Part shown: positions 1 through 10,805 of the stretch, one piece after another | Layout: every line of letters starts with the position of its first letter | Position numbering within the stretch: the stretch's first letter is position 1 | Virus genome (UHGV): UHGV-0174159 | Origin: a virus | Length of the DNA stretch: 10,805 nucleotides | Direction: 5' to 3' (one strand) | Notes under the pieces: model-generated | The model's database searches: none | What the model was told of the DNA's origin: nothing | The model's input: the letters and a program-made list of their open reading frames with translations, nothing else | Translations under genes and position numbers: made by a program

Positions 1-183
1 AAACCAATGATTAGTCTGGTTGATGGCGAAGAAATCAAAGGTACTGTTTACCTAGGTGATGGGTGGTCTGCTAAAAAGGATGGTGCTACAATCGTTATCT
101 CTCCTGCTGAAGAAACTGCGTTGTTTAAAGCTAAACACATTTCTGCAGCACATCTCAAGATTATTGCTAAAAATCTTTTGTAA
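1..183 (+). CDS. 3' end of an upstream gene (C-terminal 60 codons), hypothetical protein
   Basis: Frame 1 is open from base 1 to TAA at 181-183 (…DGEEIKGTVYLGDGWSAKKDGATIVISPAEETALFKAKHISAAHLKIIAKNLL*); same strand and codon style as the downstream genes. No start in window. Confidence 0.5.
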   Translation, partial: KPMISLVDGEEIKGTVYLGDGWSAKKDGATIVISPAEETALFKAKHISAAHLKIIAKNLL

Positions 184-202
184 TAAACAATTTCACAAAG
201 TT

Positions 203-248
203 GTTTACATAGGGTTTTAGTTGTGATACTATTACCCTATCAACTACT
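203..248 (+). promoter_or_regulatory. T4 early-type promoter cassette, copy 1 (GTTTAC-N18-TACTAT-N6-ATCAACTACT)
   Basis: GTTTAC at 203-208, TACTAT at 227-232, conserved ATCAACTACT at 239-248; inverted repeat ATAGGGT (209-215) / ACCCTAT (234-240) brackets the -10. SD GAGGAG at 249-254 and ATG at 261 follow. Confidence 0.6.
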
Positions 249-260
249 GAGGAGAATAAA

Positions 261-446
261 ATGAAACGTTGTGAATTAATTCGAAATGTTGCTATTGCAA
301 TTTCTGCTTCCGCTTTTAGTTTTTCAATGTTTGTTGGATTTATATGCGGATTATTAACTACAGCAGAAAATGTGTTTTCACTTGTAGTAGCATTTTTAAT
401 TGGTTTAATCGCTATCGTTATGGATAAAATTTCTAAAGGTGAATAG
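261..446 (+). CDS. small hydrophobic protein (61 aa, probably two TM helices)
   Basis: ATG 6 nt after SD GAGGAG; translation is dominated by hydrophobic stretches (AIAISASAFSFSMFVGFICGLL and VFSLVVAFLIGLIAIV). Confidence 0.6.
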   Translation: MKRCELIRNVAIAISASAFSFSMFVGFICGLLTTAENVFSLVVAFLIGLIAIVMDKISKGE

Positions 447-447
447 A

Positions 448-831
448 ATGTATAAAGTGTATGCGGATTATCAGGCTAATCCATCTAAAAAGCCAAATTG
501 TCAAATTGGATGGGCTCATGATACTTTGCTTGAAGCAGTAGATGCTGCTCAAAAATTAGGATATAAATATGTAGAGATTGTTCAACTACCATCAGGAACA
601 GTTATTACTCTTGAAGAGTTCAATAACATTAAACCAAACTTTTTACTTTTTGCAGGTGATAATTATTATCCTCGTGGTGGATATGCTGATTTAATCGCGA
701 AAGCCGCTACTGAAGATGAACTTCGTGATATTATCAAAGAAAATGAAAACAAACCGATGTATGGTTTCAATCGCTTTGATTGGTGGCAAATTGTAAATGC
801 CCATACTCATACTATTGTTGATGAAGGCTAA
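448..831 (+). CDS. hypothetical protein (127 aa)
   Basis: ORF-track ORF 439-831 begins at a GTG; the first ATG is at 448, 8 nt after AAGGTG. Tightly packed after the previous stop (TAG 444-446). Confidence 0.6.
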   Translation: MYKVYADYQANPSKKPNCQIGWAHDTLLEAVDAAQKLGYKYVEIVQLPSGTVITLEEFNNIKPNFLLFAGDNYYPRGGYADLIAKAATEDELRDIIKENENKPMYGFNRFDWWQIVNAHTHTIVDEG

Positions 832-833
832 TA

Positions 834-1139
834 ATGATTCTTTATGCGAAAGTATCGTCTATTGAAAATGGATATAAATATGATCAAGATGCGGCTAAAG
901 CCTTGATTGATGATTATGGCATTTTAACATGTTTTGAAGTTGAAAAGGTTTACATTGACCGTTCATCTTCTCAAGTTAAATTAGTGAAGGAAGACCGTAA
1001 ATTTAACACAGTTAACTTTGATTTCTTTATTGAAACGGAAAAAGGTCCTCTTGAATATGATATTTTCAAGAATCCTTTGGGTCTTGAATGTATTAAATAT
1101 ACTTACATTAATATGGTGAGCAAATGTATATTCGTTTAG
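834..1139 (+). CDS. hypothetical protein (101 aa)
   Basis: ATG at 834 lies 2 nt after the upstream stop (TAATAATG); continuous ORF. Confidence 0.55.
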   Translation: MILYAKVSSIENGYKYDQDAAKALIDDYGILTCFEVEKVYIDRSSSQVKLVKEDRKFNTVNFDFFIETEKGPLEYDIFKNPLGLECIKYTYINMVSKCIFV

Positions 1140-1639
1140 GTAGCACAATTCCTAAGGGTTACGTAATTGATGTCACTACCTGGGAAAATGATGGTGATAA
1201 CTATAAAACCAAAACACTGTTTGGCGTAGAAGAGCATGAGCTCCAACAGTTTAAATATCTCTTAAAGAAGTTTAAGAGTCGTCATTCTAGTACCAAAGCT
1301 GAACATTATTGTGGTAATACACTATTCAGCGATTGCTCATCTATTATCTATGAATACTTGGTTGAAGGACTGTTCTCTGATCAGCTCACCCCGGAATTCA
1401 TTAAAAAGGTCTTTGATATTGAAGTTGACCTTGGTGATAAATCTGAAGAAGACGAAGCCCGCGTATTCGACTTGTTCCATGAGAATGGATATTTGGTATC
1501 AGAAGGTCTCATTAATATTCTTGGTTATGCTTCTGAATACTATGATTACTATTTCTTGCGTGTAGTTGAACGTGTTGAATTCGCTTATATTGAAGAAGAA
1601 ATCGTTTTGCCAACTGTTAAAATGATTGATTTGCTTTAA
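1124..1639 (+). CDS. hypothetical acidic protein (171 aa)
   Basis: ATG at 1124 preceded by GGTGAG; overlaps the upstream gene by 16 nt; ORF track. Confidence 0.6.
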   Translation: MYIRLGSTIPKGYVIDVTTWENDGDNYKTKTLFGVEEHELQQFKYLLKKFKSRHSSTKAEHYCGNTLFSDCSSIIYEYLVEGLFSDQLTPEFIKKVFDIEVDLGDKSEEDEARVFDLFHENGYLVSEGLINILGYASEYYDYYFLRVVERVEFAYIEEEIVLPTVKMIDLL

Positions 1640-1725
1640 GAAATATTTGTTATTATTAACTCATACCGCACTGATTAATACCCTCTATCATCAAGGGTTC
1701 TTGTTTGAGAGCCTTTGTTAATAAT

Positions 1726-1798
1726 TGGGAATTAGCCAAGTTGGTAAGGCACTGGATTTTGATTCCAGGATGCAAAGGTTCGAGTCCTTTATTCCCAG
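1726..1798 (+). tRNA. tRNA-Gln (anticodon TTG), CCA not encoded
   Basis: Acceptor TGGGAAT/ATTCCCA; anticodon stem CTGGA/TCCAG with loop TTTTGAT; T-arm AAAGG-TTCGAGT-CCTTT. Folded by hand. Confidence 0.85.
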
Positions 1799-1799
1799 C

Positions 1800-1886
1800 G
1801 CGAGAATGGTCAAATTGGTAAAGGCACAGCACTTAAAATGCTGCGGAATGATTTCCTTGTGGGTTCGAGTCCCACTTCTCGCACCA
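1800..1886 (+). tRNA. tRNA-Leu (anticodon TAA), type II with long variable arm, CCA encoded
   Basis: Acceptor GCGAGAA/TTCTCGC; anticodon loop CTTAAAA between CAGCA/TGCTG; T-arm GTGGG-TTCGAGT-CCCAC; 3' ACCA. Confidence 0.85.
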
Positions 1887-1891
1887 AATTT

Positions 1892-1965
<74 letters not shown>

Positions 1966-1975
1966 ATTTAATTTA

Positions 1976-2049
1976 CTCCGTGTAGCTCAGTTTAGTAGAG
2001 CGTCTGCTTTGGGAGCAGAATGTCGTAGGTTCAAATCCTGCCACGGAGA
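1976..2049 (+). tRNA. tRNA-Pro (anticodon TGG), CCA not encoded
   Basis: Acceptor CTCCGTG/CACGGAG; anticodon stem TCTGC/GCAGA with loop TTTGGGA; T-loop TTCAAAT. Confidence 0.8.
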
Positions 2050-2051
2050 CT

Positions 2052-2141
2052 GGAGGCGTGGCAGAGTGGTTTAATGCACCGGTCTTGAAAACCGGCAGTC
2101 GCTCCGGCGACTCATAGGTTCAAATCCTATCGCCTCCGCCA
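2052..2141 (+). tRNA. tRNA-Ser (anticodon TGA), type II, CCA encoded
   Basis: Acceptor GGAGGCG/CGCCTCC; anticodon stem CCGGT/ACCGG with loop CTTGAAA; long variable arm; T-loop TTCAAAT; 3' GCCA. Confidence 0.85.
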
Positions 2142-2146
2142 GGTTT

Positions 2147-2222
2147 GCTGATTTAGCTCAGTAGGTAGAGCAACTCACTTGTAATGAGAAGGTCGGCGGT
2201 TCGATTCCGTCAATCAGCACCA
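2147..2222 (+). tRNA. tRNA-Thr (anticodon TGT)
   Basis: Acceptor GCTGATT/AATCAGC; anticodon loop CTTGTAA; T-loop TTCGATT; 3' ACCA. Confidence 0.8.
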
Positions 2223-2223
2223 A

Positions 2224-2298
2224 GGCCCTGTAGCTGGAAGGTTCAAGCAAGCGACTCATAATCGCCAGATGGTGGTTCAATTCCACCCAGGGCCACCA
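2224..2298 (+). tRNA. tRNA with anticodon CAT (Ile2/lysidine type or Met; Ile in T4)
   Basis: Acceptor GGCCCTG/CAGGGCC; anticodon loop CTCATAA; T-loop TTCAATT; 3' ACCA. Identity beyond the anticodon is inferred from the T4 tRNA set. Confidence 0.75.
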
Positions 2299-2307
2299 AA
2301 TTAATTA

Positions 2308-2394
2308 GGGGAGTTATCCCGTAGAGGTAGCGGTGTGGACTGTAAATCCATTGTCATTGCGACTCGGGTGGTTCGACTCTATCACTCCCCACCA
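2308..2394 (+). tRNA. tRNA-Tyr (anticodon GTA), type II with long variable arm
   Basis: Perfect 7-bp acceptor GGGGAGT/ACTCCCC; anticodon stem GTGGA/TCCAT (one G-U) with loop CTGTAAA; 15-nt variable arm; T-arm GGTGG-TTCGACT-CTATC (two G-U pairs); 3' ACCA. The D-arm pairing is imperfect. Confidence 0.6.
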
Positions 2395-2398
2395 ATTT

Positions 2399-2473
2399 GG
2401 ATGTGTAGCTCAATGGCAGAGCGATCGCCTGTTAAGCGATTGGTTATAGGTTCGAATCCTATCACGTCCGCCA
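2399..2473 (+). tRNA. tRNA-Asn (anticodon GTT)
   Basis: Acceptor GGATGTG/CACGTCC (one G-U); D-stem GCTC/GAGC; anticodon stem ATCGC/GCGAT with loop CTGTTAA; T-arm ATAGG-TTCGAAT-CCTAT; 3' GCCA. Confidence 0.8.
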
Positions 2474-2477
2474 AATC

Positions 2478-2553
2478 CGAGGCATAGCTCAGAAGGAAGA
2501 GCAAGGACCTTCTAAGTCCTGGGTCGTAGGTTCGATCCCTACTGCCTCGACCA
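2478..2553 (+). tRNA. tRNA-Arg (anticodon TCT)
   Basis: Acceptor CGAGGCA/TGCCTCG; D-stem GCTC/GAGC; anticodon stem AGGAC/GTCCT with loop CTTCTAA; T-arm GTAGG-TTCGATC-CCTAC; 3' ACCA. Confidence 0.8.
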
Positions 2554-2868
2554 GACAAGAAGCCGGGTCGCTACCGGCAAGTCGTCGGACTGATGTTCCC
2601 TGTTTAAGGACTGGCATTAATAAATCTTTATGTTTTGTTAATGTCCCCTTATATCACAACAGAAACGGCGCACCGAATTATCGATTCGAGGAAATATCTT
2701 TGCCGTAAGCCGAGTAGCGTTTTTGACGGAACGTTCGGATATGGTCGAGATATGGCCTTTTAAAAATATTGAGTAGCGTCAACTGCTTAATAACCGGGTT
2801 CGAATCCCGGCGTTTCGTACAAACACTTGCCTTAGCAGGTGGAACCCCGACAAGGTTGCCGCAAGGCT
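2554..2868 (+). ncRNA. candidate small stable RNA(s) with tRNA-like elements, positionally analogous to the T4 species 1/2 RNAs
   Basis: No credible ORF; sits between tRNA-Arg and a terminator. Contains a canonical T-arm-like motif CCGGG-TTCGAAT-CCCGG (2794-2810), a GCCGG/CCGGC hairpin near 2563-2579, and direct repeats GAGTAGCGT (2713-2721 and 2771-2779) and GATATGG (2738-2744 and 2748-2754). Exact ends unknown. Confidence 0.3.
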
Positions 2869-2869
2869 T

Positions 2870-2897
2870 AGCCCCAGCCGAAAGGTTGGGGCTTTTT
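2870..2897 (+). terminator. rho-independent terminator (10-bp stem, GAAA tetraloop, T5)
   Basis: AGCCCCAGCC-GAAA-GGTTGGGGCT followed by TTTTT. Confidence 0.8.
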
Positions 2898-2899
2898 AG

Positions 2900-2907
2900 T
2901 ATAAATA
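2900..2907 (+). promoter_or_regulatory. T4 late-promoter motif TATAAATA upstream of the 2944 internal-protein gene
   Basis: Exact TATAAATA 36 nt upstream of the ATG; prohead internal proteins are expected to be late-expressed. Confidence 0.55.
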
Positions 2908-2943
2908 AGTATATTAAAACCACGAATTAAAACAGGAAATAAG

Positions 2944-3417
2944 ATGAAATCATATGCTCAATTTTTAAATGAAGCGGTGTTAAATGAAGCATCTAGCACC
3001 GAAATTCAAGCTGTTGCAAAAGCTGCCATTGCCGCGGGTAAATATTCCTATAAAGATGCTTCCGATGAATCACGATTCCAATTTGCTCGCGACATGAAAG
3101 CAGAAGGATTTACGGGGAATGCTGTTAGTATGGCCTGGAAAAGTTTAGTTGCTACTGGCGCTGCTTTTGCAAAGGCTTCGGGTAAACCTGCTCCTAAAGC
3201 AGATCCTAAAGTCGCACAAGAGAAAAATATTGTTAAAGGAATTATCTCCAAATATGAAGCTATCCTTAAAGAGCTTTTAGTAATCAAAACTGAAGGCCAG
3301 AAACTTGCGCGAGCTCATAGTTTCAAAGATAATCCACATGTTCACTCTCTTGAGTATGTTGAAGACATCCAAAAAATTATCAAAGACCGCATTTGGTCTG
3401 CTAAACAAATCAAATAA
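2944..3417 (+). CDS. internal-protein-like capsid protein with N-terminal capsid-targeting sequence (157 aa)
   Basis: N-terminus MKSYAQFLNE|AVLNE|A resembles the T4 internal-protein CTS (MKTYQEFIAE) with L-x-E prohead-protease motifs; SD AGGA upstream; bracketed by two near-identical terminators. Confidence 0.7.
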   Translation: MKSYAQFLNEAVLNEASSTEIQAVAKAAIAAGKYSYKDASDESRFQFARDMKAEGFTGNAVSMAWKSLVATGAAFAKASGKPAPKADPKVAQEKNIVKGIISKYEAILKELLVIKTEGQKLARAHSFKDNPHVHSLEYVEDIQKIIKDRIWSAKQIK

Positions 3418-3424
3418 CATTCTT

Positions 3425-3452
3425 AGCCCTAGCCGAAAGGTTGGGGCTTTTT
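3425..3452 (+). terminator. rho-independent terminator, near-identical copy of the 2870-2897 terminator
   Basis: AGCCCTAGCC-GAAA-GGTTGGGGCT followed by TTTTT, immediately after the stop at 3415-3417. Confidence 0.8.
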
Positions 3453-3585
3453 GGTATCTAGGCCTTTCCAGGCCTCTCTAGACATCATTTAGTTTCTACC
3501 CTTTATAATATATTATCCTACCTTTTAATTTCCTCTCCCTGCCCTAGAATTCCCCAAAACTTTTTAAAAATTTTTTCACAAAACT

Positions 3586-3631
3586 GTTTACATCCCTGTT
3601 CTTCCGTGGTACTATATCAATATCAACTACT
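3586..3631 (+). promoter_or_regulatory. T4 early-type promoter cassette, copy 2
   Basis: GTTTAC 3586-3591, TACTAT 3610-3615 (18-nt spacer), ATCAACTACT 3622-3631; same geometry as copies 1 and 3. Confidence 0.6.
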
Positions 3632-3658
3632 GATACAGAAAACAACTTGGAGAACGAA

Positions 3659-3922
3659 ATGGATAATTACGGCGAACTGTTCAACTTCTTTATGAAATGT
3701 GTTTCAGAAGATTTCGGTCGTACAGTGAATGATATTAAAGTTATCGGTCCTGATCATCCGATGTTTGAAACCTATGCAGTAATGGGTAATGAAGACGGTC
3801 AGTGGTATACTGTAAAGGTTGTGATTAATATGTTCACGGCAGAAGGTTATGTTAAACTGTCTTCTAAAGTTTACCATGATAACGACGAAATCGCAGAAGA
3901 ATATTTCAATAATATGAAATAA
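3659..3922 (+). CDS. hypothetical protein (87 aa)
   Basis: ORF-track ORF 3647-3922 starts at a TTG; ATG at 3659 lies 6 nt after GGAG (3649-3652). Confidence 0.6.
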   Translation: MDNYGELFNFFMKCVSEDFGRTVNDIKVIGPDHPMFETYAVMGNEDGQWYTVKVVINMFTAEGYVKLSSKVYHDNDEIAEEYFNNMK

Positions 3923-3958
3923 GTTTACACAGGCTCATGATTGAGATATTATGAGCCT
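3923..3958 (+). promoter_or_regulatory. promoter-early stem-loop (PeSL-like): GTTTAC fused to the upstream stop, -10-like sequence in a hairpin loop
   Basis: TAA-GTTTAC (3923-3928); 8-bp inverted repeat AGGCTCAT (3931-3938) / ATGAGCCT (3951-3958) encloses TATTAT (3947-3952), 18 nt from the -35. Confidence 0.55.
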
Positions 3959-3978
3959 ATAACTTTGAGGAGAACATT

Positions 3979-4311
3979 ATGAAACGCAACTTTAGCAAAG
4001 CTTTTTGTAATAGAAATAATTATCCTGAAGAGCTTTTTGAATCTAAGGACTTTAAAGAGTTTAACGAACGTTCTCAAAACATGCCTGTACAATGGGTGTT
4101 AGATTATGCCAAACGTATCTTTGAAGGTGTACGTTGGTTCAGTCCTGATGATGAAGCCCCATATTTTCAAAGGGCATGGTCTATAGTCAATCAAGCTTAT
4201 ATTGATGCTTTAGAAAATATTAATATTATGGATGACGATGCTTTGTTAATCATCGATGAGTCTATTAATAGTAGTATCGATAAATTTATTGATGAATTGG
4301 ACGAAGAATAA
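3979..4311 (+). CDS. hypothetical protein with acidic C-terminus (110 aa)
   Basis: ATG preceded by GAGGAG; ORF track; flanked on both sides by PeSL-like elements. Confidence 0.65.
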   Translation: MKRNFSKAFCNRNNYPEELFESKDFKEFNERSQNMPVQWVLDYAKRIFEGVRWFSPDDEAPYFQRAWSIVNQAYIDALENINIMDDDALLIIDESINSSIDKFIDELDEE

Positions 4312-4348
4312 GTTTACAAACTCTTGGGAGTAGAGTATAATACTCCCA
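4312..4348 (+). promoter_or_regulatory. promoter-early stem-loop (PeSL-like) with perfect TATAAT in the loop
   Basis: TAA-GTTTAC (4312-4317); 8-bp inverted repeat TGGGAGTA (4325-4332) / TACTCCCA (4341-4348); TATAAT at 4336-4341, 18 nt from the -35. Confidence 0.55.
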
Positions 4349-4383
4349 CGGATTTTAAATCTTAATTAACTTAAGGAAATACT

Positions 4384-4977
4384 ATGAACACACTGAAGAA
4401 AATTGTTGAGTTTATTCGCACTAAACTTGGTTCTGCTATGGCTAAAAATCTATCTGTTGAAGAACAGTATACTGCTGCGGCAGCAAAACTACTTGATAAG
4501 ATTAAAGATCTAAAAACTGCTTCTATTAAATCTATTAATGAAGAAAAACGTATTCGTGAACTTATTGTCGAAAAGAATAAGCAGGCCGAATCAAAAGAGC
4601 GTGAAATTCGCAAGCTTCTTTCGGAAGGTCAAGATGTAACAATGCATGCTAAACTCGGTTTACTATATCGTCGAACAGCTGAGCAGTTGACTACTAAAGC
4701 TGATGGTTATGCTGAAATGCGAATTGAAATCGCCAAGAAAGTAGTTGAATTGGATGATGCTCGCCAAGAACTTGCAGTTAAATTGGAATATATCCGTGAA
4801 ACTCGAGCAGCGAATGCACTTGGAATTAGTACTGCTGATGATGTAGTTGAAATTGCAGCACTGACTAAGGTTGATATTGAAGATACTCTTGCTCGAGTTG
4901 AAACCTTTAATGGTAATATTTCTGGGGTTGAAACCACCTCTGCCGATGTTCAGGAATATATTAATTCTCTGAAATAA
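4384..4977 (+). CDS. hypothetical alpha-helical, probably coiled-coil, protein (197 aa)
   Basis: ATG 9 nt after AAGGA; translation is rich in K/E/A/L and reads as heptad-like throughout. Confidence 0.7.
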
Positions 4978-4982
4978 TGATA

Positions 4983-4998
4983 AGGGGCTTCGGCCCCT
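4983..4998 (+). other. stable RNA hairpin with UUCG tetraloop (AGGGGC-TTCG-GCCCCT)
   Basis: 6-bp GC-rich stem closing a TTCG loop directly after the stop of the 4384 gene; no U-tract follows. C(UUCG)G hairpins are a recognised feature of T4 intergenic mRNA. Confidence 0.6.
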
Positions 4999-5018
4999 AT
5001 TACTTGGAGTAAATAGGA

Positions 5019-5627
5019 ATGAAAATGCAAAGTGATTTCAATTCAATGTTTGAAGAATTCCAAAGACAAGTTGATGTTCCAGACCAATTACTAAATGCTC
5101 TTAAACGTATGGCAGAAGGACGTAATTATTATTGGGGTTCTTCATATGAAACTGATGAAAGTCTTTCTGGAAGATTTTCCAGAGGTAAAAAGTCTTTAAT
5201 ACGTCCTGGAATACTTATTAACAGTATTGAATCAATTCATTTATTAACATGCGATTTTGACGTTGAATTTACTGATTTCGTTTCCCCTGAATGGACAGTA
5301 TGTTATTTAAACGACGATTATGATTATCTCGGTGTTTATAGTTTAAGTGACGCATGGTTTAAACGTAATTTACAAAAGTCAAATTTATTTTATATTGATA
5401 CTACTGTAAAATTTCAGGGCAAGAAATATTTCTTTACTCTTATAGTTGATTCTGAAACGAAGCATGAAAATAAACGTATTCTTAGTAAAAAGAATATCTT
5501 AACTATTGTTGATGATCTTTTTGATAAATTCGTGGAAAATCCAAATTTTGAAAGCGATTTATTATTAGAAAAATTTGTTAAGGAATGTAGAGAATATGTC
5601 AAAACCATCACTATACCTTCCAAGTAA
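5019..5627 (+). CDS. hypothetical soluble protein (202 aa) with C-terminal FVKECR motif shared with the next three genes
   Basis: ORF track; GGAG at 5004-5007; a second in-frame ATG at 5025 is an alternative start. Confidence 0.65.
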   Translation: MKMQSDFNSMFEEFQRQVDVPDQLLNALKRMAEGRNYYWGSSYETDESLSGRFSRGKKSLIRPGILINSIESIHLLTCDFDVEFTDFVSPEWTVCYLNDDYDYLGVYSLSDAWFKRNLQKSNLFYIDTTVKFQGKKYFFTLIVDSETKHENKRILSKKNILTIVDDLFDKFVENPNFESDLLLEKFVKECREYVKTITIPSK

Positions 5628-5988
5628 ACCTTTGAAGTATGAATCAAAGCACCAGATAATTTCTACCGATGTATTAATAGGTCCTGTAATAGCTATATCA
5701 TTTGTAATTCTATTGATTATTGGAGGTGTTTTAGATGTTATGACTGATATTGATTCTGGCGAAATACTTGTGTTAATGCTAATTCTTCCATTGGTAGTTC
5801 CACTTTTATTAGTACCGGTAAATTGGGTAGGATACTGGTATCAAGGAAGACATTATCGTAAACGTGTACGTGAATGGAAAGCTCAGTGTAAAAAGATTAA
5901 AAAGGAACACCAGCTTAAATTAGATATGCATGAATTTAACGAAATTATGAAATTTGTTAAGGAATCACGATGCAAAAGCCAAAACTAA
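5596..5988 (+). CDS. small two-TM membrane protein, paralog A (130 aa)
   Basis: ORF-track ORF 5575-5988 starts at a TTG; first ATG at 5596 after AAGGA (5580-5584). Two hydrophobic segments, then a basic tail ending KFVKESRCK. Start uncertain. Confidence 0.55.
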   Translation: MSKPSLYLPSKPLKYESKHQIISTDVLIGPVIAISFVILLIIGGVLDVMTDIDSGEILVLMLILPLVVPLLLVPVNWVGYWYQGRHYRKRVREWKAQCKKIKKEHQLKLDMHEFNEIMKFVKESRCKSQN

Positions 5989-6344
5989 ATAAAGTCAAAT
6001 ATTCTTTTTCTGAGTCATTTTTAATTTTTGCTGTGGCGTTGGCTGCAGCTCTTGCTGGTAGTCTTATTGGATTAATGATTGACTGTATTATTTTAAACAT
6101 CCGCAGTAATGTCAGCGGTATAGTAGATATAATAGAAGTTTGGAGTGAACTTCATTATACTATAGCGATTTCATTATTTTCATTCTTTGGTATTATTTTA
6201 TATTTTCATTATGATAATTTTAAAATAAATTGGCAAAGAAAAAAGGATTACAAAATACAATTAAAAGAATATAATAACTACATGTCTTATATTGAAAATG
6301 AATCAATGAAAGAATTCGTGAATGATTGTAGGAAAATCAAATGA
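5970..6344 (+). CDS. small two-TM membrane protein, paralog B (124 aa)
   Basis: ATG 7 nt after AAGGA; N-terminus MQKPKLNKVKYSFSES resembles paralog A (MSKPSLYLPSKPLKYESK); two hydrophobic segments; tail ends EFVNDCRKIK. Confidence 0.65.
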   Translation: MQKPKLNKVKYSFSESFLIFAVALAAALAGSLIGLMIDCIILNIRSNVSGIVDIIEVWSELHYTIAISLFSFFGIILYFHYDNFKINWQRKKDYKIQLKEYNNYMSYIENESMKEFVNDCRKIK

Positions 6345-6829
6345 TTTTAAAAACTCGCTGGTATGATTTAGATGATGGGGATGATGGCATTTCAGTTGAT
6401 AGAGTTGACTGGAATGGCTGTTCCGAAGATATGAAAAATTTGCTGATTAGGGAGTTTAGAATGGGATATCAACCAGTTAAGCCATCTACTGCAACAGATG
6501 ATAAATTCGTGTGTATTCATAATGGTCGCGCTAAATTAACGAACACTGATTGGTTCACAGATAAGATTATGATTCTGTGGTATATTATTAGTTTTCCTGT
6601 GACATCATTTGTATTTTGCTTCTTTGGAGAAAGTCCAGTAGACAGAACGGGAGATTGGATTATTTTAACCATACTTGTTAATATTTTTACAGCAGCAATA
6701 TTATCTGGGATATGGTACACGTTCATTGAAATGCCATGGCGTTTACGTAGGCAGCAAAAGATTTTTGATGAAAAGAAATATACTCAAAATTTAAATAATT
6801 TTATCACCGAATGCAGGAAATTAAAATGA
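6341..6829 (+). CDS. membrane protein, paralog C with N-terminal extension (162 aa)
   Basis: ATGA start/stop overlap with paralog B; two hydrophobic segments in the C-terminal half; tail ends NFITECRKLK. Confidence 0.65.
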   Translation: MILKTRWYDLDDGDDGISVDRVDWNGCSEDMKNLLIREFRMGYQPVKPSTATDDKFVCIHNGRAKLTNTDWFTDKIMILWYIISFPVTSFVFCFFGESPVDRTGDWIILTILVNIFTAAILSGIWYTFIEMPWRLRRQQKIFDEKKYTQNLNNFITECRKLK

Positions 6830-7266
6830 AAACATTATCAGCTGGTATTATCTTTATGACAGAAGATAAAGATTTATTCATGGGACGGGTTACTGGTTCT
6901 CGTAAGCCTGGAATGATGGCACATCGCTGGGATATTCCAAAAGGCCGTGTAGAAAATTCTGATTTGAGCGCACTAGATGCAGCACGAAGAGAATGCTTAG
7001 AAGAGACCGGTTTTAGCAATTATAATCCAGACCTTCTAGAAGACCTAGGTGTATTTAAATATTCTAGTAATAAAGACTTACAGCTGTTTTATTATACGAT
7101 TCCAGTAGAGCATGAGATGTTTAGAAATTGCCCATGCGAGTCTTATTTTGAAAATAAAGATGGTGTTATGATTCCAGAGATGGATGCTTTTGCTCTTATT
7201 CCTCGTACTCAGTGGCAATATGTGATGGGTCCTTCACTTTACCGAATAATGAACAGCCTCTTTTAA
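6826..7266 (+). CDS. nudE: Nudix hydrolase (T4 NudE / e.1-like)
   Basis: Nudix box GRVENSDLSALDAARRECLEETGF; immediately upstream of lysozyme as in T4. ATG at 6826 (ATGA overlap, AGGA 8 nt upstream) preferred over the ORF-track ATG at 6811. Confidence 0.85.
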   Translation: MKTLSAGIIFMTEDKDLFMGRVTGSRKPGMMAHRWDIPKGRVENSDLSALDAARRECLEETGFSNYNPDLLEDLGVFKYSSNKDLQLFYYTIPVEHEMFRNCPCESYFENKDGVMIPEMDAFALIPRTQWQYVMGPSLYRIMNSLF

Positions 7267-8069
<803 letters not shown>

Positions 8070-8070
8070 T

Positions 8071-8116
8071 GTTTACTTCCTCCAAGGACTTTGATACTAT
8101 ACATTCATCAACTACT
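8071..8116 (+). promoter_or_regulatory. T4 early-type promoter cassette, copy 3, upstream of denV
   Basis: GTTTAC 8071-8076 (2 nt after the TAG stop), TACTAT 8095-8100, ATCAACTACT 8107-8116. Confidence 0.6.
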
Positions 8117-8124
8117 TGGAGGAA
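8077..8124 (+). promoter_or_regulatory. 10-bp inverted repeat able to sequester the denV SD, with the promoter -10 in its loop
   Basis: TTCCTCCAAG (8077-8086) is the exact reverse complement of CTTGGAGGAA (8115-8124), which contains the denV SD GGAGG; the 28-nt loop carries TACTAT and the predicted start region. Confidence 0.5.
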
Positions 8125-8127
8125 ATT

Positions 8128-8544
8128 ATGACTCGTATCAATTTAACACTTGTTTCTGAACTGACCGACCAACATCTTATGGCTGAGTATCGTGAATTGC
8201 CGCGTGTTTTTGGTATAGTTCGTAAACATGTGGCAAATGGTAAGCGGGTTAAAGATTTTAAAATATCTTCCGAGTTTATTTTAGGCTCTGGTCATGTTAC
8301 GTTCTTTTACGATAAGTTAGAATTTTTGCGAAAGCGTCAATCAGACATTATAACGGAATGCTTAAAACGTGGGTTTAGTATAAAAGATACTGAAGTTCCT
8401 GACATCAGCGATATTCCAGCAGAATGGAAAAATGATTATAATCCATGCAAATCAGCTATTAAATTGAGTCAACAACGACTCGATGAAAAAATTTTAATGA
8501 AGCCACACTGGTACAAGTATTACGGCAAAAATATTTACATTTAA
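8128..8544 (+). CDS. denV: endonuclease V, pyrimidine-dimer DNA glycosylase/AP lyase
   Basis: Translation [29 protein letters not shown]… closely matches T4 endonuclease V as recalled; N-terminal Thr2 and Glu23 conserved; 138 aa. ORF-track start 8116 is a TTG. Confidence 0.95.
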
Positions 8545-8553
8545 AGGAAACAT

Positions 8554-9027
8554 ATGAAAACATATCAAGAATTTATCACTGAAGCAGCTATTAATTCTCA
8601 AATTATTGCTGAATCTTTTACTGATCTTTTGAAATTTAAAAAAGGTCAAAAAATCACTGCTGTATTGGATGATGGTACAGAAGTTGAGATGGATGTACAG
8701 GGATATAATTATGCAGTAGATGGAAAACTGTATAATAAATCCCATGCTAAATTTGATTCATTTGACGACTTTGTTAATACAGTTGAAGATGAAAAAACTC
8801 GTAGATCAATTTCAACTGGTGATGCTAAGGTTCTTATGGCACACGGTCATGAACGTATTCGCGCTAAACAGAATAAAATGGGTGAAGATAATTTCGCATT
8901 AGTTGGTTATCAATCTGGTAAACAAACTTATGGCTATCAGCGTACTGCTACAATGTATAATAAAAATGGTAAAATTGCCTTTGTAAATAGTAAAGGTTCT
9001 ATTCAGTACGTTAAATCGTTCAAATAA
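8554..9027 (+). CDS. internal-protein-like capsid protein with CTS (157 aa)
   Basis: N-terminus MKTYQEFITE|AAINSQIIAE|S is almost the canonical T4 CTS MKTYQEFIAE; AAGGA 6 nt upstream. Confidence 0.75.
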   Translation: MKTYQEFITEAAINSQIIAESFTDLLKFKKGQKITAVLDDGTEVEMDVQGYNYAVDGKLYNKSHAKFDSFDDFVNTVEDEKTRRSISTGDAKVLMAHGHERIRAKQNKMGEDNFALVGYQSGKQTYGYQRTATMYNKNGKIAFVNSKGSIQYVKSFK

Positions 9028-9132
9028 GCAAATAAGAAATATGGGAACAAGCTGGACCTCATGATTCTGTGAGGGATTCCCTGATACTTTTAATTAGGTC
9101 GAGCCCTAGCGCGGTAATGGGTAAATACAGAA

Positions 9133-9720
9133 ATGGACAATTCATGCGCCATGGAATGGCCCAAACCTAGAGAGAACAAAATGAGAACATTTTTAACTGG
9201 TCCTTATCTATCCCTGATGAATGCTTTTACACACCATTCTGATGCTAGAGTAGAAGAAATTTGTAAAAACGAATATATCCCGCCATTTGAAGACTTACTT
9301 AAGCAGTATTGCACACTTCGACTAGATGGTGGACGTCAATCTGGTAAATCAACTGCAGTAACTAATTTTGCCGCTAATTGGTTGTATGACGGTGGAACAG
9401 TTATTGTTCTTTCTAATACTTCAGCTTACGCTAAAATTTCTGCAAATAACATTAAAAAGGAATTTTCACGTTATTCTAATGATGATATACGTTTTCGTTT
9501 ATTTACTGATTCTGTGCGTAGTTTTATTGGTAATAAAGGAAGCAAGTTCAGAGGTTTATCGCTTTCTCGAATTTTGTATATAATTGATGAGCCTGTCAAA
9601 TCTCCTGATATGGATAAGATTTATAGTGTCCATATTGACACTGTACACTGCTGCTGTAATATTAAATGTTGTATTGGTGGTATTACTCGTCCACAGTTTT
9701 TCGTAATCGGAATGCAATGA
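9133..9720 (+). CDS. hypothetical P-loop NTPase-like protein with Cys-rich C-terminus (195 aa; alternative start at 9181)
   Basis: Walker-A-like GGRQSGKST and Walker-B-like hydrophobic run ending IIDEP; C-terminal HCCCNIKCC cluster. Confidence 0.55.
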   Translation: MDNSCAMEWPKPRENKMRTFLTGPYLSLMNAFTHHSDARVEEICKNEYIPPFEDLLKQYCTLRLDGGRQSGKSTAVTNFAANWLYDGGTVIVLSNTSAYAKISANNIKKEFSRYSNDDIRFRLFTDSVRSFIGNKGSKFRGLSLSRILYIIDEPVKSPDMDKIYSVHIDTVHCCCNIKCCIGGITRPQFFVIGMQ

Positions 9721-10046
9721 TGACAGACACTCAGCTTTTCGAATATCTTTATTTTTCGCCAAAAACTATTAAAAATAAATTGGTGAATCATTTTGAAATT
9801 TTGGCAAATAACAACATTTTGAGCGAATTTTATCCCAAGCAATACAAATTACAAAAAGGCGTATTCAAAGGATGCAGAGTTTTATGTACTGCTCCTAATG
9901 CACGGCTAATGAATAAAATTCCATATTTTACCATGGAATTTATTGATGGGCCTTTTAAAGGACTAATCACACAGAGTTTAATGGCATATGATTCTGAGCC
10001 ATTTTTAATTAAAGAACAATCTTGGATAAATTTATTTTCTAATTGA
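9717..10046 (+). CDS. hypothetical protein (109 aa)
   Basis: ATGATGA overlap with the upstream stop (TGA 9718-9720); the ORF-track extension back to 9666 lies inside the upstream gene. Confidence 0.55.
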
Positions 10047-10053
10047 GGTTTAT

Positions 10054-10416
10054 ATGAAAGCATATCAAATTCTTGAAGGCACACATAAAGGTACTATTTA
10101 TTTTGAAGACGGTATTCAAGCACGAATTATTGTCTCTAAAACCTTTAAAGCGGACTCTTTTGTAGACCCAGAAATTTTCTATGGTTTGCATGCCCGTGAA
10201 ATTGAAATTGAGCAACAGCCTACAGTTAAAATTGAAGGTGGTCAACACCTGAACGTTAACGTTCTGCGTCGCGAAACTCTGGAAGATGCAGTTAAGCATC
10301 CGGAAAAATATCCGCAGCTGACCATCCGTGTATCCGGTTATGCAGTTCGCTTTAACTCTCTGACTCCGGAACAGCAGCGCGACGTTATCGCTCGTACCTT
10401 TACCGAGAGTTTGTAA
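10054..10416 (+). CDS. grcA: autonomous glycyl-radical cofactor protein (GrcA/YfiD-like; analogous to T4 Y06I)
   Basis: C-terminal ~56 aa [56 protein letters not shown] match E. coli GrcA as recalled, including the RVSGY radical-glycine motif (Gly95, codon 10336-10338). GAGG 6 nt upstream of the ATG. Confidence 0.9.
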
Positions 10417-10637
10417 TGGCAAAGATAATTATTGAAGGTTCTGAAGATGTGCTAAATGCTTTCGCCGAATGGTTTAGTAATTCAGGCGAACAACAATTTA
10501 ATGAAGCCTGGAATATGGGTGATATTGATGGAATTTATCCTACGACAGAAATTTCTGTTCAGGGATATGGCATTCATGAACCTATTCGTTTAGTTGAATA
10601 TGATTTATGTACTGGTGAGGAAGTCAAATATGATTGA
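10416..10637 (+). CDS. hypothetical protein (73 aa)
   Basis: ATG overlaps the grcA-like stop (TAATG); ORF track. Confidence 0.55.
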   Translation: MAKIIIEGSEDVLNAFAEWFSNSGEQQFNEAWNMGDIDGIYPTTEISVQGYGIHEPIRLVEYDLCTGEEVKYD

Positions 10638-10746
10638 AGATATTAAAGGTTATAAGCCACATACCGACGAAAAAATCGGTAAAGTAAATGCTATTAAAGA
10701 CGCTGAAGTTCGTTTAGGACTTATCTTTGATGCTTTATACGATTAA
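10630..10746 (+). CDS. small hypothetical protein (38 aa, MIEDIKGYKPHTDEKIGKVNAIKDAEVRLGLIFDALYD)
   Basis: Below the ORF-track size cut-off; ATG overlaps the upstream stop (ATGATTGA); read by hand to TAA at 10744-10746. Confidence 0.4.
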   Translation: MIEDIKGYKPHTDEKIGKVNAIKDAEVRLGLIFDALYD

Positions 10747-10805
10747 TTTTGGGAAGCATTTGATAGCTGTGAAGATGATGAACTCGCGAAGAATTACGCC
10801 GAAAG

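Follow-up and report, generated by a model that had tools for sequence, protein, structure and literature searches.

Genomic context and transcription unit

The window, as we term the whole 10,805-nt stretch of the UHGV virus genome UHGV-0174159 analysed here, carries a T4-like tRNA operon (Tequatrovirus, RB3/RB27/T2L-type), and many Tequatrovirus genomes are 98.5–99.1% identical to its segment 1700–3000. A first-pass annotation made from the sequence alone had marked the interval 2554–2868, directly downstream of the tRNA-Arg gene, as a structured non-coding region and candidate for one or more small stable RNAs. The transcription unit to which this interval belongs comprises the following elements:

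1629–1656, plus strand: middle-promoter-like site upstream of the operon, consisting of a MotA box ATTTGCTTTA (1629–1638), a 12-bp spacer and the -10 element TATTAT (1651–1656), as read from the sequence
1726–2553, plus strand: ten contiguous tRNA genes (Gln, Leu, Gly, Pro, Ser, Thr, CAU, Tyr, Asn, Arg), located by ARAGORN, Rfam tRNA, the RB27 annotation and PMC2330249
2555–2675, plus strand: orthologue of rnaD (species 2 RNA), located by alignment with the RB27 annotation; 145.3 bits with model R2
2676–2680, plus strand: 5-nt spacer AAUUA between rnaD and rnaC, delimited by alignment with the T4 and RB27 annotations
2681–2819, plus strand: orthologue of rnaC (species 1 RNA), identical to T4 at 137 of 139 positions and 100% identical to the annotated rnaC of RB3 and RB10; 156.9 bits with model R1
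2820–2869, plus strand: conserved 3' trailer of the operon, with small hairpins (2824–2830/2835–2841 and others) predicted by folding
2870–2898, plus strand: intrinsic terminator of the tRNA/rnaD/rnaC transcription unit, with a 10-bp G+C-rich stem (2870–2893) closed by a GAAA loop and followed by TTTTT

The tRNA clusters of T2L, RB1 and RB3 lack the segB homing endonuclease gene (PMC2330249), and the gene set of the window corresponds to this type: the tRNA genes upstream of the interval (Met/Tyr/Asn/Arg, no segB) are arranged as in T2L and RB3, whereas T4 has its own arrangement. The MotA-box/-10 consensus of middle promoters is (a/t)(a/t)(a/t)TGCTTtA located 12 ± 1 bp from TAtaaT (PMC2988021), which is matched by ATTTGCTTTA, the 12-bp spacer and TATTAT; no sigma-70-type promoter-like site was found within 1400–3100. 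In T4, most transcription of the tRNA cluster starts at a middle promoter immediately in front of it, runs through the entire cluster and terminates 3' of the species I RNA gene, and the primary transcript of about 1.75 kb is the precursor of the tRNAs and of the species I and II RNAs (PMC2330249). We infer that transcription of the operon in this phage proceeds from the middle-promoter-like site at 1629–1656.

The strong terminator noted at the end of the interval was found in the 10-bp stem at 2870–2893 and the TTTTT that follows it. Trailer and terminator together are identical to T4 at 73 of 79 positions, and according to the T4 annotation the trailer (2820–2869) is absent from the mature rnaC. 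Folding z-scores relative to shuffled sequences were -2.87 for rnaD, -4.55 for rnaC, -3.53 for the trailer with the terminator, and -5.73 for the whole interval. The region is thus structured beyond chance, as had been supposed, but it is not a single element, being composed of two RNA genes and a 3' trailer.

Identification of the rnaD and rnaC orthologues

A blastn search with 2554–2900 against 50,697 phage records returned matches in 804 of them. The best match was RB27, 99.1% identical over the interval, with rnaC and rnaD annotated beneath the match; in this phage, rnaD ('species II RNA') and rnaC directly follow tRNA-Arg and correspond by alignment to positions 2555–2675 and 2681–2819 of the window. 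The order of genes in the T4 genome (NC_000866) is the same, namely tRNA-Arg, rnaD ('small, stable RNA; species 2 RNA') and rnaC ('species 1 RNA'); a further T4 record, X03016, also carries the 'species 2 RNA' annotation, and in the RB3 record AJ884578 'rnaC: species I RNA' is annotated on a sequence 100% identical to 2681–2819. The ends of rnaD and rnaC given here were transferred from the T4 and RB27 annotations.

The rnaC of T4 (139 nt; NC_000866 70908–71046) has the same length as that of the window, differs from it by two substitutions only, and occupies the same position between rnaD and the trailer and terminator. The rnaD of T4 (119 nt; NC_000866 71053–71171) likewise has the same place after tRNA-Arg and the same overall fold, but here the differences are more numerous and are concentrated in the apical hairpin: the T4 annotation maps to 2555–2674, with 101 of 119 positions identical and three indel columns (about 85% identity). 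The identity to RB27 rnaD is 98.3%, and the gene begins 2 nt after tRNA-Arg.

Judged by these alignments, the rnaD and rnaC of the interval are RNAs that are already known, with annotations in the records of T4, RB3, RB10 and RB27. Species 1 and 2 RNAs of T4 have reportedly been known, and their sequences determined, since the 1970s. The proposal that the region might be analogous to the two stable RNAs of T4 was therefore correct in the stronger sense of direct orthology (RB27, T4 and RB3 annotations; 137/139 identity of rnaC), and its alternative, a novel tRNA-like RNA, is not supported. Both RNAC and RNAD were classed as accumulating late in T4 infection, with a northern blot for RNAC (PMC9697503), and no function is assigned to them in PMC3014915, PMC9697503 or PMC12685909.

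Searches with tRNA, tmRNA and species 1/2 models had been suggested as a check. ARAGORN called neither a tRNA nor a tmRNA in the interval; the species 1 and 2 models matched with the scores listed above. Rfam families gave nothing at gathering thresholds in 2554–2900. At E ≤ 10 only noise was seen, including a weak tRNA-Sec match at 2726–2818 (16.6 bits against a gathering score of 47) and a separate match to the bare T arm. The T4 rnaC and rnaD appear to have no Rfam model. What is added here is a tested secondary structure of rnaC, the range of its family, and the recognition that the locus is widely mis-annotated.

Secondary structure of rnaC

The fold of rnaC was derived from an alignment of 21 distinct sequences that span several genera of the Tevenvirinae and were taken from GenBank phages and IMG/VR homologues, including members of Tequatrovirus, Karamvirus, Kanagawavirus, Winklervirus, Gelderlandvirus and Mosugukvirus, Klebsiella Marfa-like phages, Citrobacter phage Moon, Edwardsiella phage PEi20, and others. 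Within the gene the following elements were recognised:

2682–2688/2811–2817: P1, acceptor-like stem of 7 bp in which the two ends of the RNA pair, with two covarying pairs
2689–2691/2756–2758: P2, a 3-bp helix directly after P1
2695–2752: long irregular arm, P3–P6
2754–2755: GG, elbow candidates
2759–2766: unpaired A-rich linker
2767–2776/2783–2792: P7, a 10-bp hairpin with the conserved loop CGUCAA
2794–2810: T arm, one nt after P7 and without a gap before the 3' strand of P1
2818: unpaired discriminator-like U

The RNAalifold consensus comprises 40 pairs, and a 42-pair version additionally includes two U.U positions. In the 42-pair model, 92.6% of the cells of the 21-sequence alignment are paired, and compensatory changes on both sides were observed in 25 of the 42 pairs. 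None of 500 shuffles reached any of the five measures observed, and sliding the partners by 1–3 columns as a control reduced pairing to 40–52%.

The T arm lies exactly where the first-pass annotation had placed it, with CCGGG at 2794–2798, TTCGAAT at 2799–2805 and CCCGG at 2806–2810. The adjoining CGTTTCG (2811–2817), proposed as a possible acceptor 3' strand, does pair, with CGATTCG at 2682–2688, and this pairing is accompanied by compensatory changes in relatives. P1 and the T arm adjoin without a break, and covariation is seen in both: pair 4:138 of P1 is GC in 12, AU in 8 and GU in one of the 21 sequences, and pair 119:131 of the T stem is GC in 10, UA in 10 and UG in one. Two U.U mismatches in P1 are conserved; in phage PM2 both are replaced by U-A, and pair 2:140 becomes A-U.

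A further contact is suggested by the two G residues preceding the 3' strand of P2. Column 76 (window position 2754) forms GU with T-loop position 2 in 18 sequences and CG in three, the change from G to C occurring exactly in the three sequences in which the T loop UUC... is changed to UGC...; these three sequences come from two genera and possibly represent one event. Column 77 (G2755) and the T-loop C form GC in 21 of 21 sequences. The GG at 2754–2755 thus probably mimics the docking of tRNA G18/G19 on the T loop. The canonical T-loop sequence itself has been lost in Kanagawavirus and Winklervirus (UGCAUGC and UGCAUC).

The annotated 5' end of rnaC, U2681, lies one nt upstream of the 7-bp stem, and at the annotated 3' end, A2819, the stem is followed by 'UA' only, not NCCA. 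In the genomic sequences, P1 is followed by an invariant U and then by ACA (T4-like phages, including the window) or CCA (PM2 and Klebsiella Marfa-like phages).

As for repeats, two direct ones had been proposed, but only a single exact repeat was found, the 9-nt GAGTAGCGT at 2712–2720 and 2771–2779. Its copies lie in the 5' strands of two different hairpins, and its occurrence is near chance (by our estimate, about 0.3 such repeats are expected in 371 nt). An 8-nt complementarity between the 3' end of tRNA-Arg (2546–2553) and rnaC (2742–2749) was also considered and rejected: it is at chance level, with about one inverted 8-mer expected by estimate, and is not preserved in T4, because the acceptor of T4 tRNA-Arg differs.

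Relationship of rnaC to tRNAs and other tRNA-like RNAs

With canonical tRNAs rnaC shares a 7-bp acceptor-type stem that leads straight into a 5-bp T stem with the 7-nt loop UUCGAAU, a probable elbow between GG and the T loop, one unpaired discriminator-like U, and the embedding in tRNA arrays. It differs from them in having no D arm, no anticodon arm and two U.U mismatches in the acceptor stem, in that no CCA is encoded in the window (UACA), and in being neither called by ARAGORN nor scored above the Rfam tRNA thresholds. The fold supported by covariation contains no anticodon arm; the place of the D and anticodon arms is taken by the long irregular arm, the single-stranded A-rich linker and the 10-bp hairpin P7, and rnaC should therefore be unable to decode.

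To read rnaC as a decoding tRNA, one would regard its 3' part of about 94 nt (2726–2819) as a genuine class-II molecule with a long variable arm. Such a reading could draw on the tRNA-Lys, tRNA-Met and tRNA-Phe calls made on the homologous stretch in G4507, PG7 and Pet-CM3-4, on the weak tRNA-Sec match at 2726–2818, and on an alternative 8-bp stem (2726–2733/2811–2818) that is 88% paired across the alignment. However, pair 49:138 of this stem is broken in 10 of the 21 sequences, exactly where column 4 compensates in P1, and its formation would destroy helix P6 with its 4 covarying pairs. Orthologues disagree on the 'anticodon' (Lys, Met or Phe), which is located in the variable linker; ARAGORN calls no tRNA in the interval, the tRNA-Sec score of 16.6 is far from the threshold of 47, and the annotated mature RNA of T4 is 139 nt long, not 94. 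The 94-nt class-II fold was rejected on the basis of the covariation and the clash with P6, and we regard a decoding function of this segment as very improbable.

rnaC also differs from tmRNA, since it has neither a tag ORF nor pseudoknots and ARAGORN finds no tmRNA; the Rfam tmRNA_permuted model matched the 17-nt T arm only (10.1 bits). Rfam Y RNA families had no match in the interval. The tRNA-like domain of tmRNA, the tRNA-like module of the bacterial Y RNA YrlA, the eukaryotic mascRNA and the viral vtRNAs of MHV68 do not decode but retain the acceptor/T-arm/elbow face of tRNA, and are therefore handled by tRNA-processing enzymes. In YrlA, the ends of the RNA form the Ro-binding stem rather than an acceptor stem. 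To our knowledge, none of these four is a sequence relative of rnaC.

The tRNA-like character proposed for the interval resides in rnaC, which carries the T arm. It does not extend to rnaD, which has no tRNA-like end.

Distribution, conservation and mis-annotation of rnaC

Model R1 detected one rnaC per genome, with scores of 112–158 bits. Outside Tequatrovirus, rnaC occurs within tRNA arrays, as in Karamvirus, Kanagawavirus, Proteus phage ABTNLPp2 (Gelderlandvirus), Citrobacter phage Moon, Winklervirus and PM2. In these arrays, a flanking tRNA gene is located 5–6 nt upstream or 6–14 nt downstream of rnaC; in PG7, for example, the array reads Trp, 5 nt, rnaC, 6 nt, Gly. This spacing is as expected for tRNA-like processing. 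No rnaC was found by R1 in Dhakavirus-type loci; there, the 3' trailer known from downstream of rnaC in the window comes immediately after rnaD.

The two RNAs differ strongly in their conservation: identity to the window of at least 99% was found for rnaC in 491 of 746 phage records and for rnaD in only 13 of 735. A scan of 185,579 bacterial and archaeal genomes with the rnaC pattern gave no matches, and none of 5,426 complete E. coli genomes was matched at E ≤ 1 in a blastn search with 2555–2898. On these two null results, the idea that rnaC has its origin or a homologue in the host was rejected. A metagenome scan for new T-loop variants yielded 14 loci, of which 13 were ordinary T4-like copies, and no new elbow variants were present among the 14; the remaining locus, L043, which neither the model search nor ARAGORN recovered, most likely matched the pattern by chance.

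The 3' stretch of rnaC is called tRNA-Lys(ttt) in G4507, tRNA-Met(cat) in PG7 and tRNA-Phe(gaa) in Pet-CM3-4 (ARAGORN/GenBank), and many GenBank records lay a 'hypothetical protein' over the rnaC/rnaD locus. Both the tRNA calls and the 'hypothetical protein' features at the rnaC locus are annotation artefacts. The protein-coding reading would rest on these GenBank features and on an 81-aa ORF on the minus strand (2678–2923), which is open in the window. However, in T4 and most relatives a stop codon interrupts this frame, and it runs antisense through an intrinsic terminator and a covarying RNA. None of the ORFs overlapping the interval (42 aa on the plus strand, 81 aa on the minus strand and 53 aa on the plus strand) had a Pfam match. 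The ORF was rejected because of its interruption in relatives and the lack of a Pfam match; the earlier view that the interval holds no credible ORF stands, and a coding function is extremely improbable.

Structure and variability of rnaD

Two structural elements were delineated in rnaD:

2562–2566/2574–2578: 5' hairpin of 5 bp with the invariant 7-nt loop GUCGCUA
2581–2587/2666–2673: basal stem, invariant, with a variable and replaceable apical hairpin above it

Among 17 distinct rnaD sequences, about 48 nt at the 5' side and about 25 nt at the 3' side are almost invariant, while the apical hairpin exists in at least three unrelated versions among relatives. In the consensus fold 96.8% of cells are paired, and 6 pairs show compensatory change. 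No convincing match to a kink-turn or loop-E motif was recognised by eye in the conserved internal loop (GACUGA/AGAAA). The T arm is confined to rnaC.

Weaker matches to model R2 (16–28 bits) were obtained at the loci of phage Moon, Karamvirus, Marfa-like phages and Kanagawavirus. Since these loci retain the core motifs AAGUCGUCG...UCCCUG...UCACAGC...CGGCGCA with compensatory changes, the rnaD family is probably wider than blastn reveals. An experimental hint of a function comes from the evolution of a T4-like phage on the semi-permissive host ECOR34, during which all lines convergently acquired one and the same SNP in rnaD (PMC12685909).

Possible biogenesis and function

Homology and the literature on T4 suggest that both RNAs would be transcribed within a long tRNA precursor, starting upstream of tRNA-Gln and stopping at 2870–2898, and that rnaD and rnaC would accumulate as stable species late in infection. 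The structure of rnaC suggests that it could be excised in the manner of a tRNA, the acceptor-like stem, T arm and GG elbow together presenting a substrate for RNase P and for 3' trimming enzymes. RNase P is said to cleave the precursor of species 1 RNA, according to work of the 1970s–80s. rnaD is probably freed by the cuts that release tRNA-Arg upstream and rnaC downstream, and the stability of both RNAs may be due to their compact folding. We consider it highly probable that the interval is the 3' end of a T4-type tRNA operon containing orthologues of rnaD and rnaC derived from the tRNA precursor; this confidence covers identity and biogenesis jointly and excludes the function of rnaC. As to its nature, rnaC is most likely a tRNA-shaped, non-decoding RNA released by the tRNA-processing machinery.

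Concerning its function, we tentatively propose, as a possibility short of a probability, that rnaC acts as a non-decoding mimic of tRNA which would occupy or titrate a protein recognising the acceptor, T arm and elbow, and which would confer a host-dependent, non-essential benefit.

One could also hypothesise that rnaC and/or rnaD are trans-acting sRNAs that base-pair with host or phage mRNAs, the tRNA-like end of rnaC serving for excision only. RNAC and RNAD are termed 'small regulatory RNAs' in PMC9697503, both RNAs offer conserved single-stranded segments (the A-rich linker 2759–2766 and the loop CGUCAA in rnaC, and the invariant loop GUCGCUA in rnaD), and the convergent rnaD SNP arose during host adaptation (PMC12685909). 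However, the near-total invariance of rnaC, including its helices, fits a protein-bound shape better than a short seed, and the 5,426 E. coli genomes gave no blastn match, short seeds being able to escape this search. We regard base pairing in trans as rather unlikely.

Neither RNA might have a function in trans, if they were structured spacers or by-products that aid the folding, protection or processing of the precursor, for example as a barrier to 3' exonucleases. This would agree with the location of both RNAs at the 3' end of the operon before the terminator in T4-type genomes, with the absence of rnaC from Dhakavirus, and with the fact that the entire tRNA region is dispensable in the laboratory and non-essential for phage development (PMC2330249). 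It accords poorly with the preservation of the rnaC structure by many compensatory changes in distant genera, where the gene lies in the middle of arrays rather than at their 3' end. In addition, rnaC is far more conserved than the neighbouring sequence, and in T4 it accumulates as a discrete stable RNA (PMC9697503). A role purely in cis or as a by-product is quite improbable.

Returning to rnaC as a tRNA mimic, a more far-reaching version would see it as an active mimic and not a relic, encoded like a tRNA and conserved in many genera of the Tevenvirinae: either a decoy or inhibitor of a host factor recognising the shape of tRNA (a tRNA-targeting defence nuclease, for example), or an RNA to which CCA, and possibly an amino acid, is added for a role outside translation. 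In the same scheme rnaD would be a second, faster-evolving RNA involved in host specificity, as hinted by the convergent SNP on ECOR34. This combination is speculative, and we consider it unlikely.

As discoveries, rnaC and rnaD have no value, since they are the known species 1 and 2 RNAs of T4. They do, at the same time, count among the longest-known non-coding RNAs of phages to which no function is assigned, and because there appears to be no Rfam model, hundreds of T4-like genomes have no annotation at their locus or show a hypothetical protein, a false tRNA-Lys or a false tRNA-Met there. That rnaC occurs in the tRNA arrays of several genera, that it is cleanly missing from Dhakavirus and that rnaD evolves much faster provide testable leads, and the tRNA-like architecture of rnaC suggests concrete mutants and partners with which the role of these RNAs could be tested.

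Transcription unit and the CAT-anticodon tRNA

A perfect MotA-box consensus, ATTTGCTTTA, is located just before tRNA-Gln, 12 bp upstream of TATTAT, and this site (window 1629-1656) is likely the middle promoter of the entire tRNA/rnaD/rnaC unit. Further downstream, a tRNA with the anticodon CAT (2224-2298), labelled Met by ARAGORN, occupies the position of T4 tRNA-Ile; as the two also agree over their first 12 nt and in the anticodon loop (CTCATAA), the tRNA of the window may be an isoleucine tRNA with a modified CAU anticodon instead of a methionine tRNA.

Module-like features of the rnaD/rnaC region

The base of rnaD is invariant, in contrast to its apical hairpin, which occurs in three or more versions that are alike in length but not homologous (window 2601-2650 and the homologous parts of loci L003, L010, L011, L018, and L036 from other phages). 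The apical hairpin looks like a swappable module. In the phages of loci L022, L035, and L036, the 30-nt stretch before rnaD reads ...CATTCACCGGCGCAACAA, in place of tRNA-Arg; this sequence bears a loose resemblance to rnaD's own 3' end (..CGGCGCACC) and may represent either a remnant or a further small RNA.

The 3' trailer and terminator (about 79 nt, window 2820-2898) are nearly invariant across T4-like phages. They lie directly 3' of rnaD at those Dhakavirus loci without rnaC, and behind a different upstream sequence at locus L033. This element behaves as a separate module. With its hairpins and terminator U-tail, it is built like a small RNA derived from a 3' external spacer, for which 3'ETS-leuZ of E. 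coli is the comparison case.

The 3' end of tRNA-Arg (2546-2553, CTCGACCA) shows perfect 8-nt complementarity to rnaC (2742-2749, TGGTCGAG). For so short a match this is at chance level, and T4 does not preserve it. A weak match to the rnaC model at 8215-8308 on the plus strand, within ORF 8116-8544 (18.5 bits, E of about 0.017 by rough calibration), is probably due to chance.

Annotation of rnaC and rnaD and distant homologues of rnaD

The two RNAs are annotated in only a few records (T4, RB3, RB10, RB27, Kha5h, and ATK48), and "hypothetical protein" coding sequences overlap them in many GenBank records. Depending on the phage, the 3' two-thirds of rnaC are called tRNA-Lys, tRNA-Met, or tRNA-Phe.

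Stretches of rnaC called as tRNA
L003 746-839, phage G4507
L004 746-840, phage PG7
L005 746-841, phage Pet-CM3-4

Searches with the rnaD model revealed weak matches, with scores of 16-28 bits, in the tRNA regions of Moon, Karamvirus, Marfa-like, and Kanagawavirus phages.

Weak matches to the rnaD model
L023 790-890, minus strand
L012 6805-6905, plus strand
L014 2278-2372, minus strand
L029 2879-3007, minus strand
L006 363-462, plus strand

The core motifs of rnaD are kept in these matches, with compensatory changes, and the matches suggest undescribed distant homologues of rnaD.

What the first reader, a model, noticed from the sequence alone, without database searches (positions are those of the whole stretch)
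2870..3452. Internal-protein gene bracketed by two near-identical terminator hairpins
CTTAGCCCCAGCCGAAAGGTTGGGGCTTTTT (2866-2897) and CTTAGCCCTAGCCGAAAGGTTGGGGCTTTTT (3422-3452) are roughly 30-nt direct repeats with one mismatch flanking the 2944 gene, which also has its own TATAAATA late promoter. The unit looks like a self-contained cassette that could have been inserted or swapped by recombination between terminator copies.
Basis: seen in the sequence. Interest (0 to 1): 0.5.

Follow-up and report, generated by a model that had tools for sequence, protein, structure and literature searches.

The report
Terminator-flanked late gene cassette in T4-like phage
A small late gene of a T4-like phage, probably encoding a protein packed into the phage head, sits between two near-identical copies of one transcription terminator, and relatives show it gained, lost or swapped exactly at those copies; this is a further example of a known way these phages shuffle accessory genes.

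Summary
A 36-nt direct repeat (2867-2902 and 3422-3457, 2 mismatches) contains a 10-bp GAAA-loop hairpin plus a T-run. It brackets one ORF (2944-3417, 157 aa) that has its own TATAAATA (2900-2907).

The window is a Tequatrovirus segment: ipI, tRNAs, rnaD/rnaC, this unit, e.8 to e, then more IP genes. Copy 1 is the rnaC terminator.

T4 has a precise empty site: one hairpin with copy 1's upstream flank and copy 2's downstream flank, 555 bp shorter, which is the repeat spacing.

All four combinations of this gene (A) and a second gene (B) occur, always joined at a hairpin and T-run:
- neither: T4
- A only: this window
- A and B: vB_VIPECOOM01
- B only: RB69

In Dhakavirus and Mosigvirus another gene (DUF7338) with the same hairpin-TATAAATA borders sits at two different loci.

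A, B and the Dhakavirus occupant C belong to one unannotated family (phrog_2280). They carry an N-terminal leader like the T4 internal-protein capsid-targeting sequence. dN/dS is 0.08.

This is a late-promoter variant of the known PeSL/IP-locus modular shuffling. It is well supported and only moderately novel.

The parts
2681..2819 (+). rnaC (species 1 stable RNA), last gene of the tRNA/stable-RNA transcription unit that copy 1 terminates
   Evidence: 137/139 identical to T4 rnaC. rnaD maps to 2558-2674. Ten tRNAs lie at 1726-2553.
2867..2902 (+). Repeat copy 1 (T1): CTTAG, hairpin 2870-2893, T-run 2893-2897, then AGTAT. This is the rnaC terminator.
   Evidence: (D6). The same hairpin after species 1 RNA is annotated 'pot. 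terminator' in T4 record X03016 (H189).
2900..2907 (+). TATAAATA, T4-type late promoter motif, 37 nt upstream of the ATG
   Evidence: The same hairpin-TTTTT-(A)G-TATAAATA arrangement precedes the homologues in Dhakavirus and Jiaodavirus. Promoter activity is inferred.
2944..3417 (+). Gene A: 157 aa, phrog_2280, leader MKSYAQFLNE|A resembling the T4 capsid-targeting sequence. A putative encapsidated (internal) protein.
   Evidence: dN/dS is 0.08 against the Mosigvirus orthologue. No Pfam, PDB or fold match. The AF2 model is all-helical with pLDDT 71.
3422..3457 (+). Repeat copy 2 (T2): CTTAG, hairpin 3425-3448, T-run 3448-3452, then GGTAT. Terminator of the late transcript, starting 8 nt after the stop codon.
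3458..3560 (+). Conserved pyrimidine-rich spacer that follows the single hairpin in T4 and hairpin T3 in RB69 and VIPECOOM01. It is the right-hand flank of the cassette site.
3561..3633 (+). Early-promoter block for e.8 (TTTACA 3587-3592, TACTAT 3610-3615). About 80% identical to 178-250.
   Evidence: (D3, D10).
3659..3922 (+). e.8, first conserved gene to the right of the cassette site
   Evidence: 254/264 identical to T4 e.8; phrog_2678.

Best explanation
The unit is a self-contained late-gene cassette, ordered as follows: terminator T1, late promoter, gene A, terminator T2. It sits in the rnaC-e.8 intergenic region of a Tequatrovirus.

Expression (inferred). T1 ends the early/middle tRNA-rnaD-rnaC transcripts. 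TATAAATA then drives late transcription of gene A. T2 stops that transcript before the early promoter of e.8. Expression is therefore insulated on both sides.

Gene product (inferred). Gene A probably encodes a protein that its N-terminal leader carries into the prohead. There the prohead protease would clip it after an LxE site, and it would be injected with the DNA, as T4 Ip1-3 are.

Gain and loss. T1 and T2 form a 31-36-nt direct repeat 555 bp apart. The phage recombination/replication machinery can cross over or slip between them. Excision leaves one hairpin, which is the T4 state. Integration of a circle carrying one hairpin recreates a flanked cassette. Crossing over at a hairpin between co-infecting phages swaps or stacks cassettes.

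Shown: the anatomy, the precise empty site, the four A/B combinations, and the same hairpin-bordered DUF7338 cassette at two loci.

Inferred: promoter and terminator activity, encapsidation, and the molecular route of recombination.
For: - Repeat and hairpins.
- Genomic context.
- Empty site in T4. Its sequence reads ...GTTGCCGCAACGGTTAGCCCCGACCGAAAGGTTGGGGCTTTTTGGTATCTAAGCC... This is the copy-1 left flank, one hairpin and the copy-2 right flank. The rnaC-e.8 distance is 284 bp in T4 and 839 bp in the window, a difference of 555.
- A 151-nt artificial 'empty' query matched in one piece in 8 of 60 evenly sampled records. It matched in two pieces about 706-710 bp apart in 20 and 694 bp apart in one more.
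- Counts in the phage collection: rnaC plus hairpin 736 records; gene A 468 at 80% coverage or more; gene B 165; A-to-B junction 128.
- All four A/B states exist. That requires exchange at T2 or repeated gain and loss.
- Junction sequences line up on GGGGCTTTTT in every configuration.
- Dhakavirus NC-G differs from dhaeg by one extra unit, made of a leader, the DUF7338 gene and a hairpin-TATAAATA, lying between two hairpin-TATAAATA copies.
- The same gene (74% aa identity) lies between two identical hairpins just after rI in Mosigvirus LF82-35.
- A, B and C are all phrog_2280 with MK(S/T)Y..FL.E leaders. dN/dS is 0.08.
- T4 makes deletions and amplifications in the laboratory at 6-10-bp microhomologies (PMC9391042).
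- Recombination between flanking regulatory stem-loop cassettes, including excised mini-circles, was demonstrated for RB49/phi1 (PMC2839356).
Against: - No experiment here shows termination, late transcription, packaging or recombination at these sites.
- The Jiaodavirus homologue sits at the same locus between two dissimilar hairpins. The repeat is therefore not needed for the gene to be there.
- The right end of cassette B (T3, stem CCCTATC/GATAGGG) shares only GGGCTTTTT plus the flank with the other hairpins. At least one junction rests on about 10 nt.
- Mosigvirus A and cassette B have AATAAATA rather than TATAAATA.
- No database copy of A is called an internal protein. No virion proteomics for it was found.
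- Record counts include duplicate and near-identical genomes.
Confidence: 0.75

Rival explanations
1. The two terminators are alike only because strong intrinsic terminators converge on a G+C stem, a GNRA loop and a T-run. Under this view the gene is an old resident and its absence from T4 is an unrelated deletion. The repeat would have no role in gene flux.
For: Similar GAAA hairpins occur in unrelated IMG/VR contigs. A 251-kb contig carries four of them. The Jiaodavirus homologue has two unlike hairpins.
Against: Identity extends outside the stem: CTTAG before it, the loop, and GTAT after the T-run (36 nt, 2 mismatches). T4's single hairpin joins exactly the copy-1 and copy-2 flanks. Junctions of A, B and D cassettes all fall on the hairpin and T-run. 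Stem variants (CAGCC, CGACC, TAGCC, CTTCC) are shuffled between the T1 and T2 positions in different genomes.
Confidence: 0.07
2. The polymorphism is spread mainly by homing-endonuclease-driven co-conversion, for example SegB, which lies in the T4 tRNA cluster. Ordinary homologous recombination in the conserved flanks (rnaC on the left, spacer and e.8 on the right) would also contribute. The hairpin copies would then be passengers rather than crossover points.
For: T4 carries segB about 350 bp upstream of rnaC and has the empty site. The window has neither segB nor an empty site. The flanks are 93-99% identical among records, so whole alleles can move by flank recombination. PMC4122927 names homing endonucleases as a parallel route.
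Against: This explains the spread of alleles, not their origin. It does not explain why each allele boundary coincides with a hairpin. It does not explain independent assortment of A and B, which are separated only by T2. It does not explain the DUF7338 cassette lying at two unlinked loci with the same borders.
Confidence: 0.13
3. The repeat arose as a one-off tandem duplication of the rnaC terminator, or by gene conversion of an older, different terminator. It is maintained because both transcription units need a strong stop. Cassette loss would then be an occasional side effect, not a shuffling mechanism.
For: The terminator, late promoter, phrog_2280 gene and terminator layout is shared by four genera, so the layout predates the repeat. 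Both hairpins are needed for insulation: T1 for rnaC, T2 before the e.8 promoter.
Against: Hairpin-flanked units recur with different cargo and at a second locus. T2 carries several stem and loop alleles, followed by either of two right-hand partners.
Confidence: 0.05

Closest known systems
PeSL (promoter-early stem-loop) regulatory cassettes of T4-type phages (Arbiol et al. 2010, PMC2839356; Comeau et al. 2014, PMC4122927)
   Same: A short conserved regulatory element containing a terminator stem-loop, here GGGG...CCCC-type, flanks single accessory ORFs in hyperplastic regions. Indels between close relatives have their end points in the element. The cargo is transcriptionally insulated. The proposed route is recombination between flanking copies, with possible circles.
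   Different: PeSLs are defined by a sigma-70-like early promoter joined to the stem-loop, and a middle-promoter form (PmSL) is also described. Neither paper's text contains the phrase 'late promoter'. Here the conserved repeat is the hairpin with its T-run, not a promoter. T1 is followed by a late promoter and T2 by no adjacent promoter. There are only 2 copies per Tequatrovirus genome rather than dozens.
Polymorphic internal-protein (IP) loci of T-even phages (Repoila et al. 1994, EMBO J 13:4181; cited in PMC12373910 and PMC4122927; the paper itself is not held)
   Same: Variable sets of small late genes share a conserved N-terminal leader of about 11 aa. They are bordered by repeated regulatory sequences thought to mediate shuffling. 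T4 Ip1, Ip2 and Ip3 each inhibit a different GmrSD type IV restriction enzyme.
   Different: The described IP genes lie in two loci, ipI and ipII/ipIII. This is a third site, rnaC-e.8. The bordering repeats reported there are about 70-bp early-promoter/inverted-repeat blocks (my recollection of the abstract). Such blocks are visible in this window at 178-250, 3561-3633 and 8068-8133. The phrog_2280 family is not annotated as IP anywhere I looked.
Deletion and amplification by recombination at short direct repeats in T4 (Srikant et al. 2022, PMC9391042)
   Same: One repeat copy remains after the event. Accessory anti-defence genes, including ipIII, are the ones lost.
   Different: Those events used 6-10-bp chance microhomologies. 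Here the repeat is 31-36 nt, structured and functional, and the same junction is reused in many natural genomes.

Membership tests
PeSL regulatory cassette | Stem-loop that can act as a transcription terminator | tested here: met
   10-bp G+C stems with GAAA loop and T-run; -20.6 and -18.3 kcal/mol. Termination activity itself was not measured.
PeSL regulatory cassette | Sigma-70-like early promoter immediately downstream of the stem-loop, then SD and ATG | tested here: not met
   T1 is followed by TATAAATA, a late motif. The nearest early-type promoter after T2 is about 135 nt away, at 3587-3615.
PeSL regulatory cassette | Copies flank ORFs that are present or absent between close relatives, with junctions in the element | tested here: met
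   T4 empty site; A/B four states; NC-G versus dhaeg.
PeSL regulatory cassette | Many copies dispersed through hyperplastic regions of one genome | tested here: not met
   1-3 places per genome: 694 records, 1119 places.
PeSL regulatory cassette | Formation of excised mini-circles during infection | not testable with these tools
   Needs inverse PCR or long-read sequencing of infected cells.
T-even internal proteins (IP) | N-terminal capsid-targeting leader of about 10-11 aa (MKTYQEFIAE-like) ending in an (L/I)xE prohead-protease site | tested here: met
   MKSYAQFLNE|A, followed by a second LNE|A at residues 13-16. Aligned with T4 IpII/IpIII and the window's Ip4 and phrog_3499 IP. The cleavage rule comes from established T4 knowledge, not tested.
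T-even internal proteins (IP) | Late expression | tested here: inconclusive
   The TATAAATA motif is present and positionally conserved. There are no transcript data.
T-even internal proteins (IP) | Physically present in the virion and injected | not testable with these tools
   No proteomic report found. All names read are 'hypothetical protein'.
T-even internal proteins (IP) | Sequence homology to a named IP family | tested here: not met
   Only phrog_2280 (unknown function). No hit to the IP PHROGs 4363, 7857, 5341, 3155 or 3499. No Pfam, PDB or fold hit.
Intrinsic (rho-independent) terminator | G+C-rich hairpin directly followed by a U-run, at the end of a transcription unit | tested here: met
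   T1 lies 50 nt after rnaC; T2 lies 8 nt after the stop codon.
Homing-endonuclease or transposase-borne mobile element | Element encodes its own nuclease or recombinase | tested here: not met
   The single ORF has no nuclease or recombinase domain. There is no other credible ORF between the repeats.

The most novel reading that the evidence does not exclude
The rnaC-e.8 site is a third, unrecognised internal-protein locus of Tevenvirinae. Its occupants (phrog_2280 forms A, B and C) would be a diversifying family of encapsidated, injected anti-defence proteins, for example inhibitors of particular GmrSD-type restriction enzymes. The 'terminator plus late promoter' unit would be a distinct class of portable junction, a late counterpart of PeSL and PmSL. 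It would move virion-cargo genes between loci and between genera.
Probability: 0.4. Interest if true: 0.55.

Novelty: new variant of a known kind. Interest (0 to 1): 0.38.

Why it matters
Internal proteins are first-line counter-defence weapons of T-even phages. Ip1, Ip2 and Ip3 each disable a different GmrSD enzyme (PMC12373910).

A widespread, unannotated family with the same packaging leader, at a site where it is easily gained, lost or stacked, is an obvious candidate set for host-range determinants. That matters for phage therapy cocktails built from Tequatrovirus and Mosigvirus isolates.

The locus also gives a clean natural example of how 30-nt regulatory repeats act as swap points. Four A/B states exist and the junction is known to the nucleotide, so the proposed recombination can be measured directly. 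It also extends the PeSL idea from early to late transcription units.

Tried and rejected
- Function of gene A. None of these gave a usable result:
  - Pfam: only sub-threshold noise.
  - PDB sequence search: E >= 0.4.
  - AlphaFold2 on a 9-sequence alignment: helical, pLDDT 71, pTM 0.39.
  - Foldseek against PDB: best E 1.2, so no assignment.
- Rfam found only tRNAs. It has no model matching rnaC, rnaD or the hairpins.
- IMG/VR was too poor in T-even contigs for a survey: 6 loci with the rnaC tail. Many of the 34 hairpin hits are generic GAAA terminators in unrelated contigs. I used the GenBank phage collection instead.
- A clean count of empty sites from the summary line failed. BLAST pieces 525 bp apart were joined, so filled sites also counted as full coverage. 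I used the 60-row sample instead.
- Repoila 1994 and the supplements of Comeau 2014 are not held. I could not check whether this ORF is among their ten IPs or among the PST/T4 differences.
- Strict concerted evolution of T1 and T2 was considered. It is rejected as a general rule, because stem alleles occur in mixed pairs across genomes.
- A search for virion proteomics of this family found nothing relevant.
- No tree of flanks was built to count independent loss events. The four-state argument was used instead.

Full report
**1. What the window is**

The window is a Tequatrovirus (T4-like) segment. The 1.1 kb around the finding matches 735 phage records at up to 97.6% identity. The gene order was read from ORFs, ARAGORN, PHROGs and T4/Kha5h annotation:

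| Feature | Coordinates |
|---|---|
| ipI 3' end | 7-183 |
| tRNA.4/.3/.2-like ORFs | between ipI and the tRNAs |
| ten tRNAs | 1726-2553 |
| rnaD | 2558-2674 |
| rnaC | 2681-2819 |
| the unit in question | 2867-3457 |
| e.8 | 3659-3922 |
| e.7 to e.2 | between e.8 and nudE |
| nudE | 6811-7266 |
| e | 7303-7791 |
| IP gene (phrog_3499) | 7788-8069 |
| denV | 8116-8544 |
| Ip4 | 8554-9027 |

Everything is on the + strand. This equals the T4 minus strand.

**2. The observation**

The repeat is real.
- Copies lie at 2867-2902 and 3422-3457. They are 36 nt long with 2 mismatches and are 555 nt apart (D6).
- A 28-nt pattern allowing 3 mismatches finds only these two sites, against 0 in 200 shuffles.
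- Each copy reads CTTAG, a 10-bp stem, a GAAA loop, five T, then (A/G)GTAT.
- They are the two best terminator-like sites of the window. They fold at -20.6 and -18.3 kcal/mol.
- The one stem difference (C2875 versus T3430) turns a C-G pair into U.G.

TATAAATA lies at 2900-2907 and AGGA at 2934-2937. The ORF is 2944-3417, and T2 starts 8 nt after its stop codon.

**3. The gene**

The ORF is a real gene. Against its Mosigvirus orthologue (77% aa identity), dN/dS is 0.08 over 152 codons.

It begins MKSYAQFLNEAVLNEAS. The comparable leaders are:
- T4 IpII/IpIII: MKTYQEFIAEA
- the window's Ip4: MKTYQEFITEA
- the window's 93-aa IP: [16 protein letters not shown]

By established T4 biology this leader is the capsid-targeting sequence, removed by the prohead protease after (L/I)xE. 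That fits LNE|A here.

Other evidence is thin.
- All 20 name-bearing copies read, out of the 216 members of the 90% cluster, are called 'hypothetical protein'.
- The only family hit is phrog_2280, unknown function.
- There is no Pfam, PDB or fold match.
- The AF2 model is helical: an N-terminal bundle at residues 19-78, which is the conserved part, a Pro/Lys linker, and a long C-terminal helical hairpin.

**4. Comparison of the locus**

T4 goes from rnaC to e.8 in 284 bp. It has a single hairpin carrying copy 1's left flank and copy 2's right flank. The window interval is 555 bp longer, exactly the repeat spacing.

An artificial 'empty' query of 151 nt gave, in an even sample of 60 of 736 matching records:
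- 8 one-piece full matches. These are empty sites: Sf24, Lv5cm, VEc74, RB9, RB59, two further isolates and a T4 fragment record.
- 21 two-piece matches. Twenty span 706-710 bp and one spans 694 bp. These are filled sites.

The remaining rows led to other configurations, read directly:

| Phage (genus) | Arrangement |
|---|---|
| vB_VIPECOOM01 (Tequatrovirus) | T1-A-T2-B-T3 |
| RB69 (Mosigvirus) | T1-B-T3, with B frameshifted |
| AV118, PTK, KMB38 (Mosigvirus) | T1-A'-T2, both stems CCCCTTCC |
| dhaeg (Dhakavirus) | T1'-TATAAATA-C-other hairpin |
| NC-G (Dhakavirus) | T1'-TATAAATA-D-T-TATAAATA-C |
| WFK (Mosigvirus) | unrelated ORFs |

A, B (187 aa) and C (207 aa) are all phrog_2280 and carry the same type of leader. 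D is a DUF7338 membrane-type protein.

Counts in the phage collection:
- A is present in 468 records at 80% coverage or more.
- B is present in 165 records.
- The A-to-B junction is present in 128 records.
- By subtraction, about 340 records are A only and about 37 are B only.

All four A/B states therefore exist. This requires exchange at T2 or recurrent gain and loss. In every configuration the break in similarity falls on the hairpin and T-run, GGGGCTTTTT. T2 is found with several stem and loop alleles, followed by either right-hand partner.

**5. Same borders, other cargo, other locus**

The D gene of NC-G is 74% identical to an ORF in Mosigvirus LF82-35. That ORF lies just after rI, between two identical copies of AGCCCCTTCCGAAAGGTTGGGGCTTTTT. 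The first copy is followed by TATAAATA. NC-G differs from dhaeg by exactly one such unit.

This is the strongest sign that the hairpin(+late promoter) acts as a portable junction, not just a local duplication.

In Tequatrovirus the hairpin is otherwise not dispersed. There are 694 records and 1119 places, which is 1-3 per genome. A lies 45-50 nt after T1 in all 9 records where both coordinates were listed.

**6. Polarity**

A phrog_2280 gene follows the tRNA/rnaC region behind a hairpin-TTTTT-(A)G-TATAAATA in four genera: Tequatrovirus, Mosigvirus, Dhakavirus and Klebsiella Jiaodavirus. In Jiaodavirus the two hairpins are unlike each other.

The layout is therefore old, and the T4-type empty site is most simply a deletion between T1 and T2. 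The near-identical repeat is a Tequatrovirus/Mosigvirus feature. It could stem from a past single-crossover integration or from conversion. I cannot tell which.

**7. Mechanism**

The insulated transcription design is inferred from motifs only: T1 stops the stable-RNA unit, P-late drives A, and T2 protects the e.8 early promoter.

For gene flux, the anatomy fits recombination or slippage between direct repeats.
- T4 does this in the laboratory with 6-10-bp microhomologies and thereby loses ipIII (PMC9391042).
- For RB49/phi1, recombination between flanking stem-loop/promoter cassettes and the resulting mini-circles were shown experimentally (PMC2839356).

Rival views are given separately: convergent terminators; spread by SegB co-conversion or flank recombination; a one-off duplication. 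None of them explains why all allele boundaries sit on the hairpin.

**8. Relation to what is known**

The closest concepts are the PeSL cassettes (PMC2839356, PMC4122927) and the polymorphic IP loci of Repoila et al. 1994.

This unit fails the defining PeSL feature, an early promoter fused to the stem-loop. The conserved repeat here is the terminator itself, coupled to a late promoter. Neither PeSL paper's text contains 'late promoter'.

A 2025 paper still describes T4's Ip genes as lying in two loci (PMC12373910). The rnaC-e.8 site would be a third. I could not read Repoila 1994, so prior description of this ORF cannot be excluded.

**9. Verdict**

The mechanism is plausible by strong comparative evidence but is not experimentally shown here. 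This is a new variant of a known kind of modular shuffling. It is of moderate interest, mainly as a pointer to an unannotated family of probable injected proteins and as a convenient test locus.

Noticed in passing
window 178-250, 3561-3633, 8068-8133: Three related early-promoter blocks: AT-rich, then GTTTAC, then TACTAT, then ATCAACTACTGA (D3/D10). The third overlaps an inverted repeat, 8068-8091 with 8110-8133 (I10), just before denV. They look like the PeSL / Repoila 70-bp promoter-plus-stem-loop elements.
   Followed up: partly
window 7788-9027: Gene order after e is IP (93 aa, phrog_3499), then denV, then Ip4 (DUF7412). T4 has e, ipIII, ipII, denV. The second IP locus is therefore rearranged relative to T4.
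   Followed up: partly
L043 (Mosigvirus mogra) 1530-1575: The rnaC trailer is fused to the 3' arm of T1 by a deletion of about 30 nt between two AAGGTTG repeats. The fusion creates a new shorter hairpin, CCCCGAC-AAG-GTTGGGG. This is another recombination event at the same spot.
   Followed up: no
L045 (vB_VIPECOOM01) 3121-3142: T2 here is GCCCCGACC-TTTC-GGTCGGGGC, a perfect palindrome whose loop is the complement of GAAA. The hairpin seems to have been flipped or templated from the opposite strand. Yersinia phage ZN18 (L013), with the same A-B layout, keeps GAAA.
   Followed up: no
L044 (RB69) 1682-2244: RB69ORF149c and RB69ORF148c together equal the 187-aa gene B with a frameshift after about residue 121. 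This is either a pseudogene or a sequencing error in the record.
   Followed up: partly
L001 (Kha5h) about 3345-3818; also GiZh NC_054903: Gene A is intact (98-99% aa identity) but not annotated in these GenBank records.
   Followed up: no
L020 (IMG/VR 251-kb contig) 5211-8700: Four CCCC(A/G)ACCGAAAGGTTGGGG hairpins lie at ORF boundaries. Each is followed about 45 nt later by GATTTTGTCTAGTTTTGAA. This may be an analogous repeated terminator/promoter cassette in a different large phage.
   Followed up: no
window 3453-3560: An unusually C/T-rich 110-nt spacer (TAGGCCTTTCCAGGCCTCTCTAG...CCTCTCCCTGCCCTAG) is conserved in T4, RB69 and VIPECOOM01 between the last hairpin and the e.8 promoter. Its function is unknown.
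   Followed up: no
window 1726-2553: Ten contiguous tRNA genes (adding Met, Tyr and Asn; no Ile) and no segB. T4 has eight tRNAs with segB inserted.
   Followed up: no
window 10054-10416: A 120-aa ORF whose close relatives are named autonomous glycyl radical cofactor (GrcA-like; vs.6 in RB14).
   Followed up: no

Follow-up and report, generated by a model that had tools for sequence, protein, structure and literature searches.

PeSL-type promoter cassettes with an embedded hairpin flank a variable small gene in a T4-like phage

The intergenic regions on either side of the small gene e.7 in a Tequatrovirus (T4-like) segment are PeSL-type (promoter-early stem-loop) elements, and form a well-supported example of this published class rather than a new system. 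The window analyzed here is the whole stretch of 10,805 nucleotides, spanning tRNA, e.8, e.7, e.6, e and denV. Elements 1 and 2, as we refer to these two regions, are probably composite regulatory cassettes of the PeSL type, whose embedded hairpin would serve as a boundary at the level of RNA. The PeSL reading had been put forward in a preliminary description of this DNA and is supported by our comparison, as five of the seven sequence-level features given in the original report (PMC2839356) are found outright and the other two in part. The results provide independent, sequence-based support for the PeSL idea inside the T4 genus itself.

Anatomy of the elements and their surroundings

At both elements the TAA stop codon of the upstream gene runs without a gap into GTTTAC, at 3923 and 4312, and the perfect 8-bp arms of an inverted repeat are present at the -10 (Table 1), as previously described. 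The accompanying statement that the -10 lies in the loop holds in part: the repeat straddles each -10, but the hexamers are not wholly in the loops, with the last T of TATAAT (element 2) and the ATTAT of TATTAT (element 1, 11-bp stem) falling in the 3' arm. The 11-bp stem is predicted for element 1 as RNA, in which 3931-3941 pairs with 3948-3958, one G.U pair included. Also confirmed were the bracketing of e.7 by one element per side and the position of e.8 between an early promoter cassette (Table 1) and element 1.

Table 1. Coordinates of genes, promoter elements and hairpins in the window.
Feature	Position	Strand	Predicted fold (kcal/mol; z)	Description
Third element, upstream of trna.4	203-240	+	-15.5; -3.6	Same kind as elements 1 and 2; GTTTAC 203-208; arms 209-221 and 228-240 around -10 TACTAT 227-232
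Terminator	2870-2893			Called as true terminator by the terminator scan
Terminator	3425-3448			Called as true terminator by the terminator scan
e.8 early promoter	3586-3615	+	-0.9; +1.3	GTTTAC 3586-3591; TG-extended -10 TACTAT 3610-3615; found by promoter scan; canonical T4-type
e.8	3659-3922	+		87 aa; PHROG 2678, family without known function; conserved left flank
Element 1	3920-3978	+	-16.5; -5.4	Entire e.8-e.7 intergenic region (56 nt); stop TAA 3920-3922; GTTTAC 3923-3928; arms AGGCTCAT 3931-3938 and ATGAGCCT 3951-3958; -10 TATTAT 3947-3952; predicted start ~3959-3960; Shine-Dalgarno GAGGAG 3967-3972
e.7	3979-4311	+		110 aa; PHROG 7266, family without known function; variable single-gene module between elements 1 and 2
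Element 2	4309-4383	+	-14.0; -2.5	Entire e.7-e.6 intergenic region (72 nt); stop TAA 4309-4311; GTTTAC 4312-4317; arms TGGGAGTA 4325-4332 and TACTCCCA 4341-4348; -10 TATAAT 4336-4341; predicted start ~4348; Shine-Dalgarno AAGGA 4373-4377
e.6	4384-4977	+		197 aa; PHROG 1203, family without known function; conserved right flank
C(UUCG)G hairpin	4983-4998			3' of e.6
Gene e hairpin	7267-7302			In the leader of e
denV variant	8071-8124	+	-18.5; -4.0	Early promoter 2 bases past TAG stop; GTTTAC 8071-8076; 5' arm TTCCTCCAAG 8077-8086; -10 TACTAT 8095-8100; 3' arm CTTGGAGGAA 8115-8124

The spacing between GTTTAC and the -10 is 18 nt in both elements, or 17 nt when counted from TTTACA (TTTACA-N17-TATTAT at 3924-3952 and TTTACA-N17-TATAAT at 4313-4341). 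They are the two top plus-strand sigma-70 matches in the window, element 2 being the best (11/12) and element 1 scoring 10/12, and an early promoter at element 1 is also among the independent predictions in the fPS-2 annotation. GTTTAC occurs 15 times in the window, against 5.2 +/- 2.2 expected. The 30 nt upstream of elements 1 and 2 are 80% and 77% A+T, compared to 64% for the window, and this AT-rich stretch 5' of the -35 is in both cases the end of the upstream coding sequence. A promoter scan found the TGn extension of the -10 in the promoters at 203 and 3586, and in neither of the two elements. Promoter activity of both elements is predicted, given the consensus match and what is known of early promoters in T4.

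Perfect inverted repeats with arms of at least 8 bp and loops of 3-14 nt number seven in the whole 10.8 kb, compared to 3.0 +/- 1.9 in shuffles, and two of the seven are placed in the two ~30-nt promoter spacers of elements 1 and 2. The e.8 promoter contains no embedded hairpin; the terminator at 3425-3448 and a long spacer rich in A+T precede it. It is homologous to an annotated predicted early promoter of fPS-2 (68205-68234) and has dispersed copies in that genome at 90% identity or more. At the element upstream of trna.4, the preceding stop codon lies 19 nt upstream of the -35 and a TG precedes the -10. Searches of e.8, e.7, e.6 and the replacement ORFs found in related loci (see below) against Pfam gave no significant family, and an Rfam search at the elements returned nothing at the gathering threshold, only chance-level matches (E ~0.2).

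Conservation of pairing and turnover of genes

The pattern of substitutions indicates a hairpin under selection, with pairing kept by compensatory changes, rather than a palindrome that arose by chance. Element 2 and its paralogues occur with five stem versions (GGGAGTA, GAGAGCA, GAGGACA, GGGAACA(T) and GGGACCA), over which all 77 of 77 cells are paired, with 16 double changes and 4 of the 7 pairs altered on both sides. None of 500 shuffles reached the observed score, and only 37-55% of the cells paired when the 3' partners were slid as a control. Element 1 has either A-U or G-C at pair 9-36, and U-A, C-G, U.G or a mismatch at pair 8-37. Different stems are present even within one genome, as fPS-2 paralogues carry GGGAGTA and GGGACCA. 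In T4 and 113 other records element 2 lacks the hairpin (fold -2.9 kcal/mol, z +0.4), which is therefore dispensable for e.6 expression. Its absence from the e.7-e.6 junction of T4 may explain why the model phage did not draw attention to this locus. The GGAG in the 5' arm of element 2 was considered as a target of RegB and rejected, as the motif is missing from the other stem versions.

The expectation that gene content between the elements would vary in relatives while the elements are conserved was borne out in a comparison of 25 related loci. Element 1 remains with e.8 and element 2 with e.6 across these loci, and the interval between e.8 and e.6 holds e.7, an ORF of 132 aa unrelated to it, further small ORFs, or no gene at all; e.7 is replaced, deleted, or joined by additional neighboring genes. 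The gene content differs in RB69 too, and element 1 is retained in front of three different genes. By the number of phage records with a tblastn match, e.6 (1100) is the most widespread of the three genes, followed by e.8 (597) and e.7 (183). From genus to genus the two promoter boxes at -35 and -10 are kept while the intervening sequence changes. Loci with a replacement gene lose homology to the window at 3980-3983 (the ATG of e.7) and regain it at 4304-4307 (the e.7 stop and the -35), and e.7 and the 132-aa replacement ORF are assigned to different PHROGs. The breakpoints of replacement genes at ORF start and stop codons correspond to cassette boundaries. The 3' half of e.7 is itself mosaic relative to T4, with a mosaic block at 4121-4383.

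Deletion of e.7 (loci L004, L006 and L021-L023) runs from 3966/3981 to 4330 and takes out the 5' arm of element 2. The junction joins the Shine-Dalgarno region of e.7 to the element 2 spacer, and in-register recombination between elements 1 and 2 is therefore not supported as the origin of these e.7-less loci. Such recombination remains compatible with the pair L011 and L012, in which the former has one element where the latter has two flanking an ORF. Apart from the -10, elements 1 and 2 have just 12 nt in common (AATAAGTTTACA), and would on this basis be poor homology for recombination inside one genome. Recombinant junctions lie inside the element 2 spacer in L004, L006 and L026, and a homologue of frd.3 has relocated to the e.8-e.6 locus. 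Matches to element 2 number 1414 in 721 records, with paralogues upstream of motB-like and ndd genes; no paralogue of element 1 was found in fPS-2.

Distribution of the hairpins and comparison with known systems

The association of embedded hairpins with stop codons extends beyond this locus. Among the predicted early promoters of fPS-2, 12 of the 16 located at most 18 nt from the upstream stop have a significant hairpin (z <= -2.5) and four do not, whereas none of the 10 located at least 37 nt from it has one (Fisher p = 1.9e-4; Mann-Whitney p = 4e-4, or p = 8.7e-4 with elements 1 and 2 left out). Eight of these 10 have a separate annotated terminator upstream, so that the embedded-hairpin (stop-adjacent) and separate-terminator (long-spacer) layouts are complementary in this genome. 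A motif-based rerun gave 13/17 versus 0/10 for fPS-2 (p = 2.4e-4) and 9/20 versus 0/6 for RB69 (p = 0.014). All 16 stop-adjacent fPS-2 promoters, without selection on folds, were used to compare the two strands: sense folds average -14.7 kcal/mol versus -11.3 kcal/mol for antisense, and the sense strand is favored in 13 of 16 (p = 0.0017). Stop-distant promoters show a smaller, non-significant bias that is also toward sense, indicating that the bias is partly compositional. From these sequences, promoters that directly follow the preceding stop seem to have the embedded hairpin in place of a separate terminator. The accessible text of the PeSL papers (PMC2839356, PMC4122927) mentions neither the complementary distribution with terminators nor the sense-strand bias.

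According to the phi1/RB49 study, the stem-loop of a PeSL most often lies between -35 and -10 or overlaps the -10, and experiments in these phages demonstrated promoter and terminator activity as well as mini-circles (PMC2839356). Elements 1 and 2 likewise have a stem-loop overlapping the -10. They share with the phi1/RB49 PeSLs the layout from stop codon to Shine-Dalgarno sequence and start codon (the AT-rich stretch lying in coding sequence), a hyperplastic location among small genes of unknown-function PHROGs (e.8, e.7 and e.6), and boundaries at insertions, replacements and deletions, with the out-of-register e.7 deletion as the exception (PMC2839356). Dispersed repetition, with copies similar enough for homologous exchange (~100 bp in RB49/phi1), is seen only in part, in the copies of element 2. 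The differences are a -35 of GTTTAC instead of TTGACA; AT-rich stems of 7-11 bp without polyG/polyC tracts; e.7-flanking copies with 12 nt plus the -10 in common, where ~100 bp are conserved in RB49; and the nature of the evidence for activity, experimental there and sequence-based here (PMC2839356).

The PeSLs of T4 and PST are closer: they come from the same genus, have the same promoter consensus, TTTACW-N17-TAYWAT, which the early sigma-70 promoters of elements 1 and 2 match, and have likewise been proposed to underlie what sets close relatives apart (PMC4122927). Their stem-loops are drawn just upstream of the promoter, as AGNA-loop-TCNT, whereas the hairpin lies inside the promoter here (PMC4122927). 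Canonical T4 early promoters (UP/-35/TGn/-10; PMC2988021) likewise have the GTTTAC -35, a good -10 and the same spacing, and both are expected to be used by the unmodified host RNA polymerase as soon as infection begins. Elements 1 and 2 differ from these in the lack of TGn, in an "UP" region that is coding and 77-80% A+T, and in the embedded hairpin, which the e.8 promoter at 3586 does not have.

In T4 e, soc, 49 and I-TevI, promoter-containing hairpins sequester the ribosome-binding site (PMC3014915). The elements resemble these hairpins in having their 5' arm ahead of the transcription start of an internal promoter, so that the structure is present only in transcripts arriving from further upstream (PMC3014915). 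Both arms of elements 1 and 2, however, are upstream of the transcription start site, the Shine-Dalgarno sequences at 3967-3972 and 4373-4377 are unpaired in the predicted folds, and the promoters are early sigma-70 rather than late. The hairpins of elements 1 and 2 are thus unable to block downstream translation, and Shine-Dalgarno sequestration of the gene e type was rejected for them. Bacterial operons contain intercistronic stabilizer hairpins such as REP elements. Elements 1 and 2 are similar in having a hairpin without a U-tract just past a stop codon, which could block 3'-exonucleases and let neighboring cistrons decay independently; they differ from REP elements in that their hairpins are much shorter and overlap a promoter.

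Proposed role and alternative explanations

In the cassette model that we favor, each element would supply the next gene with an early promoter that is read by host sigma-70 and starts at the previous stop codon. Embedded in it is a 7-11 bp hairpin whose 5' arm lies in the spacer and whose 3' arm extends from the end of the -10 to ~-1. Since the hairpin is upstream of the predicted start, it should be missing from RNA made from the element's own promoter and present only in RNA coming from upstream. This position, together with the lack of U-tracts and the better folds of the sense strand, suggests that the hairpins probably act as RNA on read-through transcripts, and the kept G.U pair of element 1 also counts in favor of RNA over a DNA cruciform. 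The hairpin would most likely mark the 3' boundary of the upstream cistron in read-through RNA, where it would attenuate or pause transcription and hold back 3'-exonucleases, and would replace the separate upstream terminator hairpin of less compact T4 promoters. Each small gene would then be a self-contained expression cassette, and the conserved intergenic cassettes would be the places where homology resumes after a gene swap, loss or gain. A search of the accessible literature found no mapping of T4 transcript 5' or 3' ends that covers e.6-e.8, and no reporter or inverse-PCR data on these loci. The cassettes may be of use in annotating and engineering T4-like therapeutic phages, as they show where genes swap without disturbing their neighbors.

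The hairpins could instead be efficient Rho-independent terminators, with each gene transcribed only from its own promoter, which is the "promoter-terminator" reading of the PeSL papers. A stem-loop of this class from phi1/RB49 cut reporter expression as strongly as rrnB T1 (PMC2839356), and the complementary distribution of embedded hairpins and separate terminators would also fit. Elements 1 and 2, however, do not fall in the class of intrinsic terminators (a GC-rich hairpin directly followed by a U-tract): neither stem is followed by a U-tract, the 3' flanks being ATAACTTTGAGG and ACGGATTTTAAA, and in other stem versions the flank reads ATGGATTATAAA or TGGATAATAAAA. At just 7-11 bp and rich in A+T, the stems are unlike the polyG/polyC stems of RB49, and the scan that found the terminators at 2870-2893 and 3425-3448 did not call either hairpin. 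The stems of elements 1 and 2 moreover start 8-13 nt past the stop codon, and a terminating ribosome at this distance would interfere with stem folding. We consider it unlikely that the hairpins are efficient terminators.

An explanation at the level of DNA is that the inverted repeats fold into hairpins or cruciforms when the DNA is single-stranded or supercoiled, and exist as recombination or template-switch hot spots for gene shuffling, including PeSL mini-circles, rather than for gene expression. Module boundaries do coincide with the elements, recombinant junctions lie in the element 2 spacer (L004, L006, L026), paralogues are present at other loci, and an frd.3 homologue has moved to the e.8-e.6 locus. 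Compensatory substitutions over long divergence nevertheless imply purifying selection on a function, and selection for evolvability is weak. G.U pairs and a sense-strand bias are ill-suited to a symmetric cruciform, stems of 7-8 bp with 8-nt loops extrude poorly as cruciforms, and proximity to a stop codon, with which the hairpins are associated, is a feature of the transcript. A role as DNA structure is on this evidence improbable.

The repeat could also tune the promoter, either as a palindromic operator for a dimeric regulator or as a structure in the spacer and discriminator that affects open-complex formation. It lies wholly inside the promoter (~-22 to -1), and T4 early promoters carry conserved information beyond the -35 and -10 (PMC2988021). 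An operator would conserve sequence, though, whereas the sequence changes here with pairing kept and paralogue stems differ within fPS-2; a protein operator or palindrome was rejected on these grounds. Strong canonical early promoters with long upstream spacers lack the repeat, so that it is not a promoter requirement, and an open complex would unwind the 3' arm only. We regard promoter tuning as quite improbable. Finally, a chance origin of functionless repeats in AT-rich intergenic sequence, as the short stems and the ~3 perfect 8-bp inverted repeats per 10.8 kb in same-composition shuffles might suggest, is already disfavored and very hard to reconcile with two of the seven repeats falling in the two ~30-nt promoter spacers, fold z values of -5.4 and -2.5, strong covariation and the genome-wide association in two genera.

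Beyond the cassette model for elements 1 and 2, we tentatively propose that embedded hairpins might be a general device in T4-type phages that distinguishes transcripts by their start site. The 5' arm would always be upstream of the embedded start, limiting the structure to read-through RNA. With the Shine-Dalgarno sequence covered by the 3' arm, as in e, denV and several genes of fPS-2 and RB69, the hairpin would silence translation of the read-through RNA; with this sequence free, as in the two elements and at most promoters next to a stop codon, it would be a terminator substitute and RNA insulator that ends or stabilizes the upstream message. Every small accessory gene would in this way be a portable, self-contained cassette. 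The window contains both a gene e hairpin and a parallel case at an early promoter, and the Shine-Dalgarno-covering layout of the gene e type is found in the leaders of e (7267-7302) and denV (8071-8124). For denV, the 5' arm is inside the promoter spacer and the 3' arm is the Shine-Dalgarno sequence itself. The layout of denV in T4 is identical, with other arm sequences (TCTCCTGTAG and CTACAGGAGA).

Promoter-hairpin elements on either side of e.7

Many Tequatrovirus (T4-like) genomes match the 10.8-kb window at 94-97% identity, and its gene order is antiparallel to the T4 map: ipI, trna.4-trna.2, the tRNA cluster, e.8-e.2, nudE, e and denV. A predicted promoter with a hairpin lies between e.8 and e.7 (element 1) and another between e.7 and e.6 (element 2); no significant Pfam match was found for these three genes. 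The preliminary description reported, for both sites, a TAA running into GTTTAC, an 8-bp inverted repeat and a -10-like hexamer enclosed in its loop. All of these are present, with the exception that the hexamers are not wholly inside the loop, but span the loop and the 3' arm.

In a sigma-70 scan of the + strand of the window, elements 2 and 1 were the best matches (11/12 and 10/12, respectively), and GTTTAC occurs at three times its expected frequency. Seven short-looped perfect inverted repeats of 8 bp or more occur in the window (3.0 +/- 1.9 expected), two of them those of elements 1 and 2. The predicted folds reach -16.5 kcal/mol (z -5.4) for element 1 and -14.0 kcal/mol (z -2.5) for element 2; folding of the canonical e.8 promoter (3586-3615) revealed no structure. 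The promoter-hairpin pattern at the two elements is not a chance occurrence.

Features of elements 1 and 2, the adjoining genes and related arrangements (window positions)
Feature	Position	Strand	Description
e.8	3659-3922		PHROG match, function unknown
Element 1 stop and -35	3920-3922; 3923-3928	+	TAA abutting GTTTAC; from sequence
Element 1 arms	3931-3938 / 3951-3958		AGGCTCAT / ATGAGCCT; 8 bp, 11 bp if extended with one G.U
Element 1 -10	3947-3952	+	TATTAT; from sequence
e.7	3979-4311		PHROG 7266, function unknown
Element 2 stop and -35	4309-4311; 4312-4317	+	TAA, GTTTAC; from sequence
Element 2 arms	4325-4332 / 4341-4348		TGGGAGTA / TACTCCCA; from sequence
Element 2 -10	4336-4341	+	TATAAT; from sequence
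e.6	4384-4977		PHROG match, function unknown
Third promoter-hairpin	203-240		early promoter upstream of trna.4, hairpin around -10
Gene e (lysozyme) leader	7267-7302		two late-promoter motifs TATAAATA inside hairpin AATACCTTCTA / TAGGAGGTATT
denV early promoter	8071-8124		GTTTAC 8071-8076, -10 TACTAT 8095-8100; two bases after TAG stop

Gene content between the elements

We compared 25 loci with an e.6 homologue, from IMG/VR and metagenomes, together with T4, fPS-2 (LR215722.1) and RB69 (AY303349.1, a Mosigvirus). The content of the e.8-e.6 interval varies: the window, T4 and fPS-2 have only e.7; related loci have a 54-aa ORF with e.7, a 58-aa ORF alone, nothing, or an unrelated 132-aa ORF (PHROG 8232, as opposed to PHROG 7266 for e.7); and Mosigvirus has three other ORFs, including a frd.3 homologue. 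By tblastn against the phage collection, e.6 matched 1100 records, e.8 597 and e.7 183. Element 1 remains downstream of e.8, whichever gene follows, and element 2 upstream of e.6, whichever gene precedes. Where e.7 has been replaced by another gene, the locus ceases to be homologous to the window at 3980-3983 (the e.7 ATG), and homology restarts at 4304-4307 (stop codon and -35). Since both elements are kept and the breakpoints fall at these sites, absence of the elements from variable-gene boundaries, named beforehand as the outcome contrary to their delimiting single-gene modules, is not what the data show. Aligned with T4, the window is mosaic at 4121-4383 (50-80% identity); this block includes an island of identical sequence around the stop codon and -35 box, and the end of the block coincides exactly with the start of e.6.

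The evidence on recombination at the elements is mixed. In one related locus (L012), e.8 and the 132-aa ORF have a common end, ATGAAATAA followed by nnTGTTTAC (2460-2475, 2915-2935), so that a direct repeat of ~17-20 nt surrounds the ORF module; another (L011) has one hybrid copy of this repeat (2915-2935) and no ORF. From the sequences, this difference looks like an exchange inside the stop-codon/-35 repeats. The e.7 deletion, which is more common, runs from the e.7 ribosome-binding site into the element 2 spacer and destroys the stem.

The Mosigvirus gene just upstream of e.6 is a homologue of T4 frd.3 (RB69 72055-72282, equal to 22055-22282 of locus L035; L008 2702-2929; L024 2203-2430), which in T4 sits elsewhere, at the distant frd locus; judging from this homology, a small frd.3-type gene has relocated from one hyperplastic region to another. 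A further variable module is the 171-aa ORF at 1124-1639, between trna.2 and the tRNA cluster, which has no equivalent in fPS-2 or T4 and matches RB69ORF151c in size and position.

Selection on the hairpins and their possible role

The element 2 hairpin is clearly under selection. All 77 cells in the covariation analysis are paired, both sides have changed in 4 of the 7 pairs, and the score was unmatched by any shuffle; with the 3' partners slid, just 37-55% of cells pair. Across the copies preceding e.6 in various clades and the paralogues preceding motB-like and ndd genes, five different stems occur. The sequence of element 1 is better conserved, although one pair has changed from A-U to G-C and another is present as U-A, C-G or U.G. 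The element 2 hairpin is not indispensable, because T4 and 113 other records have TAAGTTTAC and a -10 box without a stable stem, a state that apparently goes with the T4-type allele of e.7, which is likewise found in 114 records.

The paralogues adjoin the motB-like and ndd genes on their upstream side and have a common 5' part, GTTTACAAACTCTTG, followed by differing yet still complementary stems (fPS-2 6146-6170; slur07, L033 ~1200-1255; OLB35, L032 ~1210-1260). In Mosigvirus, the ndd and e.6 copies have an identical stem version.

The hairpin arms lie at about -22 to -1 of their promoter and are therefore absent from its own RNA, so that the hairpin can form only in RNA from upstream. This read-through idea was tested genome-wide in fPS-2, with 28 author-annotated predicted early promoters plus element 2 and a search region of 52 nt from the -35 box. 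Where the preceding stop codon lay no more than 18 nt from the promoter, 12 of 16 promoters had a significant hairpin; where the distance was at least 37 nt, none of 10 had one, and for eight of these ten a separate terminator is annotated in the spacer (p = 1.9e-4 by Fisher's test and 4e-4 by Mann-Whitney, the latter 8.7e-4 without elements 1 and 2). An annotation-free rerun gave 13/17 versus 0/10 in fPS-2 and, for the initial 80 kb of RB69, a member of a different genus, 9/20 versus 0/6. The embedded hairpin therefore seems to be placed where a stand-alone terminator has no room, and its distribution points to a putative function at the 3' end of the message from upstream. The sense fold is more stable than the antisense fold in 13 of 16 cases (-14.7 versus -11.3 kcal/mol, p = 0.0017), a bias that is partly compositional; this bias and the G.U pair retained in element 1 fit a role in RNA.

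A terminator scan and inspection of the flanks found no U-tract after any of the hairpins, and a canonical intrinsic terminator was rejected on this ground. More likely, the hairpins, once formed in read-through RNA, would cause attenuation or pausing or block 3'-exonucleases.

Published PeSLs and related arrangements

Elements 1 and 2 share most sequence-level characters of the promoter-early stem-loops (PeSLs) of phi1/RB49, including the commonest stem position (PMC2839356), and match the promoter consensus of those of T4/PST (PMC4122927), which supports the PeSL-like interpretation in the preliminary description. Their stems are AT-rich, whereas those of RB49 are polyG/polyC, and are embedded in the promoter, in contrast to the T4/PST stems, which the 2014 paper places immediately upstream of the promoter; moreover, the two elements flanking e.7 have very low mutual similarity (12 nt and the -10 box). 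RB69 has a promoter-hairpin family, GTTTACA...TAGGACTATGTTATAGTAGTCCTATCAAA, that comes nearer to RB49 with its highly repeated PeSLs: at least five copies lie in 80 kb (about 76445, 69240, 67945, 57675 and 19006), all with one stem type. Promoter strength, termination and mini-circles were demonstrated experimentally for RB49 and phi1 (PMC2839356). By their sequence features, elements 1 and 2 are a good, well-behaved T4-genus example of an element type already published, and not a new system. The covariation, the distribution complementary to that of separate terminators and the sense-strand bias are the new support from this analysis.

Three further arrangements in the window follow one logic, in which structure is limited to transcripts started upstream. 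At the 203-240 promoter, a second small hairpin (TAAACAATTT / AAGTTGTTTA, 184-207) overlaps the -35 box. The hairpin of the gene e leader covers the Shine-Dalgarno (-15.5 kcal/mol, z -5.3), a documented T4 translational control in which the ribosome-binding site is hidden in early read-through RNA (PMC3014915). The denV layout corresponds to this mechanism, but with an early promoter: a 10-bp spacer arm, TTCCTCCAAG (8077-8086), pairs with the Shine-Dalgarno CTTGGAGGAA (8115-8124; leader fold -18.5 kcal/mol, z -4.0), and the layout in T4 is identical, although the arm sequences there differ (TCTCCTGTAG and CTACAGGAGA). With this arm paired, read-through denV RNA should be translationally silent and promoter-initiated RNA should not. 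In elements 1 and 2, by contrast, the Shine-Dalgarno is left free.

Directly 3' of e.6 lies a hairpin with a C(UUCG)G tetraloop (AGGGGCTTCGGCCCCT, 4983-4998); the fPS-2 annotation calls it a terminator, yet it has no clear U-tract on the + strand. The ORFs at 2944-3417, 7788-8069 (whose start overlaps the stop codon of e, ATGA) and 8554-9027 all begin with MK(S/T)Y.(E/Q)F(L/I).E, the N-terminal motif of the T4 internal head proteins IPII and IPIII (MKTYQEFIAE), and probably encode variable injected internal proteins. The first of these (157 aa) lies between two near-identical GAAA-tetraloop terminators (TTAGCCCyAGCCGAAAGGTTGGGGCTTTTT, 2868-2898 and 3423-3453); at this site T4 has a single terminator and lacks the ORF, which looks like a cassette gained or lost between repeated terminators, paralleling the promoter-flanked modules.

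Follow-up and report, generated by a model that had tools for sequence, protein, structure and literature searches.

A C-terminal peptide motif confined to the e.6-e.2 region of T4-like phages is carried by unrelated soluble and membrane proteins

Gene content of the locus

The window, by which we mean the whole stretch of 10,805 nucleotides analyzed from virus genome UHGV-0174159, is the early region of a Tequatrovirus, and four consecutive genes in it are homologs of T4 e.5, e.4, e.3 and e.2. The window genes are 82-97% identical in DNA to those of Tequatrovirus genomes with the same gene order and overlaps, synteny with T4 holds from e.6 to e.2, and the four T4 genes are direct orthologs of those in the window. 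All features described here lie on the + strand. A promoter-like TTTACA-17-TATAAT site at 4313-4341, recognized only by its consensus match (11 of 12 positions), is the probable early promoter of the unit. It lies 5' of the e.6 homolog (4384-4977), which encodes an all-helical protein of 197 aa and is the conserved syntenic neighbour 5' of the motif-bearing genes. A G+C-rich hairpin (GGGGC-TTCG-GCCCC, 4983-4998) separates e.6 from e.5; no T-run comes after it on the + strand.

The array itself consists of e.5 (5019-5627; a soluble protein of 202 aa with the C-terminal end ...KFVKECREYVKTITIPSK), e.4 (5596-5988; 130 aa, ending ...KFVKESRCKSQN), e.3 (5970-6344; 124 aa, ending EFVNDCRKIK) and e.2 (6341-6829; 162 aa, ending NFITECRKLK), and its final overlapping gene is nudE, a Nudix hydrolase (6826-7266; Pfam NUDIX, 6e-14). 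We place the nudE start at 6826 as the probable one, because a Shine-Dalgarno sequence precedes this position and not 6811, and because the JK38 annotation begins at the position that corresponds to 6826. The overlaps measure 32 nt (e.5/e.4), 19 nt (e.4/e.3), 4 nt (e.3/e.2, ATGA) and 4 nt (e.2/nudE), and the e.3 start falls inside the e.4 Cys codon that follows the motif (cgATGc). Every feature listed in an earlier, sequence-only reading of this DNA was found in place. Tevenvirinae conserve this cluster, here in its Tequatrovirus form, 3' of e.6 and 5' of nudE and the lysozyme gene e.

Each of the four proteins matches a family profile over its full length: e.5 matches phrog_2607 (E=1.4e-109), e.4 phrog_2604 (E=5.6e-70, residues 1-130 against profile 1-130), e.3 phrog_2330 (E=9.7e-62, residues 1-122 against profile 1-122) and e.2 phrog_2203 (E=3.7e-79). 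In Pfam, PF26876 (Phage_T4_Y06P) is recorded on the RB18 ortholog of e.5, while PF26873 (Phage_T4_Y06O) and PF26896 (Phage_T4_Y06M) are precomputed on all homologs of e.4 and e.2, respectively; the 45 homologs of e.3 are all of T4-like origin. The databases list e.5, e.4, e.3 and e.2 (Y06P, Y06O, Y06N and Y06M in UniProt-style naming of the T4 proteins) as separate families without an assigned function, and neither a common C-terminal motif nor a paralogy of e.4 and e.3 is recorded in any of the annotations examined. The T4 reference has a truncated e.2 of 102 aa, and the motif-bearing end appears there as an orphan ORF. Some NCBI records of e.3 and e.4 carry a rhodanese/sulfurtransferase label, but no rhodanese domain is present; we suspect that the label is spurious and speculate that it may have been seeded by the string CRK.

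A C-terminal motif specific to the cluster

The four proteins share a motif near their C-termini, encoded at 5574-5591 in e.5 (F-V-K-E-C-R), 5953-5970 in e.4 (F-V-K-E-S-R, within FVKESRCKSQN), 6315-6332 in e.3 (F-V-N-D-C-R) and 6800-6817 in e.2 (F-I-T-E-C-R). The sequence-only reading had placed it at the ends of all four genes; in e.5 it lies 11 residues before the stop. In general form it reads hydrophobic-x-x-F-[V/I]-x-x-[C, sometimes V/I/S]-R with basic residues after it, and all carriers have it close to or at the cytoplasmic C-terminus. A six-frame translation of the entire T4 genome contains the pattern F[VI]x[ED][CS]R six times, and four of these occurrences are the C-terminal ends of e.5, e.4, e.3 and e.2. 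When T4 and nine related loci are searched together (755 ORFs, 107,701 residues), the core F[VI]xxCR gives 27 matches, all 27 at most 26 residues from the C-terminus of proteins whose genes lie between e.6 and the lysozyme gene, and it gives none in the reversed-sequence control. The genome-wide and multi-locus counts, together with the reversed control, rule out a chance origin, and the common ending noticed earlier is real and far beyond chance.

The motif is conserved in at least seven genera of T4-like phages. Beyond Tequatrovirus, it occurs on soluble as well as membrane proteins in Mosigvirus, Dhakavirus, Kanagawavirus, Jiaodavirus, Karamvirus and Biquartavirus, and the soluble carriers include unrelated proteins of 92-96 aa (Kanagawavirus), 131 aa (Karamvirus) and 102 aa (Jiaodavirus). 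By these comparisons, the motif is shown to be specific to the cluster, conserved across seven genera and carried by proteins that are not homologous to each other. Among 34 instances, Phe is encoded by TTT in 21 and TTC in 12, Cys by TGC in 16 and TGT in 12, and Arg by six codons. The codons for F, C and R vary synonymously across genera, which speaks for selection on the motif at the protein level. Some orthologs have V, I or S in place of the Cys, which fits a packing position better than a reactive one. A resemblance to gp21 cleavage or capsid-targeting sequences was also considered, as internal proteins in the window begin with MK[ST]Y.[EQ]F[IL].E, which is similar to F-I-T-E; it was dropped because the invariant C-R has no counterpart there and because the e-proteins are early membrane proteins.

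Architecture of the membrane proteins

The sequence-only reading is right that the last three proteins each combine a basic tail with two hydrophobic segments, whose Kyte-Doolittle means over 19 residues are 1.8-3.0. Hydropathy and charge point to a common architecture for e.4, e.3 and e.2, in which a basic N-terminal end is followed by two TM segments with a short acidic loop and a basic tail that ends in the motif. In e.4, a basic N-tail precedes TM1 (~28-49), an acidic loop, TM2 (~57-76) and a basic cytoplasmic tail of 54 residues; in e.3, a basic N-tail precedes TM1 (~17-40), a loop, TM2 (~61-80) and the cytoplasmic tail; and in e.2, an N-terminal domain of 75 residues precedes TM1 (~76-96), a short loop, TM2 (~106-129) and the tail. 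The counts of K+R in the N-tail or N-domain, loop and C-tail are 4/0/15, 4/1/10 and 11/1/9 for e.4, e.3 and e.2, respectively, and because of this distribution the predicted topology is N-in/C-in for all three. Within Tequatrovirus, the membrane and periplasmic parts are 2-5 times more variable than the tails; for e.4, the entropy is 0.72 bits in the hairpin and 0.14 bits in the tail.

Extent and limits of paralogy

The sequence-only reading took the genes for a paralogous family. Pairwise BLASTP and shallow hhalign comparisons restricted to Tequatrovirus are too weak to decide this, and alignments spanning several genera were required. With these, e.4 and e.3 match over the whole cytoplasmic tail (hhalign probability 92.5%, E=4.9e-7), the match persists after the last 16 residues are trimmed (E=2.1e-4), and e.3 also matches the e.4 family in PHROGs over nearly its full length (E=0.008). 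By these alignments, e.4 and e.3 are true paralogs. They also share the N-terminal pattern M-x-K-P-x-L, as had been proposed, but the K-Y-x-S that was to follow it occurs strictly only in e.4 (KYES, against KYSF in e.3). For e.2, the claim does not extend past the motif: its hhalign match to e.3 is confined to 19 C-terminal columns, trimming of the motif leaves no significant match between the two (E=0.017 over 8 columns), and e.4 and e.2 do not match significantly (E=0.34 with the motif trimmed). Similarity outside the motif is therefore not found in every pair of e.4, e.3 and e.2, and what e.2 has in common with the other two is the architecture and the last ~19 residues only. Alignment and hydropathy of the products of the genes at 5596, 5970 and 6341, along the lines of the check proposed with the original claim, give similarity that exceeds the motif for e.4 and e.3 and predicted TM segments in all three.

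To speak of four paralogs was an overstatement because the product of the gene at 5019, e.5, has no hydrophobic segment; judged by its sequence, e.5 is soluble and unrelated to the membrane proteins of the cluster. An exhaustive phmmer search of 1.84 billion representatives detected no distant homologs of e.5. It returned six matches. Four are relatives or fragments of e.5: one protein that is nearly identical over its full length, one truncated copy with 46% identity, one piece of the C-terminal part with 81% identity and one N-terminal piece of 61 aa. A fragment of 31 aa is the fifth, and the weakest, a repeat protein, is treated as spurious.

These results bear on the explanation that one family was duplicated in tandem together with its junctions, with the motif as a remnant kept by its coding for a Shine-Dalgarno sequence. 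The paralogy of e.4 and e.3 and the similar architecture of the three membrane proteins would fit this account, as would the motif-trimmed family profiles, whose best non-self matches are other membrane proteins of the cluster (E from 0.004 to 0.05). Against it stand e.5 and the soluble, unrelated carriers in Kanagawavirus, Karamvirus and Jiaodavirus, and an e.2 whose match is limited to the motif.

Junction sequences and translation signals

At the DNA level, the exact 16-mer AAATTTGTTAAGGAAT is present in exactly two copies in the window, as had been reported. The copy at 5571-5586 encodes K-F-V-K-E of e.5 and places AAGGAA 10 nt 5' of the e.4 ATG, and the copy at 5950-5965 encodes K-F-V-K-E of e.4 and places AAGGAA 5 nt 5' of the e.3 ATG. 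The pair is retained in T4, JK38 and RB18. The motif codons also contain the downstream Shine-Dalgarno sequence at all four junctions in the window, which bears out another part of the sequence-only reading: AGGA lies 11, 6, 7 and 7 nt 5' of the starts of e.4, e.3, e.2 (AGGA at 6330-6333) and nudE (AGGA at 6815-6818, for the start at 6826), on the K-E codons at two junctions and on R-K at the two others. Both the exact repeat and the AGGA inside the motif at four of four junctions count in favour of the duplication account.

The further claims that the motif exists because of the ribosome-binding site, and that the junctions were propagated as DNA, fare less well. The 16-mer repeat at e.5/e.4 is significant (p about 5e-4), but the DNA similarity of the remaining junction pairs is not. 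The Mosigvirus e.5 (ATGGAATGT) keeps F-I-M-E-C-R and has lost AAGGAA, and several motif carriers are not followed by any start within 40-70 nt. Thus, although the Shine-Dalgarno sequence does lie in the motif codons in the window, it is not what conserves the motif, as far as these comparisons go, because synonymous codons vary, the Shine-Dalgarno sequence moves within the motif, and the motif persists where no start is nearby. The same observations, with the use of all synonymous codons at the conserved residues, count against tandem duplication as the source of the motif, and we consider that account rather unlikely. Some constraint at the RNA level is likely mixed in at motif positions 3-4 (K-E, AAGGAA) and 6-7 (R-K, AGGAAA), because the motif in the window always coincides with the translation-initiation region of the downstream gene.

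A rival explanation would make the repeat an RNA-level element that either binds a translational regulator, for example RegA, as its operator or serves as a signal for coupling, with the peptide as a by-product. RegA sites are described in a review as A+U-rich and located at the AUG or just 5' of it. The 16-mer AAAUUUGUUAAGGAAU agrees with the RegA SELEX consensus from the literature, aaAAUUGUUAUGUAA, at 12 of 15 positions and sits immediately 5' of the e.4 and e.3 starts. However, RegA-type matches of this stringency are not enriched in the window (4 observed against 2.0 expected, a number reached in 28 of 200 shuffles), the 16-mer is absent from the e.3/e.2 and e.2/nudE junctions, and the RNA sequence of the junctions differs among genera while the peptide is conserved. 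We rejected a RegA operator, as its matches are unenriched and not kept across genera, and an RNA element of either kind appears very unlikely as the explanation of the motif.

The upstream neighbour e.6

The gene e.6 is the constant upstream neighbour in every examined genus with motif carriers, and RB43, in which e.6 is present only in truncated form, has no motif carriers. An AF2 model of e.6, built from a single sequence, is a long helical hairpin with a pLDDT of ~90 over residues 35-135, and its best 11 Foldseek matches in the PDB are all full-length matches to Vipp1/PspA (E from 2.8e-4 to 4e-2). At the sequence level, an e.6 profile searched against the PDB gives a sub-threshold, collinear match to Synechocystis Vipp1 sll0617 (1-137 against 1-139, E=1.6). 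In hhalign against Vipp1 and PspA, residues 1-63 pair with 1-63 (E=0.004), with a probability of only ~8%, and the reversed control reaches E=0.03. Pfam PspA_IM30 does not match e.6 at E up to 0.1, and phmmer of e.6 against the PDB gives 0 matches. A PspA/Vipp1-like fold, of the ESCRT-III type in which an N-terminal amphipathic helix precedes a long helical hairpin and further helices, is weakly supported for e.6.

In the membrane-stress systems formed by PspA with PspB/PspC and by LiaH with LiaI, an ESCRT-III-like protein is recruited by small membrane proteins. The e cluster is similar in that a helical hairpin protein whose best Foldseek matches are Vipp1/PspA adjoins genes for small membrane proteins with conserved cytoplasmic tails. 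By analogy, the cluster may be a phage Psp-like module, with e.6 as a membrane-maintenance protein of the PspA/Vipp1 type (ESCRT-III superfamily) and e.5 and the FIxxCR-tailed membrane proteins as adaptors or regulators. The constant neighbourhood of e.6, the coincidence of its truncation with the absence of motif carriers in RB43, the confident hairpin model and its Foldseek matches, the collinear Vipp1 profile match and the hhalign E-value would all be consistent with this. The empty PspA_IM30 and phmmer searches, the low hhalign probability next to its reversed control, and the derivation of the model from one sequence all weigh against it, and we judge the module unlikely. Searches of Pfam and NCBIfam with e.4, e.3 and e.2 identified neither a PspC domain nor a LiaI/LiaF-type TM family.

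A more specific form of this proposal, which we hold to be a shade more doubtful still, is that T4-like phages have a Psp/ESCRT-III-like system of their own. In it, e.6 would be of the PspA/Vipp1 type, the motif tail would be the adaptor peptide, e.5 would be a soluble regulator, and e.4, e.3, e.2 and their relatives would be fast-evolving two-TM sensors that recruit or control e.6. Such a system would guard the membrane and the proton-motive force against superinfecting phages, membrane-targeting abortive infection or premature lysis.

Comparison with exclusion, defence and lysis proteins

The sequence-only reading suggested superinfection exclusion, immunity or anti-defence as functions, and the results speak neither for nor against these. 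PADLOC gives no match for e.6, e.5, e.4, e.3 or e.2 at E up to 1, Pfam and NCBIfam give no functional match for the cluster proteins, and no immunity or exclusion annotation is found among the PHROG and Pfam matches of the window proteins. Sub-threshold matches to DUF6652, the Bfi1 immunity protein, YabQ and Adeno_E3_14_5 (Pfam, NCBIfam, PADLOC) reflect TM composition and were taken as noise. T4 Imm and Sp, which serve superinfection immunity and exclusion, are likewise small, early, non-essential inner-membrane proteins; Imm is annotated as acting on the membrane and has two TM segments. They differ from the e-proteins in showing no sequence relationship to them in the libraries searched (Pfam, PHROGs) and in lacking the C-terminal motif, which a T4-wide scan finds nowhere outside the e cluster; the set searched by phmmer with e.4/e.3/e.2-type proteins included all T4 ORFs.

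The genes e.2-e.6 belong to the roughly one half of T4 genes that lack a known function. A literature search for these genes by name or accession found nothing relevant except the CRISPRi-ART supplement, in which the excerpted T4 guides for e.2-e.6 are all labelled 'Not Fit'. If this label is taken as no fitness effect, the excerpted guides indicate that e.2-e.6 are apparently dispensable in the laboratory.

The two TM segments, the N-in/C-in topology, the charged (basic) C-termini and the nearby endolysin gene e, ~0.5-2 kb downstream of their genes, are reminiscent of class II holins, and the proteins could in principle be lysis-related, either holin-like or antiholin-like. However, searches of Pfam, PHROGs and NCBIfam at E up to 0.1-1 match no holin family, and e.4, e.3 and e.2 are larger than class II holins. 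The context is that of early transcription, with an early-type promoter-like site upstream of e.6 and nudE between these genes and e; T4 already has a holin, t, encoded elsewhere in the genome; and the excerpted knock-down guides are 'Not Fit', which we read as no fitness effect. A role in lysis is therefore extremely improbable.

A docking or assembly tag

The explanation that we prefer, to which we give about an even chance, is that the motif is a protein-level, helical docking or assembly tag that links soluble e.5 with a variable set of N-in/C-in two-TM inner-membrane proteins. Because the tag is exclusive to one syntenic cluster, in seven genera, and is found on soluble and membrane proteins alike, there is strong evidence from comparative data that these proteins act together. 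The motif would be one face of an amphipathic helix, with the conserved residues at -3, 0, +1 and +4. The AF2 model of e.2 has a pLDDT of 51 and is unusable for a fold search, and the proposed helicity of the tail is drawn from this weak model and from the spacing of residues. The putative tag would gather its carriers at the inner membrane, either onto a common cytoplasmic partner or onto one another. The constant part, for effector function or assembly, would be the conserved tails, and the fast-evolving hairpins would provide specificity for a variable membrane or periplasmic target. Overlapping reading frames may lead to coupled, near-stoichiometric synthesis, and the Shine-Dalgarno overlap would be a secondary consequence of packing gene ends against gene starts. 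The role would be accessory and not essential, and could consist in protecting the membrane, excluding other phages or counteracting defence. T4 tolerates a truncated, motif-less e.2, and therefore any complex cannot strictly need every member. A motif of ~6-10 residues could instead be a degron, a modification site or a regulatory element.

The tag makes one testable module of five 'hypothetical proteins', with F, V/I, C and R as the residues to mutate, e.6 as a candidate partner, and the prediction that the hypervariable hairpins set specificity. Should the link between e.6 and PspA be true, this would, as far as is known, be the first case of a model phage that encodes an ESCRT-III-like membrane-repair system, and no report of such a system in phages was found in the literature searched. 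Even otherwise, the array would be a clean case of a translated junction, in which a protein motif and a ribosome-binding site occupy the same codons.

Arbiol et al. 2010 reportedly described modular shuffling in the hyperplastic regions of T4-type phages through conserved junction cassettes (promoter-early stem-loops). The e cluster resembles these regions in its variable number of small accessory genes between conserved anchors, its short conserved junction sequences, and its natural deletions and fusions. It differs in that the junction element is translated and conserved as peptide, not as DNA, and in that the junctions do not each have a promoter or stem-loop. One natural, viable fusion was examined; it joins e.4 to e.2 in register with loss of e.3, and its fusion point is a 5-nt microhomology within TM1, not the junction repeat.

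A C-terminal signature of the e.6-e interval

The 1.8-kb stretch holding e.5, e.4, e.3 and e.2 is 95-98% identical to many Tequatrovirus genomes (505 records match, the best being Shigella phage JK38), and the window keeps the T4 gene order of tRNA genes, e.8 to e.2, the Nudix hydrolase gene nudE, the lysozyme gene e, internal proteins and denV. The orthologs of e.5 (5019-5627, 202 aa, phrog_2607), e.4 (5596-5988, 130 aa, phrog_2604), e.3 (5970-6344, 124 aa, phrog_2330) and e.2 (6341-6829, 162 aa, phrog_2203) are known ORFs without known function, since PHROG and Pfam families already list them; a newer Pfam release gives e.5, e.4 and e.2 a family each, all uncharacterised (Phage_T4_Y06P, Phage_T4_Y06O and Phage_T4_Y06M). 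The genes were thus known before as catalogued ORFs, and what we add is a motif signature shared across the cluster in Tevenvirinae. Several NCBI homologs of e.3 and e.4 (proteins P0013, P0031, P0059, P0069 and others) are labelled sulfurtransferase and one DNA primase; these names look like propagated misannotations, because no such domain is present.

The sequence-only reading saw here a duplicating family of two-TM genes whose C-terminal motif encodes the ribosome-binding site of the next gene. The four C-terminal peptides are as it described, and the exact 16-mer over the motif codons of e.5 and e.4 does recur, with copies starting at 5571 and 5950. The motif is genuine and more general than was seen then: across Tevenvirinae the conserved element is a C-terminal peptide signature specific to this cluster, and a duplicated gene whose ribosome-binding site is translated is too simple a description. 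Translated in six frames, complete T4 (168,903 bp) contains the pattern F[VI]x[ED][CS]R six times, of which four lie at the ends of e.5, e.4, e.3 and the orphaned 3' piece of e.2, which is far from chance. A set of 755 ORFs (107,701 residues, from T4 in six frames and nine loci) contains 27 instances of the looser core F[VI]xxCR, which lies each time within the last 26 residues of an ORF located between e.6 and e, and is found nowhere else in this set nor in the reversed sequences.

With e.6 (itself widely conserved, in 1107 phage records), e.2 and e.4 as anchors, we compared the cluster in Mosigvirus, Dhakavirus (two of three phages scanned), Kanagawavirus (two phages), Jiaodavirus, Karamvirus, Biquartavirus and RB43. 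The Mosigvirus carriers of the motif are e.5 (...QFIMECREY...), e.4 (...EFVKEIRCKSLNS), e.3 (...NFIKECRK), e.2 (...RFITECRNLR) and an additional two-TM protein of 101 aa (...NFIKECRGK). Dhakavirus has an e.5-like protein, one two-TM protein (...TFIKECKS) and e.2; Kanagawavirus, Jiaodavirus and Karamvirus have four to six carriers each, small soluble proteins among them (e.g. ...SFIQMCRGKQNVS). The Aeromonas phage of Biquartavirus has e.5 as its sole carrier (...LFVDYCRRTASKK), and RB43, in which e.6 is truncated, has none. Mosigvirus, Dhakavirus, Kanagawavirus and Karamvirus also have, in the interval from e.3 to e.2, a second tandem family that the window lacks (compared loci L007:4731-5525, L009:1810-3057, L011:1729-2803 and 3143-3343, and L015:10299-10825); it consists of two to six small acidic soluble proteins ending W-[V/I/F]-[S/T]-S-S-x-x-C, with the Cys terminal.

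Topology and paralogy of the membrane proteins

Two strong hydrophobic segments are present in each of e.4, e.3 and e.2, as the sequence-only reading had noted; e.5 and e.6 have none. The Lys+Arg counts in N-tail (for e.2, N-domain), loop and C-tail are 4/0/15 for e.4, 4/1/10 for e.3 and 11/1/9 for e.2, a distribution that points to hairpins of N-in/C-in topology, in which the periplasmic loop is short and acidic and the cytoplasmic tail, of 33-54 residues, is basic.

Pairwise BLASTP similarity is weak (e.3/e.2 E=0.006, from TM2 to the C-terminal end; e.4/e.3 E=0.57), and Tequatrovirus-only alignments are too shallow to judge paralogy (Neff 1.3-1.6), multi-genus alignments being clearer. With the latter, hhalign aligns e.4 and e.3 over 39 columns, the whole cytoplasmic tail (probability 92.5%, E=4.9e-7), and still gives E=2.1e-4 without the last 16 residues. 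The e.3/e.2 match (84%, E=8e-6) covers just 19 C-terminal columns and falls to a meaningless 8 columns (E=0.017) after the same trimming, while e.4/e.2 and a fourth ortholog group against the others are not significant in these alignments, full length or trimmed. The e.3 protein also matches the e.4 PHROG over nearly its full length (E=0.008), Jiaodavirus e.4 and Tequatrovirus e.3 match reciprocally with the motif removed (E ~0.005), and the best non-self matches in motif-trimmed profile searches are other cluster membrane proteins (E 0.004-0.05, near the noise floor). The proposed paralogous family is therefore upheld by these comparisons for e.4 and e.3, which are paralogs, and abandoned for e.5, which like the small soluble carriers has no relationship to the membrane proteins; common descent is only a possibility for e.2 and several others, which have the architecture and the motif in common.

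Conservation at the protein level

The genes of the array overlap by 32, 19, 4 and 4 nt, and AGGA lies inside the motif codons at all four junctions, preceding the starts of e.4, e.3, e.2 and nudE (6826) by 11, 6, 7 and 7 nt. The overlap of ribosome-binding site and motif is real in the window, though it results from packing the genes end to start; motif positions 3-4 and 6-7 may be biased by it, but it leaves the invariance of F, V/I, C and R unexplained. Synonymous codons are used freely at the conserved residues (34 instances: Phe TTT 21, TTC 12; Cys TGC 16, TGT 12; six different codons for the conserved Arg), and the Shine-Dalgarno position shifts, from K-E at e.5/e.4 and e.4/e.3 to R-K at e.3/e.2 and e.2/nudE. 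Mosigvirus e.5 retains F-I-M-E-C-R despite AAGGAA changing to ATGGAA. The next start follows the Phe codon at 17-28 nt, and Karamvirus e.5, Biquartavirus e.5 and a Jiaodavirus protein after nudE have no downstream start within ~40-70 nt. The evidence favours conservation of the motif at the protein rather than the RNA level. The 16-mer could also be read as a RegA operator, since as RNA it agrees at 12 of 15 positions with the RegA SELEX consensus aaAAUUGUUAUGUAA (as quoted in PMC3014915), but this is not supported, either by enrichment of RegA-like matches at that stringency in the window or by conservation across genera.

The T4 annotation starts nudE at the equivalent of ATG 6811, inside the E-C codons of e.2 and lacking a Shine-Dalgarno sequence. 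ATG 6826 is the likelier start, because AGGA precedes it by 7 nt and because it overlaps the stop codon of e.2 as ATGA.

The peptide itself may form one face of an amphipathic helix rather than a metal or redox site, because some orthologs have V, I or S in place of its Cys and because its conserved positions are spaced at -3, 0, +1 and +4. The only structural support for a helical motif is a low-confidence AF2 model of e.2, in which residues 103-161 form one helix.

Variable hairpins and fluid copy number

Within Tequatrovirus, variability is 2-5 times higher in TM1-loop-TM2 than in the tails (column entropy averages 0.72 vs 0.14 bits in e.4, 0.49 vs 0.16 in e.3 and 0.39 vs 0.13 in e.2). In some e.4 variants (P0132-P0135) the N- and C-terminal flanks are identical but the hairpin that they enclose (residues 28-76, window 5679-5823) is entirely different, which suggests cassette-like replacement or strong diversifying selection, and the membrane and periplasmic parts in general seem subject to diversifying pressure or to exchange of cassettes.

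Copy number is also fluid between phages. In phage vB_EcoM-UFV05 (L008:3575-3895; protein P0144), e.4 residues 1-31 are fused in frame to the part of e.2 that begins at residue 86; the joint is a CCTGT microhomology within TM1, with e.3 lost and nudE following directly. The T4 reference e.2 is truncated to 102 aa (T4 locus, L001:4153-4461), its 3' end (...NFITECRKLK) persisting as an unannotated 53-codon ORF that ends near record position 67501; e.2 is intact at 162 aa in most relatives, and further isolates have truncated e.3 or e.2. The CRISPRi-ART supplement lists T4 e.2-e.6 as of unknown function, and its excerpted guides against them are all labelled 'Not Fit', which we take to mean no fitness defect. 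The cluster is thus accessory.

A possible role for the motif

No library searched gave a functional assignment for the cluster genes, an exhaustive search with e.5 returned close relatives only, and a holin-type role for the membrane proteins is unsupported. We infer, as the most economical reading, that the tail motif would be a docking or assembly peptide, because the otherwise unrelated proteins have nothing else in common and because the motif is predicted to be cytoplasmic in all carriers. Translational overlap of the genes would favour co-assembly of their products, and constant tails with variable hairpins would fit the pattern of adaptor or sensor families.

The invariant upstream neighbour e.6 (4384-4977) is a candidate partner of the motif. 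Its single-sequence AF2 model is a long helical hairpin (pLDDT 74.6 overall, ~90 for residues 35-135), for which Vipp1/PspA structures, matched over the full length, take all of the first eleven places in a Foldseek search of the PDB (E from 2.8e-4). A sub-threshold profile match to Vipp1 (E=1.6) and an hhalign alignment (E=0.004, probability only ~8%, with a reversed control reaching E=0.03) are both collinear from residue 1; Pfam gives no PspA match. A PspA/Vipp1-like e.6 is a lead that we hold tentatively and think may well prove wrong, and a Psp-like module of e.6 with the motif carriers seems to us improbable.

Other features of the window

Between e.6 and e.5 lies a G+C-rich hairpin with a TTCG loop (4983-4998), with no T-run on the + strand, and a near-consensus sigma-70 promoter-like site (4313-4341) lies upstream of e.6. 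ORFs at 2944-3417, 7788-8069 and 8554-9027 begin MK[ST]Y.[EQ]F[IL].E, which resembles the T4 internal-protein capsid-targeting sequence; one of them contains F-I-T-E, as the e.2 motif does, a likeness that we judged coincidence. The tRNA cluster (1726-2550) comprises nine tightly packed genes and is without segB, whereas T4 has eight tRNA genes with segB inserted among them.

Follow-up and report, generated by a model that had tools for sequence, protein, structure and literature searches.

Predicted masking of the denV ribosome-binding site in read-through RNA by an arm embedded in an early-type promoter of T4-like phages

Introduction

Phage T4 serves as the textbook example of how genes are controlled in time, and the known promoter-in-hairpin switches all delay late proteins. 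Promoter-in-hairpin control has been described for e, soc, 49, I-TevI, I-TevII, I-TevIII, segB and the Aeh1 gene mobE, in each instance with a late promoter, and the mechanism has been established experimentally for e, soc, 49 and I-TevI (PMC3014915, PMC2988022). The free-standing homing endonuclease genes have endonuclease-specific promoters that are middle or late, and none that is early (PMC2988022). A second described arrangement is the promoter-early stem-loop (PeSL), the stem-loops of which have been read as terminators or attenuators and as recombination sites, with the Shine-Dalgarno (SD) sequence serving only as a landmark (Arbiol et al. 2010, PMC2839356; Comeau et al. 2014, PMC4122927). 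Here we describe the spacer before denV, in which a putative early promoter carries the complement of the denV SD sequence.

Results

The denV locus and its upstream spacer

The window is the whole stretch of DNA that was analysed, 10,805 nt of the virus genome UHGV-0174159; it matches Tequatrovirus phages of the Kha5h/slur/ime09/Kelasse group at 98–99% identity. Its plus-strand genes were named from the Kha5h annotation and Pfam. All on the plus strand, nudE (6811–7266) is followed by the lysozyme gene e (7303–7791), a 93-aa internal head protein gene (7788–8069), denV (8128–8544), ipIV (8554–9027) and a vs.8-like ORF (9133–9720), the last a hypothetical protein in Kha5h, and then by vs.7, vs.6 and vs.5. 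The 138-aa denV product, a pyrimidine-dimer DNA glycosylase/endonuclease V (Pfam PF03013, E = 6.9e-14), is 78% identical to T4 DenV, and the gene is annotated as denV in Kha5h and ime09. A minus-strand ORF at 7760–8104 was taken as spurious because annotated plus-strand genes overlap it. The ATG of the 93-aa internal-protein gene overlaps the end of e (7788–7791), with neither promoter nor spacer between them, which suggests that this gene is translationally coupled to e. The start of ipIV lies 10 nt past the denV stop (8542–8556), and its conserved internal-protein leader, aaatatttacatttaaaggaaacatATG, is also found before T4 ipII. Elsewhere in the window, at about 1530–2365 and 2855–2995, a ten-tRNA gene cluster and the small stable RNA rnaC were located by correspondence with Kha5h at an offset of about 101 nt.

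The stop-to-denV gap of 60 nt contains, in order, the TAG of the 93-aa gene (8067–8069), GTTTAC, the 5' arm of a hairpin, five bases, TG and TACTAT, and the cassette starts directly after the TAG. The initial annotation had described a 10-bp inverted repeat here, and its coordinates proved exact: the 5' arm TTCCTCCAAG (8077–8086) is the perfect reverse complement of the 3' arm CTTGGAGGAA (8115–8124). The 3' arm does include the denV SD sequence, GGAGG at 8118–8122, followed by the ATG at 8128. In a repeat search of the window the inverted repeat was found to be part of a 24-nt imperfect repeat. An early-type promoter had also been placed in the loop. The extended -10 element TGaTACTAT (8092–8100; TG at 8092–8093, hexamer at 8095–8100) indeed lies in the loop, but the -35 element, GTTTAC (8071–8076), lies outside it, just 5' of the arm. 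The 5' arm, identified as an anti-SD sequence by pairing, folding and covariation, takes up positions 1–10 of the promoter spacer. Because it sits between the -35 and -10 elements, it is absent from any transcript started at that promoter, as had been proposed, the start site being a prediction from geometry (the A at 8107, 7 nt past the -10 element and also in the loop).

Two further helices are predicted for the read-through RNA. In the MFE structures the loop is closed by an inner helix, UUGAU/AUCAA (8091–8111), and analogous inner stems are found in T4 and other phages. An optional outer 8-bp helix, seen both as repeat I5 of the window and in a 301-nt fold, joins UUCAGAAA (8057–8064) to UUUCUGAA (8153–8160), the latter within the denV coding sequence, and would enclose the entire initiation region in the long RNA.

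The -35 element was assigned to a T4-type early (host sigma-70) promoter by its sequence and its conservation in about 30 phages, and the denV promoter as a whole fits the T4/PST PeSL consensus TTTACW-N17-TAYWAT (PMC4122927). A generic sigma-70 scan missed the promoter because it matches just 8 of the 12 E. coli consensus positions; the promoter was judged by the T4 early consensus and by conservation in place of the E. coli consensus. A MotA middle promoter for denV was considered and rejected, since there is no TGCTT box upstream. Rfam covariance models run over 7200–8700 gave two sub-threshold chance matches only.

Predicted structure of long and short denV RNAs

The inverted repeat by itself is no proof of function, because dinucleotide shuffles of the window yield 0.98 perfect 10-bp inverted repeats with loops of at most 40 nt and the window has one; the repeat alone is not significant, and its position and conservation are. 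When the 81-nt segment was folded, a check that the initial annotation had called for, the SD sequence lay in the 10-bp helix and the free energy was -18.5 kcal/mol (z = -2.6). In a fold of 301 nt the hairpin is still present, and the start codon is enclosed by two further outer helices. As a measure of masking we used the opening energy, which is the energy needed to unpair -16 to +4 around the ATG. For the denV ribosome-binding site this was 12.0 kcal/mol in the read-through RNA versus 2.9 kcal/mol in the promoter-initiated RNA. Shuffling of the upstream part gave 6.6 +/- 1.9 kcal/mol, and the native value was reached in 7 of 500 shuffles. Among the 21 gene starts in the window, only those of e (18.1 kcal/mol), the classic instance of such control, and denV exceeded 8.5 kcal/mol. 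The short leader RNA (8106–8165) is unusually unstructured, at -2.3 kcal/mol (z = +1.9). The earlier proposal that read-through transcripts bury the SD sequence is thus upheld as a prediction, by opening energy and the 301-nt fold, for the window and about 30 related phages. Against stable masking, the 10-bp helix is weakened by its 28-nt loop and could be opened by ribosomes, by S1 or by folding during transcription, and Durand et al. (2006), though with short RNAs, listed T4 denV among the 'resistant yet unstructured' RegB substrates.

Read-through RNA is to be expected at this locus. T4 denV gives early RNA and early protein, whereas e, ipIII and ipII, upstream of it, give early RNA and late protein (PMC9697503 supplements); transcripts therefore traverse the genes upstream of denV early. 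In the window, two late promoters matching the consensus TATAAATA precede gene e on the plus strand (7269–7276 and 7282–7289). The region before e (7250–7302) also includes the ribosome-binding site AGGAGG, which has the highest opening energy of the gene starts in the window. No match to TATAAATA was found in 7290–9100, and the two before e are the sole consensus matches in 7200–9100. Late read-through RNA that crosses denV therefore probably comes from the e promoters, and denV, with no late consensus between e and ipIV, seems to form part of a late e-ip-denV-ipIV transcript.

Comparison with described systems

As in gene e-type control, the denV SD sequence is predicted to pair with an upstream strand in the long RNA, and RNA from the proximal promoter does not have that strand. 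The initial annotation had likened the locus to T4 gene e but with an early-type promoter, and the likeness is supported by the predicted SD helix and arm placement and by the absence of a late consensus in 7290–9100. The known cases have late gp55 promoters of the TATAAATA type and delay a late protein, whereas the denV promoter is of the early sigma-70 type and has the anti-SD sequence inside its spacer; the timing would be reversed, with an early gene shielded from upstream and late read-through. The locus is PeSL-like as well. The denV cassette starts at a stop codon, continues with an early promoter that has the arm in its spacer, and ends with SD and ATG; it lies in the hyperplastic internal-protein locus beside variable genes, and similar cassettes occur in the window at 261, 3659, 3979 and 4384. 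It is unlike a PeSL in that its 3' arm is the SD sequence itself, 28 nt away, and the loop spans the -10 element and the start site; the only compact stem across the -10 element is the weak 5-bp inner stem.

The T4 ipII-denV spacer is closely similar, with GTTTACA, TCTCCTGTAG, TACTAT, CTACAGGAGA and ATG, and its opening energies are 11.2 kcal/mol in the long RNA and 3.3 kcal/mol in the short RNA. It differs from the spacer in the window at 6 of the 10 arm positions, all of them compensated. The neighboring genes differ as well, since the gene upstream of denV is ipII in T4 and the 93-aa internal-protein gene in the window, and the gene downstream is vs.8 in T4 and ipIV in the window. The denV genes of a Pseudotevenvirus and of 121Q-like jumbo phages likewise have their own promoter and an element blocking upstream input, though there the element is an intrinsic terminator and the SD sequence is open.

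Our search for literature on the denV promoter, hairpin or start site found the RegB paper alone. Figure 5 of that work, PMC1702504, may already show the 5' end of the T4 denV promoter transcript. The legend of this figure, which presents a denV primer extension, names the promoters of motB and modD.5, apparently a slip. The initial annotation did not recall such control being described for denV, and this holds only in part, because the PeSL layout is published and the stem-loop itself is reportedly not new. Valerie et al., in 1986, are said to have noted that stable stem-loops are possible before ipIII, ipII, denV and orf61.9. The regulatory reading, on the other hand, is absent from the open 2010 reviews consulted, which give neither denV nor any early-promoter case of promoter-in-hairpin control. 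We regard the denV hairpin as a new early-promoter variant of both the e-type control and the PeSL layout, its priority over older literature being uncertain.

Conservation and covariation

Loci with denV were gathered from IMG/VR and GenBank, and T4 itself was added. The genes flanking denV vary between phages and the cassette is retained. About 30 T4-like phages keep the promoter, the anti-SD arm and the SD sequence; the arm sequences differ among them, with clear covariation. Throughout the Tevenvirinae loci examined, GTTTAC or a close variant lies within a few bases of the upstream stop codon, the exception being L028, in which a pattern search did not find the -35 element. The order is -35, 16–17 nt, TGnTAnnnT, a leader of about 20 nt, GGAG and ATG. 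In nearly all of these loci the opening energy is 9–24 kcal/mol for the long RNA versus 1.5–4.8 kcal/mol for the promoter-initiated RNA, the weakest contrast being that of L018 (9.4 versus 6.2 kcal/mol).

The 5' arm occurs in two registers, in the promoter spacer (class A) or over the -10 element (class B), and in both classes it lies upstream of the predicted start site. The start was assumed to be 7 nt past the -10 element, an assumption that matters for class B and not for class A, to which the window belongs. A plain MAFFT alignment of the cassettes misplaced the GGAG cores and was replaced by ungapped alignments with a constant artificial linker, anchored at CTCC/GGAG for class A and at the -10 element and GGAG for class B; the positions that covary are not anchors.

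Class A consists of the window, T4, L003, the L005 group, L034 and L093, with L018 and L020 as weak members in which the core pairing is just 5 bp. The arm directly follows the -35 element and pairs with the SD sequence and the 3–9 nt upstream of it. Beside those of the window and T4, class A arms are TCTCCGTTTG in L005, TCTCCTGTG in L034 and TTCTCCTGTAGATG in L093. Across the class 79% of cells are paired, each of five stem positions shows three Watson-Crick pair types, and the covariation score is 0.412, versus at most 0.14 for slid registers; none of 500 shuffles reached it. In class B (L006, L013, L015, L017/21/24, L027, L030-33, L088/L100 and L028) the arm consists of the -10 hexamer and about 7 nt more; its partner is the SD sequence together with the spacer as far as the AUG. 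Paired cells make up 83.6%, and the score is 0.389, versus at most 0.196 for slid registers and again reached in 0 of 500 shuffles; the variable -10 positions covary with the bases just before the ATG. T4 and L006 are identical in sequence past the SD, GGAGAACACTAAA, yet their 5' arms are unlike, being placed in the spacer in one phage and after the -10 element in the other, which points to selection for masking and not for a particular sequence. Wobble pairs on the sense strand number 19 G-U versus 4 A-C, an asymmetry that indicates a helix formed by the mRNA. We also considered that a ribosome terminating on the upstream gene might melt the hairpin (translational coupling). The arm begins 8–10 nt past the stop codon in class A and about 30 nt past it in class B, where a terminating ribosome would reach only just or not at all, and coupling is therefore unlikely as a conserved function.

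The arrangement recurs in Aeromonas phage 25 (L114, 320–400), in which DenV shows 38% protein identity and denV follows the primase gene in another neighborhood. There a 10-bp arm, TTCAAATTGC, lies right after GTTTAC and has a perfect pairing partner in GCAATTTGAA, immediately 5' of the ATG, and denV is without a canonical GGAG. In the 121Q-like jumbo phages L023, L025, L026 and L035 the long/short contrast is small or absent, at up to 5.5 kcal/mol. These phages and the Pseudotevenvirus L115 have a GC-rich hairpin with a U-tract before denV and an open SD sequence (2.6–7.1 kcal/mol); the terminator hairpin overlaps a sigma-70 promoter in the jumbo phages and precedes the promoter in L115. With masking in some lineages and a terminator plus promoter in the rest, denV is thus, as judged from these sequences, predicted to be insulated from upstream transcription in every lineage. 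L003 (1430–1500) and T4 (L001) share, letter for letter, a 30-nt inner palindrome, GAATTGTGATAGTATATTCACAATTACTTG, which lies in the denV cassette of the former and ahead of ipIII in the latter; this would fit a shuffling of promoter-hairpin modules inside the internal-protein locus.

Other early cassettes

T4 (NC_000866, 1–80000; L112 and L113) was scanned for early promoters at most 45 nt from a gene start, which gave 23 cassettes. Seven of these, before 1, e.8, denV, regB, nrdC.8, modB and motB.2, mask the ribosome-binding site only in read-through RNA, at 11–19 kcal/mol in the long RNA versus 3–6 kcal/mol in RNA from their own promoter. In each of the seven, the native promoter masks its own ribosome-binding site more than any of 22 swapped promoters does. 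The six besides denV (gene starts at 75374, 70623, 62740, 53885, 13130 and 8161 for 1, e.8, regB, nrdC.8, modB and motB.2, respectively) give 11.8–19 kcal/mol and have the anti-SD arm inside or adjoining the promoter. The other 16 cassettes are open, many with self-contained hairpins across the -10 element. These comparisons suggest that the denV cassette is one of a subset of early cassettes that carry their own translational insulation. Promoter-embedded anti-SD arms might even be a general design of T-even early/PeSL cassettes and not a peculiarity of denV, a proposal we put forward only tentatively; it fits the two registers at denV, the occurrence in Aeromonas phage 25 with unrelated sequence, and the seven of 23 T4 cassettes.

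The regB helix, of about 15 bp, joins UUUUCCUCUUGACUG in the promoter spacer to CAGUUAAGAGGAGAA at the SD sequence and is identical in T4 (62740) and Kha5h (L083, 11334); RegB is known to cleave its own mRNA in the SD sequence within this helix. In the window, the gene starts at 261, 3979 and 4384 have self-contained PeSL-like hairpins that straddle the -10 element (e.g., ACATAGGGT...ACCCTAT) and open ribosome-binding sites (2.5–3.2 kcal/mol). The e.8-like cassette at 3659 is intermediate, at 8.6 versus 4.6 kcal/mol.

Discussion

The denV cassette is probably a translational insulator run by its own early promoter. According to this model, the early promoter carries the complement of the denV SD sequence in the first 10 nt of its spacer. 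RNA coming from upstream, that is, early read-through and later the abundant late RNA from the e late promoters via the internal-protein genes, would have both arms and would fold into the 10-bp GC-rich helix with the inner and outer helices, so that the SD sequence would be hidden and denV poorly translated. RNA started at about A8107 would be without the 5' arm, its leader would be open, and denV would be translated. With the long RNA masked and the short RNA open, DenV output would thus be set by the gene's own early promoter and uncoupled from the heavy late transcription of its neighbors. The benefit might be that DenV is made early only and not in proportion to abundant late message, although any reason for limiting DenV to early synthesis is speculative. 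Masking by the upstream arm is, as a model, well supported, with strong comparative and thermodynamic backing. We infer the activity and exact start of the promoter in this phage, the read-through RNA, the effect on translation and the early-only benefit.

The main alternative to an insulator is a PeSL-type terminator or attenuator, in which the stem-loop lowers upstream transcription or stabilises upstream mRNA 3' ends and the overlap with the SD sequence is incidental to a crowded 60-nt spacer. The layout is that of PeSLs, with a stop codon, an early promoter, a stem-loop in the spacer or over the -10 element, SD and ATG, and one PeSL stem-loop cut downstream lacZ expression like a strong terminator (PMC2839356, PMC4122927). 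Moreover, the Pseudotevenvirus and the 121Q-like jumbo phages have a true terminator and promoter before denV, and transcription-level insulation of denV therefore does occur. The hairpin in the window, however, does not look like an intrinsic terminator: its 28-nt loop includes the -10 element, the stem runs into AAAUUAUGAC with no U-tract, and a terminator scan finds none here. Nor would a terminator require that the 3' arm be the SD sequence, or SD-to-AUG, in both registers and all lineages, opposite a CTCC-like anti-SD 5' arm. T4 cassettes with self-contained hairpins that spare the SD sequence exist, and overlap with the SD sequence is therefore not forced by lack of space. On balance we consider a terminator or attenuator an unlikely account of this hairpin.

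A role in RNA decay or processing seems less probable still. The hairpin might shield the GGAG of the SD sequence from RegB, which cuts GGAG in early SD sequences and is inhibited by secondary structure, or might make a processing site in the long RNA. The GGAG of T4 denV is RegB-resistant in vivo, and regB, modB and motB.2, which are RegB-related targets, have similar promoter-embedded arms in T4. This resistance was, however, traced to the sequence 3' of GGAG and not to structure, an A-rich graft making the site cleavable (PMC1702504). Against the RegB consensus GGAGRAYARAA, GGAGGAAATTA in the window fits at positions 5, 6, 8 and 11 and does not fit at 7, 9 and 10. The RNA of early expression could not be shielded, because the 5' arm is absent from it, and 10 bp is short for RNase III. 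Hard to favor too, and a shade more doubtful, is action of the inverted repeat on DNA: cassettes might be shuffled by recombination there (PeSL mini-circles), or the promoter DNA might be modulated. PeSLs have been shown to recombine and form mini-circles, the neighbors of denV differ between phages while its cassette is kept, and the inner palindrome of the L003 denV cassette is shared with the T4 ipIII upstream region. Recombination, though, needs identity between cassettes and not intramolecular complementarity to an SD sequence; the arms differ by lineage while pairing is preserved, and the asymmetry between G-U and A-C pairs points to sense-strand RNA. Complementarity arising by chance and without function is what the expectation of about one such repeat per window would allow, yet this is very improbable: the shuffle controls oppose it, as do the position at the SD sequence, the covariation in two independent registers and the reappearance of the pairing in a distant genus.

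In sum, the translational insulator remains the reading we prefer. If it is correct, the early-promoter version would be a known hairpin device used in reverse, and it would let an early repair enzyme be encoded among heavily transcribed lysozyme and internal head protein genes without late over-production. Masking of denV offers a testable cause for some of the mismatches between T4 RNA and protein timing in omics data, and the cassette would be a compact natural insulator part for phage engineering. PeSL stem-loops would gain a translational role, which would account for the context-independent expression of shuffled cassettes. Were the design general among early cassettes, each would be translationally blind to upstream RNA and governed in its output by its own promoter alone, making its genes portable and allowing early genes to sit in late operons.

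Follow-up and report, generated by a model that had tools for sequence, protein, structure and literature searches.

The window, by which we mean the whole stretch of 10,805 nucleotides that was analyzed, carries near its 3' end an open reading frame on the plus strand (ORF 10054-10416, ATG start, TAA stop) for a protein of 120 amino acids. PHROG 1209 matches this protein over its full length (residues 1-120 against profile positions 1-121 of 121, E-value 2e-62), and 118 of its 120 residues are identical to those of Y06I, the product of T4 gene vs.6. The surrounding 1.2 kb show 98.6% nucleotide identity to Tequatrovirus genomes, with 798 phage records matching, and homologs of the ORF are labeled GrcA in hundreds of Tequatrovirus records. 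Synteny with slur14 and the T4 annotation show the gene order of the window to be that of T4: nudE, e, ip, denV, ip, vs.8, vs.7, vs.6, vs.5 (Table 1). Both the full-length match and the position in the vs cluster place the ORF in the T4 vs.6/Y06I orthologous group (PHROG 1209). As judged from similarity and gene order, the window is DNA of a T4-like (Tequatrovirus) phage and the ORF is T4 gene vs.6, which was kept in all six of six T4-like genomes (Nolan et al. 2006, PMC1524935). The gene and its biochemical role were already established, and no system of a new kind is seen in the window.

Little else was detected around the gene. Over the whole window, Rfam identified tRNAs and no other RNA family, and a scan of positions 8400-10805 for promoters and terminators gave counts not above those in shuffled sequences. 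A candidate TTGACA-16-TAATAT site is present at 9635-9662, which is not evidence of a promoter. An antisense ORF (10039-10422, 127 aa) was considered as a gene and rejected: it has no family match and was treated as mechanical.

Table 1. Features of the vs.6 locus and its surroundings (positions in the window)
Feature	Position	Strand	Remarks
tRNA cluster	1726-2553		Ten genes
nudE	6811-7266		
Lysozyme e	7303-7791		
Internal head protein	7773-8069		
denV	8116-8544		
Internal virion protein	8554-9027		
vs.8	9133-9720		
vs.7	9666-10046		ORF directly upstream of vs.6
Putative Shine-Dalgarno-like motif GAGG	10045..10048	+	5 nt 5' of the ATG, overlapping the vs.7 TGA stop; read from the sequence
vs.6 (Y06I ortholog), autonomous glycyl-radical cofactor (GrcA-like) CDS	10054..10416	+	TAA stop included; ORF list and translation
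vs.6, phage-type 5' part	10054..10231	+	Residues 1-59; diverged GrcA N-half, AT-rich, phage codon usage
vs.6, tract read as host-derived	10232..10403	+	172 nt, residues 60-117; structured glycyl-radical domain; 172/172 identity to E. coli grcA
RVSGY glycyl-radical motif	10327..10341	+	Residues 92-96; radical Gly95 is the GGT codon at 10336-10338; from the translation, aligned to the Pfam Gly_radical C-terminus and PflB
vs.6, phage-type 3' tail	10404..10416	+	13 nt with the TAA stop; differs from E. coli at 4 synonymous sites
vs.5	10416-10637		Downstream ORF; first base of its ATG is the last A of the vs.6 TAA

Family membership and proposed function of the vs.6 protein

The Pfam model Gly_radical (PF01228) covers residues 60-101 of the vs.6 protein (E-value 2.5e-18, 67 bits against a cut-off of 22.2). 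Residues 58-120, a stretch of 63 residues that includes the RVSGY motif, are 100% identical to E. coli GrcA/YfiD, and the match to PDB 6OWR, which is the NMR structure of that E. coli protein, has an E-value of 4.9e-41. The same residues align to positions 697-759 of PflB (E-value 5.9e-26), RVSGY and the radical glycine included, the latter being Gly734 in PflB (PMC8683613). In the AlphaFold2 model, the C-terminal half matches 6OWR and superposes on the C-termini of glycyl-radical enzymes with an rmsd of ~0.9 Å over 43 residues. The protein therefore has the C-terminal Gly_radical domain and RVSGY motif of a GrcA/YfiD cofactor, and it is a stand-alone small protein in the size range of about 120-130 aa, with an ATG and a Shine-Dalgarno-like motif of its own and an upstream ORF that ends at 10046. 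The equivalog score of TIGR04365 ('spare_glycyl') was missed (154.6 bits against a cut-off of 170; residues 20-120 align to model positions 25-126), and by these scores the vs.6 protein represents a divergent phage subfamily of GrcA rather than the NCBIfam equivalog. It is not a full-length pyruvate formate-lyase (PFL), an enzyme of about 760 aa with a catalytic barrel and the active-site residues Cys418/Cys419: TIGR01255 gave 89 bits against 994, with model positions 680-744 only. The 'pyruvate formate-lyase' labels on phage records are misnomers.

Two proteins, YfiD and T4 Y06I, have been validated as spare parts of PFL (PMC8683613). According to Wagner et al. 2001, as that paper relates their work, the PFL activase (PFL-AE) installs a radical on Y06I and YfiD, and the complex with oxygen-cleaved PFL restores activity. 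In YfiD, residues 61-127 take the fold of PFL 693-759. Residues 1-60, which are disordered in NMR of the isolated protein and dispensable for catalysis, improve binding to cleaved PFL, radical installation rising about four-fold (PMC8683613). A role for vs.6 in nucleotide metabolism was proposed by Nolan et al. by analogy with NrdD (PMC1524935); the vs.6 radical domain is of the GrcA/PflB type and not of the NrdD type. By analogy with T4 Y06I, which is active in vitro and 98% identical to the window protein, we infer that the latter would likewise accept the radical from PFL activase and rescue PFL. A sequence-only reading of the window had recognized a GrcA-type glycyl-radical protein akin to T4 Y06I, and the ortholog relationship bears this out. 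Its suggestion of PFL rescue matches an activity already published for T4 Y06I (Wagner et al. 2001, via PMC8683613) and hence is not new.

Compatibility of the window protein with E. coli PflA and PflB is expected, given a structured domain identical to that of the host protein and a modeled superposition at about 0.9 Å. The host activase PflA would put the radical on Gly95, and the C-terminal domain would then slot into a PflB whose radical loop had been cut by oxygen, restoring its activity, with the N-terminal half probably aiding the binding of damaged PflB. An infected host would no longer be able to renew PflB and GrcA. In the micro-oxic or anaerobic gut, a phage-encoded spare part would sustain the output of acetyl-CoA, ATP and formate. 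Formate is the reductant of class III ribonucleotide reductase, an enzyme also encoded by T4. By our own reasoning, the formate produced would also feed the anaerobic ribonucleotide reductase of the phage.

The host-identical tract within vs.6

Alignment of vs.6 with E. coli grcA divides the gene into three parts. Over nucleotides 1-178, 81 of 178 positions are identical (45.5%, with 18 gap columns); over nucleotides 179-350 (10232-10403 of the window), identity is complete (172/172); and over the last 13 nucleotides it drops to 9/13, all four differences being synonymous. The maximum chi-square test places the breakpoint after position 10231 (chi-square 123.7, a value reached by 0 of 10,000 permutations). 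The change of identity at this breakpoint is a step, from 45% to 100% within 4 nt. It falls at the EGGQHLN block; in YfiD, the structured half starts at residue 61, and the block lies 6-7 residues into it (PMC8683613). The grcA stretch was found in every one of 5,426 complete E. coli genomes, at 95.8-97.8% identity, and no other segment of the 10.8-kb window is matched in all of them.

The tract also stands out by composition. Its GC content and GC3 are 0.50 and 0.45, compared with 0.35 and 0.22 in the 5' part of vs.6 and 0.342 and 0.251 in the other ORFs of the window; outside the tRNA region, only 0.1% of 172-nt windows reach a GC content of 0.50. In the tract, leucine is encoded by CTG only (five of five codons) and proline by CCG only (three of three), as opposed to 6% each in the 2,360 codons of neighboring ORFs; CGT and CGC codons are used as well. 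Under phage codon usage, the per-codon log-likelihood of the tract is -1.21, below that of all 151 control windows (minimum -1.12).

We compared the 3' half of vs.6 with a panel of 80 bacterial grcA genes taken from species-representative genomes. The best match was E. coli (97.3%), followed by Escherichia sp. (95.7%), and other genera did not exceed 90%. At 21 sites in the last 183 nt of the gene, a segment that contains the tract, E. coli grcA differs from K. pneumoniae grcA, and the window is E. coli-type at 20 of them. Two other genes were considered as donors and rejected for their low identity: tdcE reaches about 76% against vs.6 of the window, and for E. coli pflB the figure is ~83%, measured on the corresponding segment of a Jiaodavirus. 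Synonymous divergence between the E. coli and K. pneumoniae grcA genes is alike in their two halves (dS 0.63 and 0.54), which points to vertical inheritance in the bacteria and thus to transfer from host to phage. On these comparisons the 3' tract of vs.6 is host-derived, from E. coli grcA, and host-to-phage is the only direction seen at this gene.

We consider it likely that vs.6/Y06I is a spare part that descends from an old phage homolog of grcA, the 3' segment of which has been overwritten by host grcA, and recurrently so. In this reading, homologous or homeologous recombination with host grcA has replaced positions 10232-10403 of the old phage gene, with the 5' crossover lying where conservation of the protein, and hence nucleotide similarity, begins and the 3' crossover lying just before the stop codon. 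In Jiaodaviruses, K. pneumoniae grcA has replaced the same segment, and the tract is homogenized between Tequatrovirus and Mosigvirus. The pattern of the 3' tail varies among phages: T4 keeps two of the four differences seen in the window, and Mosigvirus has another mix, which points to 3' crossovers at different places or to point mutation. A first event from a template that is ~75% identical needs homeologous recombination, which is inefficient; this consideration speaks against conversion.

Host-specific tracts in related phages

The vs.6 gene of Klebsiella Jiaodavirus Roth04 has a phage-type 5' half that is 72% identical to that of the window and a 3' half with a GC content of 0.56 that is 96.0% identical to K. 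pneumoniae grcA, compared with 86% to E. coli grcA. The Roth04 tract contains a 101-nt exact run with K. pneumoniae grcA, has the same 5' boundary as the tract in the window, and is followed by a phage-type tail. Of the 21 diagnostic sites, Roth04 has the K. pneumoniae state at 17 and the E. coli state at 2, and the remaining 2 match neither species. E. coli-type states were counted at 21 sites in T4 and, as in the window, at 20 in Mosigvirus; Karamvirus is mixed. Because the Jiaodavirus sites are K. pneumoniae-type and those of the window E. coli-type, at least two independent host-specific replacements are on record in these sequences. A phage assigned to 'Salmonella', PSE-D1, carries a Klebsiella-type tract.

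A third host-specific patch was sought with the grcA 3' halves of Salmonella enterica, Enterobacter asburiae and Yersinia artesiana, and no sequenced phage exceeded 89% identity to any of them. One IMG/VR locus (L122) has 91% identity to Yersinia grcA across residues 24-120; its contig carries a provirus flag, and the gene itself may be a bacterial grcA.

The comparison of Tequatrovirus and Mosigvirus bears on how often E. coli has been the donor. Between these genera, dS in vs.6 falls from 0.53 in the 5' half to 0.14 in the 3' half, and fixed differences number 10 in nucleotides 1-178 and 0 in nucleotides 179-350 (Fisher p = 0.0017, 8 versus 4 sequences). Two polymorphisms, 10272 C/T and 10335 C/A, are common to phage and E. 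coli alleles; these are two sites only, at which recurrent mutation is possible. For the 12 sequences compared, the pattern could reflect repeated conversion from E. coli, or one conversion combined with phage-to-phage recombination limited to the highly similar tract.

The second of these options can be developed into a full alternative: a single ancient conversion in a forerunner of the E. coli phages, followed by homogenization among phages, with the Klebsiella case as the sole second event. The shared 5' boundary of Tequatrovirus and Mosigvirus would follow directly from it, and the tract, as the most similar stretch between the two genera, is where crossovers would be favored. T4-like phages recombine readily in co-infection, which also counts for this explanation. 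After an ancient event, however, the tract would not be expected to remain 96-100% identical to present-day E. coli alleles, nor to show no drift toward the AT-rich composition of the phage; the two polymorphisms shared with E. coli and the differing 3' tails argue in the same direction, within a small sample. We regard a single ancient conversion as unlikely.

Returning to recurrent replacement, it is possible that conversion at vs.6 is ongoing as well as recurrent, a form of concerted evolution that would reset the radical domain to the allele of the current enterobacterial host, which would be E. coli for Tequatrovirus and Mosigvirus and K. pneumoniae for Jiaodavirus. We propose this tentatively and with a little less than even confidence. 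If it is true, the tract is a record of the recent host history of a phage lineage and a natural, quantifiable reporter of recombination between the host chromosome and a virulent phage, and the spare part may even be adaptively matched to the PflA and PflB of the host. On the other hand, Krischviruses that infect E. coli have no host patch; thus, conversion is no general requirement for using a host. Conversion may be a neutral process that follows homology and brings no adaptive benefit.

Competing explanations and comparison with known systems

The sharp change within vs.6 invites a different explanation, in which host DNA for the radical domain was fused de novo, by illegitimate recombination, to an unrelated phage N-terminal module. 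The 10231/10232 junction lies near the place where YfiD passes from its disordered part (1-60) to its structured part (61-127), and the two halves of vs.6 are very unlike in composition, two points in favor of such a chimera. The N-terminal halves, however, turn out to be homologous: hhalign with the phage and bacterial GrcA N-halves alone gave a probability of 89.8% and an E-value of 1.8e-6 over 41 columns. Over these aligned columns, the phage and E. coli N-halves are about 29% identical, the phage version being 7 residues shorter, and a full-length alignment of phage and GrcA proteins, which includes intermediate sequences, reveals a common N-half motif, Q-I...ARxxVSK...ED...RE. The AlphaFold2 models of the window protein and E. 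coli GrcA are also similar in this region, both having a beta-rich N-half with the same order of beta-strands (pLDDT about 80-87). This predicted beta-rich N-half contrasts with the disorder reported by NMR for the YfiD N-half, and we draw no functional conclusion from it. A fold search with the N-terminal half gave KOW/SH3-like matches only, none of them significant.

Unconverted orthologs speak against a chimera as well. Orthologs of equal length (120 aa) with a phage-like 3' half exist in Karamvirus and Krischvirus and in T5-like phages, and Vibrio phages are similar; in T4-like genera, the unconverted orthologs hold the same position between vs.7 and vs.5. These phage-like 3' halves (Karamvirus, Krischvirus, T5-like) have 68-80% nucleotide identity to host grcA. 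That of Karamvirus Entb_43 has a GC content of 0.38, is at most 77% identical to any grcA of the bacterial panel, shows saturated dS against both hosts, and shares no exact run longer than 11 nt with either host gene. Finally, vs.6 in the window ends in 13 nt of phage type that have diverged at synonymous sites. The host patch thus lies inside a reading frame that was already there, and the stop codon of this frame overlaps the start codon of vs.5. Together, the homologous N-halves, the unconverted orthologs and the phage-type tail argue for replacement rather than fusion, and we judge a de novo chimera quite improbable. On this comparative evidence, the ancestral phage gene already carried a radical domain, and what took place was the overwriting of a homologous segment (gene conversion), no new fusion.

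Much of what the sequence-only reading had proposed for the two halves of the gene is upheld: the shift in GC content and codon usage was recovered when both were computed, the C-terminal half is that of E. coli GrcA/YfiD including RVSGY, and the exact 172-nt match and the diagnostic sites support a recent host origin of the 3' half. It had put the shift at about 10243; the shift itself is real, and the position has to be corrected to the breakpoint after 10231, with the tract starting at 10232. Its idea that a host radical domain had been captured onto a separate, phage-evolved N-terminus is contradicted by the homology of the N-halves and by the unconverted orthologs of the same length.

A further possibility is that an entire host grcA was captured recently, its N-half then diverging very fast while the C-half stayed frozen. 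A disordered and catalytically dispensable N-half, such as that of YfiD, could indeed evolve faster. However, this would leave a gradient of identity, and the change observed is a step; moreover, the tract has kept its synonymous sites unchanged, and identity in the 5' part is close to random. Nor has the 5' half been diverging without constraint: it is kept among phage genera, with 72-99% nucleotide identity in 814 phage records, and among T4-like genera it is under purifying selection, dN being well below dS (dN/dS about 0.1-0.2). Klebsiella phages pair a phage 5' half with a Klebsiella 3' half, which does not fit the capture of a whole gene. A recent whole-gene capture is very improbable.

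The nucleotide identity could in principle have arisen without any transfer of DNA, through constraint on the protein combined with selection for host-optimal codons. Phages and bacteria share a C-terminal domain that hardly varies at the protein level (39 invariant columns), and grcA uses the codons of highly expressed genes. Yet the level of identity that protein constraint alone produces can be read from Karamvirus, Krischvirus and T5-like phages, and it is about 68-80%; at 75% per site, 172 consecutive matches would have a chance of about 3e-22. Neighboring phage genes have no such codon bias. Above all, the alleles track species-specific synonymous states (20/21 in the window, 17/21 in Jiaodavirus), which refutes convergence, and we give it hardly any credence. 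The weakest alternative, host reads merged into a phage contig by assembly or contamination, takes its appeal from a host-identical stretch close to read length (172 nt) and has virtually no chance of being correct, because over 600 phage genomes sequenced independently, T4 and T2 among them, carry the same in-frame mosaic (at least 95% identity), as do IMG/VR contigs, with phage sequence in the same reading frame on both flanks.

The closest precedent for such a mosaic is provided by psbA and psbD of T4-like cyanophages, which show patchy GC content and segment-wise exchange of host alleles (Zeidner 2005; Sullivan 2006, PMC1484495). Like these genes, vs.6 is a host-derived metabolic gene in T4-like virulent phages with intragenic recombination, and it has the marks of a psbA-type mosaic: a supported breakpoint, a patch of host composition, and alleles that track the species. 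Unlike them, vs.6 has one discrete tract, in which 172 nt match a named host species exactly; the gene also differs in belonging to enterobacterial phages and anaerobic metabolism and in showing the host-to-phage direction only. In the searchable literature, we found no description of the vs.6/grcA mosaic or of host-to-phage conversion at this gene; classic T4 papers, which lie outside that search, may contain one. The pattern thus appears to be undescribed in the literature searched.

We see in the recurrent host-to-phage conversion a modest but genuine point of interest. T4-type lytic phages degrade host DNA, and T4-type enterobacterial phages carry hydroxymethylcytosine DNA. The 172-bp host-identical stretch and its Klebsiella counterpart provide direct evidence, at the sequence level, that recombination between strictly lytic phages and host genes still occurs where homology permits it. 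The tract could serve as a marker of the recent host of a phage lineage and as an assay locus for host-to-phage recombination. It can also mislead read mapping and host-contamination filters, as well as phylogenies of auxiliary metabolic genes.

Among the known relatives, E. coli GrcA/YfiD (6OWR; TIGR04365; IPR011140) is homologous to the vs.6 protein over its full length and has the same predicted two-part architecture; its gene is found at the chromosomal ung-grcA-eamB locus, whereas vs.6 is in a cluster of early phage genes. In PflB and TdcE, the C-terminal half of the vs.6 protein corresponds to the last ~63 of 760 residues, the piece that is replaced. T4 Y06I has the same length, the same position between vs.7 and vs.5, and a host-identical 3' tract (182 of 186 nt identical to E. 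coli grcA in T4). Relative to T4, the window protein has the substitutions A33E and Q54P, and the genes differ at a few synonymous sites in addition. In T4, the host-like sequence runs two diagnostic sites further into the 3' tail than it does in the window.

Klebsiella-type tracts and other phage GrcA-like genes

The vs.6 genes of the Jiaodavirus phages have the same mosaic architecture as the window gene, but their 3' tract is of the K. pneumoniae type, with 96% identity to K. pneumoniae grcA and an exact run of 101 nt. For this comparison, we took the K. pneumoniae grcA sequence from chromosome-sized or chromosome-fragment entries in the plasmid collection PLSDB. Several PLSDB entries are records of this kind that contain grcA or pflB (among others, CP125156.1 at 5.37 Mb and NZ_OL790696.1 at 4.8 Mb). 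The Klebsiella-type tract is also present in phage PSE-D1, despite Salmonella being its listed host; thus, the vs.6 tract may record an earlier host of this phage.

The 3' half of vs.6 matches 1,507 phage records, and GrcA-like spare-part genes are common outside the T4-like phages, namely in T5-like Demerecviridae, Vibrio phages and Aeromonas phages. Every one of these genes beyond the T4-like phages shares about 64-80% identity with the grcA genes of E. coli and K. pneumoniae and therefore lacks a recent host patch. Many of them are wrongly labeled "pyruvate formate-lyase".

Features compared or described in this part
Feature	Location	Remarks
Ten tandem tRNA genes	window 1726-2553	detected by ARAGORN
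GC-rich stretch	window 2554-2943	immediately downstream of tRNA cluster
vs.8-like ORF	window 9133-9720	195 aa
vs.6, Klebsiella phage Roth04	L005:501-863	compared with K. pneumoniae grcA, L174:300-683
vs.6, Salmonella phage PSE-D1	L007:501-863	compared with K. pneumoniae grcA, L174:300-683
GrcA-like genes beyond T4-like phages (examples)	L091; L136-L161	L091, Salmonella phage S124

The two ends of vs.6

Comparison of window positions 10404-10416 with the same positions in T4 (L003), slur14 (L002) and the loci L094-L099, L004 and L179 revealed that the four codons preceding the stop combine E. coli-type and phage-type synonymous states in mixtures that vary from phage to phage. This tail overlaps the ribosome-binding region of vs.5 and, through a TAATG overlap, its ATG start codon.

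At the other end, the N-terminal half is folded and beta-rich in the AlphaFold2 models, with a pLDDT of about 80-87, both for the phage protein (residues 1-59, window 10054-10230) and for E. coli GrcA (P0115, residues 1-60). In contrast, residues 1-60 of YfiD, as E. coli GrcA is also known, are reported to be disordered by NMR (PMC8683613). Foldseek searches with the N-terminal half found no significant structural relative, and matches to KOW/SH3-like folds were weak.

Other features of the window

The tRNA genes detected by ARAGORN comprise Gln, Leu, Gly, Pro, Ser, Thr, Met(CAT), Tyr, Asn and Arg; at the gathering score, Rfam recovered only nine, missing the Tyr gene at 2308-2394. This gene is 90% identical to a tRNA-Tyr in NZ_CP077546.1, a plasmid record from E. 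coli O111:H8. In the adjoining GC-rich stretch, where 200-nt windows have a GC of about 0.40-0.54, both strands contain only short ORFs, and Rfam gave no match. In T4, small stable RNAs are located downstream of the tRNA genes.

GC skew, positive across most of the window, is strongly negative (-0.42 and -0.35) at 3401-3700, a region that falls in a gap between plus-strand ORFs (3481 to 3647).

Profile matches of the vs.8-like protein are of the P-loop/AAA and terminase-like kind, and they are weak (Pfam AAA_14, E 0.004, below the cut-off; PHROG 2, E 3e-6). Because the vs.7 ORF as listed (9666-10046) overlaps the vs.8-like ORF by 55 nt and its PHROG match begins only at residue 18, vs.7 probably starts downstream of the listed position, at around 9717.
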